From Reclinomonas americana ATCC 50394 (taxonomy: Eukaryota): DNA of 64,000 bases. The notes under the pieces were generated by a model. It searched no databases and had not been told where the DNA came from. It was given only the letters and a program-made list of their open reading frames with translations. The stretch is taken from assembly GCA_048213135.1 (NCBI GenBank), contig PS015058.1, positions 120,042 through 184,041 of the forward strand. Reading direction: 5' to 3'. Positions 1 through 64,000 of this stretch are shown here, piece after piece. A program made the translations under genes and the position numbers. The first letter of the stretch is position 1. Each line of letters opens with the position of its first letter.

Positions 1-112
1 GAGAGAGAGAGAGAGAGTGAGAGAGAAAGAGAGAGAAGAGAGAAAAGAGAGAGAGAGACAGAGAGAGAGACAGAGAGAGAATGAGAGAGAGACTGAGACA
101 GAGACGGAGACG

Positions 113-813
113 CAACTGGTGCGACGACCTCGCTTGCCCACAGGAAGTGCCTTGCCAGCGGCAGACGCTCCACCAGCAGCACCGCCACCGTCTTGCTCGG
201 TCGTGTACTGCAAGAACAACGAGTGCAGCTGCTCGAGGAATTTGCCGAATGGAACCGGAGCACACACGGGACACCAGCGACCAGCGACACGCAAGAGAAG
301 GCGCGAGAAGCCTCGGAAATCCATAAAGTTCTCCCAGGTGAGGGAGCGCACCGTGGCCTGCACTCAATTAGCGACGGGGTAAAGGGGAAAGGGAGAGGAG
401 GAGAGGGATTACCTCCAGCGGCTCGCACTCCACGGGCTGGTGTACAATGTTTTGCACGACGGCACACAAGATGTCGATCAAACGCATCAGCTGAGAGTGC
501 GACAGGCCGCGAAACTCGTTCTTGTTGAGAATCGAATCCCAGAACTGTGGCGCGGGGGGAGGAGTAGGAAAGGCGTCAGTTGTCTATACCACGCTACTCA
601 CTCTTGCATTCCTCACCTTGCGGAGGACGTGCTTGACGGAGGGGTGGCGTTCAAAGTTGGAAAAGTCGGGGCCGGTGTTTTGGTAGAGGTCGGAGTTCTG
701 TGAAGGGGGAGGGAGGGGGAGAGAGGGGGAAGGGGACAAGAGGGGAAGAGAAAGGGGTTTGACAGGGGCAGGGTCGCGGGTGTATTTGCAAGTCGGTGGA
801 AGGCAGAGAGAGA

Positions 814-858
<45 letters not shown>

Positions 859-3683
859 GAGAGAGAGAACTCTGCTGTACGCCGAAGGCGGACTGTACGG
901 TACAGCAGTTTCTTGCCGACCACTGTTGCCGACCGGCGGCGGCNNNNNNNNNNNNNNNNNNNNNNNNNNNNNNNNNNNNNNNNNNNNNNNNNNNNNNNNN
1001 NNNNNNNNNNNNNNNNNNNNNNNNNNNNNNNNNNNNNNNNNNNNNNNNNNNNNNNNNNNNNNNNNNNNNNNNNNNNNNNNNNNNNNNNNNNNNNNNNNNN
1101 NNNNNNNNNNNNNNNNNNNNNNNNNNNNNNNNNNNNNNNNNNNNNNNNNNNNNNNNNNNNNNNNNNNNNNNNNNNNNNNNNNNNNNNNNNNNNNNNNNNN
1201 NNNNNNNNNNNNNNNNNNNNNNNNNNNNNNNNNNNNNNNNNNNNNNNNNNNNNNNNNNNNNNNNNNNNNNNNNNNNNNNNNNNNNNNNNNNNNNNNNNNN
1301 NNNNNNNNNNNNNNNNNNNNNNNNNNNNNNNNNNNNNNNNNNNNNNNNNNNNNNNNNNNNNNNNNNNNNNNNNNNNNNNNNNNNNNNNNGCTACTCCGTC
1401 GTGTGCGTGGCGAGGGAGGAGGGGGGGGAGGGAGAGAGAGAGAGAGAAAAGGAAGAGAAGGGAGAGAGAGAGAAGGAAGAGAAGGGAGAGAGAGAGAGCG
1501 GAATGGGGAGGAGTGGCAAGAGTACGGACCAGTCACGGCAGAGTGAGAGAGAATGAACAAGCAGCGCAGAGTGCAGGACTGCGCTGGGTGAGAAGCAAAC
1601 GACAGGTAGAGGGAGGGGGAGACAGAGAGAGAGAGAGAGCAAGAAAGTAAGAGGGTGAGAACGAGAAGCAGGTTGGCAGCAGAAGCGAGGGATGGTGCGG
1701 ATGAGAAGACAACAACAGGTAGAGGGTGCGAGAGAGAGAGAGAGTGAGCTTGACTGCCCGTGCCTCACGCAAAAGAAGGAAGAGTGTGTTGAGTGAGACC
1801 GACAGCAAGAAAGATTGACGAGTGCAGTTCGCAGAGAAAGTGAGATGCCGGCGAGAGATTCTCCCCTCTTGCCCTCTCCATGATCCCCTCCCACACAACT
1901 GTAAACAGCGGCTGCGGCAACGGCGGCACCTCCCCGGGAATCGGCTGCCCGCCCGCCGCATGCACCAGCATCCCATCGGCGCCCAGTTTGACGTTGGCTG
2001 CTGCCGCCGCCGCCGATAGTGGAGTGCCTGCGGAGGCGAATGGAGGACTACCGGGGGCGAGGATGACCGCAGCGTCGGCGGTAGGCGTGAGGTTGCCGGC
2101 GTTGGAGGCCGTCGATCGTGCGACAACGCCCGAGGAGAGGGAGGGTGAGCGGGGGACGGCTGTGAGTCGGGATCGACTGATGGGGGAAGGGTGAGTGAGT
2201 GGAGGGATGGGGAGGGGGAAGAGGAAGGGGGAAGAACAAGGGGAAGGGAAGGGGGAAGACGAGAGCATGGGGGAAGAGCATGGGGAGGAGAGCAGTGGGG
2301 GGAGAGCAGTGGGGGGAGAGCAGTGGGGGGAGAGCAGTGGGGGGAGANNNNNNNNNNNNNNNNNNNNNNNNNNNNNNNNNNNNNNNNNNNNNNNNNNNNN
2401 NNNNNNNNNNNNNNNNNNNNNNNNNNNNNNNNNNNNNNNNNNNNNNNNNNNNNNNNNNNNNNNNNNNNNNNNNNNNNNNNNNNNNNNNNNNNNNNNNNNN
2501 NNNNNNNNNNNNNNNNNNNNNNNNNNNNNNNNNNNNNNNNNNNNNNNNNNNNNNNNNNNNNNNNNNNNNNNNNNNNNNNNNNNNNNNNNNNNNNNNNNNN
2601 NNNNNNNNNNNNNNNNNNNNNNNNNNNNNNNNNNNNNNNNNNNNNNNNNNNNNNNNNNNNNNNNNNNNNNNNNNNNNNNNNNNNNNNNNNNNNNNNNNNN
2701 NNNNNNNNNNNNNNNNNNNNNNNNNNNNNNNNNNNNNNNNNNNNNNNNNNNNNNNNNNNNNNNNNNNNNNNNNNNNNNNNNNNNNNNNNNNNNNNNNNNN
2801 NNNNNNNNNNNNNNNNNNNNNNNNNNNNNNNNNNNNNNNNNNNNNNNNNNNNNNNNNNNNNNNNNNNNNNNNNNNNNNNNNNNNNNNNNNNNNNNNNNNN
2901 NNNNNNNNNNNNNNNNNNNNNNNNNNNNNNNNNNNNNNNNNNNNNNNNNNNNNNNNNNNNNNNNNNNNNNNNNNNNNNNNNNNNNNNNNNNNNNNNNNNN
3001 NNNNNNNNNNNNNNNNNNNNNNNNNNNNNNNNNNNNNNNNNNNNNNNNNNNNNNNNNNNNNNNNNNNNNAGGAGGGAGAGAGAAGGAAGGCGACGAAGGA
3101 GGGCGAAAAGGGAACAAAGGAAGAAAAGGGAAGAGAAGAATGAAGACTGGAGACTGAGAACAGTCAACGGAGAAGGAGTGAACGTAAGCAATCAGTGAGC
3201 GACTGAGAGAGCGACAGTGTGAGTGATCCAGCGAGAGGGAAGGGGAAGGATGAGTGAGGAGGATGAGAGAGACTGCGAGTGATTGAGCGAGTGAGAGAAC
3301 GAGAGCGAGGAAATGAGAGTGTGTGTGTGTGAGTGAGTGAGTGTGACAGTGACTGTGAGAGACAATGCGTGACTGCGAGAGAATGTGGGAATGAGCGAGA
3401 CTGAGATGATTGATCACATGCGTTTTTCACAAGTGCATCTCCCCTCTGTGCGCGCCTCCCTCTATCTCTTTCTCTCTCTCTCTCCACACACACACACACA
3501 CCTTGATCCCTTACTCGGCTTCCACACAGGCGGCACATCGACTGCACACTCAGCAAACCGTCAGCCAACGGTCGCCTAATAATACGAACACACGCTCTCT
3601 CACACTCTCTCACCATTCGTCGCCACACCACCCACACGCGGTGACACACGCGGCACATACACAACCGCCGCCTTCTTCTCCAT
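113..3683 (-). CDS. Multi-exon gene of unknown function; 3' end lies beyond the left edge of the window
   Basis: GT-AG splicing joins exons at ~2170-1900 (…VPPLPQPLFT), 698-618 (NSDLYQNTGPDFSNFERHPSVKHVLRK), 543-413 (FWDSILNKNEFRGLSHSQLMRLIDILC…) and ~358-117 (…ENFMDFRGFSRLLLRVAGRWCP…) in frame. The start at 3683 (MEKKAAVVY) is tentative because N gaps interrupt the gene. Confidence 0.55.
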
Positions 3684-3987
3684 GCACACAAGAGAGAGTG
3701 AGAGTGAGAAAAGAAAGAGAAAATTGCGCGCGTGTCCGGAAACTCTGTGACCGCCTACATAACGCGACAGCACATCTACAGTGCGCGTGACGTGGCAATT
3801 GGACCGCGGGCCCATTTCTCATCGGACATTGTTTGCGCCACTTGTGTGAGAGAGAGCAGAGTGTGGGGAGCGAGAGAAGTGTTGACTGTGTCTTGCGCGT
3901 GTCTGTGTGTGTTCTGCTTTTCAGTGTTTGTTTGTTTGTTTGTTGTTTTGGTCGAGAGAGTGAGTGTGTGTATTTTGGGAGTGCAAG

Positions 3988-4787
3988 ATGAGCATTGTGG
4001 CGCCGATTGTTGCAGCGGTGGAGGATGAGCAGAGACCACCTGCGCCTCCCGCCGCATCTGCCTCGCATCTTCGCGTGCAACAACAAGGTGCGTGTCGTGC
4101 ACACACACGCGCGCGCGAGTCGCCTTACTCATATGCGGGCCCTCTCAGGTGGCGAGCACCCTCAGTCGTGGAAGATCGTCTCGCGGTTCATGCAAGACGA
4201 CCTGTTCGCGCGGGAGGAGTTCCAGCCCGCGCCTGCGCCCATTGCAGCAGTGGACGCCGATGCAGCAGCGAGCACCGGCGATGTGATGCTCATGGTGGAG
4301 AACAATGACGCGCCTGCAGCAGTCGGCGATGCCGGGGCGGCGGCGGAGGACGGCGGCGACGATGACGTAGAGGGGGCCGTCGACGAGGACAATGACGGCG
4401 GGAGGAAGCGCAAGAAGACGAGCGAGCAGATTCGTGCGTTGGTGGTGTTGGATCCGAGTCGGCAGGCGGCGCGCGATCGGCGAGTGGAGGGTGCGGTGGA
4501 GCCGGAGTCGCCGGCGGGTGCGGTGTCGTCGATGGCGTCGTTGAGTGAGGCGGATTTGGGCACGAGTGAGATTGGTGTGGAGAGGCACATGGTGGAGACG
4601 GCGACGCAGACGGTGGCGACGAGTGATGGGATGAAGGTGGATGGCGAGGTGGAGCAGAAGAAGAAGGGTGAGTGACGCAAGGGAGAAAAGGGGAAGGGGA
4701 GATGAGTGGCGTGTGTGACTGACTTTTGCTTTGCTTTGGTGTGCAGTGTCGACGCCGTGCTGCGGTGCTGCGTGTGTGGTTTTGTAA
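3988..4787 (+). CDS. Small acidic, low-complexity protein with a C-terminal polybasic/palmitoylation/CaaX tail (KKKVSTPCCGAACVVL*)
   Basis: Three exons: 3988-4087, 4149-4667 and 4747-4787. Donors are GTGCGT and GTGAGT, both acceptors are CAG, the frame is preserved, and the product ends CVVL-TAA. Confidence 0.7.
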
Positions 4788-5098
4788 AGATGTGGTGTGA
4801 TACAGTGGAGACATAGGTTGTAAAGTGTGTGTAATGTGACTGCGGCGTCCATGAAGACATGATTCGCTGGTTTGTCGTGGCGGCGGTCCCTCAGCTCTTG
4901 CCCTCGAATTGCATATGCGCGCATTGTTCCTTCCAGCACCCTCGACTCTTCGCCGTGTGGTCGTTGTGCTGCTGGTGGAATTCAAGGATCAGTTTAGGGC
5001 CCGGCACAGAAACCCACCGAACCCGCCAGTTGCTGACAACTCGCAGTGCGCTTGCGACAAAAATTTGCCAACGCGCGACGGAGCAGAGCACGCACACA

Positions 5099-8000
5099 AT
5101 GTCGGTGTGTGGTTTGTGCATCTCTCTTCGCTCCTTCTCTGTGTTCTCACTGGCCTTCTTTGCATAGTTCTCTGTGAACGTGAGTGCGGCGCATGATTCG
5201 TCGCAGTCGGTGGTGGTGGAGGGCATGTCGGCCGCGTCCACTCTCGCGGACTTGCTGCGCGAGGCCACACGCTTGCTGCGAGAGAAGAGTGGAGATGCGG
5301 GGGTGGAGATTGTGGGGGTGGATAAACCACTGCCACTCAACATCGAAGAGGGTGGTGGCATTCCGCTTCGCATTCTTGGCATCAACCCATCCACTCATCT
5401 CGTCGTCCGTGTGACGCTTGCCGTGGCGATGCAGTCGAGCGGAGGGAGTGGAAGTGGAAGGTGTGTGTCTGTGATGTGTGTGCGAATCATCTCTGCATGC
5501 ATGAATCTCACTCTCATGTCTCCGCACAGCAACTCGGAGCGAGTGACTCGGTTTGTGTTGCTGGCCTTCTTCCTTGCTCTCTCCCCTGCTTGCTCTTTCA
5601 TCGATACTGACAGCACTGGGCGCACAGCATGACCAACTTACAGCGCATCAACATGGCCTTCGAGGTGGTGGTGGAGGCCGTGCGTCTGTGCTGTCAACGC
5701 GCATTGGCGCAGTTCATTCGCGATCATCCCGACTTTGATGTGCTGGCGTGGACTCCCGATGTGTGGACCCCACCGTTGTTCTGGCATCCGCTAACAATCA
5801 AGGCGTGGTACGATCGACATGCACCACTCCACCCTGGTCGAGTCAAGTTATTTGTGCCGCAGCAGCAGCACATGGTCAACTGGAAGTCTGCTTTTGATGC
5901 CGACCCCGCCTCCGAACCTCCGTGTTCTGCGTTTGACGTGACGGCCTTGTGTCGATCATGCTGTTTGGTGGCTTTGTGCGTGACGACGGTTGCAAGCTGC
6001 TGCTGATTGACAATGTCGATGAGCGACAGGCGGCGGAGCAACTTCGTGAGGTGCGGAACGAGTTGGTCCATCGATTGTCTGCATGGACCGACGCCAGTGT
6101 GCAAGAGTATCTCGGTGACCGTGGCACCTTCCTCGCCCTGCTTGGCAAGCTGCGCCTTCCTGCCGACGCAATGGCCGATTTTGCGACGCGGATTCGTGAA
6201 GCGCGCCTCATTGATGTCGACATTAGCACGTTTGCCGTGCGCCTGCATCGACTGGCTGTACGTGAGATGGCCTATTATCACGAAGACGAGAGTGTGCGCA
6301 AGGACATGCAGATGTATGTGCCACTGCTGTGCTCACGTGATCGCGACACCTCCTCGAGTGAGAAGATGATGGATCTGTTGATGGAGGTGGATGCTTTCCT
6401 CTCTGACACCAACAGCACCCAGCGTGTGCTGGTACTCTTTGGCAACAGCGGGGCCGGCAAGACCACCACCATGTCGGTGCTGGCTGAGCGGGCGTGGCGA
6501 CAGTGGCAGACGAGAGAGAGCCGACGTGTACCTGTGCGTGTGCCTCTTGGTGCACTGCGAAATGCCGATGAGCGGTTGTTGGAGGAGGCACTGGAGCGAC
6601 TGTCGCCCGAGTTGGGGCTGGAGTCGGATGTGCGACGGTTGAAGGAGGAGCCGCTGCTTTTGTTGCTTGACGGGTACGACGAGTTGTATCGTGGTGTGAA
6701 TTTGTTTGTCAAGAACCAGCTGGATGTGTGTCGCGATGTGAAGGTGATTATCACATGTCGAGGCGATTACGCACTGACGGCACTGGGTGGCGTGACGCAG
6801 TATCGACGGTACTTTGCACCTGTGGATGCACGAGGACAGTTGTGCATGCAGCAGTTGATGGAGCGACATATTGCACCGTTCAACAAGGAGCAGATTGAGG
6901 AGTACTTTGAGCGACTCGTGCAAGTGGGTGGTGATGATGATGACGGTGATGTGCGATTGTCGACTGCCGAAGAATACATTCGTGCACTGAAGGGTGTGCA
7001 TGGACTGGATGCACTGGTGTCGAATCCGTTCCTGCTGGCGGTGGTGGCTCGTGTGTTGCCACAGTTGGTGGAAACTGGTGTGCAGCGACCGACACGGTGT
7101 GATGTATTTGAGCGATTCATTCGACAGTGGATTGTGAGGGAGCAGGAGAGGCAGACGCGTCTCGGTGCGGAGCGTGTGCCGAGTGAGGAGACGTGTCTGG
7201 CATTCTGCGAGGGACTGGCGCGGTTGATGCATGAGAGGAATGCGGTGCGTGTGTCTGTGAAGGAGAGTCGATCAAATGAGGATGACTTTGGCGGTGCGCC
7301 ACTCGCGTTGCGACGAGTAGAAGATGGACCATTTGACAAGTTCCTCGGACACAAGAACCAACATGTACGAGTGTGCTGCCCGATTGTGCGACGGTATGGG
7401 ACGACGCAGTGGGGTTTCGTGCATCTGTCGTTGCTGGAGCACTGTGTGGCACGGCATGTGTTTGCGTGGGAGACGTGGGAAGAGGAGAGGAGATTGACGA
7501 TGCAGGATGTGCAACAGCATGTGTTGGCTGTGCGACTGCTGAACGACAGACCATCGCTGGTGGAACAGATGGCCGAGGTGGTTCGTCGGTCTCCGCGACT
7601 GCAAGCAAGACTGTGGGAGGTGATTTTTATGTCACGAGAGGTGGACAGTCGGCGAGTGGTGACGGCAGCCGCGAATGCGGCGACGGTACTATGTATGGCA
7701 CAAGTGTCGTTCAGTGGGCGAGTTTTATCGGGTGTGCGAGTGAGGGGTGCGGATTTGAGGGATGCGGTGATGCACCAGACGGTGTGGAGGGGTGCGGATT
7801 TGCGAGGGGTGAATGTATGCATGGCGTATGCGAGGGAGGCGGATTTCAGAGGAGCAAATGTGGCGGGTGTGAGGTGGCCGAGGAAGCCGATGGAGGGGCA
7901 CACTGGCGGGGTGAGCTCTGTCGCTGTCACTCCCGATGGTCAGCAAATTGTGAGTGGCAGCGGGGACAAAACTGTACGGGTGTGGTCGGTGGCAAGTGGT

Positions 8001-9833
8001 GAGGAGGTGCGCCGACTGGAAGGCCACACGAGTTGGGTGACTGCAGTGACAGTGACACCTGATTGTCAGTACATTGTGAGTGGCAGTAATGACAAGACTG
8101 TACGGGTGTGGTCGGTAGCAAGTGGCGAGGTGCGTCGACTGGAAGGCCACACTGACTCAGTGGAGGCAGTGGCAGTGACACCCGATGGCCAGCACATTGT
8201 GAGTGGCAGTGGTGACAAGACTGTACGGGTGTGGTTGCTGGCGAGTGGAGAAGAAGTGCGACGACTGGATGGACACACTGAAAACGTATCGTCTGTTGCC
8301 GTCACTCCCGATGGTCAGCACGTCGTGAGTGGCAGTGGAGACAAGACTGTGCGTGTGTGGTCGCTGCATAGTGGGGAAGAAGTGCGACAGTTGGAGGGCC
8401 ACACTGACGAGGTGCAGACTGTCACCGTCACTCCAGATGGCCTGTACATTGTGAGCGGCAGTTGGGACAGGACTGTGCGAATATGGCCATTGGCGAGTGA
8501 ACAAGAGGTACGACGGTTGGGGGGACACACTGGTGCGGTGTTTTCCCTCGCTGTCACTCCCGATGGAGAACATGTTGTGAGTGGAAGCGGGGACAAGACA
8601 GTGCGGGTGTGGTCACTGCGGAGTGGGGAAGAGGTTCGACGATTGGAAGGGCATACTGACGCGGTGCATTCTGTAGTGCTCACTCCCGATGGTCTGCACA
8701 TTGTGAGTGGGGGTGATGACAAAACAGTGCGTCTGTGGTCTGTGGTGGATGAGGAAGGCGTACGACGGATGGGAGGTCACACAGACTCATTGCGTTCTGT
8801 TGTGCTCTCTCTCGATGGTCAGCACGTGATGAGTGGAAGTGGAGATATGACGGTGAGGATGTGGTCGGTCACAACAGGAGAAGAATTGTGGATGGTGAAG
8901 GGACAGTCGTCGGAGCTGATTGCGTCTCTCGACAGTCGGTATGTTGTGAGTGGGAGTGTGGACGGGGCGGTGCGTGTGTGGTCACTGGAGAGTGGAGAGG
9001 AAGTGTGCCGACTGGATGGCCACACAAGTGGGGTGCAGGCATTGGCAGTGACACCCAACGGCCAGTACATTGTGGGTGGCAGTGGTGACGGGACTGTACG
9101 GGTGTGGTCGGTGGCAAGTGGACATGAAGTGCGACGATTGGAGGGCCACACGAGAGAGGTGTCTGCAATGGCTGTGACGCCCGACGGTCTACACATTGTG
9201 AGTGGCAGCGAGGACAGCACTGTGCGAGTGTGGTCGCTGGCAAGTGGCGAGGAGGTGCGCCGGCTGGAGGGACACATTGACTTTGTAATGTCTGTTGCCG
9301 CTACTCCCGATGGTCAGCGCATCGTGAGCGGTGGTGGAGACAAGACTGTACGGGTGTGGTCACTGGCAAGTGGAGAAGAGGTGCAACTTTTGACGGGGCA
9401 CATTGACTGGGTGCGGTCTGTCACCGTCACTCCCGATGGTCAATACATAGTTAGTGTAAGTGATGATACGTCAATTCGACTGTGGTCACTAAGAAGTGGA
9501 AAAGAAGTGCGGCGGTTCAAGGGGCCCACTCGCTGGGTGCGTTCAGTTGCCATCACTCCCGATGGTCGGCACATTGTGAGTTGTGATGCAAACGACGCTG
9601 TGCAAGTGTGGTCTTTGGGGAGTGGAGAAGAAGTGCCTCTTGACGATCAGGCTGATCTTGTGACACTTGCCGCGGGTTGTGTCGCCTTCCTTCGCTGCAT
9701 GGCATTTGGTGCTGCGTACACCGCACGAGTGTCTGGCAAATCGATTCAGTTGATGCGTCGAAACACTCGCGGGCTGGTGGAGCGCATCCTCGGCTCCGTG
9801 GTGCCCGACTTTACAGACGCGCTCGGTATTTAG
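5099..9833 (+). CDS. NLR-like STAND protein: Ubl-like + HEPN-like + NACHT + pentapeptide + 14 WD40 repeats (one apparent 1-nt frameshift at ~5950)
   Basis: Exons 5099-5104, 5168-5460, 5530-5550 and 5628-9833. Walker A GNSGAGKT (~6441), Walker B LLLLLDGYDE, IITCR, NPFLL and GFVHLSLLEH motifs. AAANAATVL is followed by pentapeptides (GADLR). 14 GH…W WD40 repeats. FDVTAL…REVRNELVH is a HEPN-like motif. Confidence 0.9.
7894..9640 (+). repeat. Array of 14 highly similar ~126-bp WD40-coding repeats
   Basis: Unit consensus LEGHTxxVxSVAVTPDGQHIVSGSGDKTVRVWSLASGEEVRR. The DNA motifs gtcactcccgatgg and gacaagactgtacgggtgtggtc recur. Confidence 0.95.
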
Positions 9834-9846
9834 GCCAGCGAAAAGT

Positions 9847-10256
9847 GAGGACATTGATGTCGAGAGGATCGAGAAGCGAGCAGATTCGTGCGCTGGTGCT
9901 GGCGCAGGATCGGCGAGTGGAGGGTGCGGTGGAGCCGGATTCGCCGGTGGTTGAGTGAGGCGGATTCCGGCGCCAGCTGTTGATCGGAGGAGGCATGTGG
10001 TGGAGGCGACAACGCAGACGGTGGCGACGAGTGATGGGATGAAGGCGGAGGGCGAGGTGGAGCAGGAGAAGAAGGGTGAGGAAAGGGAGAAGGGGTGAAG
10101 GGGAGATGAGTGGCGTGTGGACTGACTTTTGTTTTGTGTTTTGGTGTGCAGCGTCGACGCCGTGCTGCGGTGCGTGTGAGAGAGTGGAAACGTAAGTTGT
10201 AAAGATAAAGTGTGTGTTGTTCCAAAGACTGTCGTCATATGAGAGTTGCTGGTGTT
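9847..10256 (+). pseudogene. Degenerate direct-repeat copy of 4385-4875 (C-terminal exons, intron and 3' region of the CaaX gene)
   Basis: Shared blocks include gagcagattcgtgcg, ggcgagtggagggtgcggtggagccgga, acgcagacggtggcgacgagtgatgggatgaagg, the intron and gtcgacgccgtgctgcggtgc. Indels break the frame and CVVL* is lost (reads CCGACERVET*). Confidence 0.85.
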
Positions 10257-12041
10257 GCGCGTCTGTCGCCCGACACGATCATGTCATATGGGCGGCACAC
10301 GTGGCTGCCTGTGTTCGCGTCACCTCTGCACGGCAGTAACTGCTGACACTGGCTCTGCTTTCACGCGACCAGCATGTNNNNNNNNNNNNNNNNNNNNNNN
10401 NNNNNNNNNNNNNNNNNNNNNNNNNNNNNNNNNNNNNNNNNNNNNNNNNNNNNNNNNNNNNNNNNNNNNNNNNNNNNNNNNNNNNNNNNNNNNNNNNNNN
10501 NNNNNNNNNNNNNNNNNNNNNNNNNNNNNNNNNNNNNNNNNNNNNNNNNNNNNNNNNNNNNNNNNNNNNNNNNNNNNNNNNNNNNNNNNNNNNNNNNNNN
10601 NNNNNNNNNNNNNNNNNNNNNNNNNNNNNNNNNNNNNNNNNNNNNNNNNNNNNNNNNNNNNNNNNNNNNNNNNNNNNNNNNNNNNNNNNNNNNNNNNNNN
10701 NNNNNNNNNNNNNNNNNNNNNNNNNNNNNNNNNNNNNNNNNNNNNNNNNNNNNNNNNNNNNNNNNNNNNNNNNNNNNNNNNNNNNNNNNNNNNNNNNNNN
10801 NNNNNNNNNNNNNNNNNNNNNNNNNNNNNNNNNNNNNNNNNNNNNNNNNNNNNNNNNNNNNNNNNNNNNNNNNNNNNNNNNNNNNNNNNNNNNNNNNNNN
10901 NNNNNNNNNNNNNNNNNNNNNNNNNNNNNNNNNNNNNNNNNNNNNNNNNNNNNNNNNNNNNNNNNNNNNNNNNNNNNNNNNNNNNNNNNNNNNNNNNNNN
11001 NNNNNNNNNNNNNNNNNNNNNNNNNNNNNNNNNNNNNNNNNNNNNNNNNNNNNNNNNNNNNNNNNNNNNNNNNNNNNNNNNNNNNNNNNNNNNNNNNNNN
11101 NNNNNNNNNNNNNNNNNNNNNNNNNNNNNNNNNNNNNNNNNNNNNNNNNNNNNNNNNNNNNNNNNNNNNNNNNNNNNNNNNNNNNNNNNNNNNNNNNNNN
11201 NNNNNNNNNNNNNNNNNNNNNNNNNNNNNNNNNNNNNNNNNNNNNNNNNNNNNNNNNNNNNNNNNNNNNNNNNNNNNNNNNNNNNNNNNNNNNNNNNNNN
11301 NNNNNNNNNNNNNNNNNNNNNNNNNNNNNNNNNNNNNNNNNNNNNNNNNNNNNNNTTGTTGTTGTTGTAAAGTACCTGCGTCTCCCTTCGCTGCTCACCC
11401 GAGACAGCAACTTCCACGAAGCTATATCACATTGAATGGACACGTGCAGGTGCTCCTGCCACTCTTCTCACGATTTCCGATGCGTTTCCCCACACACCAT
11501 CTACAGTTCGGAGTCGACCGTAGACCCGATCGATCGAATTTCTCATTTTTTCGCGCGCGCGCGCCGTCGGTGCGTCATCGTCGATCGACACCGTCACTTT
11601 CACGAACGCCACCTCTCTCTCACACACACACTCTCTCTCTCATCCACACACACCCCCACTCACGCACGCACACACAGAAAGGCACACAGAGAGGCAGGCA
11701 GTCGTTGTGTGTGTCAGTGTGAGAGCCAGCGAAATTTACCTGTGTCCAATTCGCGCGCGCTCTTTTCTCTCTCTCTCCCCCACTCTTCTCACTCTCTCTC
11801 TCTCCACACACTCTCTCCCCACCCTTCTGCACACATGCACACGCACTCTGCGTGGAGTTGCGCAATCGCATTTTCCACGTGTCACTCTGTCGGTTGCGTG
11901 TCCATTGACCCACACTTCAATCGAACACTCGGTGGAGTTTCTCCGCGGCGCCGGACCCGATTATTTACACTCACAACTCCTCGCGCGCGCGCACACACAG
12001 ACTCTCGCTCGCTTTTGCCGTCGCATCATTTTCGAGTCAGA

Positions 12042-13824
12042 ATGGTGCGCACCTATCGACGAAAAGACAAGGAATTGCTCTCGTTGCGGTCACATCCACA
12101 CTACCATCATCATCATCATCACCACCACGCTGCGCATCACTCGGCCACCGGTCAACGAATCGAATCGTCGCGCTCGCCACCGCATGTCGTCGTCTCGTCA
12201 GCGCTGTCCGCCGCCGCTGACTCATCATCGCCGGCCTCTCCGACGACTCCGCCCGTGTCGACCACCTCGTCATCCTCGTCTTTGACCACTCGACTGAGCA
12301 CGCGAGCCTCTTCTGCTGCGGCTGCGGCTGCCACTGCCGTTTCGACACCGACTTCTACGCAGGGGCGTGCTTCACGGCAGACGCGGCGTGTAAAGGTTAT
12401 TTTGATATGGAGCTGTGGTGTGTGAGAGCGATTCTGCATGCTCACATTTGGCACGCGGTTGGGGTGTTGTGTTTGCGCAGATTGAGGAGTCGACGCCAAC
12501 TCCAACTCCCTCGTCGTCCACGACGACGCCAGTACCCACGAGGCGGCGAGTGTCAAGTGGAACCGCTGCTGCTGCTGCTGCTGCCACGCCAATGGAGGAG
12601 GATGCTGAAGTTGGTGGAAAGGCGCCGTTGGAGGACGAGGATGTGGTCGTGGAGGAACAGGAACAAGAAGAGGAAGAGGAGGAGGAGGAGGAGGAGGAAG
12701 AAAGTGGGGGAGTGGCGATGGATGCCGACGATGACGATGGCGAGTATCGCGACGATGGCGATGATGAGGAGGAGGAGGAAGAGGAGGAGGACGATGACGC
12801 CACCATGGACGAGGAGGACGACGTGGAGGCGCAGATTGTGGCACGACGTGGATCGGCGGCCGAAAGAAGGCGTGCGCAATCCGCCTCAACTCCCTCCGCT
12901 ACCACCACGACGTTTGATTCGGTCGAACCCCCGTCAACTCCCACGCCGTTGGCGGCGACCGCCACAACACCCATACCCGGCTCCACTCCGTCATCGAACA
13001 GGCATCATCGCTCACGTGGCAGCGGTGAGGACGACGACGAGTTTGTGTTGGCCGGCAGCAGCGACGAGTCCGACGAGGAGTACCGGCCACGGGGCCGCGG
13101 GCACGTCTCGTCTCGCTACTCGACGCGACACAGTTCCGGGAATATCAGCGGCGGCGACGACCCTGCCGGCGCCTCCTCGTCCACCGATCAGAGTGGCTAT
13201 CAGCGGCCGACCGAGGCCGAGGAGCTGCGCCAGCGGCGGCTGAATGCGCTGCGGAGGTTGACGGTGATGGATTTGGAGTCGATCGCGCAGCGGTACAACG
13301 TGCAGCCGGTGTCGGGCTTCCACCAACAACTACACGGACCGCCGCACGCGCACCACCCGCACCCGTACTCCCGCAAGGAATCTCTGGTGATTGCGCTGGT
13401 GGATCACGGCGTGGATCCGTACGTGGAGCGCAAGCGGCTCATGTCGACACCGCGCACACCCGCGTCGGCTCCGGTGGCCGCTCGCCAGCCCGTCCAGGCA
13501 CCACCATCGCTGCAGCAGTACCAGCCGACCTTCTTGCCGCCACCACCACCTTCATCATCATCGCAACAACAACCATCGTCATCGGCTGCTGGGGCTCCGC
13601 TGTCGCACGGCGCCTCCCACCTCCGTCACCATCACCCGCATCACCTGCACAACCACCACCCGCATCAGCACGTGGCGCCGATTGCCCACCAGTACCAGGT
13701 CATGCCACTGATGACCATTTGCGGACCCGTCGGCACCTCCAGTCCACCAGTGTCGTCGCTGTCGCGTCTGCGAGGTGTCATGTCTTCGCTGCTGGAGGAT
13801 TTGGTCGGCTCCAATGACGACTGA
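12042..13824 (+). CDS. Low-complexity (His/Ser/acidic) probably nuclear protein with a SAP/HeH-like helical motif
   Basis: Exon 12042-12395 (MVRTYRRKDKELL…RRVK), a GT-AG intron, then exon 12481-13824. LRRLTVMDLESIAQRYNV…SRKESLVIAL resembles the SAP/HeH motif. Confidence 0.7.
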
Positions 13825-14173
13825 GGGAAGAGGATACGGGAAGGCCTCTTTTGTGTACCGTATTTCCTCTCTGTGCATGTGTTCTCTTTCTTTTTTTTTA
13901 TTCCACGCTGCTGCTGCTTACTGTTGTTTCGCTGCTCCATGTACCAAATCTTGTGTGTTCTTTTAGTCTTTGTTGTCTCGCCTGCTTCTTCCTCGTTTTT
14001 TCCCCCACCCGCTGTCGGAAGTGTGCGTGCCTTGACCAAGGCCGTGTGTCGCTTGCGCTCTTTAGGTCAATCTGTTCTCGTCTCGGTGGTGGTGGCAACC
14101 CGCCGGGCGGCAGATTAAGTGTACTGTCAAAAAGTGTTTATCACGCTAGCATTGATCAATTCTGTGGTGTCTC

Positions 14174-14796
14174 TCATGTCCACCGCTGTTGCTTGTGGCA
14201 TGCGGGATTGGCATCGGCCGCGTCGCCGACGGGCAGTTGCACGCTCCCGGCGGCGGGCAAATTGAGGCGCGCAATCTCGCTCACGTCGTTGGTGAACCAC
14301 ACGTCCTCCTGCGACAACGTCTTCCACTGGCGGTCGATTTCGACAATCTGCGCGAGGCGGCGTGAGGAAGGTCGGGGTGGCAGGAAAGGCGTGCGATTCT
14401 CAGCGCAACGTTGCACTGCGTCTTCGGGTCTAGCTTGTATCGTGCATCCACGTCCCAGTAGTATTGCTCACGCCAGTACACGGCGCGAGTGGGTCCCTGT
14501 CGGTCAAAGTGCGACCACTGGTGTAACAGCGCAGTGAGTGGCAGAGCAGCAGGAGAGGGAGAGGGAGAGGGAGAGGGAGAGGGAGAGGGAGAGGGAGAGG
14601 GAGAGGGAGAGGGAGAGGGAGAGGAGAGGAGAGGGAGAGGGAGAGGAGAGGAGAGGAGAGGAGAGGAGAGGAGAGGAGAGGAGAGGAGAGGAGGAGGAGG
14701 AGAGAGAGAGAGAGGAGGAGGAGAGGAGAGAGAGAGAGGAGAGAGAGGAGAGGAGAGGAGAGGAGAGGAGAGAGAGGAGAGAGAGAGAGAGAGAGA

Positions 14797-14842
<46 letters not shown>

Positions 14843-16228
14843 CACAACGAACCAGCCACGCGAGCTTCACTTCTTGCGATTCCGGTGACTCTGGCGGCTG
14901 TGCATGAAGGTGAGCACTACAAAAATCGACAGAATGTAGGACTGCCGTTCTTCCAGCACCTGCTTGAGCTCGGCAATCAGGTTGCGCACTCGGTTGCGCG
15001 AGAACAGCTCTTCCATGCCTCGGAACACCGACATTTCGTGTCCCTCGGTGTCGATCTTTGCCTGCAGGCGCTTGACACTCAACTGCCACGAACAGCACAC
15101 TTTTCGGAGAATGAGGGCGCACGTACCAGCAGCACATCCTCGTGCACCACATCGGAGATGGCCAGCGATTCGACAGGACCGTTGGCATCCGGCTTCATGA
15201 CAGTCTCCATGGATCCGTGACCCTCCTGACAAAGCACAGAGGGATAAGGACATGAGACAGTCGCACTCTTCTCTCTCCCTCTCTTTTCCCTCCTTCCCCT
15301 TCTACCCCCCTCCCTCCTTTCGCTCACCGACTGCAAACTATACCGCTTGCCACTGCGCTCCGACACGGCATTCTCAAACACCTTCACTCGATCGCCGACA
15401 CGATTGAGATCGGCGTTGAACTGCATACCACAATTATGTGAGCGTCACTTCCTGAAACCACGAGAGAAGAGCGAGACGCACCTTGATCAAGAAGATCCCG
15501 TCGGCAGTCGGCTCAAACATGTACACGCGGCAGCCATACGACGCCGCCATCAGACCAAAGTAGCCAGCATACGCCTGCACGATATCAGCATCACTGAACC
15601 CAAGCGCGCTTTTCCAGGCGACACGAAACTCCAATGTCCAGCACAAGCGGAGGCGGCGACTGCGACGAGCAGCCTTGCGAGAGGATACGATGCACAATCG
15701 CAGTCTCCGTCTGCGCCCACATGCCGCTCCGGATCATCATCTATCCATCCCAGCTCAGCAACTGACAGGACGACTTCTCCTCTCCCCGCTCACGACGCAA
15801 CTCGATGCGCATCGACCTGCGGCGGCAACGCCATCACAAACGACGGCGATGTACGCATCGTGGCGAGCTGCAAAATGGGTTCGGCCACACGCAGCGAGCT
15901 CGCCACCCAATCCACCCGTTTCCGCGCCTTTTCCACTGCTTCCGCCCTGCTCGCCCTCACGCGCACCTGCAACGCACGCAACACCGCCACGGGTATACCC
16001 GCAGACGGCGACACAAGCATCTCCTCCAGAACGGATTCATTGTCGCCGAGTGCGCTCAGAGACAACACGCCCTTTGTGTGTGTTCTTCCGTAAATATGCG
16101 ACATGATTTGGCGGGAATGCGCATGCGCAAAAAGACGAAACTCGTGAGGTGAGCGCTTGTGTGAGTGGCGCCATGCTCGCGACTGGCCAGTCGTTGTCCG
16201 CAGCCAGTTGCGCCAGTGTTGCCTCCAT
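14174..16228 (-). CDS. FkbM-family SAM-dependent methyltransferase
   Basis: The spliced product contains VLDIG|AYAGYFGLMAASYGCRVYMFEP, VKVFENAVS and DVLL|AKIDTEGHEMSVFRG, which are typical FkbM motifs. About 10 exons, all in frame. Confidence 0.85.
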
Positions 16229-16483
16229 TGACACTTTTAAGAGAGTGAAAGTGTGAGAGAAAGAAAGAGTGAGTTTTTCCTTTTGCGCGCGCATTGCTCA
16301 CCAGAGGCGCTGCATGTCAGCACCACCAGCGACAGCACAACGCAGACGAGTGTCACGCGCTGCATGTCTCTCTCTCACAAAGTGTTTGCGTGTGACAATT
16401 GCGCTCGAGCACGTCTGTCCACTGTCCCGTCGTCGTCATCGAGTGTGTGTGTGTTGCCCCTCCGCCCTCCCGCGTCCGGTCTC

Positions 16484-18045
16484 ATGGACTTGGGTGGTGC
16501 GTCTCGCGCATACAGACATGAAACGCAAAAAAGGAAAAAACGCAGGCGGAAGAGATCCGCCATGTCGACTCCCTCTCTTTCTCCTCACACACACTCTCTC
16601 ACTCTGCCTCTCTCTCTCTCTGCCTCTCTCTCTCTCTCTCTCTCACTTTCCGACTTCAACGATGTCTTATTTCTCATTGATTTTTCATGCAGGTGTGCAA
16701 AAGTTGAGAGAGGGCCTCCGCCTGCTCAAGTACGGTCGCAAGGGAAAGCCACACAAGCGCATTTTCCGGTTAATCGAGGATGACTCGATCCTCGTGTGGG
16801 ATTCATCCAACAAATCGCGAGATGAAAGTGCAGGTTTGTGAGGCACCTTGAGTCGCCTCTCTCTCCTGTCTCTCCTCCTCCTCCTCTTCCTCATCCACAG
16901 TCTGTAGTTCCTCCTCCTTGTGCTTCTTCTTCTCCCCCTTCTTCTCCTCTTCTTCTTCTTGTTCTTCTTCTCCTCCTTCTCCTCCTTCTTCTCATCCTTC
17001 TCCTCCTTCGCATCATCCTCCTCCTCGTCGTCCTTCTCTTCCTTCTCGTCTTTCTTCTTCTCCTGTTTCTCCTCCTCTTCCTTCTCTCCTCCTCATTCTT
17101 CTTGCTCTTCTTCTTCTTCTTCTCCTCTTCCTCCTCCTCCTCCTCTTCCTCCTCCTCCTCATCCACTTCCTCCTCCAGTGCTGTTGAATCAAGTCGACAA
17201 CATCTTGTTGGGAAGGCGCACGGAGGTTTTCAAGCGACGCAAGGATGGAGTATCGGAGGATTTGTGCTTTTCGTTGCAGTTTGGCACCGGATCGAAGAAC
17301 ACGTTGGATCTGGCGTGCGAGAGTGTGGAGCAGCGCAAGATTATCACCGATACGCTGATTGCGCTGGTGCGCATCAATAAGGACACGTTGTCGCTGTTGA
17401 GTGTGTCGCTGCCGCTGCGGAGATCGTCGGCGGTCTCGTCGCCCTCGTCGCTGTCGTCATCGGCACCGCTGTCGTCGTCGTCCTCCTCGTCCTCGTCGTC
17501 ACCACCGTCGGGGAGTGGTGGGTCGGGATCGTCGCTTGGCGGTGGAGTCGGTGGCAACGGGGCGACTGGCAGCAGTGGCGGAAGTGGAGGTGGGAGCATT
17601 CAGGCGTATGCGGAGCAGGCGGTCAGTGAGCTGTTTGCCGATCTGGACGATCTCGATCCACACATTCAGTTCCAGGCGCTGTCGACGCTCGTGGTGCTGT
17701 GCGAGAGATCCGAGGGTGAGAGACGGCGGCGGGCGAATGATGGCTTCAAGCTCATGCTCATATCTCTCTCTCACACATTCAGGTCAAACCGGCGCCGTCA
17801 TGCCCACCATTCTGTCGATGCCGTTTGCGCCGCTGCTGCATTTTATCTCGCAACACGTGGACCTGGCATTTGTGTTGCAATCGTTGCGATTGGTGGCGGC
17901 CCTGTGCCGCACCTTCCAGGGCAAGGCCAAGCTCGTGTCGGAGAATTTCGTGCGCAAGATCTGCAAGCTCAAGTCGCAGCATCCGCTGGCGCGGCGGCGT
18001 GCCGTCGAGATTTTGGGCGCGCTGGTTTCGCTGGGTGAGTCATGA

Positions 18046-18110
<65 letters not shown>

Positions 18111-21100
18111 ACAGTTTCGCCAGATTATTTCTCTCCTCTCGCGCTTTGCTTTCTCTCACTCACACTTTCGTTGCAGGACTTTCTCTCTCTTCCTCAGCAC
18201 TTTATTTGTCTCTCTCACGCTCGTCACTTTATTTCTCACGTCTTTCGCGCTTGGCTTCTCTCGCATGCACCTTGCTCCATGTTCTCTCTCACTTCTCTTT
18301 CTCTCTCTTTCTCTCACTCACACTCTGCACACATAATTTTTCTCTCTTCCTCACCACTTTGTTTCTCTCTCTGTCTCTCTTTCTCCTTTTGTCTCTCACT
18401 TTCGTCACGTTTTTTTCTCTCTTCCTTTGCGCTTTGCTTCCTCTCTCTGACTCTCTCCCTCCCTCTCACACTTTCGTCACAATTGTTTCTTTTCTTTCGC
18501 ACTTTACTTCTCTCTTTGTCTCTCTGCCTTTCCCTTTCTCTCTCTCTCACACTTTCATCACTTTGTTTTCTCTGTTCTCTGCATCTTGTTGTCTCTCTCC
18601 CTCCCCCCTCTTCGTCGCATCATTCTCATCTCTCGCGCTTTGCTTTCTTTCTCCTCCCTCTCTTTCTCACGCTGCCTCCCTCCCTCCCTTTCTCCCTCCC
18701 TTCCCCCCCTTCCTCTCCCTTACCCCCTTCTTCCCCCTTCCCAGACGAGTTCGTGGGGGTGGTGGTGGCGGAGGGCGGTGTGAGCTTCCTGCTGCAAGTG
18801 ATCGAGGCAGATGCACACGAAGAGACGCGTGTGTCGGCGCTGCGGTGCTTGCTGGACGTGGCCTCGTCGATGCACGCCGACACACTCATTCCGACCAACA
18901 CGCTGCCGATTTTGTTGGAGATGATTTTGGCGTACGATCCGCAAGAGAACGAGCCACTGGAGAGTGTGTTGCTGGCGGAGAAGGTGTTGTCGCGTCTTGG
19001 CGACGGTGTGCTGGTGCCCGACGAGGCTGTCGAGCGCGACGAGGCCATTTATCAGCGTATCGATCGCTTTGGGCGCATGTCGCCGAACCAGACGTTGCTG
19101 ACGCTGCTGCGATTGGCCATGCTGGCCGCCGAGGACTCCAATCTGCGCACTCTGCAAGACCGTGGCCTATTTTCGAAACTGCGGCCCGTCATCAAGCACT
19201 CGAACCCTTCGCGTCGACTGGCCACACGCATCATGTCGTACTTTGTGGACTCGAAAGGTCTGTCAGCCTTTGTCATTACGGCGGCGTCTCGCTGTATGGA
19301 GTTTCTCACCTTGCTGGCACAGAGAAAGCGTCGCAGCAGGCGGAGGATGGAGAGGATGCCGACGCATTGATTGCGTTCTTCAAGGACGGACTGGAGCAGG
19401 ACGATGAGGAGATTCAGTTTATTTCGCTGAACAGCTTCCTCTTTATGAGCAGCGTTTGTGCGTCACCATTGTCTGATGGCGCTTGATGAGCGTCTCCTCA
19501 CTCCTTTCCTTCTTTGCATCCCCCCAGTGCCGCTCAAGCGCAAGATTGTGCTGAGTGGCGTGATTCCGTCGCTGTGGCTGCTGACCAAGGGCAACGACGT
19601 GCGTGTGGTGGAGAGCACGTTCCAGGTGTTGAACAAGTTGGCGGGATTGGAGAATGTGTCGCCAAAGGTCTCGAGGCGTGGTCTCTACCCGTTCTTGGAC
19701 ATTGCAACAGTGTGCGCCAACAACGAGGAGCTGGCCGAGAAAGTCATTCACACCATGATGTGCATGCGGACTATCAGTTGCGTCGAGCGTGATACGCACG
19801 TCGCACTGAGTGCTCGTTGATCTCACTGCCGAGCTCACCACAGGTGCCGACGCGCATCGCACACTGCTCGAGTTTGCCGCCACCATGTTGCAATCCAAGT
19901 CCAACACCATTCGGAAGAACGTGTGCTACCTCCTCGGCACATTCTACCTCCGCGGTGCGTGGATGAGTAGTTCTTGAAGATGTCTTCTTCTATGAAGGCT
20001 GACTCTCCTCGCGCGCAGAGGCCAGTCGAGATCTGGAGCGAGTGCTGTCGGAGCGAGTGAAGGGCACTGTTGTGCGCAACCATTTCGCCCTGGACGCTGG
20101 ATGGATCGTGTACACCAACACACTGGTGCCGTGATTCGCTGCCTTTCATCTTCTTTTTTGCTTCCTCATTCACTTTGGTGGCCCGCAGATGGAGGAAATG
20201 GTCCGTGCATCGTCGGCCTTTGCGCCGTACGTGGTGGTACACATGGGCAGTGGAGCACCCAATGCCGTGCCGCGCTACATGCTCGCGCCACCCGATGTGG
20301 CCACCAGCGTCATTGGTGTGTTCTATCGCACACACACACACGTCTCTTCTTTACTATCCACTCACGATCCGACTTGCACGCAGAGATGCGACTGCGAATC
20401 AGCGAGTGCATGCGTCTTCTCGGCAGTGCCCTCCGCTCCCGCGCTTCCACTCGCTGGATCGACTCAATGGAGCGGGCGCGCGATCTGCCCTCCGAAACCC
20501 TCTCGCAGCGTGTATCACGGTTTGTGTCACTACCGCAGAGGCATAGTGGCGGTCGTCGTGCAGTGCTGACCGTGCCGGGGTGTCGTAGATCAATTGAGAT
20601 GCGAAGCGTGCGCGACGAGTTCTTCAGCCACTGCACCACCAAGGCCTCGACCATAATCAACGAGCTTTCACTGCCGGCGGACCGTCGCTCTGTCAACTCG
20701 TTCGCGTTGCCGAATCGACGTCTGGTAAGACAGAGTGCAGTGCTTGCGTGTGTATGCAGTCGTGCTTATTTACTCTGCACGCCAGGTGTACTACGACGAC
20801 GGCATCATGTACATGGTGTGCTCGCTGTCGGAGGACGAGCGAAAAGGTTTGGTGGTCGAGGGATTGCATGTCGAACTGAACATTTGAGTTGACTCCTTAT
20901 GGTTACCCACAGCGTGCAAAAACGAGATCAAGGCTCTCGATCTCGTGATTCAGGCCAGCGTCGAGGAACTCACTGTGCCACTGGCGTGTGTGGTGGACTA
21001 TGTTGGCATTGTTGTCTTGTGCATGTCATTGTGAGTGGCCTTCCCCACTTATATCTCTCTATGGGTCACATTCTCACGTCCATTCAGCGTTGCCATCAAC

Positions 21101-24100
21101 GATCACACGACATTGTTTGCCGGTCTCGACAACCCGCGATCACCGTTTGAGTTGTCGGCCGACGCATTCGCACCCCTGGATGCACTCGGACGCGAGCTCG
21201 GTCTCAAGATCCACATGGTCGGCTTTGGCGAGAACCGCCACTCGGTGTCGGTGCCTGCTGACCTCGAGTTGCACGCGCTGCTGAAGGCACCCGATCTGCC
21301 CTCCTCCAAGTCCATCATCTTCAATGTGGGCCGCCTGATGCCCCCAGAGGCTCCCGGCATTTTGGCACCGCCTCGGTACTGCGTGTGTCCTTTTCGCATC
21401 CCGGACTCCCCCTGTGCTCACTGTCTGCTGCAGGAGTGTGAGCTCTGTCAACTACAGATTACTGCGTCGCGAGTTTGTACAGTCGTGGAAATCTCGCCTA
21501 AGTCCCGATGCGTTTGTCGGTTTTGGATACGATCGTGCTGGCGAGCATCAACGAGATGTGGTGGCAGCGACTGTGCACTTGCGTGACGTTGCGTGCTTCA
21601 CTCCCACTACTTGTTGTCTTGCCTGTGTGCGTGCTTATGCGCTGCTGCAGGAGGTGATTCCCAATGCGGCTGCCGTGCTGTCACACATGGCGACGGGCGT
21701 CGATGTGACGAATGTGCTGCATGAGATGGGCGTCAATCTGCGCCACATGGGTCTCGTCCGCACTCTCGTGTCATCTCCCGATATGCGCAGTCGTCTCCTG
21801 GCCGAGATGATTGCGCGCACGGCCAAGTGCGTGCTGGCCTCGGCACTTGCGCAGTCCGAGTTTGCTGGTGACGAGCGCACCTACAAGACCGAGGCCGTGA
21901 AGATCCTCAACAATCTCCTGGGTGTGGGACCGTACACGCTCGAGGAGTGGCAGGTGAGAGGGTTTATGGGATGGCCTTCCGTGTGGAACGCGTGGCGCTT
22001 ATTCGACTCGCAGATTGTGAAAGAGATCATGGTCGACAAATTCCACAGTGCGCTGACGCCGGCCGAGTTCGAGCGCAGCTTCGATTTGAGGAAACAGGTC
22101 GGTGGTCGTCGGGGGTTTCAATGCTTGGAATCGTGGTGCTCATGCAGTCTGCTTCTCCTCTCCCACGCAGATCAATCGTCTCATGCTTGGTGAGCTGCTG
22201 GAGCGCGAACTCGGCATTGTGTTCCGCCGCGACGCTGTGGAAAAGTACCTCGTGGATCCCAACCTGCTGGATACGGAGTCGCCGTTCTCCGACAGTGACA
22301 TCCAGCCCGTGCGCGTCAAGGTTTGCCCCTCTGTGAGTGGTTGGCAGCGCCTTGCGTATCATCATTGTGACTTCTCCACAGTTGCTGCGCTACGACGAGG
22401 AAGATGCCGTGTTCCAGATGATGCGCAAGGAGAGGAGATTACTCACGGACTTGCTGCCGACGCCTAACACTGGTGCGCGTGTTTGTGTGTGCTGGTCATC
22501 ATTGGAGGGGCGAGTGACTCACAGCATGCCTGCAGATGTGACCAAGCTGCCCGAGAATATCATCAAGTGCATCCTTCGCTTCACAAGATGTCAGACGGTG
22601 TTTGCTCTGGCATCTGCTGGTGTTGGCTCCCATTCGCACTTGGCTCTCCTTCGTGAGGCGTGGAAGTGCTATGCGGGCTTGTACCGGCCCGACTTGTTGC
22701 ACGCCATGAGTGAGAAGATTGTTGCGTGCCATTCATCTTTTCCACTCCTCTTCCCACTGCTGTTTCGTGCCTGACTGACGTGGCACACGCACAGCGCGAG
22801 CTCGAGTCCAGTGAATTGGTCTTGTCGCACGAGCGACGATTCAACCTGCAGGCCGACACGGAGACGTATCTCGGCTTGGCGCGCGGTCTCACTGCCACCA
22901 ATGTGGCGTCGCTGATGTTGCGATGATTTGATGGACTCGTTATTTTTCAGTTGTGATTGTGCTCATCCCATGTCTCTCATTCGCCGACAGTGCCGCCATG
23001 GAGAACATGCGCGTCATTGGCTATGCCACCGATCTTTACGCGCACAAACTAGTGCAGGCCGCGTGCTTGTCGATCCAGAACCCGTCGGCCGTGACCGCTG
23101 CAGACTTGGCACCGGGCATTGACTTGCTGCAGCGAGGCATGAGCGCGGCGCCGTTCAACTCGGAGATTCAAATGGTAACGCTGAGGTGGCGACGGCTGCT
23201 AGGATGATTTAGAAGTCGACTGACGTGTGTTTTGTACAGATGACGATTGAGCGCATTTTCGACATTTTCCCTCGACCGAGTTCGATTGGCCCGGTGAAGA
23301 GTCTGGACTCGCTGCAGAGTTTGCTCGGCAAGGTGACTGACTCGGCCGAGATTCCCGTCAGTTCCACCGATGTGCGTACTCTCTGTTGTCTGCCTGCTTC
23401 CGCACGACAGTACTTTACTGACTGTTTGTCACGACGAGCAGCTGAGTGTCACTCGTTGGTCTCTGGTGCTCGAGTCCGTCAAGGCGCAGTTGGGCGACAG
23501 CGACGTGACGATTGCATTCCTGCTGCTGTTCTCCGAGCACTACTTGGCCATGGGCGAGCAGCACCAGGCGGTGGATTTGGCGACGAGCGCGCTGGCGATG
23601 GTGCGGATTGCGAGTCTCCCCCAACCTCGTGCTCCTTCCCTCACCACTCGTGCAGTACTCGAAGCGCTACCCCAATCAGTGGACCAAGAACATCTTGTAT
23701 GCGCACTGCCACCGTGCACTCGGCGCCGCCAACATGACGGTGGACGAGCGTCGCGCCATTGAGTCATTGCGAAACGTGCGTCACATATCTTCTCTCCGCT
23801 TCTGCTCGCTTTCTCCTTGGCTGACAAGGTGTTTCTGCATGTGCAGTCGCTCGACGCCTACCGCTATCTCGGTCGCGATGTGTCATCATCTGGTCGATCG
23901 ACGCTCAAAAAGTATGAGCACATGACTTGCATTCTGTTGCAGCTGACGCTGATTCATGAAGGCTCGCCGAACTCGTTTGCCGAGTTTGATCTTGTTGCGT
24001 CTTGATTCGTCTGTGGGTCGGCCTCGGTCAACATGCGTCTCACCCGCTGCCCGCGTGCACAATGTAGCTGAACGAGTCGCTGGCCGAGTACCGCGACTCG

Positions 24101-27100
24101 GAGTTTGTCGACCAGAGCCTGAAACCGAGTCTCGATTTCTTCCGCAAGGCGCGTGCAGTCGAGTCGGCGCGCGAGCGTGGACGCCGATTCGGTGATCGCA
24201 CGGTGGAGGGCCTCAGCATGCTCGTGCGAAGTGTTGCGTCGTTGATTGTCGAAATCGTGAAGAAAGTGGCGGCGCGATTTTGACCTCCCATCTCCACACA
24301 TGCAGGTCGCCGAGGAAAGCAGTCTGCTCTCAGATCCGGATGCGGTGAAGCAGCTGGTAGATCCCGGTGAGTGCTCTCATTCTGTCGATGAGCACGCGTA
24401 CATGCGGCAGCTCATGCTTTCTCGTGATTGTGCGAATAGATGCCAAGCTGGTGGCGGATGCAGCCATGCGCCGGGATGCCACCGAAGCCGGTGTGCTGGC
24501 CACACAGCTGATGCTGCGCGCTCTCGCCTCCACGGTGCGCATCCGCAGTCTGTTTTATCACTCCACAGTACTCTACTTATCTTGATTGTGTTTTCCATCA
24601 GCGCGATGGCGAGGCATTGACTCTGCTTACACATGCGGACCGTGTGGCCCGAGAATCTGTGGAGCAGCAACCGAATTACGAGCCGATTCTCGTCGTGAGC
24701 GGATTGGTGTCCATGCACCTCGGCGATGTGATGCAACGGTGCGATACAACTCATGTCGCGCGTGTATTAATGCACCTGTTACTCACTTTCGTCTTTCGCG
24801 GCACCAGTGTCGGTCGTCACGAGGAGGCTCGGCAACATCGAGACGACAGTGCCGAAATGCTCAGTCGTGCAGTCGAGGTGTGTTGTCGCTGACTAAGGGA
24901 GGTCACAGTCCGTTATCGCTGATCACTTGATTCGGCAGATGAATCCCGACAATCGTGATGCACTGCATGGCTTGTCGAATGTGCTGTTCAAGACGGCGTG
25001 CGCCGAGTTGAAATCGTCTTCGGCCGTGCAGCTGTTTAGCAGATCGCTGGAGTACACGAGAGAGGTATGTGGCCGTCTCTGCTCTTCTGCCCATGTTCTT
25101 CGACTCACGATGCCACACACTATAGTGTCGCAATGCACCGTCGTCGCGCTCACTCGGTCCGGAGGCCGTGGCCGAGTTGCACTGCCGTGAGGGCATCTGC
25201 CTGATGGTCATCGGGTGGCACTCGGGCGAGCGAAGCACCGAGGAGCGTGTCGGCTTCCTCACGCAGGCTGCTACGCAGTTCGAAGATGCGCTGGAGGATT
25301 TGCCGCACTTTAGACCAGCATTGCAGCACTCGGGTGAGGAGATCGAGAGATTTCTGGCTGAGTTGTGTGCGTGGTGCTGACACACTCCTTTCTCTCTCGC
25401 AGTGCAAAACTACTATTTGCTCGGTCGGTACACACCCGATGAGAACGCCCTCAACTACTACGTCATGGCCGTCGACCGTGCATGCAAGTTCTCGTCCGAA
25501 GGCTTCGACGTGCGCATTGTGTCGCTGTGGGCCGGCCTGTCGATCTGCGAGGTACTGTCGATGGAGAGAGGAAGTAACCTGGGACGTGTTGCGCACGAGA
25601 CTTACCTGTTTGCTGCAGATCATTCGTCAAACGAGTGATGGTATCACGGTGCCGGAGGAGTTGCCACTGGCTGCCTTCCGTCTGCTGCGCAGTGGTGCCG
25701 TGGCAGCGCGCACCAATCCTGCGAGGAGCTCGATCATGCTGAACGAGACGCTGAACCCGCTGGCCTTGGCGAGTTGCGTCGTGTCGTTTCGCGTTTGTCA
25801 GCAGCGCACTGGTGATGCTCATGAGATGGTGATGTGTATGTGCAGTGGGCCGCGGTGGTGGTGGTGCGATGGATGACGGAGGTCCGTCAGGCGGTGCGTC
25901 GGCGTACTCGGACAGTGTGGATGAAAGTGTGCACAATCGGATGCGCAGCCCGCAGCAGCACCTTGCTGCCTCGAACGCCACTGCTGTGCACGGCTCGACG
26001 TCCATGTTGCGTGCAAATCTGTGCTGCACCCCTGACAATCGATTTCTCACACGTCACCTTCTTCTTCACGCAGTTTGAATCACTCGCTGCAACCGGACGT
26101 GTGGGTTCTGGCCGCCGCAGCGTCGGCCGTGGCAACCATCTCGTACCACCGCCACTACGACGGTTTGTATTGTGTCTGCCTGTTACTGCGCGTGCTTGGT
26201 TGTTTCACTCACGATCCCACAGGCGAGGCGCTTCCTCGTGCCGGTGCCGCGCTGTGTCGTCAGCTGCTGGAGGTGGCGCGGACGATGCTTCCGCGTGACT
26301 CGTCGTACCCGCACCGCCCGGGTGCCAATGGATCGGCAGCCGGCGACGACGATGAGGAGGTGCCGATGCCGCCGGAGGCGCAGGCTCCGCGTGAGAACAA
26401 TCGACGACGAGGTCGTTCGATTTTCGGTCGCACACTCGGACCGAAGAGCATGTCGTCGTCGTCGCTGCTGACGTCGACCATTACATCGCCCGAGTCGGAT
26501 GCCATTGCACGCGTGGAGGTAGGTTTTGCTGTCATTCACTTGTCATCCCCTTCTCTCTCACTCTATTACCGTGTGTGCAGTCGCACCCTCTGCTGGCCAA
26601 GTACCCTGCAGCGGCGGACACGACAGACGAGGTGCTGCTGACATTGGAGTTTGGTGCGTGCTTTTCCCCACTCGCTCCTTGGTTGGCATCCATTTCCTGA
26701 CGAAAATGTGTGGACCACAGAGTCACTCGACATGACGCTGGTGTTGGATGCGCTGGCGAGTGTGTGCCAGCGCACGATGGCGCCCGGCACGTCGATTCTC
26801 AACTCAGGCACCGCCTCCTCGACTGGCAGCATGGCACTGGCGGCCGCGCGCAACAATGACATTGAGTATGTGCAGCAGTTGTTGCAGTCGGGCTTCGACA
26901 TCAACTACGTGTCGCCCACCGGCAACACGCTGCTGGAGAGTGCGCTGATGGGCAAGTACGAGGATCTCGCGCTGTTCCTTATCGAGCGGGGTGCCAATGT
27001 GCGCCACTACAACCAGCACTTGTGTGCCAGTGTCGGGGTACGTGCTGTGGTGGTGGTGGTGGAGGAGAAAGTGAGCCAACTTACTGACTCTTCTGGCTTG

Positions 27101-28299
27101 TGACAGTCGATTGCGATTGCATTGAATTGTTTGCAAGTCGTGCGCAAGATGCACGAGTTGTCGGTGAACTTTGCGGAGACGCTGCCGAATGGCGGTATCC
27201 CGTTCCAGCAAGTGTCATCGTCCGCGGGTGTCGAGCTCATGCGGGAGCTCGGTTTTGACTTTAATGTGGCAAACTTGTTGCGTCGACTGTTGGAGAAGAA
27301 GGCGGTGCTTGACTGTGTGTTTGTCGCTCACTTTTGCACGGCAGCAAACAAAACAACTGCCTACACATTGCGATTCGCCTGAAGCGCGAGAGCGCCGCCG
27401 TGCACATGATTCAGGTTTGGTTCATGAATGTTTGTTTGTTTGAGTGGTATGCTGATGGTGTGTCATGTGCAGCGTGGATACATTACCGATCTCAATGCCG
27501 CCAACTCGGAAGGCCTGACGGCAGCCCATCTGGCAGCTCGCGAAGGCCAATTCAAGGTGCTGGAGCAGCTGTGCCAGCGGTCGGCGCTGCTCGATTTGCG
27601 AGACTCGCGCGGCAACACGCCGCTGCACCTGGTTTGTGCACAGTGCCCCCATCATCTCCACCGACGCCGCGTTCTCACCCCCCTTGCGTGCAGGCTCTCC
27701 GACACAATCAGCCTCTGTGTGCCAAGCTGCTGGCGCAGCGCGGCGCTCGCGTGGATATGGCGGATGAGAATGGTGTCACTCCGGAGCAGCTGGCTTCGGC
27801 ACAAGGCGTGGATCTGTTTGGTGCGGACACGCAGCATGTCATTGCGCCTCGTCGTATCCCGTACTTATTATGTCGTGATGATGATAATGCAGAGCGATTC
27901 ATGCCGCCAGCCAATCTGCGTAAGGCGTTCCGCTCCAAGGAGGGTCTGCTGAAAAAGTACGGCAAGAAGCAGCGCGTGTACATGTACAAGCTTTTGCGCG
28001 ACCGTCTGGAGTACTACCACGTCGATGTTGCGTGTTCCCACCCCCCTCCTGTACTCCACTCCATGCCACTGACCCACACGCACACCTCACAGGGAGTGCT
28101 CAAGGGCGTGCTTCGCGGCGTGATTCAGCTCTCCGACATGCGCCTCGTGGAGGCTCTCGAACCCGGCACCGGCGTCAAGGGCATGCCTCCGTTCGGATTC
28201 CGCGTCAACACTGCGCGGAAGAGTTTTATGTTTGCACCCCCACAACAGGAACAAGTAGAGAAGTGGGTCGATGCCATTCGGCAGGCGATGGAGGCCTGA
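16484..28299 (+). CDS. Giant multidomain protein: PLC-type PH - ARM/HEAT - Clu domain - TPR-like - ankyrin repeats - PH
   Basis: About 45 GT-AG introns spliced in frame by hand. N-terminal PH: LLKYGRKGKPHKRIFRL…TLDLACES. Clu motifs: PLACVVDYVG, PADLELH, GRLMPPE, RLLRREFV, LSPDAF, LHEMGVNLRHMGLVR, EMIARTAK. Ankyrins: GLTAAHLAAREG, GNTPLHLAL. C-terminal PH: KEGLLKKYG…EKWVDAIRQA. Confidence 0.85.
18040..18744 (+). repeat. Example of a pyrimidine microsatellite-filled long intron
   Basis: (CT)n and cryptic CT-rich repeats. Similar tracts lie at 14550-14840, 16860-17175, 41600-43045, 47880-49090, 51845-52900, 54760-55450 and 62550-63710. Confidence 0.9.
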
Positions 28300-28368
28300 C
28301 GAGTGAGCGTGGAATTTGTAAAACACAACTGCACAGGACGCACACCACAGAGAGAGAGAGAGGGAGAC

Positions 28369-30098
28369 ATGCACAGGCTGGCCGAGTGTGCATGCTTTGG
28401 GCCACTGCGCTGCGCGCTGCGCGATCGACGCAAGGGCGACGAAGAGGATGACGACGATCAGGAAGAAGAAGACGAAGAAGAGGAAGAAGAGGATGATGAT
28501 GACGCGCGTCTGCCTTCACACATTCATCTGCTGGATCGCGTCACACATGTGGCGCTTGTGCGATTCAAGCTGTACTGCTACGCCCAGAAGACGGTGAATG
28601 CCACACTGTGCGTGAGCGCACGCGCTGCGATTCTCATTTCATCACACAGGATGTGTCTCACCTGTTCGACCTGGACCTCGCCGACTTTGAGTTGTGTCGC
28701 CTGCTGCGATCGCAGGAGAGCTGGGCGCACTCGCGGAGCACGACACCACGTGCGACGCCGGTGGTCGCTGCTGCAGAAGATGAGGGAGAGGAAGGCGAGG
28801 GAGAGGAGAACAGTGGAGAGTCGTCGGCGAGACAGCGAAGGCGTCGCAGGAGTGCTGGAGAGAGGCAGCCTGATAAGCCGACTGTGCGCGTGATGCCGGG
28901 GAGTGTGTTTGAGCTGCGCACGCGTCGCGGCTCCACCATGGTCTGTTTGTCATTGTCGAGCTGCACTTTGAAATAATCTCACTTCCTCGTCACACAGGTC
29001 GCCGATCTGCAACCGCTATCGCGTGTGCGCTATCGCTTCCACGCTGGGGACGCGAATCGAGCGCGCATGTGGATGCAAGCCATCAACTCAGCTATTTGCG
29101 TGCTCGACGAGGACCACTCGATGATGTTGCTGCGCGAGGCCAGTGCCTGGCATCGGCAGATGGAGCACTGTGTGCGCGATGCGGCGCAGCTGGTTGCGGA
29201 TCTGGCGCACGGTGCCGAGATGCTCCTGCCCGAGGTTTGTAATCCTCGTTTGTGGAAGCAGTGGGTGATCGCTCACTGGTTGTTGTTAGGATCTCGAGTT
29301 TGTCGCCGCTGCGCCTCGTCGGTGGAATCGCGATCTGCACGCCAACGCCACGCTTCAGGCGTGCATGCAGTCGGCACAACACGGTGTGAACAAGCGTCGC
29401 GTGTGCTGTGTGGCTGTGAGTGCGCTGATCATGTGTCGCTGTCGCAGGTGCCGATGCCGCCAAGATGATTTTTGCGTCGCAGGGCAAGAAAGCGCCGCAT
29501 CGTCGCTTCTTCCGTATCTCGGAGGACATGTCGGCCATTGAGGTGACAAGTCCACCGTGCTTGTGCAGCGAAAGCAGGTCTCATTGTTTTTTCGTCGCAG
29601 TGGGGACCAAAGCCGGCCGCCAAGCTGCGCAGTCGCATTCCGTTCGCCTCGGTGGTGCGCGTTCTGTCGGGTCTGCAGTCGCCCATCTTTAAGCGCGCAC
29701 AAGCGTCGATGAGGACCAACACGGCGCTGCCGGTGGAGGAGTGTGGTTTCACGATCGAGACTGCCGAACGCACGCTCGACTTGCTCTTCTTCAATCCCGT
29801 CACGCGTGTCACGTGGGAGCTGGCGATTCGGCGTCTGTGTGGCGGATCCACACGCCTGCAGGAGGTGTGCGCTGTGTGCAACTTATAGGGGCAAAGTGGA
29901 TCTCACCACGTGCTATAGGTGTTTGATGTGCACGATCCACGGCGTGACGGCACGCAAGACAAGTCGTCTGTGTGTCACGTGGTGCTGCCGTCGGATTTGA
30001 TTGGTCACATTGTAGCCTATCTGGGACTGGAGGAATGGTGAGCACCGAGGAGAGGTCCTTTCTTTTTGGGAGCAGAATTCAGCGCCGACTGATGCACT

Positions 30099-30189
<91 letters not shown>

Positions 30190-30367
30190 CGCGACGTCGT
30201 CGTCGTCGNNNNNNNNNNNNNNNNNNNNNNNNNNNNNNNNNNNNNNNNNNNNNNNNNNNNNNNNNNNNNNNNNNNNNNNNNNNNNNNNNNNNNNNNNNNN
30301 NNNNNNNNNNNNNNNNNNNNNNNNNNNNNNNNNNNNNNNNNNNNNNNNNNNNNNNNNNNNNNNNNNN

Positions 30368-30401
<34 letters not shown>

Positions 30402-33337
30402 GCGAACGCTGTGGGCCGTCTCCACTGGTTTCTGTACGTTGCTGGCCAGGTACGCTGCTCGCTATTGACTGGAGTGTTCCGCAGTTGGTGACGCATTTTG
30501 CATCGCAGCAACGTGGTCGGCGTGGAGCTCATTGGCACCACACATCTGCACCGTGCATTGGCTCCGTTCTCGCACTCTCTTCTGCGCTTCCACTCCCACG
30601 GTCCGCTGATTGCCGATGAATATCCATGTGCATTCGCCGATCGCGCAGTGTTTGCCGATTGCTTCCAGTTGCACGATGTGCATCTCCACGGTGTGCACAC
30701 GTTGGTGTCACTCTGTACTCTTCGCATCGTCAACACTTACACCGCACTCGACAGGACGCCCGTTGCCCGGCGAGTTGGTGCTGGCCGATCTCACGGACGC
30801 TCTTCAGCATCGTGACTGCGTGTTGCAGTGCATCGAGCTGGACGGGCTCTCTGTGCATCTGACTCCCGGCGACGAGGATCCCATGGTGGCCTTTGGTGAA
30901 GCATTGCGCAACTCACCCTCACTTACCTCGCTCACATTGGAACGACCGGAGCTGCCGGTGCCGTCGTACGATCATTTGGTGGACGTGCTGCGCAAGCACC
31001 CGAACCTGCGCAGATTTGCCCTGCGTCACGTCTATCTGTGGCGCGAGGCGCGCATCGTTCAGCGTCTGGTCGCCGCCCTGCACGGCAGTCGAGTGTTGCA
31101 GTGTTTGGATTTGACTCGTTGCGTCGATGCGCTCTGCTGGCTGCCATCTGCTTCGTGGTGTTTTTTCATCTTCTCTATCGCACTCTGTGTGTGCAGGTTC
31201 ATTGCTGCCGGAGAGTCTCGTGTTTCCGCTGTGCACAGCCGTGGCGTCGACGCGCATAGAACGGCTGTTGTTGGGTGGTCAGTCTTGTTGTCGCTGCTCA
31301 CATTGTTGTCGGTTGCTGCTCCTGGCTGATTCGCGAGTGGTGTGGCCGCAGACAATGATTTGACGCACATTGGCGATGCCATCAATGCACTGCTCGAGCA
31401 GACGCGGACGCTGACAGAGTTGGATTTGCACGCGAACCCGCTGGGTGGCGTTACCGTGTCTCTCATCTCGCGAGGTCTGGTACTGGAGAGAAGAATGATG
31501 ATGGTGGTGGTGGTGCACTTATTGCTGATCTTCCTGACAGGTCTCACGGCGAACGGCACACTTCGTGTGCTGAAGCTACAATTGACAAGGTTACTACGTT
31601 TCACTCTTCAGCTGCTTGCCATTTTTCATCTAACTGGGGGTGGCCACAGAATGGGTGATCAGGGTGCTGTGCCACTGGCGTACGCCGCGCTCTCGCACGT
31701 GTCGTTGACGGAGTTGAATACGTCGGATGTGTGGAATGGTGCGTGTCAGAAGACAAGTACACTTGCTTGTGATATTTGCATCTGAAGCAGCACGTCTGCA
31801 GACAAGCGAGTCGACGGCCCGTGCGTCGAGGGCCGCGGCTCGGCCGCCCTCCTACACACCCTCACTCGCTCACCCAACTTGAACAAGCTGGAAATGTGTG
31901 GCAACATTATTCGCGGTGGCGACGCCATGAGCTCGCTCGAGTATGCGCTCACGCAACGGGATGTGTTGACACATCTCGACTTGTCGGGTGCGTTGCCGCC
32001 GCTGTGCATTGTTTGCTTCCGGAGTGTTGCATCTAATATCACAGCGGCGCGTCAGGCTGTGGAATGGGCGATCGCGACATGGCCGCGTTTTCTGAGGCTC
32101 TTGCACAGTCCCGCTCACTTTGCAAACTGGTGAGTGCCTTTTCTCCCCCACAGTTCGTACGCTGCTTGTTCTGAAGAGTGGCTGGTGTAGATTCTTGGAT
32201 GTGGTTCGCTGCAGACGGAGCAGGTGCCGGAGGGTGTGATGCCGGGCCTGTTGTCGCTTGCGCTTGCTCTCGTCGACAATCCCAGTCTGACGGAGCTCTA
32301 CTTGACTGGTGCGTTACGCAACTGTGCCTGCAGTGTGGACGGAGCTGAAATCACTGGTATATTCGCAGAGTGCCCGGCTCTCGTGCCGGTTCGGCACATT
32401 GAATGGTCACACCTCATGTCCACTCTCCAACTGCGCGGACACTACAATCGCCAAAGCGTGCCACTGACCGCTGTTGGCTTCTCTGGCGTGGCGCCGTCTT
32501 TTGGTTGCGTCTGTTGTGCTGTGCTCTGCGTGCGGAACGGAAGTGTGACTGTGAACGCGCAGTGGAATGGAGTGGCTTGTCGCCGTTGATATTCTTGTCG
32601 TTTGGCGTGCGTCGCTTGTCGCTTCACGCCGTGGCACTCTCGATGGTCGATATTGAAGCGTTGACGGCTCTGCTGGTCGGCTCCGAGTACGTGGAGGAAC
32701 TCGATCTTACTCGTTTCGTAAGTGCTTGAGTTCATTGAAAACAACAGCTCGTCTCATCGTCTTCCTGGCTGGCACAGAGTGTGAAATCAAGGACGAGCAG
32801 CTGGAACTGATGGCCCACGGACTGGAGGTTACGCGCACACTGCGCCGACTTGACTTGTCGCGCAACAAGGTCACCGATCGCTCAGTCGCTCGCCTGTGCA
32901 CCGTGCTCCGCTTGCGCAATCGCAGCCTCCGGCATGTCGCTCTCACTGGTTTGTGTGCGACATGAGGTGTCGGCAAAGTTGCGCCATACACGCACTGACT
33001 TCTGTGCCATTCTACAGGCTGCCAGCTGACGCCCAATGTGGTTCCCGATGTGCTCCTCTTCCTCGCCAGTGCGCACCACTTGACCACCATTGACGTCAAC
33101 TGTTGCGTGAATTGTGAGGGTGGAGTGCAAAATGTCTGTGTCTCATTGAGATGTGTGCATGCAGACTGCTTTGCCGACCCGCAAGCACTGCACGCGCTGG
33201 CCGTGTACTTGCTAGTCAATCCGCAGACGCATTGCCGAGTTCTTGCGGGAAAAATGACAGTGCCCGTGTCGCCAGCCGTTCTCGAGGTGCTGGCGGCAGA
33301 GCGGATTCTGCTGGAAGCTGTTGGTTTTGTCTCATGA
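28369..33337 (+). CDS. PH + PLC-type PH + RNI-like leucine-rich-repeat protein
   Basis: An interrupted PH ending RYRFHAGDANRARMWMQAINSA; a second PH (APHRRFFRISEDMSAIEW…FTIETAERTLDLLF…WELAIRRL); then RI-type LRRs (TRTLTELDLHANPLG, LNKLEMCGNIIRG, TRTLRRLDLSRNKVTD). Multi-exon, with one N gap inside an intron. Confidence 0.8.
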
Positions 33338-33399
33338 AGTGTTTTGGATACGAGAGTGTCTTCAGATTGATTGAGAGGTCGGTTGTGTCACTACTACAC

Positions 33400-36300
33400 T
33401 CACAAGTCACACAGTTTCCACGACTTTTTCGTCTCGTGCATCTCCAGGAATTTTTCGACCACCTGGCGCACCAGTTCGAGTCCCGACACAAACGTGACAA
33501 AGGGATGCAAGCGGATGGCAGGACCCACATGTGCCGAGAACATCTCCACAAACTCGGTCACCGAGACGTCGTACTGTTCATCCACGGAAAGTTGAGTGAC
33601 TATGGGAAAGTGGAGACAGAGAGGGGGCACGTACCAACTGCGCAAAGTGCACCAGCATGATTTGTGCCTCGCGTCCATGCAGCGATTCGGCCTTGAGGGT
33701 GCTCAGAAACGCCGCAAACTCTTGCTTGACAAAGCGCAGGTCGTTGTCGACAAAGGATCTGCGCGAGAGGGTGATTAACATCGGCTTGCTGCAAGGCAGC
33801 GACGAGTGCACGCAACAATTGAGCTTGTCGCAAAATGTCCAGCACGGTCCAGCCCTTGCAGACGTCCTCGTCGAGTCCCTGACTTGCACCCGGATGCCAG
33901 TTGGGAGCCATGGTGAAGCCGGCACCGCGAGGGTCCGGATGTTTTCCGAGTTCAGCTGTGACCGTCATTTGTGAGGAACAGGTGGAATGGGAGCAGCACT
34001 AGAGACAAGGAGCACGAAACACAAGTTGGAGACTCCACACAGCCCGGCAAACTCCTCAAAGAGCGAGATGCGCGCGTGCCGGATGATGCTGGCCACCTCG
34101 TCGTTGAATTCCGAGAGAATGCGCTGATTCACTGCCAGCTTTTCGCGATCCCACGTCGGCATGCGAAGCTGGGAGGTGGATGATCAGAAGGAGCGTCGCA
34201 GATAACAGTCCACGGGCACCCCCCTCACCTTGGCACACAGCATGCGCAGTTTCCGACACGCTACATAGTTCCAGCGATCCTCCCGGCTGCAAGGCCGTCA
34301 GCACATGAATGCAACAAAGTTGTATGCGTGTGGAAAGCACACGTACCGCTTCAGCGCGACATCCAGTGACTTGTTCATCTGCTGCAGGTCCTCCACCAAC
34401 TCGGCTTTGATCTGTCAGAGTGTGAGCACACATGCTACCGCCACTATAGTGACGCTCCTCCACGTGGATACCTCTCGCCTGTCGCGGAACGGTGACGAGC
34501 TGTCTTCGATAACAGGAATCGGTTCGTCTTGTGCGTTGCCAGGAGATTGCAGCACTGGCCGGGCAGTCTGCAATCCTTCCGCTCTAATACACACACGCCG
34601 CATGTGAGCATAGGTGGACGTCACTGTGTTCTCATTCATGATTGATACCTTCTGCCTCCACGTGAACGAGCCGACGATGTGGTCATGAGCTCCTCTGGCC
34701 GACTGCTGCGTACCGACACAATCTTCTCGCGAAATGTGCGCAGCATGGAGAGGTCGAGGCGTGGCAGTGCCGGAGCTGACATGGCCACCGACGCGATTGG
34801 CCTTGCGGTCGGTGGTCTCGAGCCTGTCCAACGAGGGAGAGGGGATGAGTGAAGGGACAAGAAACGAAGAAAGGAGAGGGAGAAGCAGCAAGAAGGGGGA
34901 AGAGAACGTAGAAAGAGCATGAGAAGAGAGGAGAAGACGAGAGGAGAGGGAGAAAGAGAGGAGAGAGAGAAAGAGAGAGGAATGAACTCGGGAGAAAGAG
35001 CAATGAGGAGAGGAAAGCGAAGAAGAAGAGGAGGGAAGTGAGAAGAGAAGCGGAAGGAGTGATGAAAAATGAGCAAGGGATGAAAGGGATAGAAGAAGAA
35101 TCTGAACTAAGGTCGACTTGATGCGCTTGCGATAATAATGTACGAACATGGCGCGCTCTGCGAAGGCTGTGGAGACACAATGGCCACCACGCTTCGTCTT
35201 CCGTAGCCGACTGTTGAAGGTCGCGACAGCTTGCGCTCAGCTGGCGCAGCGCCGTCGCCCGCAGGAGCTGCTTGGTCGGCAAACTCAAACGGGTTGCTGA
35301 CGCCGTCGATGGTCGATGGTGTTCGCGATTGACCAGCCACGGCCACTGAAATGGAGCTGCGACAAGATGTAAGTGAGGTGTGTGGAAGGGGATGAGTGAG
35401 GAGAGATCACTCACCGCATGGATGCACGAGAGGTGAGTAATGATCGCATGCTCGGTGCGCGCACGGGTGGCTTGGGAACAGGTTTTGGGTCCCACGGCTT
35501 TTCCAGCTCGCTCAGTGTCAGCTTGTGCATCGCCGCCTCGGGCATGTTGTCAAACACCGATGATGCGCCACCCTAACCCCCACATGTGTCAGAAGAGAGG
35601 ATGGGAGAAGTCTCACTCTTCCCGTACGCCCACCTTGAGACAGAGACGCTGACCGCTGACCTCGTCGATCTCCTTGATCAGTTTGAGGAAGCCGGCGCGC
35701 GCCGCCTGCACAATCTCTGTGGCAGCGTGGGTGAGATACAGAGGCGAAGAGACCACTGTTATACCGTCGACGCAACTCATGTCGTCGAGTGAGGCCTCGG
35801 CATAGGTCGAGGCCTTGGGTGCTTGCCGCGGGGTCTGCACGTATTTTTCGTCAATGTGTGGTTTCATCATTTTGCGCACCAGTTCCACGCGACTGCACGG
35901 GGGCAAGTGAGGAGGATGAGTAGGGTGGGAGGGATGTGCATGGCAGGGAGTGTATAAAAGTACCGGCCGAGACTGAGTGTGGTGCCGCGCATGCCCTCCA
36001 ACTGATTACGGAATAGCTCCTCATCGCCAGGGATGACAGTCTCGAGCGAGTGGCGGAGTGAGGTACCGAGGCCGAGGGTATTGTCGCCGGATCTGAAGGA
36101 GGCAAAGGTGAGTGATTGCGTGAGAGAGAAGGAGATGAAAGAAGGAGCGCAACAATGAGTCGATTTGCACTCGTCGACAGCGGCCGGGTGTGGAGAGGCG
36201 AGGTAGGGTACTTTCGGCGGGGCACTCAATGTCGCCTAGGCAGAGGAGGTGAGCAGAGGGGAGGACAGGAGAGGGAAGAGATGCAAACCGTAGGTTTTGT

Positions 36301-37603
36301 AGGGAGCCCACTTGACGGCTTGTCGACCGCGACGTGAGTCCTGCAACGTGGGGAAGGGAGTGCGTAAGGAAAGGGATGAGAAAGAGGGAAGGGAAAGGGG
36401 AAAGGGAAAGGGAAAGGGATGGCAAAGAAAATGAAATGTCTGCCCAAGAGAAGTATCGGAGGCAATGTCAGTGCTGTGAGCTCCACTTCGCTGCTAGATA
36501 GAAGTCGCGTTCCTCTCCCTCTTGTCAACAAGTTCCTCACAGCATCCATTTCTTTCCTTCTCTGTCTCGGCAGTCACTTGTCTCCACTCGTCGCCAACTC
36601 ACCCTCTCGCCATCCCACGTCAGAAACTCCGAGATATCCCTCGCCACATCATTATCAATCAACTTGGCATGCGGATTCGCCATCACACTCAGCTCCTCCA
36701 GCCGCTGCCGCCGCTCCGACGACAGCGGCGACGGCAGGCCGAGTTGCCTCTCCAGCGCCTCCCACTCCATTCGATGTGCCGCATGCACACTGATCCCAGT
36801 GGAGAATACGGTGCCGTTTACAGAGGAACCGGCGGCGGCAAGTTGCGCGAGCGAGGTCGGCCGAGGTGGTTCCCTGTATTTTTGTGATTGGATGATCAGT
36901 CACGCGCCCGTCATTATCGTTCGCAAAGTATGGCAGACAAAGCGCAGAAAGGAATGTAGCGGAAAGTGTGTGTGAGCGTCACGCTCTGAGTGTGCGTTCT
37001 CGTGACAGAGAGAAAGAGCGCGCGTGCTGTGACTGAACAGATCGGAGCTCATGTTGCGCGTGTTCTTTTTCACTGCTCTCTCTCTCTCTGTGCCACTCTC
37101 CATCTCTGTGTCGCTCTGACTGTGTGTTGGTGTGTGCGAGTGTCTCACCGTGCTGACCGCGGTGCGTCCATTTCTCTCGCACGATGATTGAGAAACCGCA
37201 GGTGACGTCACCGCATCTGTCCGCCCTCGTCACACACACACATTCGCCGCGCCGCCGAAACGCCATGGACGCCTTCCCGGTGAGTGTGCGGCAGTAACAG
37301 CAAGACGAGAGAAGAAGCGATGGAGAAAGAGCGAGTAAAGGGGGGAAGATGGCGGCCATCTCTCACACACTCTCTTTCTGTGTCTCTCTCTCACGCAGAA
37401 CATCAACACTGCGACGCCGACTGCTGCGCCGACTGGTGCGACTGCTCCGGTGATTTTCACTGCCGACAGCACCACCAGCCTCAATGACTGCTCCACCTGG
37501 TTTGGGTGAGAGCAAGAGAGCGAGAGCTGTGTGACGTATACTCACACATGCACATGCGTGTGTGTGAGTGTGCACATACATTGAGTGAGTGAATGACTTT
37601 CAT
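33400..37603 (-). CDS. Large multi-exon protein of unknown function with a possible N-terminal C2-like strand and an internal F-box-like motif
   Basis: Predicted start MKVIHSLN|VEQSLRLVVLSAVKITG. Coding-like exons run throughout. LPTKQLLRATALRQLSASCRDLQQSATEDEAWWPLC (~35290-35170) is F-box-like. The product ends …KKSWKLCDL*. Confidence 0.6.
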
Positions 37604-37779
37604 CACTCACAACGAGAAGCAGCTAGCACTATATTGACGTTGTATTTTGTAGACAGCGCACACACACTCTCTCTCTTTCACACACACACACAGAGCGTAA
37701 TCCTTGCGTGAGTCAGTTAGAGCAGCAAGCACTGGCCTTCATGGACTCGAACATGGAGATTGGAATATGACATGACGAG

Positions 37780-38340
37780 GAACTGCCTGCTCCCATGTTG
37801 TTGAGGGCATTGAGTGGTGCCTGTTGCACCCAAGTCGAGCCGGTGCAGGCGCTGGATGCATGTGGAAGGCGGACGATGTGCTATGCAGCTCGTGGAATGC
37901 GATCTGGAGCAGGTTGTGCTTGGCAAACACCTTGCGAAGTGGAGACGGAAGGCAGAGAGGCTATGTGCTTGTGCTTGGCAAGCAGCTCGTGGGCATCGAA
38001 GTGGCGCACGTGGGAGGCTGGGAGACGATGTGCTTTTGCTCGACAAGCACCTTGCGGACTGCGAAGGCAAGCAGGTGGAAGGCAACCGCATTGCTTGTGC
38101 TCGTCTGCCCGGTGCAACGTGAACTGGGTAGTGGAGCAGGTGACGCTGTAATAGGGCTCGTGCTTGCCCACCAAGCATCCCGTGAACTGCGAAGGCAAGT
38201 AGGTGGGAGGCTGGAGACTATGTGTTTGTGCTCGACAGGCACCTTGCGGACTGCGAAGTGGAGGAGACGAACGTGTGCTTGGCAAGCAGCTCGTGGGCAC
38301 CAAAGTGGACCAGGTCATGTGCAGCCTGGTAGGTACTGGA
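37780..38340. repeat. Degenerate, rearranged intergenic repeat cluster
   Basis: gtgcttggcaagcagctcgtgggca (~37971, ~38275), gcaccttgcggactgcgaag (~38048, ~38239) and gggaggctgg(g)agac (~38012, ~38204) each recur. No sustained ORF. Confidence 0.7.
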
Positions 38341-38612
38341 TGAAAGTAGAATGCTCGACGACTGCAGTGCTCGTGGACACCGACGCTTATGCTTGGTTTT
38401 GATAGAACTTCGTCCGCCAGTCATCGCAGCGCCACGTTCGCAACTAACACGCACGTACGCACACATACCCCGCCAACAAACGCAGCTCTTAACAACGTGG
38501 CAATATTCAACGTAAATCCCACACACTAACGCGCGGTCCTGCTCCTTCACACTCTCTTCCTTTCGTCGTGCAAGCATGGACCCTCTGGTGCGCCACTCAC
38601 TCACTCACACAC

Positions 38613-38689
<77 letters not shown>

Positions 38690-39677
38690 NNNNNNNNNNN
38701 NNNNNNNNNNNNNNNNNNNNNNNNNNNNNNNNNNNNNNNNNNNNNNNNNNNNNNNNNNNNNNNNNNNNNNNNNNNNNNNNNNNNNNNNNNNNNNNNNNNN
38801 NNNNNNNNNNNNNNNNNNNNNNNNNNNNNNNNNNNNNNNNNNNNNNNNNNNNNNNNNNNNNNNNNNNNNNNNNNNNNNNNNNNNNNNNNNNNNNNNNNNN
38901 NNNNNNNNNNNNNNNNNNNNNNNNNNNNNNNNNNNNNNNNNNNNNNNNNNNNNNNNNNNNNNNNNNNNNNNNNNNNNNNNNNNNNNNNNNNNNNNNNNNN
39001 NNNNNNNNNNNNNNNNNNNNNNNNNNNNNNNNNNNNNNNNNNNNNNNNNNNNNNNNNNNNNNNNNNNNNNNNNNNNNNNNNNNNNNNNNNNNNNNNNNNN
39101 NNNNNNNNNNNNNNNNNNNNNNNNNNNNNNNNNNNNNNNNNNNNNNNNNNNNNNNNNNNNNNNNNNNNNNNNNNNNNNNNNNNNNNNNNNNNNNNNNNNN
39201 NNNNNNNNNNNNNNNNNNNNNNNNNNNNNNNNNNNNNNNNNNNNNNNNNNNNNNNNNNNNNNNNNNNNNNNNNNNNNNNNNNNNNNNNNNNNNNNNNNNN
39301 NNNNNNNNNNNNNNNNNNNNNNNNNNNNACACGCACGCACGACAAGATGTCTAACTTTTCTCTCTCCCTCCGTGTGTTTGGTGTGTATATGTGCGTGTGT
39401 GTGTATGCGTGTGTGTGTGTGTGTGTGTGTACTGTGTGTGTGCATGCGTGTGTGTGTGTGCGTGTATGTGCAGCCCGACCCCTCCCCCGTCATCGCCCCC
39501 ACCTCCACCCTCTCCGTCTGTGCCCTGTCGACCACAGGCACAGTCACCGACACCTTCCTCAGTGTCGACGACTGCGGTGGCTGGCTGTGTTAACACACTC
39601 ACACACAAGAAAGAGAGAGAGAGAGAGTCGCTTCTCCCTCACCTAACCCCCTTCCAATGAACCACTCATTCATTCAT

Positions 39678-40975
39678 TCATTGCATGTCCCCTCTCGGCG
39701 CCACCGCCGGCCCACTCAGCGTCCGCCTTCTCTTCGCGTTCTTCCCGCCCATCGCCGAGTTCTCACTCTGCCACAACAGCAGATTGTGCACGTGACGCAG
39801 GTGGTTCTGGTGATTGCGAATCTCCGACATTTTCATGTCGCGTTCCACCTCCAGCCGCCGCTTCAGCTTCTCCACGTACTGCCGCAGCTCCGGCTGCTTG
39901 AAGTCGTGTAGCATGCTGCGCGTGCGAGCCTCCCGCGCGGTGTTGGGCGACGGGAGCGCGGTATTGGTGTACTCGCCGATAAACTCGGCGCCGGTTTCTG
40001 TACAAATGTCGGGCACGATGAAGCGGATGCCGCGGGCGCGTGGGCCTGGGCTGGAGGGGCGACGTGGCGTGGAGATCAGCTCGACTTGCTTGCATAGGCG
40101 GCGACGTGGAGGAGCGCGCGCTGATGTGCTGCCATCGCCTGCGTCGCACGAGTCGCCGGGTGGCGGCACCGGCTGCTGCTGCGATGATGCGCCTGCCTGC
40201 TGTGCGTCTCTGGCCGAGTGGTAGCCACTGTCGGCCACCGTGTATCGTCGATGTCCGCGTGGTCGATCGGTCTCCGGAGCTCCCTTGTCGCTCAGCAGCT
40301 GCTGCCAGCTGCCGGCCACCGAGTACACATTCTCGGCCAGATCGACCGCGGCGGCAGTCGTCACCGCCACCGCCACTCCCACTGTGCGCAAATGGCGCAG
40401 ATCCAAGTTGGGCAGGATCACCGATGGTCGCGATCCCTTGCTCTCTGACGCAGAAGGCGGAGGAGGAGGCGGAGGCGGTGATGGTGGCGAATCGTTGTCG
40501 GTGTGCGTTGGCGTCGGAGGCTGCGCGCCAGCCACGCTCGGCAGCTTCGGCGTCCGCGAGCTCGACAGATCGGCAGTCGGTACACCCAGTCTATTCACGC
40601 AGTTGAGGAATGAGAGAAGTCGGCGACTTGAGGAAGAAGAGGTGGGCGGACGCAACAGTTGCAACATTCGCGGTGTCGGTCTCAGATCCTCACTTGTCGG
40701 CAACGAACCGGAAGCGGGGCGATACGGCTCCCACGGGCGCACATTGATAGGCGCTCCCTGATAATTCCGCCCATCACGAACCACCGTCTCGGCAAACTAC
40801 AAACCAACCACCATTGAATCAGAGTGCGTTGTTCCCGTATTGCTGTGTTTGATTGGTGGTACAGTACGAAACTCTTCGTGTGACCCCGAACGCGCCTCCT
40901 CCGTCCATGCGAAAGTCGCGCAGCATGTACTCTTTGGTGAACTCCTCCTGGAACACTTCCCGCGCCACCGGCATC
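39678..40975 (-). CDS. Protein of unknown function: Pro/Ser-rich middle, C-terminal coiled coil and basic NLS-like tail
   Basis: Exon MPVAREVFQEEFTKEYMLRDFRMDGGGAFGVTRR splices through an A|GTTTCGT donor to FAETVVRDG…, open to 39678 (…LRQYVEKLKRRLEVERD…KNAKRRRTLSG). The start may lie further upstream. Confidence 0.6.
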
Positions 40976-41234
40976 TCCAATCTGTAGAAAAGAGAGAGGC
41001 ACGCGTCGACCAATTAGATAATATATGAGAGTGTGAGAGAGAGAGAAATAGTAAAACCCACAGTTGCGCGGCGGAGGACGACTGCGGCGCGGTCATCTCG
41101 CTCTGTGTGTGTGTAGTGTGCGTGCAATGTGACCAAATCTGTAGACTGTTCTTTTCTCGACCGACGGTTGAAAGGGACGCTGGACAGCGACAGGACGCGT
41201 GGTGAACGTCGACGTCGACAACAAAAAGAGAGAA

Positions 41235-43154
<1,920 letters not shown>

Positions 43155-43208
43155 GAAGATACACCAGTAGTTCTTTACAATCGTGTGTGTTGTTTTATTA
43201 TCTTCCAT

Positions 43209-44038
43209 TTACCACACGGTGAGCGGAGTCAGTGTCCACCACTGATCCCACCACTGTTGAGAGATGAGGCCGCCGCCGCATAACACTTGCGAGGCGAGTG
43301 AGGCAGCGGGCGACACGCAGTCGGGTGGCAGGCACAGTGCCACGGCGACGGTGGTTAGCAGTGCCAGGGGCACCAGCACGGCGGCTGTGCGACTCCATCG
43401 CACTGCGGATTATGTGTCAGTCTTCATCATCATCTTTCTCTTCCTCAATCAAGCGACGTACCAAGACCCGAGAAGAACCACCAACAGCTGAGCGCGGCAC
43501 TCCACACCACCAGCACTCGTGAGCCGCGCAGCATGGCGAACACGCACCACAACAGCGATAACCGATGTGGGCTCTGTTCGGCCGTCAGTGTGTACCATGT
43601 GTGTGCCACCACCTGCGTGTGTGCGCTGTGTCAGTCGCGGGGAGGGACAGAGAGAGTCACAAGAAGGAAAAGAGAAGCGCTCGAAGCTCTCTCTCGTCCA
43701 GGGCCTCACAAAATCGCCGAGGCAGTGCAATGAGTCTCTCTATTTCTTCTCTCTCGCGTAAGAAGCTCACGAGAACGCTGAGGTTCTCTCTTCTGCAGCG
43801 CCACGGGACTCCTGTGTTTCTTCAATCATTCCCACAACTCCTCTGTTCTTCCCGTTCCTATCTGCCTCCGCCACACTCGTCTTTCTCCATCTATCTCGTC
43901 TCTCTCGTTATACTTTGCACTTGTCACCATCCTCCTGATGGTATTCACTTCTTTGCAACCGCAAGCCATTTTAACTCATACTTCAGCCTCTTTTCATGAG
44001 ACCCTGCTCTGTGCAGACATCCTTTCTTCCCCTCCGGT

Positions 44039-44083
<45 letters not shown>

Positions 44084-47000
44084 TGTGCGGCTGTGTCCAC
44101 GACCATCCGCCTCTCACCCGCCTCTCTTCCCATCTACCTCCTTCGCCCCTTCCCTTCCCCTTCACCCCCTTCCCCTCACTCCTCACCACAATGATGAGGT
44201 ACACGGAGGCCACCGACGCACGCTCCTCCGACGCGGCGAAATGAATCGAGGCAATCAGCAGATACACCACCGCAAACAGGCTGCTGGCAAACGGCTCAAA
44301 GTAGTGCACCGCCATGGAGACGAGGCCTGCCAGCGGCGCGACATTGAGGGAAAACAAGGATGGTGAAGAGGCACCAACGCGAAACGCACCACGCATGCCA
44401 CCCAGACTGAGGGTGCACAGGGCCACGCCCAGCGTCGACACAAGAATGCCCAGCTGCCGCTCCAACGCCAGCACGGCGGCCGGCAAGTACGATTCGAGGG
44501 AGACCACCGGCAATTGATCTGCGAAAATCGAGTGAGGGAAACCATCTGAAAAACCCTCTTTGGTGCCCATCCTCACCAATATCCAACAACTCCTGCAGGT
44601 GGCGGAGAATGGGAACAAACACATTCTCCTCCGGATCCAGGAGGACGCGCGTGGTGGTGAGGATGATGCTCAGGAGCACCAACTGTGCGTTACAAGGATC
44701 AGTTTCCTTGCGGTTTCCACACACACACACCCTCCCTCCCGCTCACGCAACTCGCAAGAAATGCTGTCCACGGGCCGATGTGAGCGCCGCCGTGGCTACC
44801 GTGGTTACCAACAGCGCATGTGCGAACAGACGCGACAGTGGGCAATTGCGGTAGCCGATGACACCGGCACCCATCGTAATCACGATCATGATGAAGAGGT
44901 AACCGGCGCCCGGACCTGCACCAACATTTTGAGTGACATGGAGAAGAGAAATGCTTCGTCATCACCCACCGCCTCGTGATGCCTGCTGCAAGTAGCACAT
45001 GCCGAGTGCGGTGCCTGAGAGCACAGCCAACAATTGGAATGTCTCGGTTGTCGTACACACGAGATAGATCTGCAGTGCGCAAGGATGGTGAGCGCGCATC
45101 CACCGCAGCTGAATCGGACAGGAGGAAAGGCACGCAACCAGGGCACACATGGTGGCAAACACGTAGAACTGTGGACACAACATGGTGAGAATCCGCCTCT
45201 CCCATTCCGCATACAAACATCTCACCTCGGGCGTGGTCGGCTCGAGTGCCACATGCAGTGCGCTGGCCTTGGTCTTTTTGCCTTTTTCTTGCGCCAAATT
45301 GCGACTCCAGTTGTACGCGAACTTCATCGGCACAAAGAGTCCGCCCGGCACTGGTGGCGAGGGAGGCGCGTGGTGTCGTTGATGTGGTGGTAGTGGCGGA
45401 ATGGGCGGGTGTACAACAGCAATTGGCACGGCTTGCTGTTGCACCGGCGCGTCATCTTGCACCACTCGTGCGCCTTCGCCTCCGTCCGCATGCACGGGTG
45501 CGTGTAATTGCGCAGCCGCACTGCCATCCAGTTGAGTCAGCAAGGAAAGTTGGTGCAAAGAGAGAGAGCGAGAGAGTTGGAGAGAGAGAGAGACGAAACT
45601 GTCGGTCCGGGTGCGTGGCCAGGATCGGATACTTGCTGCGCAGTGCGAGGCGCAACTCGTGTAACCTCCGGAAGGGACTCTGCGCACACGTCGATGAGAG
45701 GACACACTGTTGTACACATGGAGCATCGAGGAGGAAAACACACCGACTCGACCCAGGGCAAGTGAAAGTTCGAATGGATGAGTGACCAGAACGAGTACGG
45801 GGTGCGACGGCAGGCCAGCTGGAAGAAGCCGACTATGCAGCAGAAGCACGCCATCGGGTAAAAGCTCTCAAAGAGCCACAGGGTTGAATTCGGCGCCCAC
45901 GGTACCCGGCCGGTCATGGCGCCGCCAAAGTACACCATCAGCAGCACCGTGCCACACAGAGCCGGGAACACACCAAGCACCGATAATCTCAGCGTTGGTC
46001 TCTTGGTCAGGATGAGGACCAGGCACCCTGTACGAACATGCAAGTCATGAGCAACACAGGTGAATGAAAGATACACAAGAACAATCCTATCCGCAACAGT
46101 TGAAGTAGAACACGACAGTTCCGCCAACGCACAGGTACCGATCGAGGTTCGGGTACGGCAAGATGAACAGCCAGAATGAGGCCACGGCCACGGCTCCTTC
46201 AAACACACGCAGAAGCACGACCTTGCCGTACGCCATGAATGGACTGGATTGGGAAGGGGAATGAGCGCAGAGTACGGACAAGGTGTACCGCGCGCACGCA
46301 ACATTTCATGCGGCAAGTACGCCGACGTCACCATGGCCATGATGTGGACGTAGGGCGCCATTAGCGTTGACACGCCAGTAATGATGTTGGAGTAGACCAG
46401 CGTCTCGGCGAAATGCTGCGCTTGGTAGGCACGGTGTTCGTTGACCACCAGCCGACCGTGGCTGACGTGCAGTGGACATGTGCGCGACACATCCCAGAAA
46501 TCCACCTCTGCCATCACGCGTGTGAGAACACAGCTCACAACAGAGTGCGCGATACAAAACGTACCCTCGATTGGAGAGCACGAGTGTTGCAGGTGGAGGG
46601 CGTGATAGACATCGTCGGCCGGTCGCAGATAGTCGTAGAAGAACCAGTAGGTCATGCGCATCAGCGAAGGCATGCGAGCCAACGCGTACGCGACAGGCAG
46701 CAAGGTGGCCACCGACTGCACAGAGAGACGAGTCAGAAAAAACGCACACACTCCCACCCACGCATTTTGCCACCCGACATACCCGTCGCAAAAAGTCATG
46801 CCCAATGTACACGTATGGACCCCAGCGCGGGCGACGCAGGAGGCGAATGCAGGCCGAGGCGCAGAGGCGAAACGCCGACGGCAGGGCGTGGAACAGCAGC
46901 GAGGTGATGCACACCAGCAGGATCCACACGAGAAGGCTGGCAATCGGCGGCACCACATCCGGCAGCAGACGCACCAACACAATCACGGTGGTGCCGCCGG

Positions 47001-49056
47001 TGGCCCAGCGATAGAAAAAGTCGTTCCAGAGCATGCCCGGCTTGACGAGTGCCAGTAGAATGAGCAAGCAGCCGCCGGTGGTAAGTGGAAAGGCCAGTGG
47101 GAACTCGGCGCGCAGCACGGGGAACAGACAGCGCGGTGCATCCAGCACGCCAAACAGCAAGACGCCAATCAGGCATCCCCAGTAGACCGTGGTACGTTGC
47201 GCCGGCCGACAGGCACCCGACCAGTACACTGGTGGTGTGAGCACGGCCACCAGTGCACAAGCAAAGCGCACACCCAACGACAACGACTGCGCATGCGCAA
47301 ACGCCATGGCCGGCACAACCCCGGCCGCCACCGCCGCCCAGTGACACAACGTGCGGAATCGATGCCGCAGGCTGAGCGCAACCAGGGCCGCCAGTGCCAG
47401 TGACACCCATAACGAATACGACGAGGTGTCGAGGCCGACCAAGCCGCGCGCAATCACTCCATCGACAGCCGCCACTGCACCAATCCCAGCCGTCACTTCC
47501 GTCGGCGTCGCCGGCGATTCCGTGGAGGAGAAAAAGGAGAAGGAGGCTGGAAACCATGGCACTGAGGACTCAATCAGCTGCCACAGACGCCATCCGATTA
47601 GCAAGCCCAGTGCACTGATTGCTCCCGCTCGCGTCATTACAAATTGCACAGGAAGCAACGAGGCCACTGTGTGAGGTCAACACAAGAGATGAGAGCACTG
47701 TGTGTGAGAGGTGAGAGACAGGTGAGAGAGAACTTACCAACGATAGTCGTGGCCAGACTGAGCACAGGCGAGGCGCACGTGCTCACAGTGGTGTACAGGG
47801 TGAGGGCGCACACCAATACGGAGCGGATGGAGGCGAATCGCGGGTGGAGTGCGGATAGCACGACGTTCTGCGAAGGGCAAGGACAGGGAAGGGGGGAGTG
47901 AGAGGGGGAGAGAGGGGGAGAGAGGGGGAAAGGGGGAAAGAAGGGGAGAGAAGGGATGAGAGATGAGAGAGAAGGAGAGTGAGAAGGAGAGTGAGAGAGG
48001 AGGAGTGAGAAGGGTTGAGTAGGAGAGAGAGAGAGAGAGAGAGAGGAGGAGTGAGTAAGGAAGAATGAGAAGGAGGATGTGAGAGTACAAGCGAGAGAGG
48101 AAGAGAGAGAGAGGAATAGTGAGAGCAGGAGCGAGAGAGAGGAGGAGTGTGAGAAGGAGAGTGAGGGAGGAAGGGTGAGAGGGGAAGAGTGAGACAAGAA
48201 GAGCGAGAGGAGAGTGAGATAGGAGAGTGAGAGAGTGAGAGAGGGAGAGAGGGAGAGCGAGAAAAGGACAGAGAGAGGATGGGAGATAGGGGGAGGTAGG
48301 AAGAAGAGTGAAAGACGAAGAGAGAGAGATAGAAAAAGAGAGAAATAGAAAAGAAGAGTGAGAGAGGAAGAGTGAGAAAGGAGAGTGTGTAAGAGTGAGA
48401 GAGGGAGAGTGAGAGAAGGACAGGGAGAGTGAGAGAGGAAGGGTGAGAGAGGAGGAGTGAAAGGGGAAGAGAGCAGAAGAATGAAAGAAGAATAGTCAAG
48501 GGTCAAGGGGTCAAGGGAGTGAGAGCGGAAGAGTGAGAGGAGAGTGAGAAAGGAGTGAGAGAGAAAGAGCGAGAGTGGAAGGGCGAGGAAGAGTGAAAGA
48601 GGAAGAGTGAGCGAGGAAGAGTGAGATAAGGAGAGAGAGAAGGAGGCGAGAGAGGACAGAGAGAGTGAGAGAGAGAGAGAGAGTGAAGAGAAGGACAGAG
48701 AGAAAAGGAAAGGGAGAAGGAGAGGAGAGAGGTGGAGTGAAAGAGGAGGAGTGAAAGAGGAAGAGAGCAGGAGAATGAAAGAAGGAGAGTGAGAGTGGAA
48801 GAGTGAGAGGAAGAGTGAGAGGAGAGTGAGAGGAGAGTGAGAGAGGGAGAGAAGGAGAGGGAGAGAAGGAGAGGGAGAGAAGGAAGGGAGAGAGGGAGAG
48901 AGACCTGCCTGTCTGTGCGTCTCTGTTTCTCTCTCTCTCTCTCCCTCCCTCTCTCTCCCCCCTCCTTCTTCTCTCTCTCTATGTGTGTGCGTGCGTCGTC
49001 ATCTCTCTCTCTGTGCCAGCTGCCGATGTACGTCGTTTCCTTCCTCTCCTCCCTCC

Positions 49057-49090
<34 letters not shown>

Positions 49091-49476
49091 CGTGCGCGCA
49101 ACTGCAAGGGCAAGCTCAGTGAAGACGAGTGTGGCACGCCAGAGTCCGTGCGGAGAGCGCAAAAGCGCAGTGAGCACACCGCACGCGTCAAGCAAGAGAA
49201 GTGTGGCAAGTAAGCCCGCGCAGAGCACACTGCGTGTGAGTGTGTGAGAGTGAGTGACATAGAGAGTGAGAGTGTGTGTGAGCGCGCGCGCAACGTGTTT
49301 CGTGTGTCGTGTGTGCACAATCCATGCCACACACTCTTGGCAAGGCGAGCGAGTGAGCGGGTGCCTCTTCTGGCGTCCTCTTCACTGCGCTGCATGCGCC
49401 TCTCACTCAACTCTCTTTTTATGTCTGTTTTTGGTGGTGAGAAAATCGCCTGCGAATATTCGCCAGACTCATCCAT
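43209..49476 (-). CDS. Large polytopic membrane protein of unknown function
   Basis: Start MDESGEYSQ…, followed by many in-frame hydrophobic exons (e.g. AISALGLLIGWRLWQ, YWGCLIGVLLFGVLD, LLVWILLVCITSLLFH). The product ends …WWTLTPLTVW*. Confidence 0.7.
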
Positions 49477-49544
49477 CGTTTCATTTCCCCCAATGCCTGC
49501 CACGTTGCTCTCTTTGTTCCCGTCTCCCGCGTCCCGTCTCTCTC

Positions 49545-53085
<3,541 letters not shown>

Positions 53086-53109
53086 TGAAAGGAGGTGATT
53101 AGATTTGGT

Positions 53110-54110
53110 GGTTCAACCGATCGACCGATTTGCTCATTCGTGCTGTACTTTGTGAGGCACATTGCAAGGGTTGCAAGAGGGCTTGTCTTGCGCTCTCTTT
53201 TCTATCACGTAGGCGAGATGATGTCCTCCGGATAGCCAGCAGCAGTTTATTTTCTGCGCACGTGGATGAGGAGGAGCGATCATCGAGAAATCGTGCATTT
53301 TGGAAGGACATTGTGCAATTAGTCATCATTTTGTGAGGCATGTTGAAAGGACTGTGAAAAGGCTTGTCTTGCGCTCTCTTCTTTGTCAGGTAGGTGAGAG
53401 GGTGTCCTCCGGATAAACATCAGCAGTTTATTTTCTGTGCTCGTGGATGACGAGGAGCGACCGTCGCGAAATCGTGCATTTTGTGATTGATTGCTTGTTT
53501 TGTAAGACACACAAAAAGGGCCGGAAAGGGGCTTGTCTTGCGCTCTCTTTTCCACCGTGTAGGCGAGGTGTTGCCCTCCAGATAGCCATCAGCAGTTCAT
53601 TTTCTGCGCAAGCGGATGACGAGGGGCGATCGTCGCGAAATCGTGCATTTTGTGATTGATCCGGATCCGTCGTTGTGTGAGACACACAGCATGGGTTATG
53701 AAGGGGCTTGTCTTGCGCTTTCTTCACTTCCTGGCAGGTGACACGTTAGCCTCCGGACGATCATCACTCGTTTGCTTTCCACGCAAGCCGACGAGGATAT
53801 GTGGTCTTCAGTAATTGATTGGTCATCATTTTGCGAGGCGCATTGCAGAAGTTGTAAGAGGGCTCGTGTTGCGCTCTCTTTTGTATCATGTAGATGAGAC
53901 ATTGCTCTCCGGATAGCCATCAGCAGTTTGTTTTCTGCGCAAGTGGATGACGAGGTGTGACCACTGCGAAATCGATATCGTGCATTTGAGACAGATTGGT
54001 CATTTTGTGCGCCGCACAGCAAGTGCTGTATAGCGGCTTTTCTCGCGCTCTTTTCTCCACCGTGTAGACGACAAGCTGCTCTCCGGACTATCATCACTCG
54101 TTTGTTTCCA
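53110..54110. repeat. Degenerate tandem array (~6 units of ~150-180 bp) between the divergent RPN7 and RAD21 starts
   Basis: Recurring blocks gcttgtcttgcgctctcttt, ctccggatagccatcagcagttt and gcgaaatcgtgcatttt, with units starting near 53149, 53329, 53499, 53680, 53830 and 54003. Confidence 0.85.
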
Positions 54111-54217
54111 ACACGCGTGGCCGACTTGCTACGAATCCACGCGCCCATTCCATCGGTCCGCACTACGTCGACATCGACCTCCAATCGAATTTCGTGTGAA
54201 CTTGGCACGCGCACACG

Positions 54218-57200
54218 ATGTTCTTCTCGTCGAACGTGCTGACCAAATCGGTGAGCCACACACCAACACAACAAACACACAAACACACAAACACATGTGT
54301 CGAAAGTCACCACGAGCTTCCCGCGCTTTTAAAGGAAACTGGCACTCTCACTCTCACACTTCTCTCACTCAGGGTCCTCTTGGTGTTGTGTGGCAAGCAG
54401 GTGCGCCTTTCTCTCACACACACTCTCTTACACTCTCACTCACTCACATTTTTTCGGCACTTTGATGATGAGCAGCACACGATCTGAAAAAGCTGAAAAA
54501 GAGCGAGATCTTGCACACGTCGATTGAGGAGTCGTGCAGTTGCGTGAATTATGAGAGAGTGTGAGTGTGTGAGAGAGAGTGTGTGTGTGCTGATTGTTGT
54601 TGAAATTTGTAAAGGGAATGTGTCGGAGCCGAAAGTGCAACTGGCGCTGCGCACGTCGGGCCATCTCTTGTATGGCATTGTGCGCATCTACTATCGCAAG
54701 GTTAACCCTCCATTGAGCGCGTGTGTGATTTGGGATTGCGTTGTGAGTCTGACTCTCATCATCTCTCCGTCTCTCTCTTCCCATTCCTCTTCCTTCTTCT
54801 TCTCCTGCTTCTCCTTGTTCTTGTTCTTCTTGTTGTTCTTCTTCTTCTTTAACATCTCCTTCCATCTCCCTCTTCTTCTTCTTCTTCTTCTTATTCTCCT
54901 CTCCTTTTTCTTCTTCTTCTTCTTCTCCTTCTCCTCCTCATTCTCTTCTCCTGCTTCTTCTTCTTCTTCTTGTTCTTGTACTTCTTTATCTCGTTCTATC
55001 TCCTTCTTCCTCGTCCTCTCTCCCTCCCTCCTTCCTCCTCTCTCCCTCCACTTTCCATCTCTCTCCCTACTCTCGTTCTTCTCCTTCTTTGCGTCCACCT
55101 CTTTCCACTCCTTCCCCTTCTCCTTATTCATCTTGTTGTTCTTCTTGTTCTTTTTATTCTTCTTCTTGGTCTTCCTTCTTCTTCCCCTTCTCCCTCTTCC
55201 TCTCCTTCTTCTTCATCCTCCTCTTCTCCTTCTTGTTCTTCTCGCTCTCTCTCTTCCGTCTCCGTTTCCCTGTTCCCTCTCCGTCTTCCTCCTCCCATCT
55301 CCTCCTCGCTGTTGCTCTTGTTCTCTCCTTCTCCCACTCCTCGCCTTCCCTCCCTCTTTCTCCTCTCTCCTCCTCCTCCTCCTCCTCCTCCTCCTCCTCC
55401 TCCTCCTCCTCTTCTTCTTCTTCTTCTTCCTCCCCCTCCTCCCCCTCCTCAGGCGGAACTCCTGCTGGGCGACTGCACGGATGCCCGCGCACGCATCAGC
55501 ATCACGGCCATGAGCGCTGCGCAGGCGGTGGAGCGCATGGCGGCGCCGGTGGCCTCGACGGCCGCCATCACCCTGCCCGAGGTGCACCATGCGTCGCAGC
55601 TCGGAGGATCGGGAGCGGGTGCGGGTGTGGGATTGGACTATGGTGATATGTTTTTGCCCCTCGGCGATCTGGATGAGCTGCCGGAACTCGAGGGAGAACC
55701 CATGATTACGTTTTCGCTGGGCAGCAGTCAGCAGCAGTCGCAGCAGCAACCACCCGATGTCAGTTGCGGAGCAAGAGGGGATGATGGGGGAAGGGAGGGC
55801 GAATGGGGAAGGGAGGGATTTGGAGAGAGAGGAGAGGGAGAGGGAGAGAGAAGGGATAAATAGGAGCGACAAAGTGAGAGATTGAGAACTCGCTGTGAAA
55901 TGCGTTGACGAAGTGTGGGCATATCTCATTCGCGCGCGCTCTTTCTCCCTTTGCTCGATACTCTAAAAATGGGCAGTGAGTCGACAGGGACAGGAGCGAG
56001 GAAATGAGAGTGAGAGAGAGAGAGGAGGATCCAGGTCGCCGCCTCGTTCATTCTTTTCGTCTCATACCCTTGTCTTCTTCTATCCGTCTCGCTCGTGACA
56101 CAGTAATCGTGCCCTGTTGTCTGCCTTCCTCCTTCCTCCCAGCCTTCACAATAGCGCGCACGCACTAGTTTGGAGGATTGCATCCGCTCCCTCTCTCTCT
56201 CTCTCGTTCACTTACTTCTTCGGTCTCTCTGTCTCTCAATGTATATTGCGCGCTTGAGACAAGTGCACTGTCTGCTGCCTTCATATTTTCCTCGCAGCCT
56301 TCGGAGAGACACATACACAGAGAGACGAGGGTCCAGGTGTCGCGCCCGCTCCTGCTCGCTGTCTATCTCTCGCAACCAATCTTGCGCATTGGAAACCAGC
56401 TCCCTATGCGCTCGCCTCCTTTTCTCAGCCTTCGCTGGGACATACACTTTCAGAGCTCATATTCTGCCCTCTCCACTCACCTCTTTGGCCCCTAACACTC
56501 GCCACCACAGCCCCGGTCCGCCGTGGTCAAGATGTCGAGCACGTCCGTCTGGCATTCGACGAGGAGGAGGAAGAGGAGATGGCGGAGCCGGAGAAAATGC
56601 GTGGGGAGATCGAAGGCGACGCGGTGGCGGGGAGGGACGACGGCGATTGTTGCGTCTCTTATCTCGTTTATTCGAGTGATTCCCGCATTACCACGACCCC
56701 CTTTCCACTTTCCCCATTCCACTTCCTCTTTCCACTTCCCACTCTGCCACTTTCCCTTCTCACTTCTCCCATTTCCACTCGCCATATTCCGCTTCCCTTT
56801 TCCACTTACCTCTTTCACTGCCCCCAATTCCACATCCACCATTCCACTTCCCCCTTGCCACTTCCCCCTTCCCCCCTTCTCACTTTCCCCCTTTCCCCTT
56901 TGCCCCCCCTTCCACTTCCCCTTCCCCCCTTCCACCTCACACTCCTTCGCGCAGTCTACTTTGAGGCTGGCTACGGAGTCGAGCTGGACAACTACGATCG
57001 GGAGCAACCACCATCCCCGACCATCAAGTCTATTGTCAGCCACGAGAGCGGGTTCGTCTCTCCGTGTGCGTGGAGATGAGAGCCGCCTTGGTTAACAACT
57101 CATCCCCGTTGCAGGGAAGAGCACGTGTTGGGCCAGTCTCGCCAGAGCATCGGCGGCGTGTCGGTGCCGGAGATTTCCGGTTTGTGCCACTCCACCTTGT

Positions 57201-57854
57201 GCCAAATGAATGGAGCCTTCTCTCACCTCTCTCCCTCTCCCTCCACCTCTTTCCCTCTCCCTCTTCCCTCTCCCTCTTCCCCTCTCCCTCTCCCTCTTCT
57301 CCCCCTTCTCTCTTTGCCGGCAGACATCAAGCTACCCGACATCTCCCTCGACCTGGCCATGAAGTCCACCGACGCCGGCAGTGCCGCCAGCGACGTCGTG
57401 GCACCGCCGCCGCGCAAGCGTCGCAAGGCAGCCACCGTCGACAGCAAGATCACGCTCGATGCACAGTTTCGTAGGCAATCTCTTTCTGCTTGCTTTGTTG
57501 GATGTCTCACCACGCATCTCTCGTGAAAACAGGGTGATCAGCAAGAGTCTGCAAGACACGTCGGCGATTGTGCGCCCGGCCAACTGTGGTCCGGCCACGG
57601 TGGCCGAGTTTGAGCGGCATCGCCGAGAGACCGAGCCCATTGATCGTCTTTTCATGCGACCCATTGGCTTTGATCGTTGCGTGTGGCACCCATCCTCGTC
57701 TTCCTTGTGTGCTTGACCGACCTGCCGTGCTTGCAGACATGGCACCGGAGGTGCAGCGACTCTTCACCAAGTCAATGACTGGTAAGCGTCGCCGTGCCGA
57801 GGCCGAGGCCGACGAGACGGCGAGCGTGGAGGTGGCACGCGCGGAGGTCTGTAT

Positions 57855-57893
<39 letters not shown>

Positions 57894-58096
57894 TGTGCTC
57901 ACTGTCTGCTCTCCTTCTCTGAACTCTGTTTGCTCGATGTACTCTTATCGTTGCTCTCTTTGCTCTTCGTCTTTCTTTGTGCTCTCTGTGTGCTCTGTGC
58001 TCCTCTTCTCTCACACTCCCTCTGCTCTCGCTCGTTGCGCTCTCTCTTCCTGTTCTTCCTGAATGACACTCTGCTTGCTGTCTTGTGATGTTTTGC

Positions 58097-58144
<48 letters not shown>

Positions 58145-58303
58145 CTCCACCAGCCCGTCCGTCTACTTCGCCGTNNNNNNNNNNNNNNNNNNNNCCTCCG
58201 TCGTCGTCCGTCGTCGTCGTCGTCGTCGTCCTCTTCCTTCGTTCGTTCCGTTCGTACGTACGTACGTACTCGTCGTCGTCGTCGTCGTCGTTCGTCGTTG
58301 TTC

Positions 58304-58361
<58 letters not shown>

Positions 58362-59025
58362 CCCCGCCGTCATTTGACCGTGCATATTGATTCCCTCTCT
58401 TTGTTTGTCCGTCGCACAGCGGTCATCTGTCGACCGTCAAGACGTGCGCAGTCTGCAGGGCGGCGATGGCGACGCGTACATGGGTGGTGTGGAGCTTGAC
58501 AACTATGACCGCGAGCAACCCGACTACTATCCAGAGGCTGGCTTTGCCGAGGAGCAAGCCAACGTGCGTCTCGCATATCACCTGAAGCTTCTCGTGGATT
58601 CTTAAGTGTTGTGAAAAATGTGTAGGGCGACGGCCTGGGATTGGACGACCTTGGCGAGCCGTCGATTGGTGGCCTGCCAGATATCAGCCTCAGTTGCATC
58701 GCCCTCTGTGTGTGGGCGAATGTGGAGGTGACACGTGCTTACTATTCGTGCAGAGAGCGCCCGCAGCGCCATTCGCGACGGCGAAGAGGACGAGGAGAAC
58801 GAGGAGGGTGCCAGCAAATCGAGCAAGAAGGGCAAGAAGGATGCCTCTGTCCGCCAGGCGTCCATGGAGGTCGACGACGGCGCCGACGACGACAGAAGAT
58901 CGGAGGCTCGCGGCGCGGTGAGCGGCCACGGCGTCGGTCGCCTGACCGAGCGCTCGCAGCTGCTCCTTGGCGTGCTGCAAAAGAGCTTCAACGGCGTGGA
59001 CGATACGGAGCCACTGAGGCACGTT

Positions 59026-59088
<63 letters not shown>

Positions 59089-59721
59089 TCCTGTTCCTGC
59101 TCCGCCTCGTGTTCCTGCTCCGCCTGGTGCTCCTGCTCTGCCGCGTGTTTATACTCCGCCTCCTGTTCCTGCTCCGCCTCCTGTTCGTGCTCCGCCTCCT
59201 GTTCCTGCTCCGCCTCGTGTTCCTGCTCCGCCTCCTGTTCGTTCTCCGCCTCCTGTTTGTGCTCCGCTTCGTGTTCCTGCTCTGCCTCCTGTTCGTGCTC
59301 CGCCTCCTGTTCTTGCTCTGCCTCCTGTTCCTGCTCTGCCTCGTGTTCTTGCTGTTCTTGCTCCGCCTCGTGTTCTTCCTCCGCCTCGTGTTTCTGCTCC
59401 GCCTGGTGTTCCTGCTCTGCCTCGTGTTTATGCTCCGCCTCCTGTTCCTCCTCCTCCTCCTCCTCCTTCTCCTCCTCCTCCTCCTCCTCACCCCCTCCCC
59501 CTTCCCCCTTCCCCATTCACCCTCCCCCTCTTTGAATACCTCAACTCACTTCCCTTCCCCGCAGCTTCCTCGACATGACGAGCGAAAACACGCGCAAGGT
59601 GGCCGCCATCACCTTCTTCGAGATGCTGGTTCTCGCCACCTCCAAGCGCGTCTCGCTGGCGCAAGAGGAGCCCTACGGCGACATTCTCGTGCACCCCTCC
59701 AGCAGCCTCTACGATGCTTGA
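54218..59721 (+). CDS. RAD21: Cohesin kleisin Rad21/Scc1 (Rad21/Rec8 family)
   Basis: N-terminus MFFSSNVLTKS|GPLGVVWQAAHDLKKLKKSEI…LALRTSGHLLYGIVRIYYRK; central RKRRKAATVDSKITL; C-terminal winged helix TRKVAAITFFEMLVLA…QEEPYGDI. Confidence 0.95.
59085..59450. repeat. 18-bp minisatellite in the last RAD21 intron
   Basis: About 20 copies of the unit tccgcctc(c/g)tgttcctgc. Confidence 0.9.
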
Positions 59722-59816
59722 GGAGGGAAGGAGGGGGAAGGGAGAAGAGACAAATGTATGCCATCCACTCGTCCATCGCGTCAATCAACGCTTGTTTTGT
59801 GCTCTTGTGTGAGAGA

Positions 59817-61622
59817 ATGAGCGCAGTGTCTGTGGACAACACAGTGGCAGCTGAGGGTGCGGGCGCACTGGGCGCAGTGCGTGATCTTCCCTTCCCGCTG
59901 CTCACACCACCTGGCGCCCTTCCCCGCTACACAATCGATCTCGATCTCCCACCCGAGGATCGCTGGCGACAAGGTCTCACTCACTCTCCGTATCTCTTTG
60001 TGACAACTCACACACTGATCTTACTGACACACACACACACAGTGGTGGAGGACTACAAGGAGCAAGCAGAACGCGTGCTGTTGTGTGTGTGTGTGTGTGA
60101 GAATAGCCGCATCCGCGTGTTGTGCGCGCTGAAAACTATTATTATGCACAGCGACTTTCTCATGACCGAGATCCGTCAGCAGGGAGGCAGGGTGCGTGTC
60201 TCTGTATCTGTGTGAGTGTGTGCTTCTTTATTGACATGATCGTGTGCAGATGGCGTCGTTCATGGTCAAGGGAGTGGCAGCTGGTCTTCTCAAGTTGCGA
60301 TATAGATATATGTGTGCCCGTTTTCTTCGTGTTTCCTGACAGATACACATGCGCAGTGTGATTTGCCGCATGGGACGAGTGCTGGTGAGTGACTACAAGG
60401 TGCATGAGCAAGGCTTTGTATTCTGTGCGCTCATTGTGTTGCAGTATTACCGCGAACTGAAGGCGATTTCGAAGCAGTCGGGCATTGGGCTTGGCAAGCT
60501 CGTGCTGTTGCAGTTGACGTTGCGTGTTTCTGTGGGCATACTCTGTCCGTCGACTGCACTCACCCTTCCTTGTCGCGTGATCAGATACGAGGCCTCGGCG
60601 GCGTGCACGTCGATCATCTGCGAGAGTGCCGATGGGTGCCCGGTGCACTTGCGCAGCATGGACTGGGCGCTGCCGCTGCTCAAGGAGTTGACAATTGAGG
60701 GTTGCGTGGGCTCTCTCCTGTCTCCACCCCTTCCCACTCGCTCACTTGCGCGCCCTTCACGCAGTGGAATTCAAGCGCGGAGGCGAGACGCAGTTTATTG
60801 GCACGACAGTTGCGCGCGATCTTTCTCACGGACTCTCTCACTCTCTTTCTCACATAGTCGTGCCGCAGTGGGCTGGTTACGTTGGTATCCTGACGGCCGT
60901 CAAGCCCGGTGTGTGCTCCGTCAGCGTCAACTTTAGGCGAGGCGACGGGCGGTATCGCAAGAACCTGTGGAACGCCATGACCGGCTGCTGGCCAGTGGGT
61001 GCGTTCTTTTAATGTGTGGCAGAGAGATCTAGAGGTGTACTCTTCCCGACTGACGACCGCTGCGCAGCGTTCGCGGTTCGTCATCTGATGGAGCAACCCG
61101 ACATGACGTACACGGACATGGTGTACCAGCTGGAGCGCATCGAGTTGATCAGCCCCACGTACCTCACAGTGTGCGGAACGTTGCGTCTCACGCGCACCAT
61201 TGTGTCCCTTTACTCTGCCCCTGCTCAATCGCCGTCTCCAGGCTGCCCGGTGAAGGCTGCATCATCACCCGCGACCGGAAAGACGTGGTACACACGAGGA
61301 GACTGGCCGGCCGCGGTTTCCTCGTGCAGACCAACAAGGACGCACACGAGGAGGACGACGAGGGCTACAACATTTGTTGGAGCGTGGAACGGCACAAGAT
61401 GGTGGAGGCATGGTGCGCATGAAACAGCTCAAAAGCCATGCACCTCCTTCGCGTGTCTCTCATTCAACATGCAGGTTCGCCGACACGCCTCCCGAGGAAC
61501 TGAGCATCCGCACCGGCCTCTACGAGATGCTCATGACAACGCAGCCGGTGATGAATGAGGAGACCATTTACTTTAACGTCATGAGCCCCGGTCTGTTTCA
61601 CTTTGTGTCGTACCTGTCATGA
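59817..61622 (+). CDS. Acid ceramidase / NAAA-family Ntn-hydrolase
   Basis: YTIDLDLPPEDRW, YYRELKAIS, YEASAACTSII (nucleophilic Cys), HLRSMDW, WAGYVGILTAVKPG, LISPTYL, GEGCIITRDR, LVQTN and PVMNEETIY. Confidence 0.93.
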
Positions 61623-62290
61623 CAGTAATTAAAGGAGAAGGAAATGGAGGAAGGTTTTAAACAGGGTGGTAGAAGAGTGAGAGGAGGGTTGCGTTTTTTT
61701 GCTCTCCGCCAGCTTGCGTGATCGTTACTGCTGAGGTGGGGGTACTGCTTCCTGCTGCTGACTGCATCGGATGAACCAGAGACAGTTAGCTTCATCATGA
61801 GCCACACTTTGTTCCACTTTGTGTCGTACCTCTGATGACAATGAAGGAGAAGGCAGGTTAACGAAGTGGAGGATTGCGTTTGTTTCTCTCCACTACTGCC
61901 TCCTGCAGCTGATCAACTTGTCGGATGAACGAGGAGACCATTTACTCTAACGTCATGAGCCCCGGTCTGTTTCACTTTGTGTCGTACCTCTCATGCATGC
62001 GCATATGCATGACAGTAATTAAAGGAGAAGGAAATGGAGGAAGGTTTTAATCAGGGTGGTAGAAGAGTGCACGTGAGGGTTGCGTTTGGCTGACTACTGC
62101 TGCTGCAAAGGAGAGAAACTGCCTCCTGCTGTTGATCAAGGGCAGAATGAACAAGGAGACCATTTACTTCAACATCATGGATCCCGGTCTGTGCCACGTA
62201 CCTCTCATGACTATAAAGAAGGAGGAGAAGGAGGAAGGTTCTAGTCAGGTTATAAGAGTGGAGGGTTGCGTTTGTTTCTCTCCACAACAG
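61549..62290 (+). repeat. Four tandem, degenerating copies of the ceramidase C-terminal codons plus 3' UTR
   Basis: gatgaa(t/c)gaggagaccatttact…catgagccccggtctg…gtcgtacct…aggagaagga recurs at ~61550, ~61770 (diverged), ~61924 and ~62147. Confidence 0.85.
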
Positions 62291-62302
62291 CTCGCGGGCT
62301 CA

Positions 62303-63919
<1,617 letters not shown>

Positions 63920-64000
63920 TTTTGTCTAAAGTATAAAGTCGCGTCCTGCCTGTGCGTTTTGTTATGTTGTTCTTGTCACGCGCTCGGAGGTTGTTCTTCT

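Follow-up and report, generated by a model that had tools for sequence, protein, structure and literature searches.

As read from its sequence, the gene described here is an NLR-type immune-receptor-like (STAND) gene of the NACHT-WD40 type. We favor the reading, with a probability of about 45%, that this receptor carries a divergent HEPN-like N-terminal effector whose reading frame is broken near position 5949. The orphan module preceding NACHT would most likely be a very divergent HEPN-like RNase effector, and a HEPN-headed NACHT-WD40 gene is plausible and unproven. In such a receptor, the WD40 propellers would bind a ligand, NACHT would oligomerise in a nucleotide-dependent manner, and the N-terminal modules would be brought together. 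If the module is a HEPN domain, paired Rx4H motifs would then form a metal-independent RNase site, and RNA cleavage would lead to growth arrest or cell death.

Domain organization of the receptor gene

The window (the whole 64-kb stretch of DNA analysed) is DNA of an intron-bearing eukaryote with no near relative in the protein collection. It is a low-grade draft sequence with 10 runs of N. A single frame-3 ORF of 1,298 codons on the forward strand (5937–9833), whose earliest ATG lies at 5958 and which is the sole one displayed in the six-frame view of the locus, encodes NACHT, pentapeptide repeats and 14 WD40 repeats (Table 1). Each of the three scored above its Pfam cut-off, which bears out the original prediction of an NLR-like NACHT-WD40 receptor. 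The Pfam domain order is that of the tripartite NLR/STAND proteins: an N-terminal effector position, a NOD and a repeat sensor. Within the window no paralogue was found, the best non-self tblastn match having an E value of 0.49.

The PF05729 match spans residues 163–326 of the 5937–7970 translation and profile positions 1–162 of 167. The Walker A motif, of the general form GxxxxGKT/S, is intact (GNSGAGKT, 6441–6464), as is the Walker B motif, hhhhDGxDE (LLLLLDGYDE, 6654–6683). PF00805 matched the same translation in two stretches, at residues 588–624, and the pentapeptide block reads GADLRD...GANVAGV.

The WD40 units are 39–42 aa each and suffice in number for two seven-bladed propellers; TRF reports the region as a period of 126 with 11.6 copies and 69% matches. 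The length is 42 aa in 12 of the 14 units, and the mean pairwise identity is 60%. Variability is highest in columns 5 and 7, followed by column 33 and then by columns 4, 23, 41 and 42; column 25 equals columns 5 and 7 in its number of residue types, yet six of its seven types are singletons. Such variation at a few columns among near-alike repeats appears to be the pattern typical of HET-E/NWD-type recognition surfaces. The last repeats gave a weak, sub-threshold match to Beta-prop_NWD2_C (21.2 bits; cut-off 33). In the C-terminal tail, the Kyte-Doolittle 19-residue mean peaks at 1.86, at LVTLAAGCVAFLRCMAFGA.

Table 1 Features of the receptor locus and its flanks (positions in the window).
Feature	Position	Strand	Remarks
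Direct repeat, upstream copy	4468–4768	+	3' part of small upstream gene
Possible start-codon mini-exon (ATG TCG)	5099–5104	+	speculative; shares frame with the 5168 ORF
Putative 63-nt intron	5105–5167	+	GTGTGT...pyrimidine tract...TTTGCATAG; inferred from sequence; length a multiple of 3
Frame-2 ORF piece, proposed ubiquitin-like exon	5168–5460	+	FSVNVS...HLVVRV...GSGSG; open frame
Alternative 203-nt intron, frame 2 to frame 1	5411–5613	+	alternative to 5461–5627
Putative 167-nt GT-AG intron, frame 2 to frame 1	5461–5627	+	AAG/GTGTGT donor, CACAG/C acceptor
Frame-1 ORF piece (ATG 5629, 107 aa), ends FDVTAL	5629–5949	+	proposed first half of HEPN-like module
Break from frame 1 to frame 3 (-1/+2)	5947–5951	+	1-nt loss (genuine or through misassembly); less probably the 5' end of a 59-nt intron
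Start of long ORF in frame 3, second half of orphan N-terminal module	5949–6119	+	contains RNELVH
Pre-NACHT linker, helical	6120–6422	+	in part common to Mortierellaceae homologues (BLASTP)
NACHT NTPase domain	6423–6914	+	PF05729, E 1.1e-9, 38.7 bits (cut-off 26.7)
NACHT-associated helical region	6915–7697	+	kept in homologues; BLASTP to P0001/P0047 through query aa 584
Pentapeptide-repeat block	7698–7871	+	PF00805, E 3.5e-6, 26.9 bits (cut-off 20.2)
14 WD40 repeats	7896–9647	+	PF00400, E 3.9e-144, 14 stretches
C-terminal tail, hydrophobic stretch and stop	9648–9833	+	TAG 9831–9833
Direct repeat, downstream copy	9901–10173	+	starts right after the NLR stop codon; N gap 10378–11355 beyond

The open frame upstream of the module

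The peptides quoted in the original prediction were all located, in three different frames: FSVNVSAAHDSS...HLVVRV in frame 2 (5168–5632), ...FDVTAL in frame 1 (5611–6006, ATG 5629) and ...AEQLREVRNELVH in frame 3. Codon scores switch from frame 2 (5101–5340) to frame 1 (5581–5820) and then to frame 3 (from 5941), and between 5461 and 5580 they are below zero in every frame.

The frame-2 ORF at 5168–5458 (97 codons, 97 aa) may be added to the protein through the 167-nt intron, which holds a pyrimidine tract (5557–5600) and TACTGAC. For the proposed spliced-in N-terminal exon, an in-frame GT-AG join exists. This join is one of 55 in-frame, stop-free GT-AG pairs linking frames 2 and 1 (26 donors x 14 acceptors tried), so that its fit is weak by itself. 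Because an in-frame TAG (5165–5167) stands between ATG 5099 and the ORF, this ATG would be usable only if 5105–5167 were spliced out.

The chances are about even that the frame-2 ORF lies outside the protein, in a 5'UTR, an intron or intergenic DNA, and that translation starts at ATG 5629/5653 or 5958. Family assignments in Pfam, PADLOC and NCBIfam are absent for this piece, as are a homologue and a fold match, its single-sequence AF2 model being of low confidence (pLDDT 50.3; H26–41, E47–51, E67–73, E78–84). ORFs of at least 90 aa without N are commonplace in the window (n = 349), 55 joins compete, and the pyrimidine tract and AG ahead of ATG 5629 suit a 5'UTR intron equally. Against this placement, the codon score of the piece (+14.5, in the top 9–12% of equally long stretches from the rest of the window) is positive exactly across 5101–5340 and lower beyond, the donor and acceptor of best consensus are in frame, and the predicted strand-helix-strand order fits, at low confidence, a beta-grasp. 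The ubiquitin-like (Ubl) fold proposed for this exon found no match in profile or PDB sequence searches; what is left of it is the low-confidence beta-alpha-beta-beta-beta prediction (pLDDT 50).

The module preceding NACHT and its frame break

In size and position, the part unique to this protein, before about residue 57 of the ORF read from 5949, matches an NLR effector domain. The complete orphan module would comprise about 165 aa, the first 107 in frame 1 and the next ~56 in frame 3, with about 35 aa between DVTAL and RNELVH. In the cited portion of PMC3710099, the HEPN motif is given as Rx4-6H with a polar residue (N/D/H) following R, and HEPN domains with N after R are also described in part of PMC9646362; RNELVH (6054–6071) has this form, with N as the polar residue. 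RNxxxH is rare: all six frames together, 121,478 residues, contain 11 instances (0.09 per 1000), and the chance expectation for the ~245-aa pre-NACHT region is about 0.02. The sole match among 5,027 PADLOC models, to CARF1--CARF_HEPN, lies over the motif (residues 27–57) and is weak (E 0.044, 10.9 bits). Three of the seven named Atlas rows belong to the HEPN superfamily (HEPN_AbiU2, MtlR and Csm6_HEPN; MtlR is counted as HEPN in the cited portion of PMC3710099), at 0.78–0.80, a chance level attained by a third of shuffled proteins.

In the AF2 model of the frame-3 half alone (pLDDT 47), RNELVH is inside a predicted helix (H25–43). HEPN domains fold as an up-down bundle of four helices, in which the motif sits where helix 3 ends. 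A second conserved residue, acidic and in helix 2 within Ex3[KR], characterizes many, not all, HEPN families according to the cited portion of PMC3710099; on reading, the frame-1 piece lacks an exact Ex3[KR], the nearest being E-A-V-R.

An appreciable, if lesser, possibility is that the module is something other than a HEPN RNase, either an orphan adaptor of helical type or another effector, RNELVH and DVTAL being post-hoc chance matches. Profile, sequence and fold searches returned nothing significant for HEPN. PF18738 (DZIP3/hRUL138-like HEPN) gave no row for 5611–6006, 5629–5949, 5949–6500 or 5937–7970 at E <= 1–10, in a scan that covered the two halves separately and with HMMER filters that discard weak matches. 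The N-terminal module matched no HEPN family in Pfam (either half, E <= 10) or NCBIfam, and the frame-1 piece matched no named Atlas family and no family in Pfam, PADLOC or NCBIfam. Phmmer gave no match at E <= 0.001 among 1.84 billion representatives, a comparison with 924 word-sharing candidates yielded no match at E <= 10, and every PDB sequence match had an E value of at least 0.6 and was unrelated. Foldseek with the frame-3 half returned nothing at E <= 0.001 (model pLDDT 47). The nearest homologues have unrelated Arm-like helical N-termini ('NLR_Helical' in the cited portion of PMC9815663), and a survey of fungal NLR N-termini mentions HEPN zero times. What speaks for HEPN is the low chance expectation for the motif, the lone weak profile match and the three Atlas leads, all of them HEPN, and the recurrence of HEPN before NACHT as an architecture (portions of PMC3710099, PMC9646362 and PMC8260672). 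Of the RNase domain originally predicted, the RNxxxH before NACHT is present, but a significant profile, sequence or fold match is not. AlphaFold and Foldseek, applied to the separate pieces, were uninformative as to Ubl or HEPN folds; the single-sequence models of the pieces reach pLDDT 47–50, and fold matches from them are therefore unusable. The top Foldseek row, Avs4 (E 0.14, from a low-confidence model), was discounted as evidence.

The two motifs expected together before NACHT are both there, but in different frames, with a break at about 5949. Linking DVTAL (5935–5949) to RNELVH takes a -1/+2 frame change at about 5947–5951, or else a 59-nt GT-AG intron (5938–5996); frames 1 and 3 are both open across 5937–6006 only. 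Since the module is split over two frames, the gene as assembled cannot make it. We consider that the 1-nt break most likely reflects either a nucleotide dropped in the draft assembly or inactivation by a recent mutation; a dropped nucleotide is plausible in a draft of such low grade, with its 10 N runs.

That the break is genuine, the locus being a recent pseudogene or yielding a truncated product from ATG 5958 without a working effector, we regard as less likely. The product from 5958 would retain NACHT and WD40 but lack the first half of the module, along with any Ubl. The site lies outside any homopolymer, ATG 5958 is the first in the long ORF, this ORF stands alone in the six-frame view, and the codon score of the frame-1 piece (+15.6, top 8–12%) is below that of the rest (top 1.4–2.7% for the frame-3 pre-NACHT piece). 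Against a genuine break stand the draft quality, the intact 1,298-codon frame downstream and the still positive coding potential in frame 1.

Least probable is that the gene is intact and its module shorter, with the 59-nt intron (GTGACG...GCAAG) in place of a frameshift: it would join ...CSAFD to LLLIDNVDERQ... in frame, GTGACG is similar to a probable donor that follows the second RPN7 exon, and 61–63 nt is the size of other inferred introns in the window, but VTAL would be deleted, the pyrimidine tract is poor, the acceptor is AAG, and the 16 frame-3 codons of 5949–5996 read as coding (the true-frame mean is 7.38, and their score of 7.23 is attained by 0.8% of off-frame and 11% of putative-intron windows).

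Relatives and bearing on NLR assembly

At E <= 1e-3, 60 homologues have the same NACHT-pentapeptide-WD40 order. These proteins of Mortierellaceae and of Mycoavidus/Glomeribacter endosymbionts (P0001–P0060) share the order of NACHT, helical region, pentapeptide and WD40 and are 24–32% identical over a 560-aa query region (best E 5.1e-35). Their N-termini differ, being long Arm-like helical solenoids (PF23948; the 'NLR_Helical' of the cited part of PMC9815663). With the 5949 ORF as query, BLASTP alignments start at residue 57 for P0047 and residue 135 for P0001. Because homology begins only at residues 57–135, those homologues share neither the RNELVH module nor the Ubl-like piece.

HEPN-NACHT fusions are known in oysters and cnidarians (portions of PMC3710099, PMC9646362 and PMC8260672), so the original view that the domain combination is undescribed can apply to no more than the added Ubl and pentapeptide parts. 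Table 1 of Anantharaman et al. 2013, in the cited portion of PMC3710099, lists a DZIP3-like HEPN N-terminal to NACHT. According to the cited part of PMC9646362, the pearl oyster has >50 HEPN-NACHT genes, and LRR, TPR or WD40 tails are possible in its NACHT gene set; the cited part of PMC8260672 gives 17–83 HEPN-NACHT genes per anthozoan species among cnidarians. The bivalve and cnidarian DZIP3/hRUL138-like proteins (PF18738 and PF05729), as portrayed in these portions, likewise have Rx4H with N after R directly before NACHT. In contrast, PF18738 is unmatched in either half of the module here, a sequence relative was not found, and the pentapeptide block and the possible Ubl exon are extra. In the cited portions of this literature, a biochemical test is described for none of the animal HEPN-NACHT proteins.

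HET-E/NWD-type fungal NLRs also combine NACHT with alike tandem 42-aa WD40 repeats that vary at few positions, whereas the N-terminal module here is not HET, Goodbye, HeLo or another listed fungal domain. Bacterial HEPN-STAND proteins likewise have an N-terminal HEPN and a STAND NTPase (section 16 of PMC3710099, in the portion cited). They and the Avs-type antiviral STAND NTPases share the logic of an effector acting by oligomerisation, but belong to other NTPase clades with other sensor domains, and sequence similarity to them was not detected. Sacsin provides a precedent for Ubl and HEPN in one protein (Table 1 of PMC3710099, in the portion cited) but differs in that its HEPN is of another family and C-terminal, and NACHT is absent.

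The NACHT-pentapeptide-WD40 chassis is otherwise known from Mortierellaceae fungi and bacterial endosymbionts. It is conceivable, and in our estimate doubtful, that a poorly sampled eukaryote lineage, possibly non-animal, built its own HEPN-type RNase NLR, with a rapidly evolving orphan HEPN, a Ubl perhaps ahead of it, added by exons onto this chassis in an origin independent of oysters and corals. If the module is a working HEPN RNase, RNase-armed NACHT receptors would reach beyond the catalogued animal expansions, and a HEPN effector would have been joined to a chassis common to early-diverging fungi and endosymbionts. This would bear on how NLRs are assembled through domain shuffling and possibly gene transfer, and a tractable HEPN-NACHT example could be of use. 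At present, the gene is of value as a lead, being frame-broken in a draft assembly and having an N-terminus without relatives.

The gene is flanked by a direct repeat, the two copies of which are 79.6% identical over 304 nt. An AAGG/GTGAG donor is conserved in the aligned copies.

A NACHT–pentapeptide–WD40 chassis with a private N-terminus

By six-frame reading, the NLR locus (5099–9833, forward strand) contains three overlapping or adjacent open frames. The long frame 3 ORF encodes a bona fide STAND protein: NACHT (E = 1.1e-9; 38.7 bits, cut-off 26.7), Pentapeptide (26.9 bits, cut-off 20.2) and WD40 (14 stretches; E = 3.9e-144) all score above the Pfam cut-offs, and the Walker A and B motifs are both intact. 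This part of the original prediction, an NLR-like NACHT–pentapeptide–WD40 receptor, is thus confirmed as a genuine gene. The WD40 region is a tandem array with a period of 126 nt (11.6 copies, 69% matches). Twelve of its 14 units are exactly 42 residues long and share a mean identity of 60%, with variation concentrated in a few columns, mainly 5 and 7, next 33, and then 4, 23, 41 and 42. We take these repeats to resemble HET-E/NWD-type recognition repeats. The hydrophobic stretch that follows the last repeat (Kyte–Doolittle 19-residue mean of 1.86) may, as judged from sequence, serve as a membrane anchor or form an amphipathic helix.

Features of the NLR locus and of neighbouring genes (window coordinates)
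Feature	Position	Strand	Remarks
Frame 2 ORF	5168–5632	+	reads FSVNVSAAHDSS...HLVVRV...
Frame 1 ORF	5611–6006	+	ATG 5629; reads MTNLQRINMAFEVV...SAFDVTAL...
Frame 3 ORF	5937–9833	+	1,298 codons; first ATG 5958
DVTAL	5935–5949	+	frame 1
RNELVH	6054–6071	+	frame 3
Walker A	6441–6464	+	GNSGAGKT
Walker B	6654–6683	+	LLLLLDGYDE
Hydrophobic stretch, C-terminal tail	9657–9713	+	LVTLAAGCVAFLRCMAFGA
Small upstream gene (inferred)	3988–4788	+	ATG 3988; stop TAA 4786
Small gene, intron 1	4088–4148	+	61 nt, GTGCGT...CTCTCAG
Small gene, acidic exon	to 4667	+	sequence reading
Small gene, intron 2	4668–4746	+	GTGAGT donor
Repeat of small-gene 3' part	9901–10173	+	copy of 4468–4768
FkbM-type fragment	14870–15301	-	exon fragment
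eIF3_p135/CLU-like fragment	21339–22190	+	exon fragment
Ankyrin + PH-domain fragments	26642–28296	+	exon fragments
RPN7/PSMD6 (proteasome lid subunit) exons	51089–51841	-	Pfam 6.9e-22; PDB 2e-26, mammalian PSMD6
RPN7 intron	51488–51295	-	194 nt, GTGCGA...TTGCAG; homology-supported
Rad21/Rec8 fragment	54551–54790	+	exon fragment

A search with the first 560 residues of the long ORF yielded 60 matches at E ≤ 1e-3 from 8,000 scored candidates, at 24–32% identity (best E = 5.1e-35); no close homologue was found in the protein collection searched. By name, nearly all matches come from Mortierellaceae fungi or from Mycoavidus/Glomeribacter endosymbionts, whose proteins have the same NACHT–pentapeptide–WD40 content. 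Pairwise alignments with two homologues, P0001 and P0047, begin at query residues 135 and 57, respectively, and extend across NACHT and the helical extension. Hence only this gene has the sequence upstream of residue ~57, a region that takes in the RNELVH stretch and the frame 1 (5629–5949) and frame 2 (5168–5460) pieces. In its place, the fungal homologues carry a long Arm-like helical domain (PF23948). The N-terminal Arm-like helical domain of fungal NLRs has been called 'NLR_Helical' in a survey of their N-termini, the available part of which contains no mention of HEPN (PMC9815663).

The HEPN-like module

The private module would combine the frame 1 piece with the start of the long frame 3 ORF (5949–6119). 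We estimate a probability of about 0.5 that it is a highly divergent HEPN domain; membership in the DZIP3 family proper is less likely. As a lead, its spacing and 'LFxP ... FD(I/V)TxL ... RNxxxH' pattern resemble those of DZIP3-like HEPN domains. RNELVH is located at the effector position of an NLR, and RNxxxH occurs 11 times among the 121,478 six-frame residues of the window, so that ~0.02 occurrences are expected in the pre-NACHT region. The N directly after R in RNELVH also occurs in HEPN motifs described in two reports (PMC3710099; PMC9646362). The sole match among the 5,027 PADLOC models, CARF1--CARF_HEPN, lies over the motif (residues 27–57) and is weak (E = 0.044; 10.9 bits). Three of seven named Protein Atlas family leads belong to the HEPN superfamily (AbiU2, MtlR and Csm6_HEPN) with scores of 0.78–0.80, a level also reached by one third of shuffled proteins; the Atlas leads as a whole range from 0.78 to 0.90.

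The DZIP3-like assignment originally proposed found no backing in profile or sequence searches. Neither PF18738 nor any other Pfam HEPN profile matched either half of the module, the halves being scanned separately; NCBIfam gave no match for the halves, and a PDB sequence search returned only matches at E ≥ 0.6. No sequence relatives were retrieved for the 138-residue frame 3 piece by phmmer against 1.84 billion representatives (0 matches at E ≤ 0.001), nor for the pre-NACHT piece by word-based search (924 candidates, none reaching E ≤ 10) or in metagenome contigs (0 of 288 pattern matches confirmed), and the Protein Atlas returned no named family for the frame 1 piece. AF2 modelled the frame 3 half as helical, with the motif within helix 25–43, at an unreliable pLDDT of 47.1: with this model, neither Foldseek nor VIA placed a HEPN chain above unrelated rows, and Foldseek gave no match of any kind at E ≤ 0.001. 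Complex prediction for the two halves scored 0.00 and gave no answer, which is evidence neither way.

The combination itself had been thought undescribed, a claim that fails for HEPN–NACHT. Fusions of DZIP3/hRUL138 HEPN to NACHT, expanded in Nematostella, oyster and Capsaspora, have been described (Anantharaman et al. 2013; PMC3710099), as have bacterial N-terminal HEPN-STAND proteins and the co-occurrence of Ubl and HEPN in sacsin (PMC3710099). Pearl oyster has more than 50 NACHT proteins with an N-terminal DZIP3-like HEPN, in which Rx4H is the most frequent motif; the tails of its NACHT proteins can be LRR, TPR or WD40 (PMC9646362). Anthozoans have 17–83 HEPN-NACHT proteins each (PMC8260672). 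The present architecture is a variation on this already known type. Among the literature titles listed for the NACHT–pentapeptide–WD40 combination and for NACHT in Mycoavidus, none deals with the exact architecture. If borne out, the host lineage, the pentapeptide–WD40 chassis and the Ubl would be the new elements.

Reading frames upstream of NACHT

In the present assembly, the module is interrupted by a frame change, with DVTAL and RNELVH in different frames. Frames 1 and 3 are simultaneously open only at 5937–6006, and their linkage requires a −1/+2 change near 5947–5951. Codon usage, scored as log-odds trained on Pfam-supported coding segments within the window, favours a missing base near 5949: the 16 frame 3 codons at 5949–5996 score 7.23 against a true-frame mean of 7.38, and 0.8% of off-frame windows score this high, as do 11% of those in putative introns. 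The site does not lie within a homopolymer, so the break may be a real loss as well as an assembly error; a real break would imply a recent pseudogene or a truncated product starting at ATG 5958. The competing explanation is a 59-nt GT-AG intron (5938–5996) instead of a frameshift, removal of which also keeps the frame.

Farther upstream, the frame 2 piece had been proposed as a ubiquitin-like exon; such an exon is possible, at about even odds or slightly less, but unsupported. An in-frame GT-AG join can be made. The best-looking pair, donor AAG/GTGTGT at 5461 and acceptor CACAG/C at 5627, the latter preceded by a long pyrimidine tract and TACTGAC, delimits a putative 167-nt intron joining frame 2 to frame 1. 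By itself this join carries little weight, since 55 GT-AG pairs (26 donors, 14 acceptors), 5411–5613 among them, keep the frame without a stop. ATG 5099 is blocked by a TAG, the bypass of which needs a further 63-nt intron (5105–5167). The codon score is positive in frame 2 at 5101–5340, negative in all frames at 5461–5580 and positive in frame 1 at 5581–5820, with the switches falling where the gene model expects. The frame 2 and frame 1 pieces nevertheless rank only in the top 8–12% of same-length windows elsewhere, and the frame 3 pre-NACHT piece ranks better (top 1.4–2.7%). No fold match was obtained for the proposed exon: with its low-confidence AF2 model (pLDDT 50.3), Foldseek and VIA placed no ubiquitin-like chain above unrelated rows. 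We rejected a kinetoplastid reading, in which the pyrimidine tract and AG ahead of ATG 5629 would be a trans-splice acceptor, because the window has intron-split conserved genes, as seen in RPN7 with its homology-supported intron.

Genomic surroundings and a direct repeat

The window is a draft scaffold of an intron-bearing eukaryote. It is interspersed with 10 N runs and with long microsatellites of the (TC)n, (GT)n and (CA)n types, from which many long low-complexity 'ORFs' (SLSLSL..., CVCVCV..., LLLL...) arise as artefacts. Pfam matches at E ≤ 0.001 were obtained for 6 of the 128 longer ORFs scanned: an RPN7 exon, eIF3_p135 (2.8e-7), two ankyrin pieces, PH (below its own cut-off) and Methyltransf_21, the FkbM-type methyltransferase fragment (9.7e-6). 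The Rad21_N match (8.2e-10) is a partial exon covering profile positions 35–76 only, and the Rfam scan gave 0 matches. The upstream acceptor of RPN7 is preceded by an extreme CT-rich tract. A word-based search of the protein collection with the RPN7 exon returned 0 of 81 candidates at E ≤ 0.001; because neither this exon nor the NLR found a close relative, the host is without a near relative in that collection, and its lineage appears to have no annotated proteome in the collections searched.

The small gene predicted upstream of the NLR has no Pfam family in the exon scanned, and its short last exon ends in ...CVVL, resembling a CaaX-type prenylation signal. Immediately behind the NLR stop codon lies a copy of the small gene's 3' part, with its GTGAG donor and intron, at ~80% identity; indels break the frame of this copy, and an N gap (10378–11355) comes next. 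This arrangement suggests tandem duplication of a unit comprising the small gene and the NLR; the gap may hide additional, collapsed copies.
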